The notes below the pieces were generated by a model. It saw only the letters and a list, made by a program, of their open reading frames with translations, did no database searches and was not told the DNA's origin. Below, piece by piece: positions 1 through 64,000 of a stretch of DNA of 64,000 nt. The DNA comes from Lytechinus pictus. Lineage: Eukaryota. The position numbers and the translations under genes were made by a program. The DNA lies in contig NC_087245.1 in the NCBI RefSeq assembly GCF_037042905.1, positions 9,302,001 to 9,366,000 of the forward strand, given 5' to 3'. Numbering within the stretch: position 1 is the first letter of the stretch; every line of letters begins with the position of its first letter.

Positions 1-726
1 TCGAATTTCCCGATGTTACGTTTCTCGCGCTAGAAATAAGCTCAATTTCTTAAATCGTCTGAAAAGGTTGGCGGTAGGCCTTCGTCTTCTCCTCCCTGCT
101 CGCGGCAGAATTTTCCCCTCCACCTTTCGAGTGAGGCAAAAAAAAAGATCTAGCATGACTCATTATCCCGCTATTAATCCGCTTTTCTGTTTCAATTATT
201 AGAGCTAGTATTACATACAACAGCGAATGTTAAGAGTTTTCTTTTCTGCTGTATATGCATTATTTTTTTATGAAGTTGTGAATATAGGCGTGTTATTTTT
301 TATGAAGCAGCAGTTAGTGTTAAATTTTCCTCTCTATTACTCGAATTTCTATTCGGGAGAATAATGTCTACATTTCATCTACCCATGTTGTTTTTATTTT
401 ATATAAGGTTTAAGTGAAGGGACATTGGCTAGATCTGTCAAGTTATCACAATTTCTATGATTATGATTAACGATAGATTTATATACTCAGCATTTATTGT
501 ACATGATGACACTTGTGAGAAGATTCTTTGCAATGTTTTTCCTTCATTATGAATTTTTCTTTCCATTTTTAATAAAGCAGTGGTCTAGTTTCTAGTTAGG
601 CTGTGTTGAATTGATATTCTTTTGGCTTTTTAAGTTTGTTGTGTGCTTGTTTGATTTTCACAGTTCTTGTTTATTTCATGCCTGTTTATAGCTGTATCAA
701 CCTGTGAAAGAATAATTATTTTCCTC

Positions 727-881
727 AAATATTTTATGTTATTCAGAGAAAGTGTTCCAGTGACATTTCGGTCCTCACTGAAAGTTGTCTTTCTGAAATT
801 ATAAATATTTACGTTATGCAGAGAAAGTATTCCATTGTCATTTTGGTCCTCACTGGAAGACGTGAAAGTTGTCTTTCTGAT
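727..881. repeat. Diverged tandem duplication, about 76-bp unit, 2 copies
   Basis: CAGAGAAAGT(G/A)TTCCA(G/T)TG(A/T)CATTT(C/T)GGTCCTCACTG...AAAGTTGTCTTTCTGA occurs at 744 and 819; the second copy carries a short insertion. Confidence 0.8.
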
Positions 882-3800
882 TAATCATACTACATAATTA
901 TGTTTTGAAATGACATTGGTATTGATTATTAAATGCCACTTTCGTGTATTGGCGAAGTAAGTTCTACTTAGTTAATATGTTAATGATACAATAAGATAAG
1001 TGTGATGTTTCAGAATTACACTCAGATGGTCTTGGACCTGCTTTTGAAATTACTCCCTACCATTTAAGATAATCTGGAGTTGAATGTGAACTGATATAAA
1101 TTACCGTTCTGTGTGAGTTGTACCCGTCAAACCGGTGTCACAAAGAAATATGATAGACGGTAGGAGAGACAATGGTTACCTATTTCTTTACGAAAGAAAT
1201 CAGGAGAGGGTCAAAATTTAAGATCAATGTGCATGACTTGACTTGGCGTCGAAAGTTGAGGTAACTCCCTAAAGAACCGTTCTTAAAAGCATCTCCGAGC
1301 TTTCAAAGTGATCTGATACAGTGATCGAAGGAAGAAGACAGGGAATGGGGATAAGCAGGGAAAGTTTGAACAAACGGAGTTGTGTACATACGAGCGAATT
1401 CGGGGAGCAATTCGTTACCCCCTTTTCTGGAGTCAAGAGGGTGCAGTTTCCCTCCCCGCGGGACCACCAGTCACCAGGAGTAGTCCTTGCTCGCACCCCT
1501 CTTAAGGAGCCGTGTCAATATAATCAGCGTCCCCCAGCACACAAACACACTTTCCATCATAGTCGATTTTCATCTATTCGTATCATTCTAAAAAAGCTCC
1601 AAATCCACCACTGCAATTTTAAATGAGAAATTCATGTAATCCTTACACCTGTTTACCAAAGTTTGTGGTGAGAAATCAGTGTAGCAATTGGAGTGCACCT
1701 CCTCGGTGAACACGACGAGGATTCTGCAATGTGCGAACATCATCAATGTTTGATCGATAAGTAGACCGTTCAAACACAAGAGCAATTTTAAATCTCACCC
1801 CGGTGCCCGGAAGCAAAGAGTTAAGTAGAAGAAAAAGAAACTCTCAGGCACATATTATGGAATCGATATTTTCTTTGCTCTTTCACTTTTTTTAATTTTT
1901 CATATTTAATCATATTTGTGTGGATTGATGGCAGGTAACACATGCAGAAATCCCGCTTTAAACTGCGTCTATGAAACGATAGTTTGGCTTTTGACAAACT
2001 TTTCAGAATGCATTAATTGAAATTAACATTATCTATATTCGATGGATATTAATCGTGGACATACCATTCCTGATAATTGTTTCTTCTTTGAATAGGGTAT
2101 TATAAATCTTGTATTATTTGTCTTTACAAACACCAAGTGCATAAATTAGTCATGTGATTACACAATAACTGGTCAGACGTATGGGACACTTAACTTTCTC
2201 AAAAAGATGACATAATATTTTGTTTTTTATATCAACTGTCGCTAATGTTCCATCTAATTGTTCACATTGAAAATCTATCAAAAGATTGCTGTAGTTCGAG
2301 GTAAATCCCACATCATATTATTCTATTCTTAATTATGATGAGATTCAAATCTAAATGAAATTTTGCTTTCAAACCTATACATAATACCTTCAGGGTAATT
2401 TTTAATATAGGAAATATAGAGTATCAATTAAATACTTTGTTCCCATCTACCGGAGATAATAAGGTGCTGTATCTTAGTCTATTGCGACGCACGGATAAAC
2501 AAAAAAAATCGTTTGTCGTATTTCTTCTGTAGTTAAATTGAAAGCTTTGAGTGGACTGAAAAATCACTACTTCCCAATTTAGTGTTTTCAAAGAAAATAT
2601 ATTGCTTTCCGAATTGAACGGGGCTAGTGGATGGTTGGTAGGGGATATGAGGTTGGCGCCTTACGGGTAGGTTTGCCATAAACGTTTTCTCGCTTTTGCT
2701 CTCCAAAGTAGGGCCCCTGAGCATAGCGTTGTAAGAAGAGAGAAAGAATTGGAAAATCGAATATTCATCCACATCCATCCATTCTTAGACGCCACTTTAC
2801 CTACCCATCTTTTAAATCACCTCCTTCCTCCATCCTCTCCCCTTCATTTCAGAACTCTTCCTTCTTTTAACGCCCTTATCTCCTTACCCCTCTCCTCAAT
2901 GATATTTCCTGGCTTCCCCTCTCCTCCTCTCCTCGGATTTCTACCCCCTAACGGCCCGCGTGAAAAGAACTGGGACGATGGTGGCGATTTTCTCGCGGCG
3001 CACTATAGAAAAGTTGTGATCTTGAATAATTAGCGGCTGTTTATACAGATGTATTTCCTACTTAGTAGCCAGCGAGTAGCGCAAGAAGGAAACCTGGCCC
3101 CCTGAGCTATCGGGCAGCTAAACCGAGGCTGCACCGTGCTCGCCACGTTGTAAAGTCTTACACACCTTTACTTCACAGTTTACAATTAAAGGATGATTGT
3201 GCTAGCTGTATCATAAAATTGAATTCTTTATTGTCAAAATTAATGAATGATTAAATGAGTTTTTGAAACCTTACAGATATATGAAGTTATTTGGAATTAT
3301 TTACCTAAAATAGTTGCTTGAAATCCCATAACTTTCATCGTGCATATGCCCTGTTCTTGTGGTTTTTGGAACAAATGATTTTATGATAATAATGATATGT
3401 GGACCACTTCTGGATTTTTGCAAAGGAAAAATTAAATAGATCGATATGGACATTGATGAAACAAGTGATGTATATTATCTATAGGGTCTGTATGCAATCT
3501 TGGTGATTTCGTTGTCTTTAATGTCTTTTTTTTCTTTTCTTTCTTAATCCGAACTGTTATGACATTACTTTGAAACCAAATATATTTTCATATGTATCTA
3601 TTCTAATAGAATTCAATTTAAAACGTTGTATGAGAAAGTACTATAAGGTTATTGGGATAGTCGCTTTATCAAAATCAATCACTGATGATATACTGAAAAA
3701 AAATTGAAATCTTAAAAAAAAATTACAAGGTCAATTATTTCCTGTCGTTAAATTTCATATAAAAGGATTAAAGACCATAATGATCATTATTATTACATTT

Positions 3801-4107
3801 CAGAATCCATTTTTATAAATACCATTGTCATGTTCATTGCTGCTATACGACTACTACTTCGGGGTTTTGTTTGTCATCGTTACCATAATTATAAAATTAT
3901 TTTTTCATATCATTAAAGGATTTCAATAACAAGCAATAATGATAAAGAATCAATTCGTTTGGGTTTATTTTTTACATTTCGTTTCTGTCTGATATTCGTC
4001 ATACAGTGACATTTTGAATAAACTTACAAATTTCTTTGAAAGTATTTTTGTGAATGTGTTGTTATCATAATAGATTAGTATTATAAAATGTATCAATATT
4101 TTTGGCT

Positions 4108-4167
4108 ATTATCATTATCATCATCATCATCATCATCATCATCATTATCATCATCATCATCATTATT
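4108..4167. repeat. (ATC/ATT)n microsatellite
   Basis: Run of CAT/TAT triplets. Confidence 0.95.
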
Positions 4168-4394
4168 GACAGTATTATTTATATTTACATCATCATTACT
4201 ATTCAATCATTATTGAATGGTTATTTTGTTCGAAAACGTTAATATCATCAGAGGTAGACTGTTATGAGTAATTTATCGGTGTTTAATATAAGCAGTTAGA
4301 ATTCCTTCAATTTCATAATAAAATAGTGAAGATCTGGTCTTCCACATCTTTTGAAAAGGTATGAGAATAGGCCTTTAAGCAGACGACTGTTTCA

Positions 4395-4900
4395 TCGTTG
4401 GCGCGCGCGCGCAAAGGCCCTGAAGTAGTGGTAACCAATATCACTCTAACCAATCGATACTACGACTAGTACGGACAAGGTGTTTGTAACGTAAGATCCC
4501 CGATTTAGCGCCTTTTTTGCATTACAGGGGGTAAGAAAGGAAGAAGAAAGGGAAGATAGGCACTCGAAGAGGGTAAAATAGAGCAGAAAAGAGGGGAGAA
4601 AAGGGCTGACTCGGCTGGGAGCCGGGACGATCATTTAATTAGCCAGATACATGCTAGTAAGTGTGTACAGCTGTAGATTAGGCTACAAACACACGTAGCA
4701 AGATGATCGCTCAAAATCTAGGGTCAGTTTAGACTGACGTGATCGTCCGCCCGAGGTGTAGAGGATGCGCGTAGTATTCAGCAGTATCGATCGAGCCTAG
4801 ATTGGCCGATAGTTTGGTAGTTTGAAGTGACCCGTGATTGCTCCACAATAATTTAATCAATTGTCTATTGAGTTGGTGTAACACGCGTGCGCGCTTGTAT
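4395..4900. promoter_or_regulatory. CpG-enriched, promoter/enhancer-like island with tandem CCAAT boxes
   Basis: (GC)6 at 4401-4412; TAACCAAT at 4432 and 4447; reverse ATTGG at 4801; purine-rich tract; higher CpG than the AT-rich flanks. Confidence 0.35.
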
Positions 4901-5354
4901 CTCATAAAGTGAAAGGCAATTATTTTCCCGTTTCCGCTTAACTATAATCAATGTACAACAAACAATGCCTCAATTTGTTACTCAACCTTTCTTCTTTGTA
5001 TTATATATAAAATTAATCTTTAATCTGAATGCCGACTATCTCTTTGTCTGTCCTATTGATTTAAATCGTGATTTTAATCTTTTTCATTTCAAATCAGAAA
5101 AATACAATTTTCTGTTCATGGAGTGTTGATCTATAGTCGATTAAGAAAACAACCATGTTCAAGTGGTGGAAAAGATGTTTGGTATTTTAAGAGTTTATTT
5201 ATATAGATAATCAGTATTAAATGAATGATTAACACATCCATCCTTTTTGTTTAATTTAAATGATTACGATTATTTCTGAATACTTGTAGTAATGATGTTT
5301 TATTATTATTATTGTTATTATTATAATCATTATTATCATTATTTTTATTTTTTG

Positions 5355-5536
5355 TTAAATATCTCTTTCTTTATTCGGTCATAAGAACATACAAATCATA
5401 CAATTGACATTCATATATTCATATTGTTTTTTTCTTTTCTACATATTAAATATCTCTTTCTTTATTCGGTCATAAGAACATACAACTCATACAATTGACA
5501 TTCATATATTCATATTGTTTTTTTCTTTTCTACATA
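5355..5536. repeat. Near-perfect 91-bp tandem duplication
   Basis: TTAAATATCTCTTTCTTTATTCGGTCATAAGAACATACAA(A/C)TCATAC...CTACATA at 5355-5445 and 5446-5536; one mismatch seen. Confidence 0.95.
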
Positions 5537-8500
5537 TCCCTGAAGTGTTTCATTCTATTTCTACCTCTATTTTTGTTCTTATTAACACTTTGAAACATTT
5601 GTATAAAGCGCTTTATGAGCTTTTCTATTATTTTATGAGTATAATTATTACTAATTGCTTTGTTTTTTACATGCGCATACATCTTTATTAATGGTTCGTA
5701 ATTTCTTACATTTACCTTTACAGTACAACATTTAGATTAATTCAATTCCATAAAGCAAAGACGACTGTTGTATAATGTATGACTGTTAAACGTTCAATCA
5801 AAACAACTCCGACTGGGTGAGCGGGTGGGAAAATTCATGACGTCACGAAATGTCGTCCATCACTAAAGTTGTCTTCGCTGGTGACAGGATATGAGTGGAA
5901 ACAAGTTCAATCGCTTACAAATAAGGTGGAAGCATTGAATCATCGAAACGAGCTCCTATAAATTGGATTGCAATCTCGCCGATATGTTAGCTTCCCTCCC
6001 CCCTCTCTCCTTGGTTTGGTTTTCAGTCAATAGAATGAAAATATACTGTAGTCCTTTCCATCCTCTTACATCCCTTCTCTTCCTTTTTTGATGCAGAAGA
6101 ATATGGTCTTTTTGCACTTGGGAGTCTGTAACCATGTATGTGCTTCTATAGTACAGTATATATTTTTTTAATTACTGAGATTATATTCATTTGATATAAT
6201 ATTCATTAATAAAAATGACCTTATAGTTTGTGGGTTTTTTTTATCGCGTTAGGATTTGTGTGACCAGTAAAAAAATGCACCCATTTCCTGAATCATCACT
6301 TATGTTATTTTTCTCGATCTTTTAAGAAAACTCAAATAAAATGTTTTCATACTTGTTCACCAACCAATTAAATAATTTCGCACCTAAACAGAGTATAGAA
6401 AGTTTAGAAAGTAATCTTGTAAAGTATTTATATCAACTTTTGAAAGTCATCGATTATAACACATACGTTAGACTTCAATATTAGAAGGAGAGACGATTAA
6501 TATGAAATTTTCATAACATAGTACTCTAATGAAGAGCACATTCAATGACAATCTTAACACTTTCTATAAAAAAACATCTGTTGAGGCAAATCCGTCTCGT
6601 TCATTTCGTATGGTAATATGTAAAATACACAGAGATTAGAAGGAATACCACATTGTCATATTTGCTAAATTAATTGATACTAGCTCAAATGTTTATTGGT
6701 GAGATGAAATAAAGAGATGTCGCAAACATATGCTGAAATAATTAAAAACAATATAAAACTCAGATTCAAAGGTAAAGAGTTAGAAATGAACCTGAATTGA
6801 TCCGTCAAAGCACTTTCAAGAACATGAATTAGTATGTGTTTGTATCAGCACATGACAAAAATGACAACAGAATGGAGGAAAAAGAAAGAAGGATGATTTA
6901 ATTTTCGACCCTCGAGAGATGCTGCAAGCTGAATCTGTTGTGGAGATAAACATTTGTTCTCAATTTTCTGCTCGAAGAATGCTTGGGGCAATCGGAAAGC
7001 TGGGTCTGTCCCGGAATCTCTTACCCCTCTCTCAACGGGTGAAAAATGCCACCTCAAAAACCCGATTAGTACCCCTCATGGGACATACGCACCAATTAGA
7101 TAAGAGTCTCTCTTACAAATCGAGACAATTCCTTTCGCCAACAAAAAGATACAATATAATAGGTAAAGATTGTCTTTTTCTTTTCTTCTTCGTTCTCAAG
7201 TATCTTTTCTTTAAATGAAAACCTTATTCTGAACGCGATATCAGAGTTGAAGATTTGAAGGAATCTGAGAAGAGAAGGCGATCTATTTACACCTTTATCA
7301 AATCGTTATTGTCTTTGCTGCGTCTATGAAGATAATAAGTGTGATTTCAATGATTTTCAATTTAGTAGAGATATTCTCATCGGCGGAAATATTATCCCTG
7401 TAATGATTGCCAAACTCTCTAATCAACCATTCAACATGCCTAAAAGGGCAAGGGTAAAATGGATATATTTTATTATTTCAAGCAATAATGAGAGAAAGAA
7501 AATGGATAAAGTTTGCTGAGAATTTGATTATATTCCTTTAGGCTGGTATAACTCTACCGTGGGAGTACGACTTAGAAAGAAATTATGGCTAGATTTTCTG
7601 GACTTGTTATTGTTCTAGCTGAAATAATTTATCGCAATTTTCCGAAATGGAATACCCAATATCCTGCTCGTCGTATGTGTATTGTTTAAAAGTCTTTCCT
7701 ACATAAATAAGTTATCCTTCTAAATTCTTTTTCAGGTGGGAATGGATTTTCCCTAGAATCTCTTATTAATTTTTCTCTCTTTTTGGGGGGTTTAGGTACC
7801 TTTAAAAGAAAATGTAAAAATTTAATCTCCTTAAATGAAATTTAAAAGAACGAAAAAAAGGGAGAAAATTATGAAAATTGGTAGAGTGAGGGAAAAAATC
7901 CAAAACACATCCTAAAGTGATAAGCAAAGCAAAGTTTAGTTTAATATTCTCCAAGGTGTTGACTTTGTTCAAAACCAAACTTCATGAATGTGAATAAAAC
8001 TTTTTAAGTAGATTTCTGTTCACGCCTAGATTACAATGACACTATTGATTGGTGAAAATTTAGATAAATATTGACACATTTATTGCTACTTCGTGATAGT
8101 CTTCGTCAATATAAGTGATAACGCTTTGATGGACGTAATCTTACCATTCAGCCATGTATCAAACCGGCACCCCTTTCCGTTGAACTTTAGTCCCATAGGC
8201 TCACCCTACTTCAATAAAACATTTGAATACCTCCCAGGCCTATTTCCGAACTGCACCGAAACTTACGTTTTCTCCGCAACTACTGCGTTCGCGTTGATAT
8301 GTTTCAGTATTTGAACATTTCACAAATAATTACAATATATCCATCAGTTCTTTTGTATTCCCAGCAACATTTCTAATGTTTTATGGACGTATGTGCGGGG
8401 GCTACTTAGTTTTGAGCTCCACTATTTGCGTCACGGATAACGTAACGCATTTAAGGGAAGGCGGAAACTTATCCTGCGACAGAAGCGCGTGAACACTTCG

Positions 8501-10048
8501 TACACTCACACACAGACACACCCGCACACACACGCTCACAATACACACATACGCACACAAGCATACAAGGCAAACTTTGCACCCCTTCTGTCTGTATTAT
8601 TTATCAAAAAGAAATTAATATTACACATCAGAATACCAAAATCCTACTTCGTCTGAATGTTTGTAAATGCAAATTTTATTAAAATGTACTCATTTCTATA
8701 AAGAATGAACTATTGTTTTGCTTTTTTTTTACAAAACTATATAATTCTGTCCATATGATTTAAGAGTGTGGCATTTATCACAGTAATTTATATGGTATCA
8801 ATGAAAGACTGAAATTATTCCGAAGTATATTACTCTTGTTTAACTTTTCTTCCAGTCTTACAAGTGCAAAGTAAACATTATCATAAAGAATCTTTCAAGA
8901 CCTTAAATACAAAAAAGTTGAAGATTTTCATTCAAGTTATTAACGAATGATTAGCAGTTGTCAATGATACTGAACAGGCTTGCTGATCAAAACAATTTCT
9001 TTGCGATTTACAGCAACATATGAGATGTAATGTAATGTAACCTTGACACAACAAGGCAAGTCATATCTCCTTTACCTTTCCATGCAGCCTGTACCTTGCT
9101 TCCTCCATTTCCGAGGTAGGCATAACCTTTATCCCGTTCAGTATACCCGCTTCCATTGCTCTTCAATTTGCCAGAGTAATTCCATTTCGAGTTTATCTGA
9201 AATGAAATTTAAAACAAATAATGATAATTAATAAATGCAAAGCTAGACCTCCTTTGGCACATTTCTTCTTCCGCTAAAAATAAGTGTCAATTCATCTGTT
9301 TTTGTTTAAAGTTTGTACTTAATTTGGTATAATAACCAGAGTCAAAATAAAAATTAAAAAAACTTTCTTCCCCTATTTCTGGATATACGGATTTTTTTTT
9401 AGGGTGTACTACATACTTTAAATCACAGGAGACTCAGGAACTCACAAGCAATCGATATTAAAATCAAAAATTCCACGCAATATTCATCTGTCACATTACA
9501 GATTTATATATTCAGTAGGAGGAAATCGATAAATTTATATCTGTCAACATGATAATAACAAACACCATTCTCGTAGAATTGATTTCTCTTTTGCTGATGC
9601 ATCACTTTCACTTGTTGCTTTACTTTGCCCGAATGTTATCCATTCTACCGACTGTCTTACAGATTGCGGAACAACCTTAACCACATAACTCGTTGTCTTC
9701 TGCTCTTCAATCAATGTCAGTAATTGAAAGATGGTGGGGTGACGATAAGGTTACTATAAGGTTCAAAAAGGGGGGAATGGGTACAACTGGGCGGTTGATA
9801 GCTCTACTAACTATTAATCATACCACCTATAATCTCCTGTATCATTGTTTGTTGAACAAGATTGTGTTTTCTTCAAGAGGGAATCAAGGGTTTGAGTTCA
9901 TGCTGGTGTTTAAGACCTTTTTTTTATTTTAAGAAATAATTCTAAACTGATTGAATAAAGAAAATCAAAGAGAAATTAAAATAGAATTAAGAATAGGGGG
10001 AAGAAACAAGATGTGGATGTCATTAGTAAGTAGACCTGCTACTGTAGT

Positions 10049-10304
10049 TAAATGGGAAGTTAGTACTGACGATAATTTGTCTTTAATAAAAAAAAAACAC
10101 AGAGAAAATATTGACTAAGTTTCGATGAAAGTACATCAAAGACTAGGAGGTTATAATTTTTTAAAGTGTGACGTCATTATGCGAGCAGCTCCCCATATCT
10201 ATCATGAATTCCACATTTTGATTGAACATGATAGAAATAACAATACATTTTTCTTTTCTGCTTTTATTTAAACCAACTTATCTTCGGGATGAATTTTCCC
10301 TCAA
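10049..10304. mobile_element. Degenerate, internally deleted T2/Kolobok-type MITE, related to 53091-53840
   Basis: Left end TTAAATGGGAAGTTAGTACTGA and right end TCGGGATGAATTTTCCCTCAA resemble the termini of the 53091-53840 element; shared internal CAGAGAAAATATTG and TGACGTCAT motifs. Confidence 0.55.
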
Positions 10305-12941
10305 TATACAATTAGCATTGGGTTGTGAAGAATGTGTCTAAAACGATTTAGAACTGTTGCTAATTACTGATTGCACATGACTAATTTGTATGTTTTTTTA
10401 TATTTTTTTGAAATCTAGACTAATAACATTAGTCTATATACCTTCACTGATATCTTGTTTTGATTCTTTAAGATGCATCTCACATTTCAAAGACCAATTT
10501 CCTTCTCTGCGCTAATGAAGCAGGAAAACCCATCAAGAATATTTTTATGAAATCATGGTGAGGGTCTGAGGATGCTGGTTAGCAATGTGGATTTACTTGT
10601 TGGTGTTTGCGAATAATGGTTATTAATCATTCCAAGATGTTGTTGTGACAGTTTGGGGCCTTCACTTGGTCCGTATGGTAGGACAATAAATGCATCAGTT
10701 CACGATGTTGCGTGACATCCTCAGGAAAATACGTCACAAGGATAAGTAAAGAAGCAAATGTAGAATTAGATATATATAATAAAGACTTGAGCAATGCTCT
10801 TTATAATTCTACAGCCAAAGTAACATTACAGTGAAATATAATACTATTGATATTAATATTTAAAAAATGATAAAAACATTAAACAATATACCAAAGTAAA
10901 AAATATATATATACTACTTATTAGTATATAGTCATATGCATAAATTTGTAATAATCAATTTTGTATAAATTTCACAACTGACACTGGCCGACTGTTACAG
11001 TGAATCTAGAAATATTCATCTCTAAATGAAACATACAAAATGGTCTTTACCAAAGAGGAAACATTAAAACAACAATGTTACAAATAATTATTAGAGAATA
11101 GGGAAATGGCCTCTGACTTTATCCCATATGAAGTTCATTTTCTATTCAGAGTGAATTTTAGGGGTATTATGTTATGTCTGTTTACCTCAGTAAGACCGTT
11201 ACAGGGTAAACTGAGAAAATGAAATAACTGTAAGTATTGATGAAAAACACTGCGAATTGTGAGAGTATTATACTCTGGATCATAATCATGTGTAATGCTA
11301 AAGTGTACAACAACAGAAAGCATATCAGTATCAAGTAGATCAGAGCGGACTCGACTGGGACGAACCCTCAAGGAAAAGGGCTGTTTTCTCCACGACTTTG
11401 GTAAGGATTTTCGCAGATCATTTGTCTCCTCCTCTGTTTGAGTTTTGGTGATGATTCATATTAATGGCTGGCCAACCGCAAGGAGACAGGCGATTGTGAA
11501 GACGGAGGGCTAGGGTAAGGGGCAGGGTATAGAAGGCAACGAACAAGGCCAAGATACTGCCAACCCCTCCCTACGTCCCTCCCAAGCATAACTCGTCTAA
11601 TGATGATGACAAAGTCAAGTATTACAGAGATGTAAAGTGCATTAACATACCCAGTTGAACCCCGTTAGTCTTTTTTTTTTCAAATGAGGGTACAGGCCTA
11701 GACTCGGCGATTCCCTGTTCCATCAGGGTAACTTGCCTGCTCTACTGCCCAAATCTAGACAGTCCGAAAAAAGTCTCGACTGACCACTGTTTAGACCTAA
11801 TTAACTGTACATAGAATACACCTAAGCATAGGCCTATGCCTACAACAGGCCTCACAAAGACACAAACCTCGTAAAAGCTAGCGTGGGTAGGTCAGGAGAG
11901 CTAGAGCACGACTTATGTTTTACAGTAGACTTTAATACTGCAATTCCAATCACTCGGTACGGCTGCAACCCTCATTGACCACCTACAGCCGTAGAAGCAT
12001 AATTTTCTGAAAAGCAAAACAGAAAAAAGATCATCAAATCTGTCTTTTGATACTGGTATGGAGAACTTTTCGCATAACATTGACACCAACGATCGATCTT
12101 TTCAGTATTTTGGGTAGTATCTATATTTTTCGAGAAAGTAATTTCGGTACGATTTTTGATAATTGCTGAGCGTGGTGTATCTTGGCTTAAGTTTATCTTA
12201 AATATTTCGTCACTTTACATTCTAAAATTGGTACTTTGTTTCTCTCGGGTGGGGGTTGGCGCTCGTAAACAACACTGGATCCAGGTCTTCTATAATCAGT
12301 TGAATAAATAAGATGTAGAAGGAGTTATTCACATCCACAATCCAAAGACTTATTATTATTTCCTTCGATTTAAAACTATCTGATCATTGAATTGTCCACT
12401 ATGCAGTGCCTTTGAAAAAACTAAAACCCCAACAAATCGGAGTTGTTTTACTTCGGGAACTAAACTGAGTATAAAACGCTGTTAAAATTCATGCAAATGT
12501 TGCATGAAATCGATTTGCAGATTAAGCAAATCCATGTTCATTTTCGGAATGTTTTCTACACATACCGGTGAGGTGGTTGTACGAGTATCATAATCCTTAC
12601 ACCTTTCCACTGGATCAGATGGGAAGAAAACAGATGGATAAATGAGCATATTCCAAAATAGATGCGACATTATTGCTGTGAAAATTGGGCATTATAAGGC
12701 TAACACACAATCAGATCGCATACCATCACTATTCCACCACATGGTTTCTGGAGTAAGGAAGTCACTGTCATTGCATGGAAGGTCGTGACTCAGGTTATCT
12801 CATTTCACCTCGGATGGGCCCAAGATCGTAAAATATCTCATGTAAGTGACAGATAAATTATATTCTTTTGTATTCTTAGAGTTAACACAGTTTAGTGTCT
12901 ATTCAGGCTAAGGATTGGTACTTCATAATTTTGAGTTTATA

Positions 12942-13154
12942 CACTCCAAATTTCATGGATTTTAAGTAAATCCAGAATGGCTGCTGGAAATAATTAAAAC
13001 AGTTTCAAAATAAATTATAAATATTGGGATTTCAATCGACGTAACAGCTTGTTGTTATGCAGTAAAAAGCTGTCATGTAGGGTTCTTATGGAAATACCGT
13101 AACAGAATCACAAACAGAAATATGGATTTATTTCCATCGTTTGTTTTTCGTGTG
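12942..13154. mobile_element. Degenerate CAC-terminal MITE remnant
   Basis: TA-CACTCCAAATTTCATGGATTTAAGTAAATCCAG resembles the left end of the 25515-25759 element; the right end is uncertain. Confidence 0.4.
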
Positions 13155-13974
13155 AGAAAACATTAAGAATTATATATACGAAAATGATGTCCTATTATAA
13201 ACGTCCTCCTCATAAAACGTAGTCATGAAACGTTGCAAATACGTTATTTCATTTCTAAAACTATTATTCATTTTGCGTTTTCTCAATGTGTAATTTATTT
13301 TGGTAACCTTAAGTTGTAGGTTTGCAGTTGACAGACATTCAGCAACTGACTAAATTGTTAGAACGGTCGGGGATATATTTTTCAGACGTGCAAATCGCTG
13401 AGGGGAAATATAACCCCGTTGGATGCTCAATAAAATTTTGAATTTCCTAGCTTTTATCTCTTATGTTACACAGTTTTTGTATCTTGGCAAGATACCTTCA
13501 CATATACCACAGCGACATAAATTCATGAGTCCGAGTAAACTATAATCTTCATTTGTTTCAATTCTGTAATTAAAGCCTAAACAGCATTTAATGACCTTAA
13601 AGTCAAATATATCAACCATCATAGGTAACCGGGTGTAAAAATGTATTAAAATACTTGCCGTTAAATATCATGTGACCAGCTATTTATCAATCACACTCTA
13701 GTTTCTGTACATGTACATCTAAAATAATTTTGGATGAAAGCTGGGCACACGACACCTTGTTACGGCACATTTTTGGTAAATTGCACATTTTGTTAAATTA
13801 CCAAAATGTACCGTAATTCTGTTACTACACATTTATGTAACTGCACATTTTTGGTAACTTCTGGAATTATTAGCTCAGTTGTCTGTACTCATTCATTGAA
13901 TTGAAACAATACAAAATACCCTGTAACTACAGACTAGGCATTTCAGTTGGTCCATATTTTCTAAAACCACATTA

Positions 13975-15452
13975 ATTTTGTCTAATGTCGAGTTGGACTA
14001 AGATCTAAATGGTCTAATGGACACGACGTCTAATGCCATTCTGTCTAATGACCATGACGTCTAATGCTGTTTGGTCAAATATCATTTCGTCCAATAGCCA
14101 GTTAGTCTAAGAGTCACTCCCTCCAAAAGCCACTTCGTCTAAGAGTCACTTCGTCCAAAAGACTATCCGTGTAAGATTCACTCCGTCCAAAAGCCACTTC
14201 GTGTAAGATTCACTTCGTCCAAAAGCCATTTTGTCTAAGAGCCAATTCATCCAATAGCCACTTTAAGAGCTACTTCATCTAAATGCCACTTCGTCCAATA
14301 AACATTTTGTCCAATAGCCATATAGTCTAAGAGCCACTTCGACCAAATGCTACTTCGTCTAAAAGCCATTTCGTCCAATGGCCACTTCGTCTAAGAGCTA
14401 CTTCATGCAAATGCCACTTCGTTCAATAAAAAATTGTCCAATAGTCATTTCATCAAATAGCCAGTTGGGCCAAAAGCCACTTCGTCCAATAGCCATTTGG
14501 TATAATTTCCTTTGGTTCTCTTCGGTTCAACACCCACTTGGTCCAATTGACAGTTGGTCCAATACCCTCTTGATCTAACTGACAGTTGCTCCAATGCTCA
14601 TATGGCCCAACGCCCATTTGGTCTAATGTGAATAAGTCTACGAAATCGCATGGTAATAACAGATGTGAACTCTCCCGGCTCTTGCCTTTCACGCCCCCTC
14701 ACTTTCCCATGTCAGATAACAATGTAGATAAGTTTTCTCTTCAGATCTCAAAATTGAAAATTTAATTGTTTTCATAAAATTATTTCTCGCTTGCCATTTG
14801 TTTCAAAGGCAACAAAATACACAAAACAAAGCAAAGCAAGAAAAAAACACCAAAAAAGATTAAATTTGAGAAAACTGGACATAAGTTGAATGCGTCGCTA
14901 AGACGGCTATCAAATTCAGGCTAATAAACCGCTATTTGTGTCTAAATAATAGTTGTTCATCCTATATTTGTGTATGTTTCTTTTTCGTCCACCATTTTTA
15001 CCGGGGGTGGGGTATTTACCCTGGATCCACGCATGCCCCTAGTAACGGTTAATAGACCAAGTTGGAATCGGACCAAATGGGCATTGGACCAAGTGGATAT
15101 TGGATCAACTGTCAATTGGACCAAGGTGGGCATTGGACCAAATGTCAATTAGACCAACTGGCAATGAAGTTAGATTAAATTGCTATTGGATGAAGTGTCT
15201 ACTAAACGAAGCGGCATTTACACGAAATGGCTCTTAGAGGAAGTGGCTATTGGACGAAATTGCTCTTATACGGAGTGGCTTTGCACAAAGTGGGTCTTAC
15301 ACGAAATGGAAGACGAAGTGGCTCTTAGACGAAGTGGCTTTTGGACCGACTCTCGGACAAAATGATTATTGAACGAAATGATATTGGACCAAACGGCATT
15401 AAACGACGTGGTCATTGGACGAAATGGCATTGGACGTAGAGGCAAATCACCC
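13975..15452. mobile_element. Foldback-type element: long inverted arms built from 15-16-bp tandem repeats around a spacer of about 420 bp
   Basis: Left arm (about 13975-14630) is tandem GCCACTTCGTC(C/T)AA(A/G/T)A units; right arm (about 15052-15452) is the reverse complement. ACGTCTAATGCCATTCTGTCTAATGACCATGACGTCTAATGCTGTTTGGTCAAATATCATTTCGTCCAATA at about 14026 aligns collinearly with the reverse complement of about 15365-15437. TTGGTCCAATTGACAGTTGGTCCAATA pairs with TATTGGATCAACTGTCAATTGGACCAA. No TSD found. Confidence 0.8.
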
Positions 15453-15493
15453 ACACACACACAGACAAAAATGCCCCTGACTTTGTCTCTAAC

Positions 15494-16093
15494 TTAAAGG
15501 TCAAGTCCACCCCAGGAAAATGCTGACTTGAATAAATGGAGAAAAATCAAACTAGCATAGTGCTGAAAATTTCATCAAAATCGAATGTAAAATAAGAAAG
15601 TTATGACATTTTAAAGTTTCGCTTAGTTTTCCACAAAACAATGATATGCACAACTCGGTGAGTCAGTCGATGATGTCCATCACTCACTATTTTCTTTTGT
15701 TTTTTATTGTTTGAATTATACAATATTTCATTTTTTATAGATTTGACAATAAGGACCAACTTGACTGAACCACATAGTATTAAACATTGCTAATTCGACA
15801 TGTTCAGGGAGGAATTAGTCATTGCTTCACTTGACAATGAGGAGAAAATTAGAATTTTTCATATTTCATATAATAAAATACAAAAGAAATAGTGAGTGGA
15901 TGACGTCATCAGTCTCATCATTTGCATACCAGCCAGGTGTGCATATAACTGTTTTGTGAAATCAAGCAAAATTTTAAAATATCATAACTTTCTTATTTTA
16001 CATCCGATTTTGATGAAATTTTCAGTGTTATGCTTGTTGGATTTTTCTCTTTTTATTAAAATCAACTTTTTGTTGGGGTGGACTTCTCCTTAA
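15494..16093. mobile_element. Non-autonomous T2/Kolobok-type MITE with TTAA TSD
   Basis: TTAA-AGGTCAAGTCCACCCCA ... TGGGGTGGACTTCTCC-TTAA; imperfect inverted arms of about 200 bp (AATTTCATCAAAATCGAATGTAAAATAAGAAAGTTATGA / TCATAACTTTCTTATTTTACATCCGATTTTGATGAAATT). Confidence 0.9.
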
Positions 16094-16536
16094 CTTAACA
16101 TACTTTAAACATTATTTTCTCTATTTTAACCGTCAAATCTGTTTTTTAAGTTGTTACCAAAATGTGCATGTGCAGGCACATTACGTTTTAACGTTATATC
16201 TTTAAAAAGATATGATCGTCATTTTCAAAAGTATAAAAGGCGTCTTTAAAATGTTATTATTATTATTGATCATTGATGGCTCGCGATCTGATCCTACTCT
16301 ACTTAAATGGGGGTGCCGCAAGGTTCGGTCATCGGGCCTGTACTCTTTACATGCTACACGACACTGTTGGAAGATCTTATTCATTCTTATGGTTTCTCGT
16401 CTATGATATATGCTGATGACACACAATAATACATCTCATTCAAGTCTGGACAAGCTCTCCGAATGTTGCAGAAACTGGAATATTGTCTTGGTGCCATTCG
16501 TTCCTGGATGACTGTGAACTATCTACTCCTTAACGA

Positions 16537-16847
16537 CATGGGCGGAAATCCCAAGGGGGACGCGTCCCCCCTACTCAAAATAGTAGGGGGGACACAATAT
16601 CAAATGTCCCCCTACTATTTTTGGTCTTTTGTGATGAAAAGAAATACATCATTCAAAATCGGAATAAAACATGTATTTTGGACGAGATAACCTCAATTTT
16701 GGGCTGATAACTTTTTTTTTTGCTTGTCAAATTGGTTTTGGTCGAAATTACCTTATTTTGGGGTGATAACTTTTTTTTTTTTTTTTTTGCTTTTCAATTT
16801 TTCAGCCACTTGTCCCCCCTACCTTTTGGGAGAGATTTCCGCCCCTG
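16537..16847. mobile_element. hAT-like MITE with a perfect 8-bp TSD, inserted in the L2 ORF
   Basis: TIR CATGGGCGGAAATC / GATTTCCGCCCCTG (13/14 match); TSD CTTAACGA at 16529-16536 and 16848-16855; removing the element and one TSD copy restores the RT frame. Confidence 0.92.
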
Positions 16848-17077
16848 CTTAACGATAACGAGATGGAAGTCCCGCATCTATCCTCCCATCGTAGACATAC
16901 CCCTGAGCTACCTCAAATTCAAATTGCAAATGTTCATATACATCCCTCTAAAATGGTTACTAACTTAGGTGTTTTGTTTGACAAAAACCTTTCAATGGGT
17001 CTCCATGTCAACAGCGTCTGTCGTAAGGCATCCTTCGCCCTAAGAAAGATTAGTAAAATTCGTAAATATCTCTCTAA

Positions 17078-17598
17078 GGCTGCGTTTATCCGACCTCAAG
17101 CCAGAATCGTGATTTGAATCATGATTGGAATAATGATTCAAATCACAAACATGAATCACAATTACTACAGAATTAGGGTTTAGACGACCTTCGTTCCAAC
17201 GCTGTTTCTCCTCGGATTCGGACCGATCCAGTGCGCATCACAGTGCGCAGTTTGACCCAGGAAGTATAGGTCAACGTTGGACACTTAATTGGAGGTCGGC
17301 GACGTACATGTGATGTGACAACGTGGGGCGCGCGCCTTGGCAAGAACCGGAAATAGCTCGACACAATGACGTCATATAATCATGATTCAAATCACGATAT
17401 CGTTTATCCGAACATTTTCGTACGTGATTCTGCAGAAACGTCTTTCCAAACGCCCTTTTTTTCGTAGTTCATGTTTGTGATTCTAATCATGATTATATTC
17501 AATTTCGACTAAACGCAATCGTGATTCTGCAGAATCGTGATTTGAATCATGATTGGAATCATGATTATAGGGTAAAAAAGTGGCGGATAAACGCACCC
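17078..17598. mobile_element. PIF/Harbinger-like MITE inserted in the L2 ORF
   Basis: TIR GGCTGCGTTTATCCG / CGGATAAACGCACCC (14/15 match); flanks TAA / ATA (imperfect 3-bp TSD); repeated subterminal AATC(G/A)TGATT motifs; the RT frame resumes after it (YLSK|SSIEVVIHAF). Confidence 0.85.
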
Positions 17599-18234
17599 AT
17601 AGTCATCTATTGAAGTCGTCATTCATGCATTTATTAGTTCACTTCTTGACAGTTGCCATAGCCTTCTCCATGAAATTTCAGAAAAGGATATTTCTAAGCT
17701 GCAGAGAATTCAAAACTCTGCAGTCGTCTAGTTTCCCTCACTAAAAATCATGACCATATAACACCTACTCTTAAACAATTGCACTGGCCCCCATCAAATT
17801 TCATATACAATTCAAAATTCTACTCCTAACATTCAAATCTCTTCATGGACATGCTCCAAAATATCTCTCTGAATTAATCCAGGCATATACTCCCAGTAGG
17901 TCCCTTCGTTCTGCTAATCAAACATTTCTTAACAGTAAAAAAAAAAAAAAAAAAACTTTTGGTGATAGGTCCTATTCAAGCTCTACCCACGTCTTTGGAA
18001 TACTTTTCCAGCTTCCATCCGTTGTATCCCAAATATCACATCGTTTCGATCCAATTTAAAGACGTATCTTATAAAGAAAGCATATTCAACATAGCCCCAT
18101 CTACAGTGTCCTTGATATTTTTTAATATTTTTGTTATGTGATTTATAATTTCACTTTTGTTTGTTTATTTCGTGTGTTCTACATTATAAAGCACTTTGAT
18201 ATGGATTTCATGAAAAGCGCTATATAAGACTAAG

Positions 18235-18320
18235 TTATTATTATTATCATTGTTATTATTATCATTATTATTATTATCATTCTTATTATTATTGTTATCA
18301 TTATTTTTATTGTTATTTTT
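18235..18320. repeat. (TTA/TCA)n microsatellite shared by the L2 tail and the SINE tail
   Basis: Imperfect triplet run between the two elements. Confidence 0.9.
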
Positions 18321-18690
18321 GGGCGTCACCTGTGCCTGAGAGGCGAAAAGCGAACTGAATCATTGTGACCCGCAGGTCTCTACTCCCGTATAACTGATTG
18401 GGGGAGTGCAGGTGGACCACTACACCGGGGTTTCCCCCTATTCTTATACGACTAGTGCAGTGGGTTCTTAACGTGCAAAGGTGGTGACTCTCCCCTACTA
18501 GGGGTCTCCATTTAACGTCCTATCCGATGGACGGAGTGTTTTCCACTGTAACACCATAGCCTGCATCTATGGAACAGGGGAGAGACGTTTACGCACAACG
18601 CACTGGCTTCAGTAATCCGCCTGGGTGGACTCGAACCCACGATCTCTGGTTCGACAGGCAGACGCTTTACCTACTGAGCCAACTTCGCTC
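18321..18690 (-). mobile_element. tRNA-derived SINE with a Deu/Nin central domain (DeuSINE type), near full length
   Basis: Minus strand: A-box TGGCTCAGTAGG and B-box GGTTCGAGTCC. The middle CCGTCCATCGGATAGGACGTTAAATGGAG...CACGTTAAGAACCCACTGCAC...TAGGGGGAAACCCCGGTGT resembles the Deu domain as I recall it from SINE3/AmnSINE1. AAT-repeat tail. Confidence 0.88.
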
Positions 18691-19792
18691 TCCAGATAAA
18701 TATCATGATATTTCCAATTCACAGAATGAAATTCTCTTAAATTATTTTATTTATAATTACTCTTCATTAATTAACAAATTTTGACGATGAAATAAAAATG
18801 ATATCCAATCTAGAAGGAATCATGGAAGTTTCTATATACCGATGATGCTGAAAAACTCAAGTGACTGTCTTTTTATACCTACCTGCCTACGGTGATTCTC
18901 AAGTGAAAGGCAAAATAAGTACTAGTTTGCTGAAATTGGGCCCAGCGTTTATATTTATGTTCATTTAATCTATATGTTCATATTATGAATATCTTACTAT
19001 TTTAGTATTTATTTGTTGCGAGGTTATTTCTTGTTTTGATTATTTGACTGTTCGGGTTGTTCTTTGTTATACATTGACTTATTGATTCATATCTCTTTAT
19101 TATCTTAAAAAGTTAAGTTTTTAATCATATATTTCCTGTTCATTTATCATGTGGTGGTTTCGATTTAAAAAATACGTGACCCATATAAATCCTTATAGGG
19201 AGCTTATAAAATACAACAACTGAATACCTTACCACCTCAAATGTCCTTGTAACCGCCAAGGTATGTATCGCTATGGCTTGTTAGCCAATTTAGGCGCTAG
19301 AAAATCCAGATATGGGCCGTAGTTATGGGATATAAGGGAGTGAGATGGAGAGACAGGTAAGAGAAAACAAGAAAAGGGCAAGAGAGTGGGTCTGAAATAT
19401 TCATCTGCCCTGTCGTCAGAAATCGCCTCCAATTAGGAGCAAAGCTTGAAGATGATGCGAGATGATTGGTTATATCTCCTCACCCGATGTTCAGGGAGAA
19501 AGGGAAAGAGAGAAGATTAAGAGAGAAGAAGGTAGCAGGCTCACAGATTGAGGGTACCCTGTATCTCATTGTACACCCATCATGCTTATGATATAGCTTT
19601 GACCAGAAAGGTTTTTGTAATAATACAAATCGTTTCTTTTCTTGACAAATTTTGTCGTAACTTAAAATATAAGATGCATATATTTGATATTTTTTGGTGT
19701 ATAATGCTTTGGGGACCTATGCCCCATTTCCAGTTGCATACTTCTGTGTCTGCCTTTTGGCTGGAACGGGGATGTTTAAGGACGGAAAAACA

Positions 19793-19905
19793 CCCCCCCC
19801 CCCCAAAAAAAAAAAAAAAAAATAAAATAAAATAAAATAAAATAAAATGAAATAAATGAAATAAAATAAATAATTAAATAAATAAATTTAAAAAAAAATA
19901 AAAAA
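19793..19905. repeat. Poly-C / poly-A / (TAAAA)n low-complexity tract
   Basis: C run, then an A run, then TAAAA and TAAA repeats. Confidence 0.9.
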
Positions 19906-21470
19906 CGAGTTGGTGATATGATGGAAGACAGAGGGGAAAAAGAAAAACATGTGAGAGGAAGTACACAGAGGGAAGGAGGAAGTATGTGCTGTATGGGTAT
20001 GGGGGTGCGTGGGTGAGGGTGCGTGTGTATGAGGGTATGTATTTGTATGAGAGAGACAGAAAGAGGGGCAGACAGACAGAGATTGAAAAAAATAAAGAGG
20101 GAAAAAAACATAAAACTAAAAATCTTTACTTTATTCATTTTGTTTAATGAAAGTTCTACCTATTCTACAAATATCTGTAAATAAAACAATTTTATATCTA
20201 AACTTCCACTCTGAACTGTTCAATTCATGGTCATAATCCCAGGAATGCTCAAAATACCTACCTTCGTCTTAACCATACATCGATAAAACAAATACTCAAT
20301 TTTCTTTAATATTCCAATTCTTTGTAACAACCTTCAATTCCATTTTAGGAATACTCAGACAGTAAAAACAAAATCAAACCTATATATAAACGACTCCTAT
20401 TTTATTTTACCTGTTTTACGCAGAAATAATTCATGTGTGTTTCATTCTTTCCTTTTACTATCGGCCATGACCTTTTTATTTCGTGTTACTCATTGTAATA
20501 ATTTTCTTTGTAATGTTGTCTTATTGTAAAAAGGTCATTCTTAATAAGTCATAGTTGTGCTTATTATGATTCCTTTCAACCCCCCCCCCTCTCTCTCTCT
20601 CTCTCAAACTTTCCATCCCTCTCCGTCCTTCTCTCTCAATTCTTACCATTTTATTTTGTTTTCTCATTTTGATTCTTATACTGGCAATTAATTTATTCTT
20701 TTGTTTAGCTTTGCTTTTTATTTTATAATGAAATGTTTTTTGTTTTGTTTTCTTCACGTTTTGCACTTTATGAGGATGTATTGAACTAAAAATGCAGGTC
20801 CCTGTGGAAGAAAAGATGATTTTCTTTAATTGAACATTTGTGTTATTTAATATATTTTTTCATAGAACTGAACAGGCTACTCTGGATTAGGATTTGCTAT
20901 GATATATAAATGACTTAATTAGACTTAACTAGTCTTGATTAGTCATGCGAAATTCATTTCAATGATACACAAATATTTGCCAACTCTCAAGAAATCTCCA
21001 TTAAAATATTTTTTCATAGGTGGATAAGAGGGAAATAAAAAAAAGGGGAAGAACAAAAAAGAGAATAAAAAATAAAGTGGAACATGCAACTGTTATTTAA
21101 TGGATAGAGACAATGGCGTCATCCGCAGGTCATCTCGCCCTTATACCCTGACGTTACCCGCTGGTTAATTGAAACCGTATCAATATGATTACAAATGTAC
21201 TACTGTAGTGTATATTTACCAAATTTATAGTACTAACTTCTGTAAGGATCGTTAATGTTCAAGAAAAGTTCTTTTCTCGAGAGCCGATCTCGTCTTATGC
21301 ACATTAGCCATGTTAGCGCTTAAGATGGTAGTGAAAAGCTAGCAAGTGAGAAACTACGTGATACCACCTGGCGTCCATTTCTGTAAGTAGGCCTAACAAT
21401 TATCTATTCTCATTATTCTTTAATTTATAATTATCGTTTTCTACAAACTCTAGGTCATTACACAGCCGAG

Positions 21471-21704
21471 AATGGCCGTACGCAGCGAGAGGGGGGCAAG
21501 GGGCAGTTACCCCCTCCACGAAATTTTGAAAACTTACATTATTTACTGACAATTTTCGCAAAATTCACCGAAAGTATGCACGATATCTTATAAATACAAA
21601 ATGCAAAAGCGCCCCATTGATAAACTTTTTCGATTTTGTTTGGGGGAGTTAACTCGTCCTGCCCACCCCCCCCCCCAACAAAAACAATTATTCGTATGGC
21701 CAAG
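21471..21704. mobile_element. Degenerate GC-rich-end MITE
   Basis: ATGGCCGTACG ... CGTATGGCCAAG imperfect TIR with subterminal G/C runs like those of the other short MITEs; no clear TSD. Confidence 0.5.
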
Positions 21705-23438
21705 CAACTCAGAAACATGTAATTTTGACATTATGTTCCACTGCATGGGTTCAGAATCATAGTTTCATTTTCTTTTCTTTTAATCTCTGCTTATATCGAC
21801 GAATATAACCCAGCATGCTGTATGTACATCTCCTCTCCTGCAATGACAAATCGTGGAAAAAGTTTTGGAACACCTTGTACAAGCTACACATGAACCGTAA
21901 ATTGCAATGGACACCCTTGTTCTCCTTATTCTTGTTCTCCTTATAGGGAAGACCAGTTTACATGCAGTCATTAGAGATCCTACCCATCACGCCTAGACCA
22001 TCTCGGAGACCATGACCGCATTCTCCTGCTTTTTTTCACAAGTCGAAACCCAAACGAGACTGGTTGATTAATCCTGACTTAAAACATTACGCCAGAAACA
22101 AAAGCAAGGTCGTCTCTTGGACTGGCGGATCCATTCATATGCTGTCTTCACCCGACATTTCATCGCCTCTTCTCATCACTTCACCCCTTATTCCATCTTG
22201 GTAGTGAATGGTGACCGTATTTTTAATCTCATGTTAGCCTCTGGGTGAGAGAACTCGACCAGTTAGGTATGGGATCTTGTAATTAAACTTGACTCAAGAC
22301 CGCATTGCATACAAATACAGCTAAGGTCATATTGTAGAGAGGGCTGGGAAATCTATCCATCATGATCTCGCCCTCTACAATTATTAACCCTCATTTTAAA
22401 TCAGAGTCTATATGTGTCTTTGTCGAAATATCTCACCTTATCCCTTCAATCCAACCAATCTTATTCTCCCTTTTTCGTATTCCTTATTTTCACGAAGCTG
22501 TGTATGATACTAATAATGGGCCTGGGAAGCGGGCTGCCATAGTTACATACCATAGGCAGCTCCAATGTGGTTGATAGCACAATTCTTTTTTTCCAACCCA
22601 GCTCCCCCTCTTCAAAAATCCTAACTAATCCCCTTGGTACTAATGTATGATTGGTTATGAGGTTGGGCTCATATACTTTTTTACGGTTTTCAACCATCCC
22701 CACCCCACCACATTTTTTTCCATCCACTGAAGTTTTCTATGTCGATTTATATATTCATTTAATCCATCTATCATACTGTCTATATTTACCTCTTGTTTTT
22801 TATTTCCCATTTGTGTTTTCTTTTCTTTCTTTTTTTAATTTCTTCAGCGCTTTATTAACATTTTGCTTCTTTCTCAGATTATTTTCTCTCTCCTTCATTT
22901 TATGTCAGTGAAGTTGAACTCCACCCGTCTCCCCCATTTCTCCCTATCTCTCTTTCTCTCCCCTCTTTTCCTGTTTTCCACTATCTCATTCACCCTCTAA
23001 TACTTTCAACATGCGTCTTCTTCCCTTTTTAGCTCTCTTCACATGAACAATGATGGCAATTCCTTCTTACAATTCTTAGCCTTGAACTTCTTGCCGGTGG
23101 ACGTGGCTTGTCTCTACCCCGTCACTTTAGATAACTCTCCGCCGACGCTACTGGCCTGGTTAACTCATACAAGTCTCGCTTCGCGGCCATTCCTACCCTT
23201 ATTGGAAGTGACCAAGAGGGTGAAAAAGAACAGCCTTATAATGAATCTGGTTCTTGAAGGAAGTGAGGCCTTTCGCCTCCCCTCTGGAAGGTGGTTAATC
23301 ACTATGCAGTCAGGTAGCTTCCCTGATCTCTGAACTGATTAACCTAATATAATGGAATCTTTTTAATCGTATACCAATGGAACAGACTTTGGTATAGCAA
23401 GTCAACACCAAGATCCCTCAGATATATTGCTAATATGC

Positions 23439-23726
23439 CAGGGGCGGATCCAGCTTTTTATAAAGGGGGGGGGTTGGGGTGGTATGCGAGGGAGCGTAGC
23501 GACCGAGTCCAAGCGAGCGGAGCGAGCGAGGGGGGAGGGTGTGGGAGGGGGGTGTCCCCCCTCCCACAGTAGGGAAATTTTTTGAAAAATAAATACATAG
23601 AAATATAATAAAATAAAATTACAAGTTAAAAAAAAAAGATAAGATTTAAAAAAATGGTCCCCGGATTTTTTTTTTTTTGGGGGGGGGGTTGCAACCCCCC
23701 CAACCCCCCCTCTAGATCCGCTTCTG
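23439..23726. mobile_element. CAGGGGCGGATCC-type MITE
   Basis: TIR CAGGGGCGGATCCAG / CTAGATCCGCTTCTG; flanked by TATGC direct repeats; internal GAGCGAGC motifs and G/C runs. Confidence 0.85.
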
Positions 23727-24223
23727 TATGCTAGATGGAGAAAAAGGCCAATGGTGAGAAGTGTCAGATATTAAATTTTCTGATAGAATACATGTAACTG
23801 CGGATACAAATTTTACTTCTTTTACGTCATCTTTCTGTTCATTGAATTTGGCGCCATTTTGACTGAGAGTATGAAAGAGTGAAGCTGTAACTGAGATCTG
23901 ACGAAGTAAAACGGAACTGGATAATTCCAAAATTCATTTTGTATCAACATGATCAAATTGGAAACAACTTGACAATACACGTTTTCGATGTGATAACTCT
24001 CTCCAGACCTTCTGGGTTATTTCGGAAGTAATTTATTTTTTAGCTTTATTAGTGCTATATAAGCAAAAGATTAGCTAAATATCACCAAGGATTATGAGTC
24101 AAAACTCTCAAGTATTCTATATTTGCTTCCGATCCATTCTCTTGTCAAATCATTCAAGGTCAAGGTTATTTTCCACTATAGGGAAAGTGATATTCCAGTG
24201 ATCCGTAGCTGAACACCCCCGAC

Positions 24224-24384
24224 CAGTGGCGTACCTAGGGTTTTCCACAGGGGGGGGGCATATTCGTCCGCCAAAAAAAAAAAAAAGTCTTCAAGACTCG
24301 TCAGGGGGGCAGGGATATGTCCCTTGCATGGGTTGTGACTCGTCAGGGGGGGCAGCCTGCCCCCCCCCCGTAGGTACGCTAGTG
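24224..24384. mobile_element. hAT-like MITE with an 8-bp TSD
   Basis: TIR CAGTGGCGTACCTA / TAGGTACGCTAGTG; TSD CCCCCGAC / CCCTCGAC (7/8 match); internal direct repeat GACTCGTCAGGGGG. Confidence 0.85.
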
Positions 24385-24425
24385 CCCTCGACATAAAATG
24401 ATATGAAATAGATGTAATCATCGTG

Positions 24426-24613
24426 CACTCCAAAAACACTCCAAAAATTTTACCAAATATTGGGTAAAAAGGGAACATGCATGTTTGCTGGGTTTTTTAC
24501 CCTATATTGGGCTGTTTCAACGCAACATTGCGTAAAGTTTACAAAATATTTTACCCAACCAACATGCATGTTCCCATTTTAACCAATATCGGGTAAACCC
24601 GTTATTTAGAGTG
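24426..24613. mobile_element. CAC-terminal MITE with a 2-bp TSD (EnSpm/CACTA-like)
   Basis: TG-CACTCCAAAAAC ... GTTATTTAGAGTG-TG; internal inverted repeat ATATTGGGTAAAAAGGGAACATGCATGTT / AACATGCATGTTCCCATTTTAACCAATAT. Confidence 0.8.
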
Positions 24614-25124
24614 TGGGGCATTGATGCTATGCTGTATTCTTCCTTAATCCGGCTTCGAAAACAGGCTTTCTTTCTATTCACCGGTGCCAAGACTGTGACG
24701 TCATCACGGTCATTTTTGTGTTAGAAGCCATGTAATTTTTAGGTTTGTATGCAAGTAAGCAGCACGATTTTTCTTCTTTTCAGATTACGCGTTTTATTTT
24801 TCATCATTTCTGTCCCGTAGAGAATATATTTTCCTGCAAACTTGAATTGATGAAATCTACAACTTTGGACTAGATTTTGCCATATTTTATTTCCTGCTTA
24901 TTTAGATTATATATGAAAAAATCCTGACAAAGCAATTTAGGTCCAATAAGAGCCAAACAAAAAAATCACAAAATTCTAATGATTCTAATTTATGCACTAA
25001 ATAACAGTCACTGTCATTTTCATCTGCAAAAAAAAACGAATTAATTTTCTGCAAATTCTTAGACCATCCGACTTAAAATTTTGTATTTCACAATATTCAT
25101 TGAACCCCAAATTACATCTTTGTC

Positions 25125-25470
25125 GAAGCGTGGTGTAGCGGTTCTGACTGTCGCCTTTTAATCAGAGGGTCGGGTGTTCGAATCCCGGGCGGCCTAGCGT
25201 CCTTTGGCAAGGCGTCAAGCGACACTTTGCCACTCTCCAGCCAGGTGTTAGATGGGTATGCGATATGATGCAAAAGCCTATGTAGTATGCCTAGCAATTG
25301 AGTCTTGGAACGCTTGTTGAAATACTCCCCAGGGAGTTGAGAAAGTGCATACACTGTGTGCGGGCATGCCAGGATCCGACAGGGGTAACAATAACTGCAA
25401 TGTAAAGCGCTAAGAAACAAAATTGTATTAAGCGCTTTTTAAATGTAACTATTATTTTTATTTTTATTAT
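25125..25470 (+). mobile_element. tRNA-derived SINE with an L2-type 3' tail
   Basis: A-box TGGTGTAGCGG and B-box GTTCGAATCCC; CORE-like CCTTTGGCAAGGC segment; tail TGTAAAGCGCT...AAGCGCTTTTTAAATGTAACTATTATT. Confidence 0.88.
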
Positions 25471-25514
25471 CTATTTAACATAGTTATCAATGTTAGCCTA
25501 TGAAAGTTAATTTA

Positions 25515-25759
25515 CTCTCTAAATTGCATGGATTTGAATTAAATCCAGGTGGACTGTAGTTAGAGATCAATCGGATTCTGGAATTAGATTAAATCCTACA
25601 AAAATATATTTAAATCACAAAGGATTTAAATTCAAATGCCTACAGATTTAAAATTAATTCTTAAAAGGATTAAAATTCAAATCCCTCCAGATTTATTTTT
25701 GGATTAAAATATAAAAAAAAGTTCATCTGGATTTATTACAATCCTTGCAATTTAGAGTG
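25515..25759. mobile_element. CAC-terminal MITE with a TA TSD
   Basis: TA-CTCTCTAAATTGCATGGATT ... AATCCTTGCAATTTAGAGTG-TA; internal GGATTT/AAATCC repeats. Confidence 0.8.
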
Positions 25760-27352
25760 TACAGTCACTATTCATTTGAAAATATTATCATTATTCATGT
25801 TATTTGTATTAACAGCTTTAAAATCTGCTCTATTCCTCCTCACTGCCAAAAAAGAAAATGATAAATTCGTCACCTTTTTTACGATGGCGTGTCACCCTAT
25901 TTTGTATTTGTACGTCATTAAAATCATTGACTCTTCATAGAGGCCTATTCATTTACCTTGCGTCAAATGAGGAGTGTATTCGTCATATTTTCCTTTCATT
26001 TTAGTCAAGCCTTTCTGTCACTTCGTGCCGTGTCATAGTCAGTAATATATGGAATCGTATGTTACTACCTGTCATAACGATGAGCTTTGGCCGAAGGACA
26101 AAAGGCTTTAGCTTCCCCAGGTAACAGTGAAATCAAATCACGAACGGAGACATCCTTACCATGCTTACCGACGATAGCAGGTAGGAATAATGGTAGGAAT
26201 CACGGGGATATACACTGTACCTCAGCTTCTAATCTGGATTTTAACGATATAGAATTATGAAAATGAAAAGCAGAATTACTTGTAATGAACCTAACATATA
26301 AATACCTTGGATGATATTACATTGGCGTCGAAGTCGTCTCCGTGAAAGGGTCTTATATGGGGCATAATAGATAATACGTTGGAGCGCGGGTTCGAGCCCT
26401 CGATCAAGTCATACCAATTTGTCGAAAATGGGATCACTTTTTTTGTCGACCTGCGTAAACCTTCAAGAATACACTGTCAAACTGTCGAAGGACTTAAAAA
26501 AACGGGTAATAAACATGCGATTTTGGAACTTTGGGATTTCATAATACACACTGCCTTCATATTTTTACTTTTTGATACATTCTGTAATCATAACATGGCT
26601 ATTTCGTGAGCTCGACAAATTTGCCACTTTTGTGTTTTTCTACAACAGTTTGAATATATTACTTTTTGTATGATTTTAACAGATTTTTTTATTAGGCAGC
26701 TTTTACTCTGTTGTATTTATGTTGTATTTTAGGGCACAAAATGCTTGTGGAAATAATCAAAGGTCTTCCTAAGCGGAAATCTAATAAAAGGCAAAAGAAA
26801 ACACTTGTGACGGGGCTTCACACTATGTATCGGCATTACAAAGGATAAGATAAAAAGCCTACATATCGATCTCCCCTTTCCGAGGATTGGAACAGAATCT
26901 TTTGGTCATTTAAGTCACTAGCTGTCGAAATCTTCTTGCTAATTAGAATCGCCGCACTGAGTCCCGGTCGCGAATCCTCGTGATATGCTTACACCGATGA
27001 CAAATGGGCCCATGTTTAATAACATTTGTCTTTTAGTCATAATCTGTTTGCTTTGGCTCTTAAATTTGATTTGTAGGAAAGGATTGACGGCTCTCATTCG
27101 CGGTGTATGTGGTTGGAAAGAAGGACTAAATCGATTTAAAGCATAAAGACTAAAACAGTTGGTATCTTTACTCTGGATGAGAGGTAAAAGCTTGATAGAG
27201 GGAATTATTATTTCCATTTACGGTTTTATATCGTTTTATCGTATTTCATTTGATTTTATTTGAACAAGTTTCGTTAATGTTTGAATATTATTTCATATCG
27301 ATCGGTTGTTAAATTTAGTGTTTCACATAGATTTGATTACGCGCATGATTTA

Positions 27353-27540
27353 GTTATCATTATCATCTATATTATATTAACCATCATTATCGTTATCATT
27401 ATTATTATTATCATTATTATTATCTTTATTATCAGTATTTTGGTTATTATTTTCATTATTAATTATTATCATTCTTATTATTATCATCATCATCATCATC
27501 ATTATTATGATCATTATTATAATGATTATGATTATTATCG
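27353..27540. repeat. (ATT/ATC)n imperfect microsatellite
   Basis: Long triplet run that explains the poly-I/poly-H ORF at 27281-27562. Confidence 0.92.
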
Positions 27541-28876
27541 ATCTGATTCAACTTATAAATAAATGCAAACAATGTAGATCCCTTGTTCTTAATAATCTGC
27601 ATCAATTTGTTTAATGCTGTATAATTATGTGTGTGCGCGCGTGTGTGTGTGTCATAAACTTATGACTAGGGTGTGCGTGTAACATGTGTATGTAGGTTTG
27701 TGTGTGTGTGTGGGAGGATGTTAGTGAGGGTGTGTGTTGGCTCAAGGACGATTCGAAGATCTGTATTACCAAAAGGGAAAAAAAATACTCCGTAGAGGGG
27801 AATTGAAAATATGAAAATTGACAAGGGAAACAATACGAATACACGTACACCCACACACCCACACACACACGGAGGACTATACTGTCAGGTGCTGCCAAAT
27901 GAACGAAGTGAGATGTTTAGTTTCACGATTTAGTCATCTCCCGTTAGGGGACCGAAAATGTGTACTCATTAAAAAACATTTGACCAATCAGCTAACAGCA
28001 GCTTTTCATCATCCGTATCGTACCCTCAATTTTCAATTTAATATCTTCTTATCTATTTTGTTTCTTGTACTTTCTCATTATCTCTTCTTGAATTCCTTTT
28101 TATTTGCCATCCTCCCCCTTCCATTCTCACTGATTTTCCACTGTACTTCAATACATACTCTTCTAGGTTCATTAAACTACTAACCATAATTGATTAGGAC
28201 TTTCGAATGTGATAGGTCAAATTTCGTGACACATTGACATGAAATAATATTTACCTGGTACTCATAAGTCATGTCATGAGCATACTGAGAAAATATGGAC
28301 TAAAAAATAAATCTATGCAAGCGACATTTTGAATCATTTCCCTTTTATCATTTCCAGCTCTTAACTTGTTTAAGGAGGACCAGCAATCACGTAGTAAATA
28401 CAAATAATTCATATCGTTAAAATGATATCGTATTATAACTTTGAGGGTTGCAATAGTCCAACGAATCGGGTACAATTCTATAAACGGCAACGACCTTTCC
28501 TATTGAACTTCAAGTATGTCATCTCGCCACAAGCTTCCATAGAAAATGTTAACCTAAATTCAAGCAGCTTTATTTGAACAATCCAAGGTAATTCTGTTCC
28601 AATGATAATTAGCAAAGATGACTATCGAATTTAGGCCAAGTTTAACCACATACTCTTTTACCCTGTCATCAACTTGGATACTGAAATTTGTGCGCATCAC
28701 CGATTCGCGCCATCAAAGTGTCGTCTGCTGGAACATAAGGGTCATCTTCAGGCCCACAAGTTGTCCTGTGTCTAAAAAAGGTAAGGACAAGAGGCGTACG
28801 ATTAACACGATTCTAACAATGCTTTCGCGATAAGCAGTTGGTGGGACTGTGGTAATCCTCGACCCCCCCCCCCCCT

Positions 28877-28909
<33 letters not shown>

Positions 28910-30547
28910 TTCTAATGTTGTCTATTCTGAATGCACGATGGAGGGCGAATTGACTTTCATTTTTCGAAGTGGTTGTGAAAAGCGTTTACAAATCATCACC
29001 CAATCTGGTAGATGAAATCTAATTTGTGTGGTATGACATCGCTATGAGTTCCAACGCCATTTTACAGATGTGCTGGCCTTGACTAGGTGTAAACTTTAAT
29101 ATGAGTTCAAATGATGTGGACGATATCGGTACACGCCCGAAAACGATCGTGATAAAAAAAACTAGCTTCCCTTCATGGTTAAGGGATGAGACGATTGACC
29201 TGGTCAGTTACAAGATTTTGGACATTATATTTCATGGATTTCAGTCCCCTCTCTCTTTCTCTCTACACTCTTTAAAGCAGAGTTATAAAGTCATCGACAT
29301 TAATATTTACCTCACAATTTACCATAGTTAAAAACTCTACAGTATAAAAACTGAATTACAGCTAGGCATAAGTTTACAAATGGAATATCTTTAATCAAAA
29401 TCAAACACTTTTAAACTCAGCTTACGAATGGTTTTGAATGAATAATTTATATATCATTCCTGTTCTACCTGCCAATTGTAATTATTTGTTAATTATATCA
29501 TTGGAAAGGCCCAAAAGACTGATTCTGTATCACAAATGCCCACGAAAACATGAAGGCATTCCAATGGGCTCAATTTTTACAGTTTACCCAGTCACCAGGA
29601 TGTAATCCGAAGGGCATTTTCTCACCTCGAATAACTCGCTTGTCACAGAATTCAGACATCTAGACGTAAATATATATGAACTTGTACTTGTCTGCTGACC
29701 AGTAGGCATGGTCAACAACCTCCACTTACCGGTCATCGTTACTGACCACTACAATAGAGTTAGGTCAAGACCTATGGTAGCTCGGCCAGTATTTTCATGC
29801 CATCTATTCAGGTCGACCACGTCATAGTTATTTCTTTCCGCATTTATAAGGTCATGCATATAAGTTGGAAAAGTACTTTCGAAAATTCATGTCACTGACC
29901 TCAAAAGGGAAAAATTAATTTTAAACAAGTGTAAAGATCCAAAGCAGTTATTTCAGTTTTACAGCTCATTTAAGTACATTTTCAATCAAGTTTACATGCA
30001 ATGACTAGTTTCTTGGATGGGCTATTGGAGGGAATACAACAACCAATTTTTACAAATGAATATCTATTTTGTTTCTCTCTGAAAATTGTCATTTGCATCG
30101 CTTTTCACTGAGTACTCATACAGCATTTATTACTGTTTTCTTAGCACTTGCTCATTATTCATTCTTTATTCTGGGTTTTGGGGGCTAATTAAATCTCTTG
30201 AAATGTTTTGCTCATTCATACTATTTTGAAACTTACATTTAGAATTACATGGATTGGCGATACATCAAGATCAGCTTTGGTTATTAACTAGAACACTGCA
30301 TTGGAATTCAAACCGTTAACATTTGAATTTAAAGTTTGAATACTTTAATCAAACTGCTTTAAGATTGAAATATTAAAAAGATTACAATCAATACAAATTC
30401 GAGTGGTCCCTAACCACAGCCAAATCATGATTTATTTCAAATATCTATCATTTCGAGTACGTATTAGGCCTACTTATCTGAGAGAAAGTCACAACATATA
30501 CATGCAAATGAAACTTCGGATTTTATTTTCTTTACTGCATAAACTTG

Positions 30548-30643
30548 ACAATGATGATGATGATAAAAAAAATTATATCAATGATAATAATAATGATAAT
30601 AATAATCATCATCATCATATTGATTATATTAATGATAATAATA
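30548..30643. repeat. (ATG/ATA/ATC)n microsatellite
   Basis: Triplet run that explains the low-complexity ORFs starting at 30403 and 30545. Confidence 0.9.
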
Positions 30644-32581
30644 AAGAAAAAAAATCTTTCACCCAAGGACTTGCCTTTTCGTTGTTATTTAGAATTGATC
30701 TTCATTGATATAAGAATGTTAATATCCTTATACGCGTAATACCCTTTGCTCTATTTTAACCTGATTAGATAAAATGTTTTGCCGAGTTTTACTCTCTAAA
30801 TCAGCCTAGGAATTACATTGGTTGGAAGTGTTTTCACACACCCATACACATGAGCTTTCTCGCACCGCACGACGTACTTTGGGAGGAGACACGTGATAAC
30901 AATTACATCTTCCAAGTTTGCTAAAACAAACATTCAATCAAAAGAGAAACATGAGATTTGTATTAGGAATGATAGAATTGTTTACATTGAATAAACTCTG
31001 AAAATGATTTAAGATATTGCTTATCATCTTCTGAAATGTACACGACAGATTATCGATCCCATATATGTTATTAGGCCATATAACTTGTTTTTCTCATCCA
31101 TATACATACATACATATATATCATGCTTTATTAAATAATATATGAACTAGTTCAAATTCAGACAACTATTGCCTCCTGATCATAGCATTGCATAAGATTC
31201 TTTGGCGTTTTGCCCAGTTACAATGCTAATAGTTAATCTTTAAATCTAGATCCGTCCGATTTAAACTACGGTATGAAAATAAGGCTTTTCCATCAAATGA
31301 TTCTTTCACTCTGAACGTTTAGACTATAATTAGTTGAGTTATAATTCTGCGTCCACTCGTCTGACTTTATTCAATTAGCAATACTTGCTTGTAGATGGAT
31401 AATTGGGAGAGGTAGTGAACACAATTTTTTTAATGAAATAAAAAAGCATGTGACAGATTCTATAAACTTAGATTAATCAAATTAAAGAAAATTTCAAAAT
31501 AAAATACGAAAATGCAAGATATAACATAATTTCCCGTTGAAATAATAACCATGATTATTGATGCTAAAATATATAAAGATATTTAATATATCATACGCAA
31601 ATGATGTACAAATAGAACATTATTGGGTTTAAACTTAGTGTAATCCTTTTAGATAAACAAATGAAATACTACTTTATCAAAAGAGAGATGACAATGGTAT
31701 TCCAATCATTACAATCAAATAATGAATTTACTCTTGAAAAACACCTATCTGTAAGAATTGTTTTTAAACATGTCAAATGCGACAGCCTCGTTAGAAAAAA
31801 AATGCGTACGTGTGTTCATGTCGGCAGATAATTTTGGAATAATTATGTAGGATTCGATGTCGTCTGCATATGCGAGTTCCATCGGCATTCCTAACTAGTT
31901 GAATTACAGAGACTGCCAAACTTAATCCTGTCGCCACTACATCGGGCGATGATGAGCGATATTCAAGGGATCGCGGAAAATTATGATTTGAAGTGATGTC
32001 GGTGTAACGACATACACGCTCTTGTGCCAAGCACGGAATTAAAGGATGGGGCCTAAACGACATAATGTCATAAGCTCAGTGGTTATAGTTTGGAACAGGG
32101 GTTCAAACAGGGTTCTAAGCTGCGGTACAAGATAATTCTTTGAAAAAAAAAAGTTATATCGAAGTGATGGATACTTAAATAATTCATTCAAATAAAACAT
32201 TTTCAGTAATATTCAAACTAGAAGAACAGCCTTACAAATTCTTAGTAGGAAAAAAAAGACAATAAAGCACATTTTCTTAATTTCTCTCACCATAACGATC
32301 GCCATACAAGACACGGTATGGGGCCAGAGCGATCTACGCGTCACTGTAAAATATTGTGTAGGCCCATAATCAAGCATAATGTGTCCCTGTCTATGGAAGG
32401 CATATCGTGCATAATACATATCTATGGCACATACTTCATGATGAGAAATTTAAACAAAACACTAACAAAACATAAACACTGCTAAACATTATTTATTGCA
32501 CAAAGGGCTAAGTATGCCCCAAAAAAGAGCAGTTTGAATCGCAGAACTGAGAGAGCGTAGATTAACGTAGTTATCAATAAT

Positions 32582-32724
32582 CAGGGGCGGATCCAGGATT
32601 TTTGTAAAGGGGGGGGACACACTTCTGTTTAATGGCATTTTTACATTACAAATTTTAATTGTGCCTCTCAAAAGGGGGGCACGGGGCGGCTGTCTCCCCC
32701 CCCCCCCCTCTGGATCTGCCAGTG
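32582..32724. mobile_element. Short CAGGGGCGGATCC-type MITE
   Basis: TIR CAGGGGCGGATCCAG / CTGGATCTGCCAGTG; flanked by AATAAT direct repeats; same terminus as 23439-23726. Confidence 0.85.
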
Positions 32725-34216
32725 AATAATATATTGCATACTTACAAAGTTGCGAACCAGGTGTGATATAACTTTAATGACGTAGTACAGCCCTTCCCTC
32801 TACCATGTCTTTCCCATGTTGCATTCATAGGTAATTAACCACATCGCAAACAATCTATTTAACATTTACATCATTTATAATTGATTGTACACATGCAGAA
32901 AATGAATAAGATAAGCGGATCATCCGGTGTATTGTTGTCTTGTTCATATTCCAATTACAATTCTACAGTCATATGATACCATTACCGTTCAAATTCTTTT
33001 GTGGATTAAAGTCTTGAAGAGAATATTGACGATCTTGAAAAACTATCGGTTGATTATCAATCGCAATCATCTGCTATGATCTCGAGCAGAAAAGATCATT
33101 ATCGATCACCACCATCGTCATGTTAATGAGGACTGCGATTATTGACATGATCATCATCAGCAGCAGCAGCAACAGAAACACAAACCTCACCCTCCGGGAT
33201 GATCGACATAACTACAACCAAGACAATCATTGAAGAGCATTATTACTGTCACCATTGCTGCCGAAATCACCATAACTATAATTTTTTATTAATTACAATT
33301 ATCACCTCTATCATCGAGCATCAAAGAATAGGAAATTATAAAGAGTGTGTATCGTTCAATTAATTCCTACATTATTTAATCAAAATAAGCAAAATAAACT
33401 GTTCATTATAATGTGATTGGAACGGAAAACCATCATGATGTAGTTGCCATGGTGATATATGAGTGAATGTTTATCTCGTTTGGTAACGCCTTGTCACCAT
33501 CCCTCATCTCTCAATCTCATCCTCTTCCTTCCCCTAATTGTCTTCGCATGCAATATCTGTGAACTTATCGCTTGCGTCTTACACATTTTGAAACCCAACT
33601 CCTTCATTGGATCTAGGAGAGGTATACATGTACATGTAGGGGGAATAACTCCAGCCCCCCTCCCTCTTTCTCACTCTTTCTCTATCTTTATCTCACATAC
33701 GCTCCTTCACACATACGCACCAACACACACACTCTCCGTCCTTAATCACCCACCTCCACCCCTTAAAGATTCTCTCTCCCCCTCTCTTTCTCTCTCTTTC
33801 TCTCTCTTTATCTTGACAGCCCATTTGTACTTTGTTATTCTTTACGTTTCCTCACAATGATATAGATAATGAATACTTGAAATTGAAGCGAGCTTTTTCT
33901 TTTTTTTTTCTTTTTTTTTTCTTTTTTTTTTAAGCATATAATCTCCGTTGAATAGTTTCATGTCACTATGTCATCGAATATCGCCCCCTTGAATCATCTC
34001 TTATTTCCTTCTCACTACACCTTAATGCTGTAAACATAAACGATCTTCATTTTCCAGATATGCTGTTTTCATCTCGCCCACCAACGCCAAAAACATATTC
34101 ACGATCAGCCCTAGTTCACCGGTTTTCTATTCGGGTTCTTTATTAATAAATTATCAGATGTTGTTGATTTTGGAATGAAGGAGAAGGTAAAAAAGTGCCT
34201 GGTTTATAATGTATCT

Positions 34217-34775
34217 TGAACCCCCCCCCCTCAATGTTATTTAGGGTACGCCTGTGCTCGTTCCCTCCCTTTGAAAGCACTCCCTATCTCATGTCTGCCT
34301 TAATTTCTGAACCCCCCTTTCGCGGGCTTTTCCTGCCTTGGAGACCCCCCAAAATCCGAAACACTGCTAAATGTACCCCCCCCCTATCTCAGGTGAGCTC
34401 TCATTCAAATCCCCTATCTCAGGACAGACAACCTCCCCCTCCCCCTTGATCTCAGGTAAGCAGTCATTACAATAGAGGTTCCCTGATGTCATGACAGAGA
34501 ACAGAACAATAGTAAAACCATGAAAACAATGACTTTTCATAGTCTGATGCACAGGTTTTTATTGTTTGTCCTCCAATATGGCTGCTTGTGGGAACCCTCT
34601 ATACCTTAGGAAATTTCTCAGGAGTCCAAAGAGAGAGAGAGAGTGAAAAGTCAAATACACCCCTTTTATAACAATTCGCGGGCCGGACTTGTGCCGCGAA
34701 AAAGTACCCCTTTACCGGACATTTTGGGAACACGCATGTGGTCCCTCCGACCCCGGAGTGGGGAGGGGGGGGGCT
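34217..34775. mobile_element. Probable interspersed repeat with C-run and G-run ends
   Basis: GC-rich block in an AT-rich context; CCCCCCCCCTC at the left and GAGTGGGAGGGGGGGGG at the right; internal repeated CCCCTATCTCAGG and ACCCCCTTT motifs. Confidence 0.45.
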
Positions 34776-37526
34776 TGAAGGGAACATCAGTAATTTACCT
34801 GACATATTACGCCCACTAACACAGCAGTTTAGATCTTGGGATCTTTCAGTATGTTTTTCATCAAACGATCCCTTTTACCAACATGTTAAACACTAAAGGC
34901 TTAGCTGGTTGTTATAATTATAGGCTTGCGTATATATAATATGATGTCGATTGCTTAAATGTTAACCCTGCAATTAAATACTATTTATCATGCTGAAAAA
35001 ATATTTTGATATATGTTTTCAACTTGAATTATAGTTTATACCCTGATAATTGTTCCTTCCCTGATATTGTTGTATAGGATTCTGTTAACCTACACATTAT
35101 GCCGTTCACATGATGTTTGTAAGCAATCAATTTATACGAATATTTTATTAGACCTGATGATGAAATATGCAATGAATTAATAAACTTATTTCAATCTAAA
35201 CTTTTGTAAACTAGTGCTGGATTTTTCAAATTTCATTATATTTAGATCATAGTGCATTATGTAAAGTATATGTATTCATCTTGAGTTATAAAGACGCTTG
35301 GTAACTTTGCTAAACATAAATTGCAGTCATTGTAGTCAAATATGCTAAGTGTGTAAAAGGTTAAGATGAACGCACGATAGAATGTGCTTTTATTACATTA
35401 AAATATTTTAAATTTGTACGTTAACCAAATGCCAAACAGGCATACATTTTCCCTCATTATTCTTCAGTACTAAAAAAAATCGTTTCCCAAGACAGTTCAT
35501 AATGAAATCGTACTCCCTCAAAGTTTACCAAATCCTTTAAAATCTTAAACTCAGATGGTTAGTCATACATGGACGGGTCTAATTATCATTACTATGATTT
35601 TTTTCTTGCAATTTTCACTATTAGAGAATGGGATGTCCTCCAAGCCCAAGTCCGTAATCAAAGTTACAATCTTCCCCTTAGGTGCATTATGAGTGACTGA
35701 AATGAAAAGTCGAAAAAAAACACAGGATCATCATCTATTTCACGATACTGGATGTGATGCGAAATATACATTTGTGGAATCTCATCCATCATATTTTTCC
35801 GGTAACCATATCCCTCCCCCGCACGCAGTCTTCCGCTATTGATATTCTAAAAACGTATCGTCTTCAACTAACTCGTCATTTTACCCCGACAAAAAGGCTC
35901 GCTTTTACCCATCTGTTTTCAAATGCAGACGACTTCGAGACAGATAGGAGATTGAGCCTAAAAGAGCGAGGAAGGGATAGAGGGGGAAGAGGGAAGAAAT
36001 TACTTCAAAAATCCCTTTCATTTTCTGCGTGCCTTGGTCTACTCGACTTTCCCCCATGCCGTCCTCCTTCTATACATACTCTTGAAACTCTGCACCTGTG
36101 TGTTGATTTTTAAGTTCACGCCAAGACAACCCCTTAAAAGCATATTTTTCCCCCCAACGACACCCAAGCCCGTGAATATGCAAATCTTGGCGCTCTTTTC
36201 TAAAGCGTGAGGGCTATCCGCTTACCCGATCCATGAGGTGTGTCGGCTTCTGTATTTTTCTCTTCTCGCATCGCTGTCGCTTGAAGGAGAGCGTTAACCC
36301 TCTCCCTCTCCCGAAGTCCTCTCATCGTAAGCATCTGCCAATTATCTTATATTTCTAACAGCATTTGAGTTAAACCAGAGGACCCCATCAGTCTCGTCGA
36401 CAAGGCATCGTTTTTTTTTTATGAACAAGGCAAAGCTGGCTACACTTTGCCATGGGACCATGCGAGAAAATTCGCTCCGGCGGCTGAGGATTTTGCGACA
36501 ATAAACCTTCGTCTTCTGGGTATATCTTGACTGACAAGTTTAACACTCCTCTATCTCTGTCTTTGTCTTAGAGAGACAACTGAAATCTTCTCTTTTTTTC
36601 TGCGCAACCCGCAACATTCTCTTCCCATTTTCTTAGCTGATATACCACTTAATCACAACCGATCCTCCTTATCCCCCGTAGATAACACTTCGCATTTTCT
36701 CGCTAGAAGTTATCGAATCGTCTGACGCTTCTTGCTAAATTCGACGTTTACTTTGCAAATCGCACTGCCTCCTCATATTTCTATCTTTTTCATGAGAAGA
36801 ATACTCGTTGAGTGTGTGCATACGATGAGCTCATAATACTTTGATCGATAGTCTCTTGAGTGTATCGAAGTACTGGTGCAATAACCCTCTCATGATCGGG
36901 AACAAGCCTTTCCCCATTCGTTTGAGGTTCTCAACCTTTGTATAATGTTCCGATACTCCTTACCATCCTCATTACTATCATTGTCAATACCACTGCCTTT
37001 TCAAGGAGTGTCATAATACATCAATCATTATCAAGCCCCAATGTGAAATATTTATAGTAATACAATAGACGAAATACAAAAAAAATTGTCATCACTATGT
37101 GACGAGCATCTTCTTTATGTTATTCCAATGATATTGTTCGCAAAGGATATGACATGACTTAGTTGAGTTTATTACAAATTTATATACATGCACGTACATG
37201 TTCGTATGTGTGAATATCGTGCTCCTTAAAATTTCTTGTTACAGACTTACACGGTCTGTTAGTTGTATATTGAGGCTTATTGCCCTTGTATCCCACCGCT
37301 GCCTCTGACAATGACGTCATCCTGTACGCACGCTCGAAGTCTTATGAGGACAACGACGAAGAACTTCACAACGATTCTGGTTGAAGATATTATGGGATGA
37401 CCGATCGTACTGATACACTTGGTAATTAAATTAAAATAGTGGATTTTGTTTCATTTCACTTATAACTAAGAAAGAGACAAAAAAATATTGTTTGCTTCTG
37501 ATACTTTATCCATAGTTAGTGTACTA

Positions 37527-37711
37527 CAAAAGTGAAACCTGTTTATAGTTATCATCCATGCGAAACATGAAATTTTATCTTTATAAAAAAGGTATCTGCT
37601 ATCTGCTATGGGTTCTGAATACGCCTTATCTGCCTCAGTGGGTATAGGTTTTATTGGTCACTATAGGCAGATGGGTGCTAAAGAGATTGGCCGCTAAAAC
37701 AGGGTTGACTT
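37527..37711. mobile_element. Degenerate Tc1/mariner-like MITE remnant
   Basis: AAGTGAAACCTGTTTATAG ... CTAAAACAGGGTTGACTTA imperfect inverted ends. Confidence 0.4.
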
Positions 37712-38003
37712 ATTTTGTTCTCCCTTTCCCTTTTCTTCTATCATACTTCTTCATCTACTACGGCCTCACCCAACGACTTTCACGTTACTCTATTGTTGCT
37801 GCCATTTCTTTTTTTTTTTTTCTTCTTCTTCTTCCTCTTCTTCTTCTTTTTCTTCGTATTGAACGACTACTACTATTACTATGGGTGCACCATCACAAGG
37901 GACTGTAATATTCTTTGAATAGAGAATTCATAGATAGATATGTGTCATACTTCTGTAGGACTCCTGTAATTACTCTCACTAATTCTACGCTACGACATTC
38001 AGT

Positions 38004-38132
38004 TCTCAAAGCATTTTTTACTGCTTCCTAAAAATACACCTGGGTGGATAGTGACAATTGTAGATTGATACCGTACTAAATGACATTAGCACCGGGTTGG
38101 CACTCGAACTTGACCATGAGATCCACTATCCA
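38004..38132 (-). mobile_element. Degraded SINE fragment related to 25125-25470
   Basis: CACCTGGGTGGATAGTGACAA matches the reverse complement of TTGCCACTCTCCAGCCAGGTG in the 25.1-kb SINE; CACTCGAAC is a reverse B-box relic. Confidence 0.55.
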
Positions 38133-38579
38133 GGGACGTTTCCTACCTTGTATAATGCGACGGCATTGAAATCGCAATAATAATTGTATGAACTAGAATG
38201 TTTTTCTCAAGGAAAAGAAGAACTGTCAGTGCACAAATTCATAGAAGCAAAAAATAAAATAAAATACGATTACATGTGAAACGATTCATTGTTCAAATAA
38301 CAAAACTGTCTCCAGTGGCTGGCTATAGGGTGGCTACAAAAGAAAAGTAAATACTTGTATTCATATAATAAAGTAGATATTATATTTAAGATTGGAAGAC
38401 ATTTCTAAACCAGCAAAACGTGATGAAATAATTGACGCAGAAAAGTGTTCGTATTGAAGGAGGGTGGTTTGCTGGTTGCCTGGACTTGACATGAACTTAT
38501 GACGTATGTCTGATACTTCAGCAGCTAGTTCAGAACTCATTTGAACTAATTCGTCACAAGCCGCCATATCCACCCTCAC

Positions 38580-39448
38580 GCTTTGCCATCACAGCCCAAC
38601 GCCATCGCGGCGCAGTCAGACAAGTAAAACTCTAGGTGAAGCTAGCAGACGACTATTCGCAGCAGTGCTTGTTATTATGTGTGTCGAGTTTTTGGCCGAG
38701 ACCATTTTGCCGCGCTCTACTGAATCTCACGCCACCTCACTAGGACGTAGCCCTGCCCCATTTCAATGGAAAACAAGAAAGTGTTCTGACCTCTGATCAA
38801 ACGGGCTGTCTGGTTGGTTGAGAGAGGGGGCTCTCTCTCATTGTGAGTGGACATCAGTTAGAACACACAACAAACCAATCCCAACCTACCAGCAGAGGCT
38901 GAAAGAGGGAGAGGCACACAAAAATAGGGCGAGAGAGGGGGCAAGAGAAAAAAAGTTACGTTGATAACGACCTGAATACCGGCTGATTCAAACACTCATT
39001 GATTGTCGCGGTTTGTCGAGGGCTGGCACGCTTAGTTTTTTGACAGCTTCCCACCGCCACCGCCTGCCCGCTGATGTTACAGCAAGCTTTGCTAATGAAT
39101 CCGCCGAACAAATCTTTTGGCGACCGTCGTTACATCACTTTTCCCCGTGCTCACTTGCGGAACGCTAAGCATCGTCTTCGCGGGAGTCAGCCCGTCACAC
39201 TCTTTCAGAGCACCGTAGATTTGTCGATCGTCAAGGCACTACAGCCAACAAGTTCAAAGATTTCCTCACGAAAGTTTTTTTTCCGATCTTACCTGGGACT
39301 TGTAAAATTATAACTGATTCATTTATAAACTTCTCTTTCCGGACTGGACCATGGTCCCTTGGAATTCTGAGTAATTAGGCAAGAAAACATTTCAGGCAAA
39401 GAAGTAAACAATTCACCCACAGGCTTTCAACAATAGATGCAGGTATGT
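38580..39448 (+). promoter_or_regulatory. Candidate Pol II promoter plus first exon (long 5' UTR ending in ATG CAG and a splice donor)
   Basis: CpG-rich island with GA tracts; Inr-like TCAGTT at about 38853; CCAAT at about 38875; TAG-ATG-CAG|GTATGT at 39434-39448, followed by an abrupt switch to AT/T-rich intron-like sequence. Confidence 0.4.
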
Positions 39449-41562
39449 TTTTATCGTGGTTCATTATATTTTCATAATTCTTCGTCTATCAATCATATTC
39501 AATAGTAAAAAAAAACAAGTTGAATGTCTTTCTTGATCAATCTTATTCTGTAAAATGTGTTTAAATTAGGCTTAGTTTTAAGCATGGAGCTATTATTTTT
39601 AAGTGATGTTGGTACATCTGCATTTCAGCATTAAAAAACATCCATTTATTTGGCTGTTTTGTATATTTCATGTCAGGGGTATTATAGTCCACAGTGCATT
39701 AACTTGGTTTTGCAAGGAATTAGTCTATGATAACTTTTTTTGAACATGTGTCTCATATATTCGAAAATATATGAGTATTCGTGAATAAACGATCAGGTAT
39801 CAATTCATAAGGAGAGTGATTAGACAGAGAGTTTGGACCGACCGTAAACGATTTCTATCACGCATCTGAAATAGGCTGTCTATAAGATGAAAAGATGTAC
39901 CCTTCAATGGTAAATGGCAAATTATGATGTCGCTACTTTGTTGCTAATAACATATAACTCCTTACTGTATTGAGACAGATCAATCCATCTTTGAGCTACT
40001 TATAACAATATATACCAAGATAATTTACAACTTCGTGTTACACTCAATACTATATTTGTAAAGAAATATGCATATAATTATTTAGCCATCTCTTCGATAA
40101 TACACTGTCCTTTAGATAGTAACAACGCTTTATTATGCGAAAGCCTCAACAACAACAAATCTCATATCAAAACAAATTCTAAATTTAGGATATTTATGTT
40201 AACATCCAGCTAGTTTATTATCGAATGTGTCTTATATCAATACAATAATTGTGTTACCATTCGGTATTACCTGTCCTTAAGGACAAGTTCAAATTCATAC
40301 AGTTTCTAAAACTTTTGAGAAGCCGTTAAAAACCTGTGACCTATTTTAGGGTAGTAACGAATGTGGTCTATCTATGAGGAGTATGTTCTCAATTACCCCG
40401 TTATGCTCATCCAGAACACACGATTGAGCTCAAAACTCGGATAAGCTTTCGAAATTCATTCTGACAGCGTTTTTCTTTGCCCGATCCCGAAAGGCCGATG
40501 TGAAAAATAATGATTCACCCGTTAATCAGGTCGGAAATCGTTCAAAATCTGAATATTAACAACACAACACGGCAATCGCAAAACTACACACAGGAAAAAT
40601 TAGTTTCAAAGCCCCCGGCGATTGTCATACCTTTGTTGCATTAATATAGGGGCGATAATTTGGCAAGAGGGTCGAAATAAAGTTGTTGACATATAATAAA
40701 TTATATAATTCTGACAGTAATGCAGAGATTTGACAGGCCTGTCATTGTTTTGTATATAACTAATTGCATGGAGTCGTTATTGTCGAAGTTCCGAGTTAAA
40801 TGGATATAGTGTCTACAATTGTTAAACTGAGATATGCAGGTACATGTGACGTATCGAAACTATGGATGTTAAAGGACAGGAATTATATGGAAATTATTCA
40901 AAATTCAGTGTTACGCGATTAAGACAGGGGATTTTATCATCATAATTGATTTCTTCTTTTATTGCTATATTTCAAACATAATCATTTTACATTACTTTAC
41001 TTCATTCCGCATAATTACAGTCACTAACATTCTCATAAATATAGCCTTGATTTAACTGTCTCTTTTTTCATATCGTCAACCCCTATTTCTGCCCCGTATC
41101 CATCTATAATTTCTTTTATTGATCCATCCACATATTTCCAACATAATTATCTTCAATATAAAAGTTGTAATAAAATCCAGTTTGATACTACAAGCTCACT
41201 CAAGTCGGAAATTGTTGGGTAGTAATCGTCATACAGAAATAAGTTTGCATTTCCTCAACAAAAACTTACATTTGCTATATTCATGATATTGTGAATCGGA
41301 TATACGAAACTTGCTTATGGGGAAAGGTTGATATATTCATAATATGGGTGACGAGGGTTCTATGAATTATTCTCAAAGATTGTTAACATAATCGTATGTG
41401 TAGATTAGAGATAAGTAACGTCATCAAAAAGCAATCAACAATCATCACTCTCAGAGCAGGTTCTCTTTTCTTTTGTTACGTGAATCTATCCCCATTGGCA
41501 AAGCAGATGGCATTGTTTTCTTTATTGAGATTTAACGTTCTTCGCTCTTAGTTTTAAAGATA

Positions 41563-41571
41563 ATATATATA

Positions 41572-41605
<34 letters not shown>
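41563..41605. repeat. (TA)n microsatellite
   Basis: TA dinucleotide run. Confidence 0.95.
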
Positions 41606-41608
<3 letters not shown>

Positions 41609-44473
41609 TATTGTTTGTATTTTGCATATACGAAATCAATATATTATCATTGTTATAATTACTTATGTAGTGCCTAACATTTTATTTATCAGGAGTCTAT
41701 TAGCGCTTGGAATTTATAAAATGAATACAACATGAATCTATGTTATAAGTACTATTATATTTGATTGTTGGTTTTCTTTTCACATCTTTTCTTTATAGAG
41801 TATATCGTATGTACCCATGCAGGCCGGAGTGCATGTGATGGGACTGTCGCAATGGTTATCAAAAACACTAATCAATTTTACCGCAAGTCTATGCTTTTAT
41901 ATACCAAGTTTTATTACTTTGATAGTAAAATGACGGTCTAAAATACTTTTTCAAAGAAATCATTTTGATGTAAAGATTAAACATAAAACGTTGAACCTAA
42001 AATGTAGAACTCAACGTATCAAATATCAAGGCAAGTCCTTTCGGATCTCTCAATTCTCTTTTTCATTAATTTTGCAAATTATAATATCTGGGGAAACAAC
42101 CATTTGCTAGTGACTGTTTTTTCCTAGAAAAAAATCTGGGGAGAAATTATTATTTGAATTTACTCAATACAGGACTTGGTAATTCTTTGAGATGATAGAT
42201 CGACACTTATTTTTATCGCAAAATTTGAGACTTTGGAAATAGGAATATGTATCATCGTTTCGTTTGTAGTTATGTTGAGATGAGAAAGCTTGGTATTATT
42301 TTGAATGTATCTCAGTACTTTAAGTAGACTGTCTAACATCGCAGACGGTAGCGATACAAACTAACGAAGCGGGTTCATTTCTCCGATAAGGATAAAAAAC
42401 GCTATCCCCTTCTTTTTCATAGCACTAACGAAGACAAACTATATGTGAACTTTTTACCGTGGCGCTGTTAAGATTCATGATTAACACGAGGGGATTAAAA
42501 CGTGATAAATGATAAGATTTGTGAACAGATTAAGAAAATACTGCCACCGTATCCATAACAAACTGCTCGTTTTCTTTTATGCTATTGTAATCCCTGAATG
42601 TATTTCTTTAAATGTTAGTGACTTATCCATGCATAGTTGTTCCTAAGAAAAAAAAGAACTGATGTGCAATCACTGTTCCAATCACATCTAATTAGTTTTC
42701 TAACATTCAACGTACTCTTACTTTTTCAAACTTTATCCCCATCTGATATCCCTGACATTTCATTTTGTACTATTATATAAACTTGGGCTCTTGGTGCCTG
42801 TTTTTCTCGTCTTTGGCAATTCGTGTTGATCTTATGCCCTGCCTTTCTCCTCCTTTTCTGATAAATGTCTAAAGCATATCAACATGTTATTGCAGTCAGA
42901 ATCCTCGTTAGTTATGTTCGCCACGTAAATATGATAAGTGTTGTTTGATTTTCTTGCTTTATTTCTTTTGGTAAAAGAGAAATACATCCCTCCTCTTATG
43001 CACAATTACTATTCTTAAATCTAAAATAACCTCACTTATGCTTTCCCCTCTTACATATCTTACAAACAAACATAACAAACAGAGTGATATTTCTGAACGA
43101 GTAGACACAACAAGCGAAAGAAATGGTATTTTACGGGCTACTAACGAGTTGAGGAGCCGCCTCTAAAGAGAACGTGTAGAAGCGGCAGGCCGCCAATAGA
43201 TGCCTTTCGCGTATTTGGAGCTCATTGTGTTGGCTTTCGCACCTTTTCTTCACTTCTACCAAAGACAGATAAATGCGTCCTCAAATAAACACACAAAGGC
43301 GGCTCCAGAAATTGTGGCTAATGCTTCCCTAAAAAGAAGGCTTGAGTTAAAGCTGAGAAAAAGAAAGAGTATTAGGTAGTCGGTTGGCGTTGAGCTTTCG
43401 TTGAGAGGATGCTCTCCCTCGTACTTTTCGGCGTACTTCAAAAGGGATTTCCACACTTTCTCAAAAGCGAGAAATCTAACGAATCGCGGATGAAAACAGT
43501 TGAAATGTAGAGTGTCTGTGAGGCTGAGTCGTGGTGAAACTCGGGTCCACGTCTCTAGCTAGCATTTATCAGCTACAGATTCATTAATTACGCTCATGGG
43601 TTTGGTGCTGAGACGATTAACGCCACGCATTGGTGCTTTGATGCTTAAAGCATTGACAGAGTAGGGAGTGTGAGCGAACCATTACTTTCTCAAGCATTTG
43701 GTTTAGGTATCAAACATTTATCCCGCGGCAAACAACAAAAGGAACCCGAAAAATAATCACAACAATTTATTGACCGACTTATCATCAAGCTAAACCGTCT
43801 TTCTTAAACAAATCACGCTTAAACTAAAGAGGCATACAGCGTAGAAAATACCGTTAGGAAAGTAAATTCACTAGAGAAATGGTTCGGTAAATAATAACCA
43901 TTTACCCCTTATCATATCGTCTCTCATTTTGGTTCCCTTTGATAATCTGTTAATGACGAAATAATTAGTTTCTAAATTGTGACCACCATTTGGTTAACAC
44001 TTTCATATTCCAATTATCTGGCTTAATGAATCAGAAAAGAAGATTAAGTAGAATTTTAAAAAACTAGGTCGTTTCATTTCAAAGATAAATTAAAGATAAA
44101 TCAATTTGTTTCCATTGCCATTGGCTTGATATAAAACATGCTAAAGTATTTGAAAGCAAACAATATGTTTCAAAACTATGAATTGAACCTTTTCTTTTCA
44201 TTATCCTTGCAATTTACAGATCTATGCCTAAGACCTATGATAAATGATACTTATCATATTAACAAAAACATTTTGGGCATGAATTTCATACAGGCAATAT
44301 AATTAAAGGTTTCCATTATTTCATAGTAACATTGCAGATGTTTAAATTGTTCATATAGTCTGAATAGTGATTAAATATGTATGAGGTTTATATTACCGGT
44401 CATTTAAGAGTATCCAGATAATGTTACTGAAAAATATTAATCACGCAGTTATCATTGCATAGGTCAACGGATA

Positions 44474-44712
44474 CACAGCAAAAACTGCGGTGTTAACCGG
44501 TGTACATAGAGGACCACACCAGTGATTTTACACCGGTGTTAAATTGACAGTGTTAGTTTAGCACCTATAGGTGTTATTGCAACACCTTTGGTTGTTACAT
44601 GTACACTCTTTGGTGTTATATTCAATCTCTAGGGTGTAATTTTAACACCAGAGGGTGTGGTCTTCTATTAACACCCACTGGTGTCAGTTTTAACACCACA
44701 GTTTTTACAGTG
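44474..44712. mobile_element. CAC-terminal MITE with a TA TSD
   Basis: TA-CACAGCAAAAACTGCGGTGTTAA ... TTAACACCACAGTTTTTACAGTG-TA; internal GGTGTT/AACACC repeats. Confidence 0.88.
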
Positions 44713-47525
44713 TACATCGAAAATTATATTTTTTTAGATAATTTGCGTACATTTTGCAAAATTTCTTATTCGAAAATCTAATCAAACCATTTGTGGGGAA
44801 AAACCATGGTCAAAGTATGTGGTATAATCATGAAAATGGGTTTGAATTATCTGCGGTAAAAGTAAACACTATATATAGTACATGATTTTCACACAATGTC
44901 AAAGCGTTTTAATAATGTATGTCAACTTTTATTGGGTATTATTAACCTATTGATGTTATAAATCAGTCATCAGTATTCGATGTATACTTTGCTTAAAAGC
45001 AACAGAAAATATTTGTTAAAATTGTCAATTTTCGTGAGGGGTTGTCTTCATTTTGCATTTATCGATTTCTGACCTCGGTCGGATAACTTTTTTCATGAAC
45101 AAGTGGAATTGAGACAGAATCATATTTGAGTTTTTGCAATTACATTGCCATATAAATCATGAACAGGAAATGTTTTTCAGTATTTGGTTTGCGGTATCTT
45201 CATTTCAAAATTCATTTCGGGTCAGCTTTTCTACGTAATATTATACCTTATTTTTCTTTGATAAATCAGTTCGACTGAAAGAGAATTAATGTTTTATTGC
45301 AGATCGTTCAACCCGGGTCAAATTCATATTTCGCTTCTTCGTTGTTGATTTATTGTTTTACAAATACGCAGATGTATATAATTATGTTTGAAATATGGTC
45401 TCCTATTCCGTTTGCTTCCGCTTCTATCATAAAGTGGGTGGTCTCACTTTTTACTAATATTTCGACTTACTTTTTGTTCCCCGTATTTCCTCAAAATTCA
45501 TGTGTTTGTATATCCATACGCACCCATTTAGAGGGAGGTCTTTTTTTCTTCGTTTCCTTTCTTTCCTTCTCGTCATTTTTGTGGTTGACACGTTTGACTC
45601 CAAAATTTAACCAGAGTAAAAAAAAAATCACGAAAATATTGGGATGACTTTTTCTCTATAGGGATGAGGGGCCTATTGTGTTGTATTCGCAGTGCTGTTT
45701 CAAGGCGACGCGCGCACGTGTCGATAAAACAACACGCACACACGAACACGCGTCAGTGCGTGTGTGCTACGTCTACAACACAAACCAGACCATTCTGACA
45801 AGTTATAATTTTCTTGTTGAGTACTCGATCTCAAGAAAGGGAAAATTTGGGAAATAAAGAAATATTAAGGGACGCTCGAAAGGCAACAACCTTCTGTAAT
45901 TTTGCATTTATCGAACAATAAAAGACTGTTTCGCCTTGTGTTCATACAAGGAGTCCCAAGGAGCGCATCTTGACTCTAATTTTCCATCGAGTGCGTGTTA
46001 CTTAATGTCTAACCTTCTAATAATCACTATACTGAGTACAAAGTCGATAAAAAAAAGGGTAATTATTCAAGGGTGAGAAATGGACCTACAATTTCACACT
46101 AAAATGTTATGAAGGATCATGATCCGAAATGATAGATATTAAAGTTACTCAGATAAATGTTTCTGTGACGGTATGACGATCATCAAGTCTCTTGTCATCA
46201 TCCCAGCGCAGTATCACACCATGCAACCTCTCTCATTTTATCTTCCCCTACCACTCAATGCAGCTGCAGATGTATGAATGATGAGACTTTCTACTTATTT
46301 TGACACGCATTACAATCTTGAGTCGAGATGAAATTTTCCCCCATTTTCTCCCAATTGGCGGGTCAGACATCATTTCTGTCTCTCTCAAATTTGTCGGGTT
46401 CAAATTGGCGACCACCCCCATGCTTCTTTTATATTTCATTGAATAAGAAATCTCTATTGAACCACTTAGCTGAGATCAAATGGGAATATGACGGACACAA
46501 TGCCTCTATTATAAAGAAAATCTTGAAAGTGAAATTAAAACATAACTTTTGCCCCTAAAATCAAGGCCGCTATAAAAAAGAGTCTCCATTGTAAGTAGTC
46601 ATCATCAGCGTCGCAATCGTTAAAACAACCATCATTAATCAGATAACATCACCATTATCATTTATAATGTTAATTTATCATTATCTTCTCCTTTTGCAGA
46701 ACGCTTCTCACTTTTTACTCTCTTGCTCTCCCTCTCTCTCTCTCTATCTCTCTCTCTTTCTTTTCTACTCAAATGTTATCCTTCCCTAATCCTTGCTTTA
46801 CCCTTCTCTACTTTATATTTGTTTCATTATATCATTCATGTTTACTTATTTGATGAGTAAACATTTGTCAATCTTCTATCATCTATCTTTCTTCCTTTCA
46901 TACCTTCTCCTCTCACCCATCTTCATCCCTTCCTCCCTTCCTATCCACTTCTTTTCATCTCATTTTACACCAAGCCAATGTGAGATCAGTCGGAGAGGGA
47001 AAATCGTTTCTTCCCATCGACTTTCGGCGTTCACAAGTTAAGATCAGAGGTGACATCTTAATTTCATTAGCAGAAAGTTAAACTAAACACACAGGTGAAT
47101 GATATGATGATACAGGGATAGACACGCCAGTACGGGTAATATGAAACAGCTAATTGACTACACCTCACTGCACCATCCATCCGTCTATCTGTCAAAAGGA
47201 GTATTTTATTCAATTTCTACCGATTTATTTCTGAGAGTGGGTTTGATTGCGAGACGCCAGGTTGAGGTTTATGCTAATCAAGTGTTTGCATTTCATATCA
47301 CGTATTGGTTTTTTTTTTCTTAATCTTTTGGCAGCGTTTAAGGATTGATGCTACGATTGTCTTTATGAAAATGATAGCCGTACGAGTAGAGATGGACGTG
47401 ATTTTCTATATTAAATGCTTTTTCAGAAAACTACTTTTATCCTTAATTTGCCCGTTTCAGTATGTATACTATTTGTACGATGTTAACAGACATTTAACTC
47501 TTGGTTAACATATAAACTTCCCTGT

Positions 47526-47748
47526 GTCATCTTTCTAACAACTTAATAAATTCCATTTCTATCTCAAACATTCCCTTTTCTTCTCACACACACACACACA
47601 TTCACACACACCCACACCCGCACACATAAACTCAAACGTCATCTTTCTAACAACTTATCAATTCAATTTCTGTCTCAAACATTTCCTTTTCTTCACACAC
47701 ATACGCACACACACACGCTCACCCACATCCGCACACATAAACTCAAAC
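47526..47748. repeat. Tandem duplication, about 112-bp unit, 2 copies, including a CA tract
   Basis: GTCATCTTTCTAACAACTTA...CGCACACATAAACTCAAAC at 47526 and 47638. Confidence 0.9.
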
Positions 47749-49420
47749 GCACGCGCGCGCGACGCCGCCTCTCTCCCTCTCAGCATCCACCTTTCACCTT
47801 GTATACTCCTCTTACGCTAACATCTTTCAAAGTTATCACACCCCCTTCTACTTCTCCCTCTCTCTCTCTCTCTCTCTTTCTTTCTTTATTTATTTCTTCC
47901 TTTCCCTATCCCTCTTGTTTGTCCTTTACCCTCTATTTTTCCCACCCTCTCTAGTTCATTTCCATTCGTCACCCCCTCCCCCTCGCTGTCTCTCCTCTTT
48001 CGCCTTGCCCATCTTCTCCGTTCGTCCAATGATCGTCGTCGAACGGCTGAGTGCGATGGTTAGAGTGTGGGTCAAACCGATGTTAGCTAGGGGAGGGAAA
48101 TAGCTTCAGAAACATCGAGATATTTAAAGACTCAGTCTCTTTAACCCATTCCCTACTAGAAGAGAGAACAATAAAAGTTAAAGCATAAAAGGTCAGAACT
48201 TAGTAATGTTAGTGGGTTAACAGTTTACTATAGTTCTGCACAAATAAATCCTAGATGAACATACATTTATTTTATATCTTCGCTCCTGCGGTCCACTCGC
48301 CCGATACAAAGAACATATTTCAGACGCATTTTGATATCTTCTTATTATATAATAACATTGAGATGAATGATTTGATTTGATCAACTGAGCATTTCTTATA
48401 ATATTACAAAGATGAATTAGAATATAATGGGTTTTTTCGATGAATTGTCAATTTATTAGGTCACGAAAATATATCATACATTTTTAAAATCATAATGACA
48501 ACTATTTTTCAATTACAAGATTTTTCTGTAAAAAAATTGTTTATATATATATGTTGGTTTTTTTTTTTGTCTATTCTCTACGTGATTTGGTAAAAGCTCG
48601 AAATATGAAAGATTAAAACTCGAAATAAACACGACCTTGATTTGGCAGATATTTGATACGGAGATACCAAAATAAATGCAAATAAAAACATACTTAAAGT
48701 GATGATCTAAAATTCGGACAGGTCGATGAACTTATGAAATTTATCACATGAGGCTTTTGTCGATGGAAAAGAAGCTTTTACGCCATGAATGAAATACTGC
48801 AACTAGCTTAAAAGGATACTGATGAAAGGAAACACATTTATAATGTTACGGAAGAGATCATTATTTCCGACATGGGTTTCGTTGCACGCCAATTATGATT
48901 ATCCAGTTTACTTATGGTGTGGATTTTGTCACATTTGAAATAATAAGGGAGGTGGTTGCTTTTGAGGGCGTATTGTTGGCTACTAATGGCTAGGAGTGAC
49001 CCCATGGACACACGTCACTCACCCATCGTGCATTAATCAATCGATTAGGAGATTCTATAGAAAAGAAAGCTATTCAATATCACTTTTGTGTAGAAGACAG
49101 CAAGGTGATAACCTTCTACAAACTAACCAGACTGGTGATCGATCTCTGTTTTTTTTTTCCTTTCAGGGAACATTTATCAAGTCACGTTCTGGTAACTTTC
49201 CTTCAACCCTATCCTCCTCTTCAACTCTTTTTTCTTTATTTACTTTCTTTGAAGAAAGGGGTGATTGCAGAGTCCAAGGTCATCGGGGTTGTTCGGGACA
49301 GTACCCTTACCTAGACAAGGGGTGTAGCCAATATTGTCTCGCATCAATGCTCATGTATTCTCTTCTCATCACTCCCTTGATTTTAACGATTTTCTCTCCT
49401 ATGATATATAATTGACTTAA

Positions 49421-49594
49421 GTGTGTGTGTGTGTATTTGAGTTATGTCAGACGTATATCAATCAGATATGAATATTTACGTCTGTAACCGACCTTTAACG
49501 TCACCATCCGAAAGACGTGACCAGGGCTCGAACCTCTGCATCAATTTGTAACTTCCCCACAGCTTGGATTACAGGCGCACGCCACAACGCCCAG
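49421..49594 (-). mobile_element. Short SINE with a 7SL RNA/Alu-like head, B-box, Deu-domain fragment and (CA)n tail
   Basis: Minus strand: CTGGGCGTTGTGGCGTGCGCCTGTAATCCAAGCT (7SL 5' end is GCCGGGCGCGGTGGCGCGTGCCTGTAGTCCCAGCT), GGTTCGAGCCC B-box, CGTCTTTCGGATGGTGACGTTAAA, ends in (AC)7; TTAA(G) on both flanks. Confidence 0.75.
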
Positions 49595-49740
49595 TTAAGA
49601 ACGAAAAGGTGACTTTTAAGAAAAACGATGTGATAAGGAAATGTTCGTGAAAAAGATGTTAAAGTTGTGTGCCCAAACTCGGGGAGCGTAGATAACAGTT
49701 CCCTTTTAATGATAAAAACTTGATTTTCTTTCGTTAATCA

Positions 49741-49771
<31 letters not shown>

Positions 49772-49777
49772 TATATA
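49741..49777. repeat. (TA)n microsatellite
   Basis: TA dinucleotide run. Confidence 0.95.
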
Positions 49778-52420
49778 AGTGTTTGAATTAAATGGGATCA
49801 TGATGCGATTCACATGATAACTGTATACATAATACAAAATATTTAACGTTAACTTCTGTATCGTTTGATTTGAATAAAGAAGTTATTCTAGCCAAATGTG
49901 CTCGGCAAATAATTGATATCTTTTAATAAGACAATTAATTAAGCAACATGTTGTTTAATAAACCGATAAATTATTTCACTATAACATTTTCGGAAAAAAA
50001 TAACCGTTAACGGAATGGTTTTTATCATGAGTATTCACTAAATCTTTTAGTTCACTGTCTTGTATTTGTATAGTTTGATTGATTTGTTTTGCTAACGCAC
50101 AATATTCATCAAACCATCAAGAAATTGCCGGGGAGACAGTACTTCCCCAGGTTCAATCTTAAGTGAAAGCAGGGAGAAAAGTAATAAATGAATACCAATA
50201 ATCCAAATACAAATTCACAATCTTGAAATATAGCAGAATTAACACAAAATGAATTTTTCATAACCGAATATCGATTCGTGAATCATTTTCAATTTGAGTC
50301 GTTCGTTCTATGTCATAGCAAGCGAAGCAACCTCAACCAGTTTGCTACATCGCAACATCTATAGGACTGATAGGTGCCTCCCGTGTTCCTCGCAAGATCG
50401 TTTATTTTTCACAGCAGCGAATCCGCCCTCCGGTTGTATTGCTGCTAGAAATTAAAATTCCCGCTACTCCCCCATACAGGCCCAGGAATAACTGCATCCC
50501 GTATCTGGAGGGTGTTATCTAGCGTTCCAAATGCATAAAAGACTAGAAAAAGAGAGGGAGAAAGTGATGATTTATCGATGGGAATTGGGCATGATTCATT
50601 CATGTTTTCGATAAATCGATAACCCCGGTCATTTCTAGAGAGCTTTAATTAAGCAAGTTCCCCAGTCCACCGCCTTCATCAATTCGAGAGGGACGGTTTT
50701 TTTTCCTTCAGTTACAAATTTAAGAGAGTGACGGAGAGGGGAAATTTTCGGCGCCTTAATTTAGTGGTTGTTGACTCGAGAACACCATAAGAAATAAAGT
50801 GAGACGATGTATTTAGTTTCGTCTTGTTTGACCCCCCGCAAGCAAGTTCATTTTCAATTGCATATTTATTTCTTTATTTGTATTTGCTCTCTCTCTCTCT
50901 TTATTTCGATCTCTTTTTCCTTATTGTCCTCTAGTTTGTATACATGTGCTTAAAAATTCTTATTCTTAATTTTCTTTTCTTTTTGTCAACTTGCGTTTTC
51001 GAGATTCTGTCTCTTCGTCAGCAACAAGAGGACGTACATGAATAGAGTGTCTCAGAGTTTCCCTTTCCCTTTTTCAATGTTGCATCCTAACACTGTTTAT
51101 TTTGATCAAATTTTCCCTTTCTACTTTTCTTTACTGAATTTATTTTCCATGCTGTCTAAGAGTCGCTTTTTGATAATATTTTACGAATTATCACTCCTCG
51201 TTTGTCTGCTTGCAACATTTCAATATTATTTTTATTTTGTGTTTACTTTTCTCTGGGCATTTGTTTTCTTTTTTACTTTTTTCAGAATATCATGCACTTC
51301 AAAACATTATTTTGGCGATCAGTACTTGAATAAAATACATAAACCCATAGGCCTACTTCTGAATTTAATGTCAAACTGTGCATGTTGTTCATGGTCTCCG
51401 TTTTTATGGCCGTATTATGGATGTATTGACGAAAGTAGCAATCTGCGGAAGACGAGAAAACACGATGCCTTGGGCATGTTGGCTAAAGAATAATACACCC
51501 CCAACACATACACACACCCTCACACACACTCACACACCTCTGCTCCCCTCTCTCTCTCTCTCTCTCTCTTCTCTTTACTTTTTATCTCTCTATATTTTTC
51601 TCTCTATCGTTCTTTTTGTGTCTCTTCCCCTTCTCCTTCCTCCTCCCCTCTCATTCTAACACATAAGTCACTCACGATGAGCATCTCACATAGCACACCA
51701 TCCTTTCTTTATTTTCAGTTTTTAATGAACGAAAACGATGAATAAAATAAGGTGGTTATGATGAAGTGGGTCGATCACGGCAAACTGCAACTGTAGTCTG
51801 CAATGATCGACGACTATCGCCTTGCCACAAATAGATAAGATCTGACGGTGGTGGGGTAGCAAAAGTAGTTGCATCGTAGAAGAACAGACGGTTAGCTTTT
51901 ACAATTTATTAACACTTGGTGTTTCTCAATTGCTTTTCTTGGGGCTCTGTGTTTTTAGAAGCCATCGTCTTCTAGATATTATGGCATATTGGTTTTGTTT
52001 GTTTGTATTTGTGGAATATTGTTGGCTTTACAGTCCTCTAATTTGAAAGGTTTCACATAACTTTACAAAATCATTAAATCTATTGTAAGCAAGAAAGATT
52101 TATAAATGTGCTTTATTCCTGTCATTTGGCATTTCAAATTAAAAAGTTACAATTAGATACTCACAAGTAAAATCACTTTTGTGGCAGTTGTATTTTTAGA
52201 AATGTCTTGTATAGTTTACGCCATATTCCAAATTTCTTGGTTAAAAATGACAATTCACACCTTTTAAAGTAAAATGAAGATATGATGTTACAGTTTGTTT
52301 TGTAACATTATTTTTGTGCAACGACGATCAAAAGATGCTCCATTTCTATTTCATCGCTCAGTGATATGTTAACATGCTATTTTAGTCCGGCAATCAAGTG
52401 TGTGCTTATGACAGCCATAC

Positions 52421-53011
52421 TCAAAGGGACGGTCCGGGCTGAAAATATTCATATCTTAATACATAGAGCAGAATTCACTGAGCAAACTGCCGAAAAATTT
52501 CATCAAAATCGGACAACAAATGATAAAGTTATTGAAGTTTAAAATTTAGCAATATTTTGTGAAAACAGTCGTCATGAATACTCATTAGGTGGGCTGATGA
52601 TGTCACATCCCCACTTTCCGTTTTATTATGTTATTACATAAAATCATAATTTGTTCATTATTCCATACTTGTGTGAATAATATGTCTCCCTTATAATTGA
52701 ATAAGTTGCAGTAATAAATATCTAATGCACTAAATCAGTTGTCAATCCAATTTTGCTAGTTCTTGGAGGAAAAGATTTGAATAAACCTAATTTCATATAA
52801 TAAAATACAAAAGAACAAGTGGGGATGTGATATCATCAGCCCACCTAATGAATATTCATGACGACTGTTTTCACAAAATATTGCTAAACTTTAAAATTCA
52901 ATAACTTTTTTATTTGTTATCCGATTTTGATGAATTTATTGGCATTTGGCTTAGTGAATTCTACTCTATTTATTAAGCTATAAATACATTTAGCCCGGAC
53001 CATCCCTTTAA
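52421..53011. mobile_element. T2/Kolobok-type MITE with TIRs of about 200 bp
   Basis: TCAA-AGGGACGGTCCGGGCT ... AGCCCGGACCATCCCT-TTAA; the arms pair through TTAGCAATATTTTGTGAAAACAGTCGTCATGAATA...GGTGGGCTGATGATGTCACATCCCCACTT. Confidence 0.92.
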
Positions 53012-53090
53012 GTATCTCAATTTTCATCCTTCGGCCCACTTATTTTTTTATTAATGTTTGCTTTGAACGTTTTGCATGACTGTAAGCTAG

Positions 53091-53840
53091 CTAAAGAGGA
53101 GGTTCAACCTGAAAAAACAAATTATTGTAAAATACATTCTAAAAAATATTGGGTAAAAATGTTCCATGAAGGTAGTTATGTGTCCAACAAACATGGGACA
53201 TTTTTTGGGGGGCATTTTTATTTATCCAGCGTGATGAAAATTTTGCCCATTCTAAAGTGACTACTGCTTATTTTCTAACCTTACCGGACAATATGCTTCC
53301 CGCATTGGGTAGAATACTGCCCCAAATTGGTTGGACACATAATTACCCTCATGCTAGTAAAAAAATACAAAATATTTTTTTACAGTGAAGCAGAGAAATA
53401 CAAAAATATTGGTGAAGGTTTGAGGAAAATCCATTAAAGATCAAGAAAATTATTAACATTTTAGGTTTTGAATTTTTGACGTCATAGCGGCTGTCCCACA
53501 TGTTATGTAATATAAAATGCATAAATTTCATTTTTTCTTAATGGTTCGTGATGATTTATTTTTGTTTTCTTGTTAGGAATGGGTGTGAAATGATTTTTCC
53601 ATTGATATACTGAAGGTACAGTAAAAAGGTAATTTTCGATTTTGTGAAAAAAATGACATTTCATCGACTTTTTGCCATTGTAGGAATACGTATCGCATAT
53701 AACGTCACATATCAAATAATTAGATTTGTAACAACTTTTTTTATTCTTTAATGGATTTTGGCAATATTTTGGCAATATTTTTTTATTACATTTCTGCTAT
53801 TTTTACAATAAACCTTTTGTCAGGGTGAACTTCCCTTTAA
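53091..53840. mobile_element. T2/Kolobok-type MITE carrying a nested insertion
   Basis: CTAA-AGAGGAGGTTCAACCTGA ... TCAGGGTGAACTTCCCT-TTAA; the left arm is split by 53135-53387 and resumes GCAGAGAAATAC...AAAATCCATTAAAGA, pairing with TCTTTAATGGATTTT...TTTCTGCTATTTTTACAATAA. Confidence 0.85.
53135..53387. mobile_element. CAC-terminal MITE nested in the T2/Kolobok MITE
   Basis: TA-CATTCTAAAAAATATT ... AATATTTTTTTACAGTG-AA; internal inverted repeat GGTAGTTATGTGTCCAAC / GTTGGACACATAATTACC. Confidence 0.82.
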
Positions 53841-56800
53841 GGTAAATTTCAATCAGACAATACAATAATTCTTAACTTTTATGTGGATTCTAGAGGGATA
53901 CCGAACAGTACAGACAATAGGTTCAAAGTCCGTATGCCAAGCCCCCTCCCACAGCCCCGATACGCATTCGATGTATCCACCCATCTATCGAGCAATACCC
54001 TCTCGGTCAACTACCCCTGTGCTACTAGGGGTCGGTCAGCCACTCCAAATTGCGGAAAACTCCCCCATTCATTGGAATACTAGCCTGCTCGCGTCCGATT
54101 TTTATCATGAAAACGCAATATAATAATCCCTAGCCCCTGGCAGTATTTATTCTGTACGATGTAGCCCGCTTTGCAACTCTCCGTATTTACCCCTTCATAC
54201 GTAAAAATTGTAGAAAACGCCATGGGAAGCACATTGGGAGGCAACGCCCCCTCCTCCACGACGCAAAGGGGGTTAAGTAGATTTCTTATATCCTAGAGGA
54301 TGGGGAGAATAGGAAGAAATTAATAGACAAGATAAAGATGTAAAACATCTACTGAGATGGACTGGAAGGTAAGGAGGATTACATACTATATGAGAACTGC
54401 ATCTCTTCCATATCTCGCTCTTCCACTTTTCCCTGTATTTTATCCTTTCCATTTCTTGCACTGTCTATACTCCACACATCTTTTTGGTCATTTCTCTGAA
54501 CATGAAAATAAATTCCCTGCTGGTCAACCCTCAAACTAAGCATAGAGATGACGTATATAACAAATAATTGCTTTGTTTCTTAATCAAACTGAGGTTTCCC
54601 ATACGAAGGATCTCTGCGAAATACGATGATACTATAAGGATTAGACCACTGCATTTGGAGTTAGCTGATGTTTCGCGCTGCTCAGTGAAACCCTTGAACA
54701 TTGTTATACGCGAAGAATCTCTAAGAAAAAAAAACTTGTAGGGAACAAGCAAATTGGAAGATTTCGCTTTCTCTTCCTTAACATCTACTCACCACCGAGC
54801 TTCCATCAAGATGGCAGGTAGCTCTTAAAGGGAAATTCTGGACTCTTTTTTTTTTCATGTTTAAAGATAGGCGCGCGAGTGCCCGGCTCGCGCCATTCCA
54901 AATCCCATCTCACTTTACGTCTCCACCCAGATAATCCTACCCCGAAAGAAACGATTAGAACTTCTTTGTTTTCATTAGATATGAGTAATCACGCTCACAC
55001 TGCCCTTTTATATTCGATTCCTCCACTCCCTCCCTCCATATATTTGTACCCCCCCCCCCCATCTTTCTCTCTCCCTCTCTTCCACTATTTCTATTTCCTT
55101 CCTCTCATTTTGCCTAAAATTCCCTAGAACGGATTTAAAACAAATTTCAAAGAAAAAAAAGGAACAGAAGTGAAGAGAACAGCCTTGCAGACGGTATCTA
55201 ACTTTCATTAAAGTGCGTCCTCTCCGTCTTTAACTCTTTTTTCGCAATTTACTATCGGACTTTGGCGCCAAACACCAACATCCACTCTCATTCCTGAACC
55301 TCTCCTGTCCGCCTAGAGCACCAATCCCTGACTTCATATCTCTCTACCAGCTTCGCTCCTCCTTTGAAGTAAACTGAGGCTATTCAGTGGAGACAACACA
55401 GACGACACGAAATAAACGGGACACCCGGTCTTAATCGGTAGGAGGTAAAATGAGAAAGGTTTAGGAAGACTATTCTTCCTCGGCCGTCCTTCTTTCTGTG
55501 CCCCAAAGAAATGTTACAGATTTCTTTGGTCCTGCAGCAGTTGATGAGAAGGATTGGATGCACGGATAACCCCGACAGGGTTGTTACACAGACATACAAG
55601 CACGCCACTCTTTTCGGTAAGAAATTTGAGCAGGAAACCTCGCTTTTTAGTCGATAGCAAAAATCGATAATCAGGAGAATTGAGAAAATCGAGTTACGTA
55701 CGATGTCCATGTAATTGGGTATCAGCGTATTCTGGTACACCTCGTTACGAAGACACGTGCTGAATAAACATCCAGATATACCTGAGGCTCTTCATGACTA
55801 TTCATATTATGCACTAGGTCCCTATTTTCCCTTTTCTTGTTTCTATATGATTCTGTCAATTTTTTGGAACTATAACAATGGTCCCAATGAAACGAGAGTG
55901 AAGAATACTGACACAAATGTTGAAATGACGTCACTTTAAACTTACAAATATCCCTTAGTTTATAGTGAGGGTTTTTATGTTAACATAATTTTGGTGGCAC
56001 AATTCACGAACAAAGTTTACTAACCCCCTCCCCAGTATAATTATGTTAAACCTGACTTTTGATAAGCCTAAATCTTCATCTAAAATATCACAATCATGTA
56101 AAGCTCACCATGGCCATTAACCAAAAGAGTGGTCTTGTCTTTCTCCTTACCCCTACATTGCTTTACACATCCAATATCTTTGTGGATTTACATTTATCAG
56201 TTTTACTTATCAATGCTGATGGCTAGAAGAATATATACTCTGTGATCTTCACGGGCATTATAAAAGCCTGTCTGACTCTCAATCGAGAAAATTAACTCTG
56301 ATGGGATTCGAATCGTTGATCTTCTGATGGCGTAAGTAAGTGGCTACATAACCTACAGGTCTTAACTGAACCTGAAAATAAACTCCTTCTTGAGTGTTAG
56401 TGGCTAGAGTTTGCCTTTAGACAGCATCGTCTACTGATACGTTTCTCTTCCCCGTGGGACAAAATTTGTCAAATTGAGAGTATCATCTTCCTAAAGCCAG
56501 ATCTGAAACTACTTTTTAAAATGTCCTCACAGAATTGTGGCACTCTGCCTTGTGTACATCTCCATCTAATTTCTTAACGATTTTTGTTTGGCTCTGCAGC
56601 ACAAGTGGATGCAAAGGAATTGAAAAAGAACTTTGTTTTCTATGAAAAAGAAAAAGATGAAAATTGTTTTGAGAGCCTAAATGAAATCTGAGACGGGTTT
56701 GCTACTTCCCGGACTCTTAGAATTGATCCGACCATGAAAGCAACTCGTGACTTGAGTTACATTAAAACAGGTGAGAGATTCCCACAAAGCTCCAAACTTA

Positions 56801-59800
56801 AAGAAATGAAAGAGTCGGAAGAAAAACTCCCCAAACCCCGCCAGCTAGTAGTGTCATCTTTCTGTATATTCGGTAGAAGAATCCCCTACAACTACTCTTC
56901 ATCATTAAATGATATTTGTTAGCTTTGTTACACAAACAAATATTTTTTCCTCTCTTTCTTTCCCCTTCTTGTTGTAGGGAAGGGTAAAGCAAAGCGAACT
57001 CCCACGAGAAAGCTTAGTATTTTTCATTTAGAGTCTACCTGATAGTCTCTTATTGGCGGTGTTACAGCCGTGGGGTATAGCAATAGAATACATGTATGTA
57101 TACCTTACAATTTATATTCTTATTACTTTCATATTTCGCGAAAGAGGATAGTCTTTCTTTTCCCGCTGTGATAAGTATTGCAAGATAGGGATAACCCGGT
57201 ATACGTTTGTATCCCCGAGCCCACGTCGAATCTTCTAAATCGGTTCGATTTCATATCGTCCCCATCCTCCCCATATTTTCTCCAAATGTGCTCAATTTCG
57301 CGCCCATACGAGCCCCTCTTTTTGCAGTAATGAAGTATACAATATCAATATGATGTGGCAATCTGTTTCATAGCTATGTCTTAAAGCACTTGGACACCGG
57401 TAGGCGGATAATGAAGTGCTTACGTATAAAAAAAGAAACTTTTCCTTTTGTTACAAATATGTCGATTTTGAGTTGCAGTTAGAACGGCTATAAACGCCAA
57501 ACGGAGGAAATCTCTTAAGTCTCATTATACTTATTTTCAAACTGTTTTTATTAAAGGTCGATGTAACATAACACATATTTAACTCTATTACATATAAATC
57601 TGTCTTGCATTTTCTCTTATTGATTTTAGTTCATTTGAGTTATGAATCATTTTTTCTTTTAATATGTGGCCATCAGAATTGGGGACAAATTTCAATATAA
57701 CGAACCTTTTTTTTTAACTTCTGCTCTTCTCTTTTTCGGATATCTGCTGATGTTTTTGCTAAACGTAATGCCGCGATCTTTTTCTGTCCAGATATGCGAC
57801 CAGATGAAAACAAACACAATGACGTATGAAGAAAAGCAACATTCACAAAGGAAACATTAACACTTTGGATTAAATAGGTATCAACTCTACATGCATTGCA
57901 TATTTGTGAGGCATTATGGAAGAAAAGGATGGATGAATGCCTTAATTCGGATTTCTTCATTCTCAGTTAACCTCAACCCGGTCAATGGTAGCATGACCTG
58001 TCTCCTGTACTTTTCTTCCAACAAGCAATGTCCAGATTGATTGGCAGTTAATACCAAAGGCATCGCTAGAGTTTAACCAACACAAGTGATGGGGGATTCT
58101 TGGTCTATCAAATAGGGTTGATGCATTGTAAATGTCTCATCACCATCTCGAACATATCTCGTAAGGGTTATAAGTGTATCTGGATTTTCATGTTTGGTTG
58201 ACGTCTTAATTCATCTATTTTTTATTATAAAAGAATGTTTTCTTCCCCATTACTACTGTATTACGATTTACCTCCAAATTTTGCTTGCTATCTACAGGCG
58301 TTATCCCAAGATCTCCGTACCATGTTGTCATATCAATAACGTTAGTTAATTAGTTAATTGATCCAGAGTAACGGACGGACATTTAATTGATGCTGCTTGC
58401 TAATTACAGGCCTTTGTCCCTTTCCCCAGCAACCTCATTAAAAAATATGTTCTGCAATATAGATTCTAATTAGTAACGAGGGTGGGCGGGAGGCAGATAT
58501 CCTCTGAGTCTTCTTACCATAACTAAGCTGTGAACCTTCATGAGCACGTATCAGAGGTGACTGCTCCATTACATAATGGCACGTCCTTCTATACAGACCT
58601 AACCCAGACACTCAGGGGTCAGGTGTACTTTTTCGGACGGGGCCTGATCTACGGATGTTCTAGAAGATTTGTTATAGAATATCGGAAACCGTGCCAAAAC
58701 TCTCACTGTTTCACAATGAGACAAAAAATACTGTCGAAAAATTGGATTGTAGGGGATTGGTTTTCTCTTTCGGGGGGGGGACCGTCCTAATAATAAAACA
58801 TGGACCATCTCTTTACGGAGGGGGAGGCTCCTGATATTACACGCATAACGGAACATGGACCTCCTCTAACGTACATGTCAATCAATACGAGATCAACATG
58901 GCGTTACAAAGGTTGCCATGTTCTTAATCCATTTTTCTCCTCCCTCGGTAACAATACCTAACGTTTCAAATGCCAGTGCTCAACCTTGCTGATCGGCCTA
59001 ATCAGCCCCGCTCTGGAGAGTTATACTGCGCCTGGTGGTTTCCCCCACCATTATCCGCCCCTTTTGTCCTTGTGTGCGCAGAGCAGCGATTCAAAACCCC
59101 CCTACTACTAATACGGCTTTTCGTCTTGTTTACGATCCATGACAGAAGAATAGCACCCGAACAATGAAAGAGATACTTACTTGGGCCAGACAGATGTCAC
59201 TTTTAATTATGTTCTCGCAGGTCATGTCCCGTTAGATGATTTGGTATGCATTGTCGTATGGGTTTGTCTGATCGACTTTCTTCAGAAGACTCGTAGGTTG
59301 CCAGACTTACTTCTTTCGATGTGCTTCGATAAGCTAGCTACAATGTCTTAAATATTCATGTAATATTTCTTATATCGTATAAGTTATATTCAAGAATCCG
59401 TCCGTGAGAATACATTCCGTTCAATACTTCAACCTCAAATCTCAAATGATAGAGGTCAGTCACCTTCCTCGGCGGACATTTAAAAGTTGATCTTATCATT
59501 ATTATTTAATGTGTACAGCTTTATCTACCAACTCATACCACAGAGGAGCACTCAATATTCTTCAAACTGTCAAAAATAAAATTGTTAGAATATTTCTACA
59601 CACATGACAGATTAAATTTAACCCCTGATCCTATAGCATCTCGCCCTTTGCATTAAGAAGAAATAAAACTATAATTTATATCATATGATGAAGGGGAACC
59701 ATGATCTGGTAACTCTGTTAAATGTTTACGTTTTCCTTTTTCTGTTCTTTGTTTCAATATGCATTCATTTCATTCGTATAATCAAAGTAATTCCAACATG

Positions 59801-60639
59801 ACTGTATACGGAAGAATTACATATTTAGGCCAATAGATTCTCCTTAAATATATTGTACTCCTGTTTTTAAAAAAAGAAGAAGAAGACAGTGGGTAATTGA
59901 GCTTCAAACTTAAAACTGAAGACGGAATTAGCCCTTAAATATTAATCACAAGGTCTCTCAGTGTTTCATTGTATACAAAGAAACTTATTAATTAATGTAA
60001 ATGTATAACAGGTATCTAAAGTCGAATGGCGTGACAAGGCGGGCGCCATGACCCTCTCTCGGCTCGCCTATTCCGTTGAAAGCGCGAGAATGTGCGTAAA
60101 ATGTACCCTCATTCCTCTGGACGTAGGTATCGATTTTACGAGTTAATCGTCCGGGAACGAAGTACTTTTACTTTTTTAATGGAATAGTTTTATCACCAGA
60201 CCCTCTCAATTGGATTAATATCCTTCGAAAAATTTATCAAATGAGCGATTGAGACAGAACTGGCATATTGTAAACGGCATAATAAAGAATATCGGAAAAT
60301 AAGTCGGTTTTCTTGCTGTTCAGTTATAACGTTTATATTTTCTTGTTTCATATGGAGTCTAGAAGTAAGACTATATTTCTATAATTATTTTGGTTATATC
60401 AATACTTTGCCTAATAAACCTAGGCTAGACATACGATGCGTGACATGTCTCCGTGTGCTCAGCCCTTCCTCTTCACTACTGAATAAGAAGAGTACCCTCT
60501 CCAAACACTCAACACCTACAAGCTAAAAAGCATCTCCTAGGGAAAAGATTGAGATAAGGAGAGGCAAGCAAAAGTAGTGTCCTCCTTTTGCATAGCAATT
60601 GCCTTGACGAAGCAACATCAGTATACTTTAGTCCTGCTT

Positions 60640-60960
60640 ATATGATGCGGTAGCGAGCCAGGCGAGTGTTGTAAAGCACCCTGCGTGTGCACTGGCAAAT
60701 GAGGCTGGACAGGGCTGGCGTAACGGACGGGGAGGGGTGAATGGCCGCATCATGGCCAACCACTCGCTCTCTTCGCATGGTAGCTCGTGAAATCATTCCA
60801 GACCATCATCGTCAGCGGAACGGTGCTTTCCGATCTCCGATACTTGTATCGCATCAACGTTTTCGTCTGATTTGCATGATGACGCTCACAGACTGGAGGA
60901 ATTGTTGCTTTTCGCCCCTCTTCAATTGTTGATCGAGTATAAAGATCTAGTTAGGTGAGC
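60640..60960 (+). promoter_or_regulatory. CpG-rich island ending in a consensus-like splice donor; possible alternative first exon
   Basis: GC-box-like GGACGGGGAGGGGTG, CpG-rich body, TTAG|GTGAGC at 60951-60960, then T-rich sequence. Confidence 0.28.
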
Positions 60961-63900
60961 GTTAAGACAAAACCTCGAGGTCTTTATAACCTTTTATATG
61001 TTATTTGTCGACAGGTTGTCTTTCTTTCACTGTAGTAATTTACTTCTCAATTTCAGTCTAATGGGTCTAATGTGAATCTTTCTGTCGGTTTCCAGTGTTT
61101 CTGAAAGGTTCAATAGTTTATCACTTTATTTTTTGGTAAATGATTAACCTTCCATTGGTACTTTTGGATGAAAAGTAACCAACTTTTTACCCCGCCACGA
61201 AAGTTTGTGAAGTCCAAAATTTTGGAATTAAGATAAAATATCTTTCTTTATACCATTGATGCCTTTTTTTTACTTTATCACAATAATTTATGAATTTCCC
61301 TGATGTCCATTTCTCACAGTGGAATATCCTTTATTCTAATTTCTTTATGCATCACAATAATTTATGGTGTTCTTTGATTTCGATTTCTCTCATTCAATTG
61401 TTCTTTATTCTAATATAATGATAATAATAATGATAATGCTTCTCATCCCGTGTTCTCCAAACCAAGGCTCATCAGAGGAATTCCCTTTCTCATGCAAGCC
61501 ATCTCTTCGTATGGATTTGTTTATTTAGTATACAGTCATATATGAGTACATCATCAAATATTGATCTTAAAACGTATTTGGGTTACAATGGCGCTAATAC
61601 TGTTTCAAGAGAAAATACCCGTATACATTTTTCAACACTATATCCTGGCAATCTTGATGATGATTTTAACGACTCTTATGACTATATATTAATATTTATA
61701 CCGATATTAAGATGGCATCTATCAAAACCATATTACCGGCATTATCTTTGAATTTAAACAAAACTATAGGATTATCATGATTATGATTTATGATGGTAAT
61801 ATTTACAATTATAGAAGGCCAAAGACGGTTGAAATTGATGACGTCTTAACTCCTGCTGGTTCCTCGTTTCTGTTATTATGGTGGTGTTTTTGTCGGGTTT
61901 TTTTTCTACTTAATGTTGTTGTTGAGTTCTACATTTTGAGTATAGCAAGGCTGCAGTAATATAAATCAATTCTCATTCGTTCACACTATGGAACACATTA
62001 GTTGGACGGAGTTTACAATCTTAAGTCATGACGCATGATTGTTGCGTGAATATGCTATTCTACCATACTTTGGCAAAAGGAGGCAGGTTACAAAAGTATA
62101 ATTTGTTGTTAATGAGCAACGTTTGTTCGTCATTTACATAGGCGTCAGTGCAATTTAACAGCATATTTTCTTCAATATCTTGCCATAGAACGATCATTTC
62201 TTCCCCAAATTTTGCCTGAACGTGCAAGATACAAAGGGTGTTTCAGAAACAAGAATAACACAAATTTGACTGATGTAACAATTGCTGCCTTATACCAAAT
62301 TTGGGCAGCATAGCTGTATGTATTGGATGATATCTTAATTGACATGATTGAGGTGGCGTACTATGAATATGAGAAGAATCCTATATACTCTTGCAAAGAA
62401 AATAGATACATTGTGCGCCTTATTTTGTGCAGCTTCACCGAACGTCTCATGAGCTCTATTTTGTAGAAAAGCAAAGGAGGGGAAGGGCAAATGAAACCAG
62501 TAAAGATGAAGATTTTGATTCATCAGGAATTGTGTGTCATTCAATATAATTATTCTGAATAACAAGTTTACTCGTCATCCAGCATGCTTCTTCTGCCCCC
62601 CCCCCCCTCCCCTCTCCCTCTCTCTCTCTCTCTCTCTTTCACTTTTTCTCTCCCATGAAGTACCTGTTATTTCCAAACACATATAACCACCCACTTGCTC
62701 AAATGCACGCACACATATTAATATACTTACAAATAATTATGATAATACTAACGCACTTCTTGTATAGCGCATATTAAATTATGTCATAACGTCCCTATGC
62801 ACTTCCAAAGGACTTGGATTATGGTTCGTCTCTTGTTCTTATATCGTAATCTAATTCGTGCTCCTATTTTTTATTATTAATTCATTTTTGTCTCTTTTTC
62901 CATTCTTTTTATATATTATTCTTAAACAATTTCTCTTCTCCCTTTATTGGTATTATAAGAGTAATCTTGATTATCTTTACTTATCTTTGCATCTGGCTTC
63001 CCTCCCTCTCTCATTTTTTCACGTCGGATGTGTTATATCTAATAGGTTGCCCCCCCCCCCTCTTCCACACACCCTTGCGCACATTGTTTTAGAGTTTATT
63101 CCACATACATTTGCCACTTTGTTCGTTCCACTTTCGTACCATCCTTCCTGTCTTTCCAACCCTCCCAATTATAATGGCACCAGCAGAGTTGGTAGTATGA
63201 TTTCTTTGCACTCATCGTTCCCGCACGAAAACCACTCAAAGAAATCATCAAATCGAAGGAAAACGATACAAAGCCTTTGATTTCTCTCTCCTTATCGAAT
63301 TCACTTCATATCCTCCTCTTCCTCCCCCACACGCTTTTTTTCTTTCTTTTCATTTCATCATATTCTGAGTAGTGGATGCATATCCCCAATCCGTTTGCCC
63401 ACAACGTTTTCAAGCCCGTTCCACTAGGGACAAATATTTACATACCGACGGTACTTGGTAAGCTTGAGTACGGGGCAATGTCCCGGTAATTACTCCGCCT
63501 CTGCCCGCTAACATATCTTAGCGACGTCTTTTCAGGTATATGGTCCCTTGCAAATTATTTTTCAGCTCTCATTGTTTTTATAGCATTGATATCCATCGAA
63601 AAAAAACATTTAAATTGTTTTAAAGACGATCACTAAGTAGCCTAATCACTCTGTGACTGTTGTCAAATTTATCATGACTTACCAAGATACTCTTGATAGC
63701 TTAATGCATGCTTTCAAACAATTTTAATATTTTTTAATCTTATTATCCAAATTGAATTGCACGTAAATGAAACTTTAGGTCTATCATAAAACCAAAGACA
63801 GAGGAAAGACTACATTAATCAGCAAACACGTGTATTCAAGTGGCCACGAATTGTTACTTTTTATCTTATCCAGTTTGCATCGAGATGGAGCCTAGTGAAT

Positions 63901-64000
63901 TTCTTATTTGCACATTATGATTATCATGTCACCCATTTCGCTTTTTACTCACTTTTACGCTTCTAGCATGTTTAGCTAACGCATAATTTTTCTCTTTTTA

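Follow-up and report, generated by a model that had tools for sequence, protein, structure and literature searches.

Does a short repeat in the genome of the sea urchin Lytechinus pictus belong to a SINE family whose head was derived from 7SL RNA, and, if so, which part of that RNA was retained? Alu, itself derived from 7SL, is the most abundant human repeat. According to Kojima 2020 (PMC7245038) and Vassetzky et al. (PMC13023118), independent origins of 7SL-derived SINEs are extremely rare and are represented by supraprimates, hagfish and the shrew mole. The repeat under study lies in the window, the whole stretch of 64,000 nt that was analysed, where a sequence-only reading had described, on the minus strand, a 7SL-like start ACTGGGCGTTGTGGCGTGCGCCTGTAATCCAAGCT, a B box, the motif CGTCTTTCGGATGGTGACGTTAAA, a unique tail and (AC)7, all of which are present, the start lying at 49595 and the motif beginning at 49517. 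That reading had placed the repeat at 49417..49599; the element is indeed there, but these ends take in about four flanking bases on each side, which come from a CTTAA repeat (Table 1). The CTTAA pair is a short target-site duplication overlapping the element ends by one base on each side.

Table 1. Features of the SINE copy, by position in the window
Feature	Position	Strand	Basis
Whole SINE copy, ACTGGG to end of (AC)7 (175 nt, read 49595 to 49421)	49421..49595	-	sequence
7SL-derived head, element positions 1-45	49551..49595	-	alignment to host 7SL and Rfam Metazoa_SRP
GGCGTTGTGG, counterpart of 7SL/Alu box A, element positions 5-14	49582..49591	-	position (putative promoter role)
Linker TACAAATTGATGCAGA, 16 nt	49535..49550	-	no significant match to remaining 7SL
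tRNA-type B box GGTTCGAGCCC, element positions 62-72	49524..49534	-	sequence
Deu-like segment, GTCACGTCTTTCGGATGGTGACGTTAAAGGTCGGT..CAGAC	49479..49521	-	comparison with window DeuSINE and AmnSINE1
3' stem-loop, arms CAGACGT / ACGTCTG plus inner stem	49448..49484	-	fold energy
(AC)7 terminal microsatellite	49421..49434	-	sequence
Direct repeat CTTAA (5 nt)	3' copy 49417..49421; 5' copy 49599-49595	-	sequence

From 5' to 3', the element consists of 45 nt of 7SL, a 16-nt linker, the B box, a Deu-like segment of about 40 nt, the stem-loop, a 13-nt spacer and (AC)n, with no TTTT anywhere inside it. Across 172 nt, the window copy has 97.1% identity to a consensus built from 30 other copies, and in 25 of these an extra A stands before the element start. 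We consider it very probable that these copies represent a genuine, recently amplified echinoderm SINE family whose head was derived, in an independent event, from 7SL RNA of the host itself.

The element starts with ACTGGGCGTTGTGGCGTGCGCCTGTAATCC, which is identical to the first 30 nt of one host 7SL gene (L037). Over the whole head, 42 of 46 aligned columns match this gene, and 33 of 35 columns match a second host gene (L031). The first 30 nt differ from the other host 7SL genes by a single base, a change of C3 to T that is shared with L037, and the paired state U3/A43 is likewise common to the SINE and L037, being C3/G in the other six of the seven 7SL genes. The Rfam model Metazoa_SRP (RF00017) matches the element at 31.1 bits (E = 2.6e-6), with all helix 2 and helix 4 pairs standard in the alignment, and the head spans helices 2, 3 and 4 and the GUAAU turn of the 5' part of the Alu domain. 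Box A of human 7SL is quoted by Kojima 2020 (PMC7245038) as GGCGCGGTGG, and GGCGTTGTGG occupies the matching position. These 45 nt take in the whole 5' hairpin domain of the Alu domain, and the box-A region lies within them.

A decayed tRNA-derived head on an ordinary SINE2 would make the likeness to 7SL a matter of chance or of shared A-box-like sequence. The element does carry a canonical tRNA-type B box (GGTTCGAGCCC), and tRNA heads are usual among published sea-urchin SINEs (SINE2-1, -2, -3 and -6_SP; PMC4824008). However, its first 30 nt reproduce a host 7SL gene down to bases that are peculiar to the host and depart from the Rfam consensus, while tRNA models give no match to the element at E <= 10 and ARAGORN finds no tRNA in the window. 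Besides, when positions 46-72 are read by eye as an anticodon arm plus a T arm, no register places U at position 33, and pairing in the T stem is disrupted. A tRNA-derived head is contradicted by the 7SL identity and the absent tRNA matches, and we give it practically no credence; the original claim of a 7SL rather than a tRNA head was upheld by the comparison with host 7SL and tRNA models that had been suggested along with it.

Thermodynamic folding of the 48-nt head did not reproduce the 7SL fold, and its stability was no better than that of shuffles (z = +0.7); real 7SL 5' ends behave likewise in both respects. A genome-wide search with RF00017 returned 25 scored matches, seven of them full 7SL genes at 272-283 bits and the other 18 at 31.9-34.9 bits, below the gathering cut-off. 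The five fetched from these 18 (L038-L042) are SINE copies, their heads offering an example of misannotation. Repeat libraries should include the family, since masking can mistake a 7SL-like head for Alu contamination or SRP RNA.

Beyond the head, the resemblance to 7SL stops. Alignment of the body past position 46 to the remaining 7SL scored 15, equal to the shuffle mean and reached by 539 and 518 of 1,000 shuffles for the two 7SL genes tested, which rules out 7SL as the source of the B box or body. A 7SL retropseudogene of the P7SL type was also rejected, there being only 45 nt of 7SL, a uniform chimeric body and no poly(A). The B box fits the consensus GGTTCGANNCC and lies 57 nt downstream of the 7SL-derived box A, and the linker TACAAATTGATGCAGA is partly absent from two older variants (L048, L049). 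As far as the primary sequence goes, the element has internal A and B boxes, and its head comes from a small Pol III RNA.

The middle of the element had been likened to the 5' part of the Deu domain, and a tRNA-headed DeuSINE with the homologous motif had been noted elsewhere in the window, at 18321-18690. This second element is present, on the minus strand, and 20 of 24 aligned columns of the Deu-like motif match it; the local alignment scores 26, as against 15.6 +/- 2.2 for shuffles, 5 of 2,000 of which reach 26. In the Deu alignment given as supplementary Fig. S4 of Kojima 2020 (PMC7245038), the AmnSINE1 row is identical to CGTCTTTCGGAT at 12 of 12 positions and agrees with the Deu-like segment at about 31 of 43 columns, so that the Deu assignment is based on one within-window alignment and a by-eye comparison with a published figure. 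The likeness that had been noticed is present, limited to the first ~40 nt of the Deu domain, with the second half absent; the domain is described as about 330 nt long in vertebrates, with minimal Deu (Nin) cores of 70-120 nt (PMC4824008). The match continues directly into an arm of the 3' stem-loop, which in the family consensus folds at -13.0 kcal/mol, compared with -3.1 +/- 2.0 for 300 shuffles (z = -5.0). Another repeat (L023) carries a related stem-loop with a compensatory stem change, and a literature text search for the motif GACGTTAAA together with SINE returned nothing relevant.

The family might be real and its 'Deu' piece a short convergent or LINE-derived motif, in which case a body and tail from a LINE would follow the 7SL head directly. 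The shortness of the match, about 40 nt as against the 70-120 nt of the minimal cores (PMC4824008), would fit such an origin, as would the continuation of the match into a stem-loop arm that a LINE would recognise, the lack of any tRNA-headed family with this Deu fragment in the assembly, and the published observation that SINE bodies can come from LINE untranslated regions (PMC5786205). The few shuffles that attain the observed score argue the other way, as does the succession of CGTCTTTCGGAT and GACGT(T/A)AAA...GGTCC, which has the order and spacing seen at the start of the published Deu alignment (Kojima 2020, PMC7245038); a LINE carrying this Deu-like segment (CGTCTTTCGGAT...GACGTTAAAGG) was not found either. 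We regard this origin of the middle as rather unlikely and retain a Deu-derived segment as the preferred reading.

The sequence-only reading had gone further and proposed that the head was swapped on a DeuSINE body. Pattern searches of the assembly revealed no tRNA-headed parent with the element's B box or Deu fragment. One search gave 60 off-register matches, and the 30 inspected were all indel variants or truncations of the same junction; another gave 37 matches, in which the matched strings, the only part read, contained no alternative head. What these searches recovered were truncations, indels and copies with another transposon inserted at CGTCTWTCGG, and no inspected match was a tRNA-headed parent. 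The 7SL head of the proposal stands and, because no such parent with the element's body was found, the swap itself is something we can only infer.

A partner LINE was sought in the host genome by four exhaustive pattern searches, in which the tail was required and the upstream bases of the SINE were forbidden, and was not found. The first search gave 14 matches, all of which on inspection were deletion variants or 5'-truncated copies of the SINE, and the second gave 13, all SINE indel variants as judged by the matched strings. The third, with the last 22 nt and one mismatch allowed, gave no match, and at that tolerance no multi-copy non-SINE element sharing these 22 nt exists in the assembly. 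The fourth, with the loop motif, gave 158 matches; among the 100 listed there were only A-to-G variants of the SINE and one other short repeat. In 331 kb of fetched sequence, none of the 18 sites with (AC)6+ runs outside SINE copies has a related tail. The partner LINE may be missing from the assembly, or it may recognise structure rather than sequence.

The size and age of the family were estimated in the 812-Mb host genome. With ungapped matching and up to 3 mismatches, a 32-base head occurs in 1,348 copies and a 32-base tail piece in 1,656, the two strands being near-equally represented and the copies lying on more than 20 contigs; reversed-pattern controls gave 0 matches in every pattern count. 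The 183-nt stretch used as a query found 1,688 first-look candidates, and the 41 places scored were all 91-100% identical. The repeat is thus multi-copy, as the earlier reading had required of a family, and forms a young SINE family of about 1,300-1,700 copies in an echinoderm genome. This genome encodes bindin (Pfam Bindin, 236.7 and 53.1 bits), which identifies the host as an echinoderm. Of the 30 copies inspected, 27 have unrelated flanks, and L011, L012 and L028 share theirs. An Alu-like dimeric subfamily was considered for the tandem pairs in L039, L041 and L042 and rejected: their flanks are identical to those of the single copy in L040, which places the pairs inside a larger repeat.

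The head loop defines a series of subfamilies, AGCTACGTGGGG, then AGCTATGTGGGG, then AGCTGTGGGG. Mean identity in the young subfamily is 98.7%, a value biased upward because it was computed on best-match copies that were also used to build the consensus. The youngest subfamily comprises 295 copies that carry the 52-nt word spanning the head/body junction with no more than 3 mismatches, and in 99 of these it is exact. This uniformity bears on the idea that the copies are many independent chimeric retrocopies, each made by a LINE reverse transcriptase switching from SINE RNA to 7SL RNA, like the U6-L1 chimeras. That template switching to small RNAs produces chimeras is accepted (Kojima 2020, PMC7245038), and a single such switch is also what we propose for the family's own origin. 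Independent switches, however, would be expected to leave varied breakpoints, whereas the same junction recurs throughout these 295 copies, and the 30 off-register matches that were inspected are indel or truncation variants of it. The diagnostic subfamily changes, moreover, lie inside the 7SL-derived loop and are absent from 7SL genes, which points to copying from SINE masters and not from 7SL genes. Repeated independent switching is accordingly very improbable, and we retain amplification of one chimeric family.

Signs of retroposition accompany this uniform structure. The 5' ends of 30 inspected copies are sharp and fall at the 7SL +1 position, and the length of the (AC)n run varies among 30 copies. 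Target duplications measure 13 nt in L038 and 9-12 nt in L056, L068 and L071, and one of the 5'-truncated copies that occur among family members (L075) is bracketed by a 12-nt target duplication. A boundary-anchored repeat of at least 5 nt is found in 6 of 30 young copies, as compared with 3.2% of 870 mismatched flank pairs, and half of the 30 youngest copies have no target duplication of at least 3 nt. The repeat is short, dispersed and high-copy, with defined ends, as is characteristic of a SINE.

In a search of sequencing runs, sampled words of the element appeared in 21 rows from eight studies, all of one organism except for a small share in one seawater metatranscriptome. About half of the sampled words were present in contigs of runs guessed to be RNA, which is no demonstration of a Pol III transcript.

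The family may have originated as a single chimera of an L037-type 7SL RNA with a Deu-type SINE, formed by template switching or recombination and subsequently amplified from master copies. Pol III would start at the 7SL +1 position or one base before it, with a box A supplied by the 7SL part and a foreign B box as its promoter elements, and, as there is no internal TTTT, transcripts would continue past the element into flanking DNA. A LINE reverse transcriptase of the sequence-specific ('stringent') CR1, L2 or RTE kind would recognise the 3' stem-loop and (AC)n, and the partner LINE would insert copies by target-primed reverse transcription, which would account for target duplications that are short or missing and for copies truncated at the 5' end. 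As has been proposed for Alu, the RNA may also reach ribosomes through SRP9/14 bound to its 7SL hairpin domain.

The sequence-only reading had confined 7SL SINEs to Euarchontoglires and hagfish; both hold, but the list has been lengthened by the shrew-mole SINE Urop, published in 2026 by Vassetzky et al. (PMC13023118). The common architecture of 7SL SINEs has been interpreted to mean that amplification requires the entire Alu-domain fold (PMC7245038, PMC13023118). Our literature searches found no echinoderm 7SL SINE, and relative to the papers covered the present family extends 7SL-derived SINEs to invertebrates. Every described 7SL SINE keeps both 7SL ends, whereas the urchin family keeps only the 5' hairpin domain. 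We suggest, tentatively and with somewhat less than even confidence, that a 45-nt 7SL piece with the SRP9/14-binding turn and a borrowed tRNA-type B box may suffice as a SINE head, and that this would be the first invertebrate 7SL-derived SINE and the fourth independent origin. If so, neither the whole closed Alu domain nor the recurrent ~183-nt deletion would be required, although both have been treated as functionally indispensable in Alu, B1, Urop and the hagfish element, and the selected part would be the 5' domain alone, as a promoter or as an SRP9/14 handle. Because more than 1,000 copies were reached with a 45-nt 5' domain and a foreign B box, the family constitutes a natural experiment for identifying the part of 7SL that matters.

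In Alu, the A and B boxes are about 55-60 nt apart, a spacing that the urchin element shares. Tu type II of tree shrews, within Euarchontoglires, is built of whole 7SL and tRNA monomers, whereas the urchin element fuses a 45-nt 7SL piece to a lone B box. In the account of Vassetzky et al. (PMC13023118), Tu type II is a SINE of dual 7SL and tRNA origin, and it resembles the urchin element in combining promoter material from both sources. Likewise, Alu, B1 and Tu of Euarchontoglires and Urop of the shrew mole, as described there, share with it a 7SL head with 5' terminal hairpins, the GUAAU turn and box A at the same place. In the ancestry of those SINEs, loss of about 183 nt from the centre of 7SL joined its 5' and 3' ends (PMC13023118), and they have a poly(A) tail and use L1, whereas the urchin SINE is without the 3' part and terminates with a stem-loop followed by (AC)n. 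Both Alu and Urop are dimeric, unlike the urchin tandem pairs, which are parts of a larger repeat.

A close counterpart is the hagfish SINE1-1_EBu (Ebu1-1), which, as reported by Kojima 2020 (PMC7245038), also arose outside mammals, independently and from the host's own 7SL RNA, as a chimera with parts of older SINEs or LINEs. Both families are young and have a microsatellite tail and no poly(A), (AAC)n in hagfish and (AC)n in the urchin, and their numbers are similar, with 2,363 full-length copies of Ebu1-1 and 1,348 urchin heads. Ebu1-1, however, contains 96 nt from the 5' end and 44 nt from the 3' end of 7SL, amounting to the whole Alu domain, whereas the urchin element has 45 nt of 7SL only and nothing from the 3' end. 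Both promoter boxes of Ebu1-1 are 7SL-derived, in contrast to the tRNA-type B box of the urchin element, and an RTE partner has been identified for Ebu1-1 (PMC7245038), whereas our search for an urchin partner gave none.

Judged by these sequence features, the element would fall in SINE1 by its 7SL-derived head, without the retention of both ends that marks all described members, and its head differs from those of DeuSINEs, which derive from tRNA or 5S and not from 7SL. The 5S-headed DeuSINEs (SINE3, AmnSINE1), which combine a 5S rRNA head, a partial tRNA and Deu, follow the same logic of head replacement. Their heads are thought to have arisen by template switching from a SINE to a small RNA (PMC4824008). 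The urchin element differs from them in its 7SL head, in a Deu portion of about 40 nt as against about 330 nt in vertebrates (PMC4824008), and in a leftover 'tRNA' part that is at most a B box, compared with the partial tRNA of SINE3 and AmnSINE1. In this sense, the urchin family adds a 7SL case to the head-replacement route proposed for the 5S-headed DeuSINEs.

The SINE copy in the window occupies 175 nt of the minus strand (49595-49421) and is bracketed by a 5-nt direct repeat, CTTAA. All features that the sequence-only reading had described for it are present, while the span given there, 49417-49599, is too wide in that it includes the flanking CTTAA repeat. The consensus of 30 copies inspected with their flanks, a set rich in the youngest subfamily, is 97.1% identical to the window copy. 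Its B box agrees with the tRNA-type B-box consensus; alignment of the SINE body to the rest of 7SL gave the box no 7SL derivation, and no tRNA arm is readable around it by eye.

Features of the 7SL-headed SINE copy and of the tRNA-headed SINE in the window
Feature	Position	Strand	Basis
5' part of SINE copy, ACTGGGCGTTGTGGCGTGCGCCTGTAATCCAAGCTGTGGGGAAGT	starting at 49595	minus	read from sequence
Linker, 16 nt	between ACTGGGCGTTGTGGCGTGCGCCTGTAATCCAAGCTGTGGGGAAGT and B box	minus	read from sequence
B box GGTTCGAGCCC	49534-49524	minus	read from sequence
CTGGTCA	directly 3' of B box	minus	read from sequence
CGTCTTTCGGATGGTGACGTTAAAGGTCGG	after CTGGTCA, before stem-loop	minus	read from sequence
Stem-loop	49484-49448	minus	read from sequence
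ACATAACTCAAAT	between stem-loop and (AC)7	minus	read from sequence
(AC)7 terminal run	ends at 49421	minus	read from sequence
tRNA-headed SINE	18321-18690, (AAT)n-like tail in 18250-18320	minus	sequence

The head of the element derives from the 7SL RNA of the host; its likeness to 7SL and not to a tRNA had been noticed in the sequence. Against Rfam Metazoa_SRP the window scored 31.1 bits (E = 2.6e-6), and in this alignment all pairs of helices 2 and 4 are standard, the mispairs of helix 3 being those of the host's own 7SL; for tRNA, the window gave no Rfam match at E <= 10 and no ARAGORN call. Rfam also matched mir-1268 at 49547-49597 (minus), with 26.1 bits (E = 0.014) where the gathering score is 83; the match is no microRNA, and as mir-1268 is Alu-derived it would only mirror the 7SL-like sequence. 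A genome-wide RF00017 search returned 25 scored places, seven of them full-length 7SL genes (272-283 bits) and the remaining 18 at 31.9-34.9 bits, of which the five that were fetched (L038-L042) are SINE copies. Six of the seven genes start with ACCGGGCGTTGTGGCGTGCGCCTGTAATCCAGCTA, and the seventh, L037, with ACTGGG...AGCTGCTTTGGAAGT. L037 and the SINE are identical over the first 30 nt and match in 42 of 46 aligned columns, and the 7SL gene of another stretch, L031, matches the SINE in 33 of 35. In helix 2 of the Alu domain, L037 and the SINE have ACU/AGU where the other six genes have ACC/GGU, and this shared, paired compensatory difference points, on sequence grounds, to an L037-type 7SL RNA as the source of the head. 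No 7SL similarity was found past SINE position 46, where the score of 15 was reached by 539 and 518 of 1,000 shuffles for the two genes compared. Thus, the 7SL part is the 5' hairpin domain only (helices 2, 3 and 4 with the GUAAU turn) and lacks the Alu domain's 3' strand.

Older SINE copies, 80-87% identical to the SINE, lie upstream of 7SL genes on host contig C10 at about 7.91-7.92 Mb (L031 1289-1466 and 876-1049; L035 1293-1467; L036 1314-1467). A gap of about 33 nt separates their ends from each of three tandem 7SL genes downstream, their (AC)n tail adjoining a conserved upstream motif, ATATTTCCTTAATTTCGC. They probably represent a single insertion duplicated along with the gene.

The element proved to be multi-copy, as its reading as a SINE had implied. 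In the host assembly searched (812 Mb, 368 contigs), the 183-nt stretch gave 1,688 first-look candidates, with identities of 91-100%, mostly 96-97%, in 41 of 41 scored places. Pattern counts, exhaustive over the whole genome, ungapped and allowing at most three mismatches, found the 32-nt tail word 1,656 times (842 forward, 814 reverse) and the 32-nt head word 1,348 times (696 forward, 652 reverse), the latter a lower bound because an older subfamily (as in L038), which lacks the extra A of CCAAGCT, differs by 4 mismatches and escapes the count; reversed-pattern controls gave 0 matches genome-wide. The 30 copies share a sharp 5' start at ACTGGG, preceded by an extra A in 25, and differ in the length of the (AC) run. 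Their flanks are unrelated in 27; the common flanks of L011, L012 and L028 indicate that these three sit in another repeat. Compared with this 30-copy consensus, 28 members sampled from the youngest subfamily have a mean identity of 98.7%, a value biased upward because copies were chosen as best matches and used to build that consensus.

In three stretches (L039, L041, L042) two SINE copies follow one another head to tail; a fourth, L040, holds a single copy, and the flanks of all four are identical. A dimeric SINE family is ruled out, since the tandem pairs share the flanks of single-copy L040 and lie within a larger repeat containing both monomers and tandem pairs, with loci on contigs C18, C5, C2, C4 and C7. 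Regularly spaced copies were also seen: four on C1 (~22.737-22.744 Mb, spacing ~2.53 kb), five on C15 (~24.317-24.327 Mb, spacing 2,385 bp) and, within the first 450 kb of C10 (0.056-0.441 Mb), at least nine plus-strand copies with one A-to-G variant; in each case a tandem or segmental duplication took the SINE along. At L065, L076 and L082 a repeat, ...GTCGGATAAAACGTCCGACAAGTCCTTTCATGAAACGCTCCCC..., sits in either orientation inside the SINE body at CGTCTWTCGG, and may represent a transposon that favours this site as its target.

The middle of the SINE resembles the 5' part of the Deu domain, a likeness already noticed in the sequence. Aligned to the tRNA-headed SINE of the window, it agrees in 20 of 24 columns, with a local alignment score of 26 vs 15.6 +/- 2.2 for shuffles (reached by 5 of 2,000). 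Among the rows for hagfish SINEs and AmnSINE1 printed in supplementary Fig. S4 of Kojima 2020 (PMC7245038), the AmnSINE1 row agrees by eye with CGTCTTTCGGAT in 12 of 12 positions; followed on past GACGT.AAA and GGTCC, the agreement by eye is about 31 of 43 columns. The family's share of the Deu domain is approximately the first 40 nt only. The second element that the sequence-only reading had placed in the window, with the homologous motif, is indeed there; its body matches both Deu halves of the same figure by eye (CCGTCCATCGGATAGGACGTTAAA ... ACGTTAAGAACCCAC ... AAGAATAGGGGG..CCCCGGTGT) and it is therefore a full DeuSINE, with no tRNA called by ARAGORN in its head.

Among the matches inspected, pattern searches of the genome turned up no tRNA-headed family with the SINE's B box or Deu fragment. 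One head/body junction is common to the copies: its 52-nt form in the window copy's subfamily occurs 295 times with at most three mismatches (158 forward, 137 reverse), 99 of them exact. Off-register variants are rare, and those inspected are GGTTCGA indels or duplications, truncations, or insertions of another transposon. The 7SL-derived loop runs through a series, AGCTACGTGGGG, then AGCTATGTGGGG, then AGCTGTGGGG, the first being nearest to the AGCTAC of the 7SL genes, while neither the helices nor the GUAAU turn changes along it. Repeated formation of chimeric retrocopies is disfavoured by this uniform junction and by the loop series within SINE copies; together with the constant helices, the sequences argue that a single chimera founded the family, which then evolved through master copies. 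By analogy with 5S-headed DeuSINEs (PMC4824008) and Kojima's hagfish model (PMC7245038), the founding event would have been either a change of template, from the RNA of a Deu-type SINE to 7SL RNA, or else, at a 7SL locus, an insertion or a recombination.

The SINE tail forms a stem-loop with a fold energy of -13.0 kcal/mol vs -3.1 +/- 2.0 for shuffles (z = -5.0). Pattern searches of the host genome found no other element carrying this tail, and the surplus of tails over heads is only about 300, which leaves no room for a large LINE population behind the tail count. On the minus strand of L023, another short repeat, present in two copies, has a loop, TAAATATTCATATCTGAATGA, nearly the same as that of the SINE tail, on a stem of GGCG/CGCC vs GACG/CGTC in the SINE, a compensatory change. 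It ends in a hairpin, GGCGTAAATATTCATATCTGAATGAYACGCGCC, then YTAAAAYC and (AAC)n, and the sequence upstream is unrelated between the two copies. The loop motif occurs 158 times genome-wide, with L023-type repeats and SINE A-to-G variants among the matches listed. This suggests that both hairpins belong to a class of LINE recognition hairpins, and the L023 repeat may be what heavy 5' truncation left of the end of a LINE related to the partner of the SINE.

Target duplications of 9-13 nt surround L038, L056, L068, L071 and the 5'-truncated L075. Among the 30 youngest copies, six have a boundary-anchored repeat of at least 5 nt, vs 3.2% of 870 mismatched flank pairs, and 15 lack any target duplication of at least 3 nt; an unanchored test gave no signal (mean longest common substring 4.9 vs 4.5). 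With their microsatellite tail, 5' truncation and target duplications that are short or lacking, the copies fit a partner of the CR1, L2 or RTE type rather than L1. In the window, 16770-17117 (+) holds an open frame of 115 aa containing LGVLFDKNLSMGLHVNSVCRKASFALRKISKIRKYL, which looks like the C-terminal portion of a reverse transcriptase from a LINE; the SINE consensus had no BLAST match to this region.

The host was placed by bindin, a sperm protein of echinoderms that is best known in sea urchins. Searching the whole genome with Pfam Bindin (PF02084) revealed a bindin gene on host contig C13 (14344741-14346105, +) as two neighbouring exon-like matches of 53.1 and 236.7 bits, against none in 14 control genomes, which makes the host an echinoderm, probably an echinoid.

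This is a real, young echinoderm SINE family, its 7SL head being unusually short and of independent acquisition. In the literature found, as covered by titles and abstract starts, no echinoderm 7SL SINE is reported, a repeat-database entry still being possible, and the sea-urchin SINEs named in the available part of PMC4824008 (SINE2-1, -2, -3 and -6_SP) are all SINE2 entries. The sequence-only reading had confined 7SL SINEs to Euarchontoglires and hagfish; the accessible text of Vassetzky et al. 2026 (PMC13023118) lists both, as supraprimates and hagfish only, and itself adds a shrew-mole family, so that the confinement holds in part. The same text places a ~183-nt central deletion before all 7SL SINEs. 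SINE1-1_EBu, described in the part of Kojima 2020 available (PMC7245038) as the first clear SINE1 outside Euarchontoglires, joins 96 nt of the 7SL 5' end to 44 nt of the 3' end, has a partner of the RTE type and ends in (AAC)n. The urchin family shares with SINE1 the defining 7SL-derived head, yet SINE1 members, as far as these sources describe them, all keep both 7SL ends, whereas the urchin family does not; of Deu it carries a fragment and not the whole domain. It is best filed among 7SL-derived SINEs as a new form.
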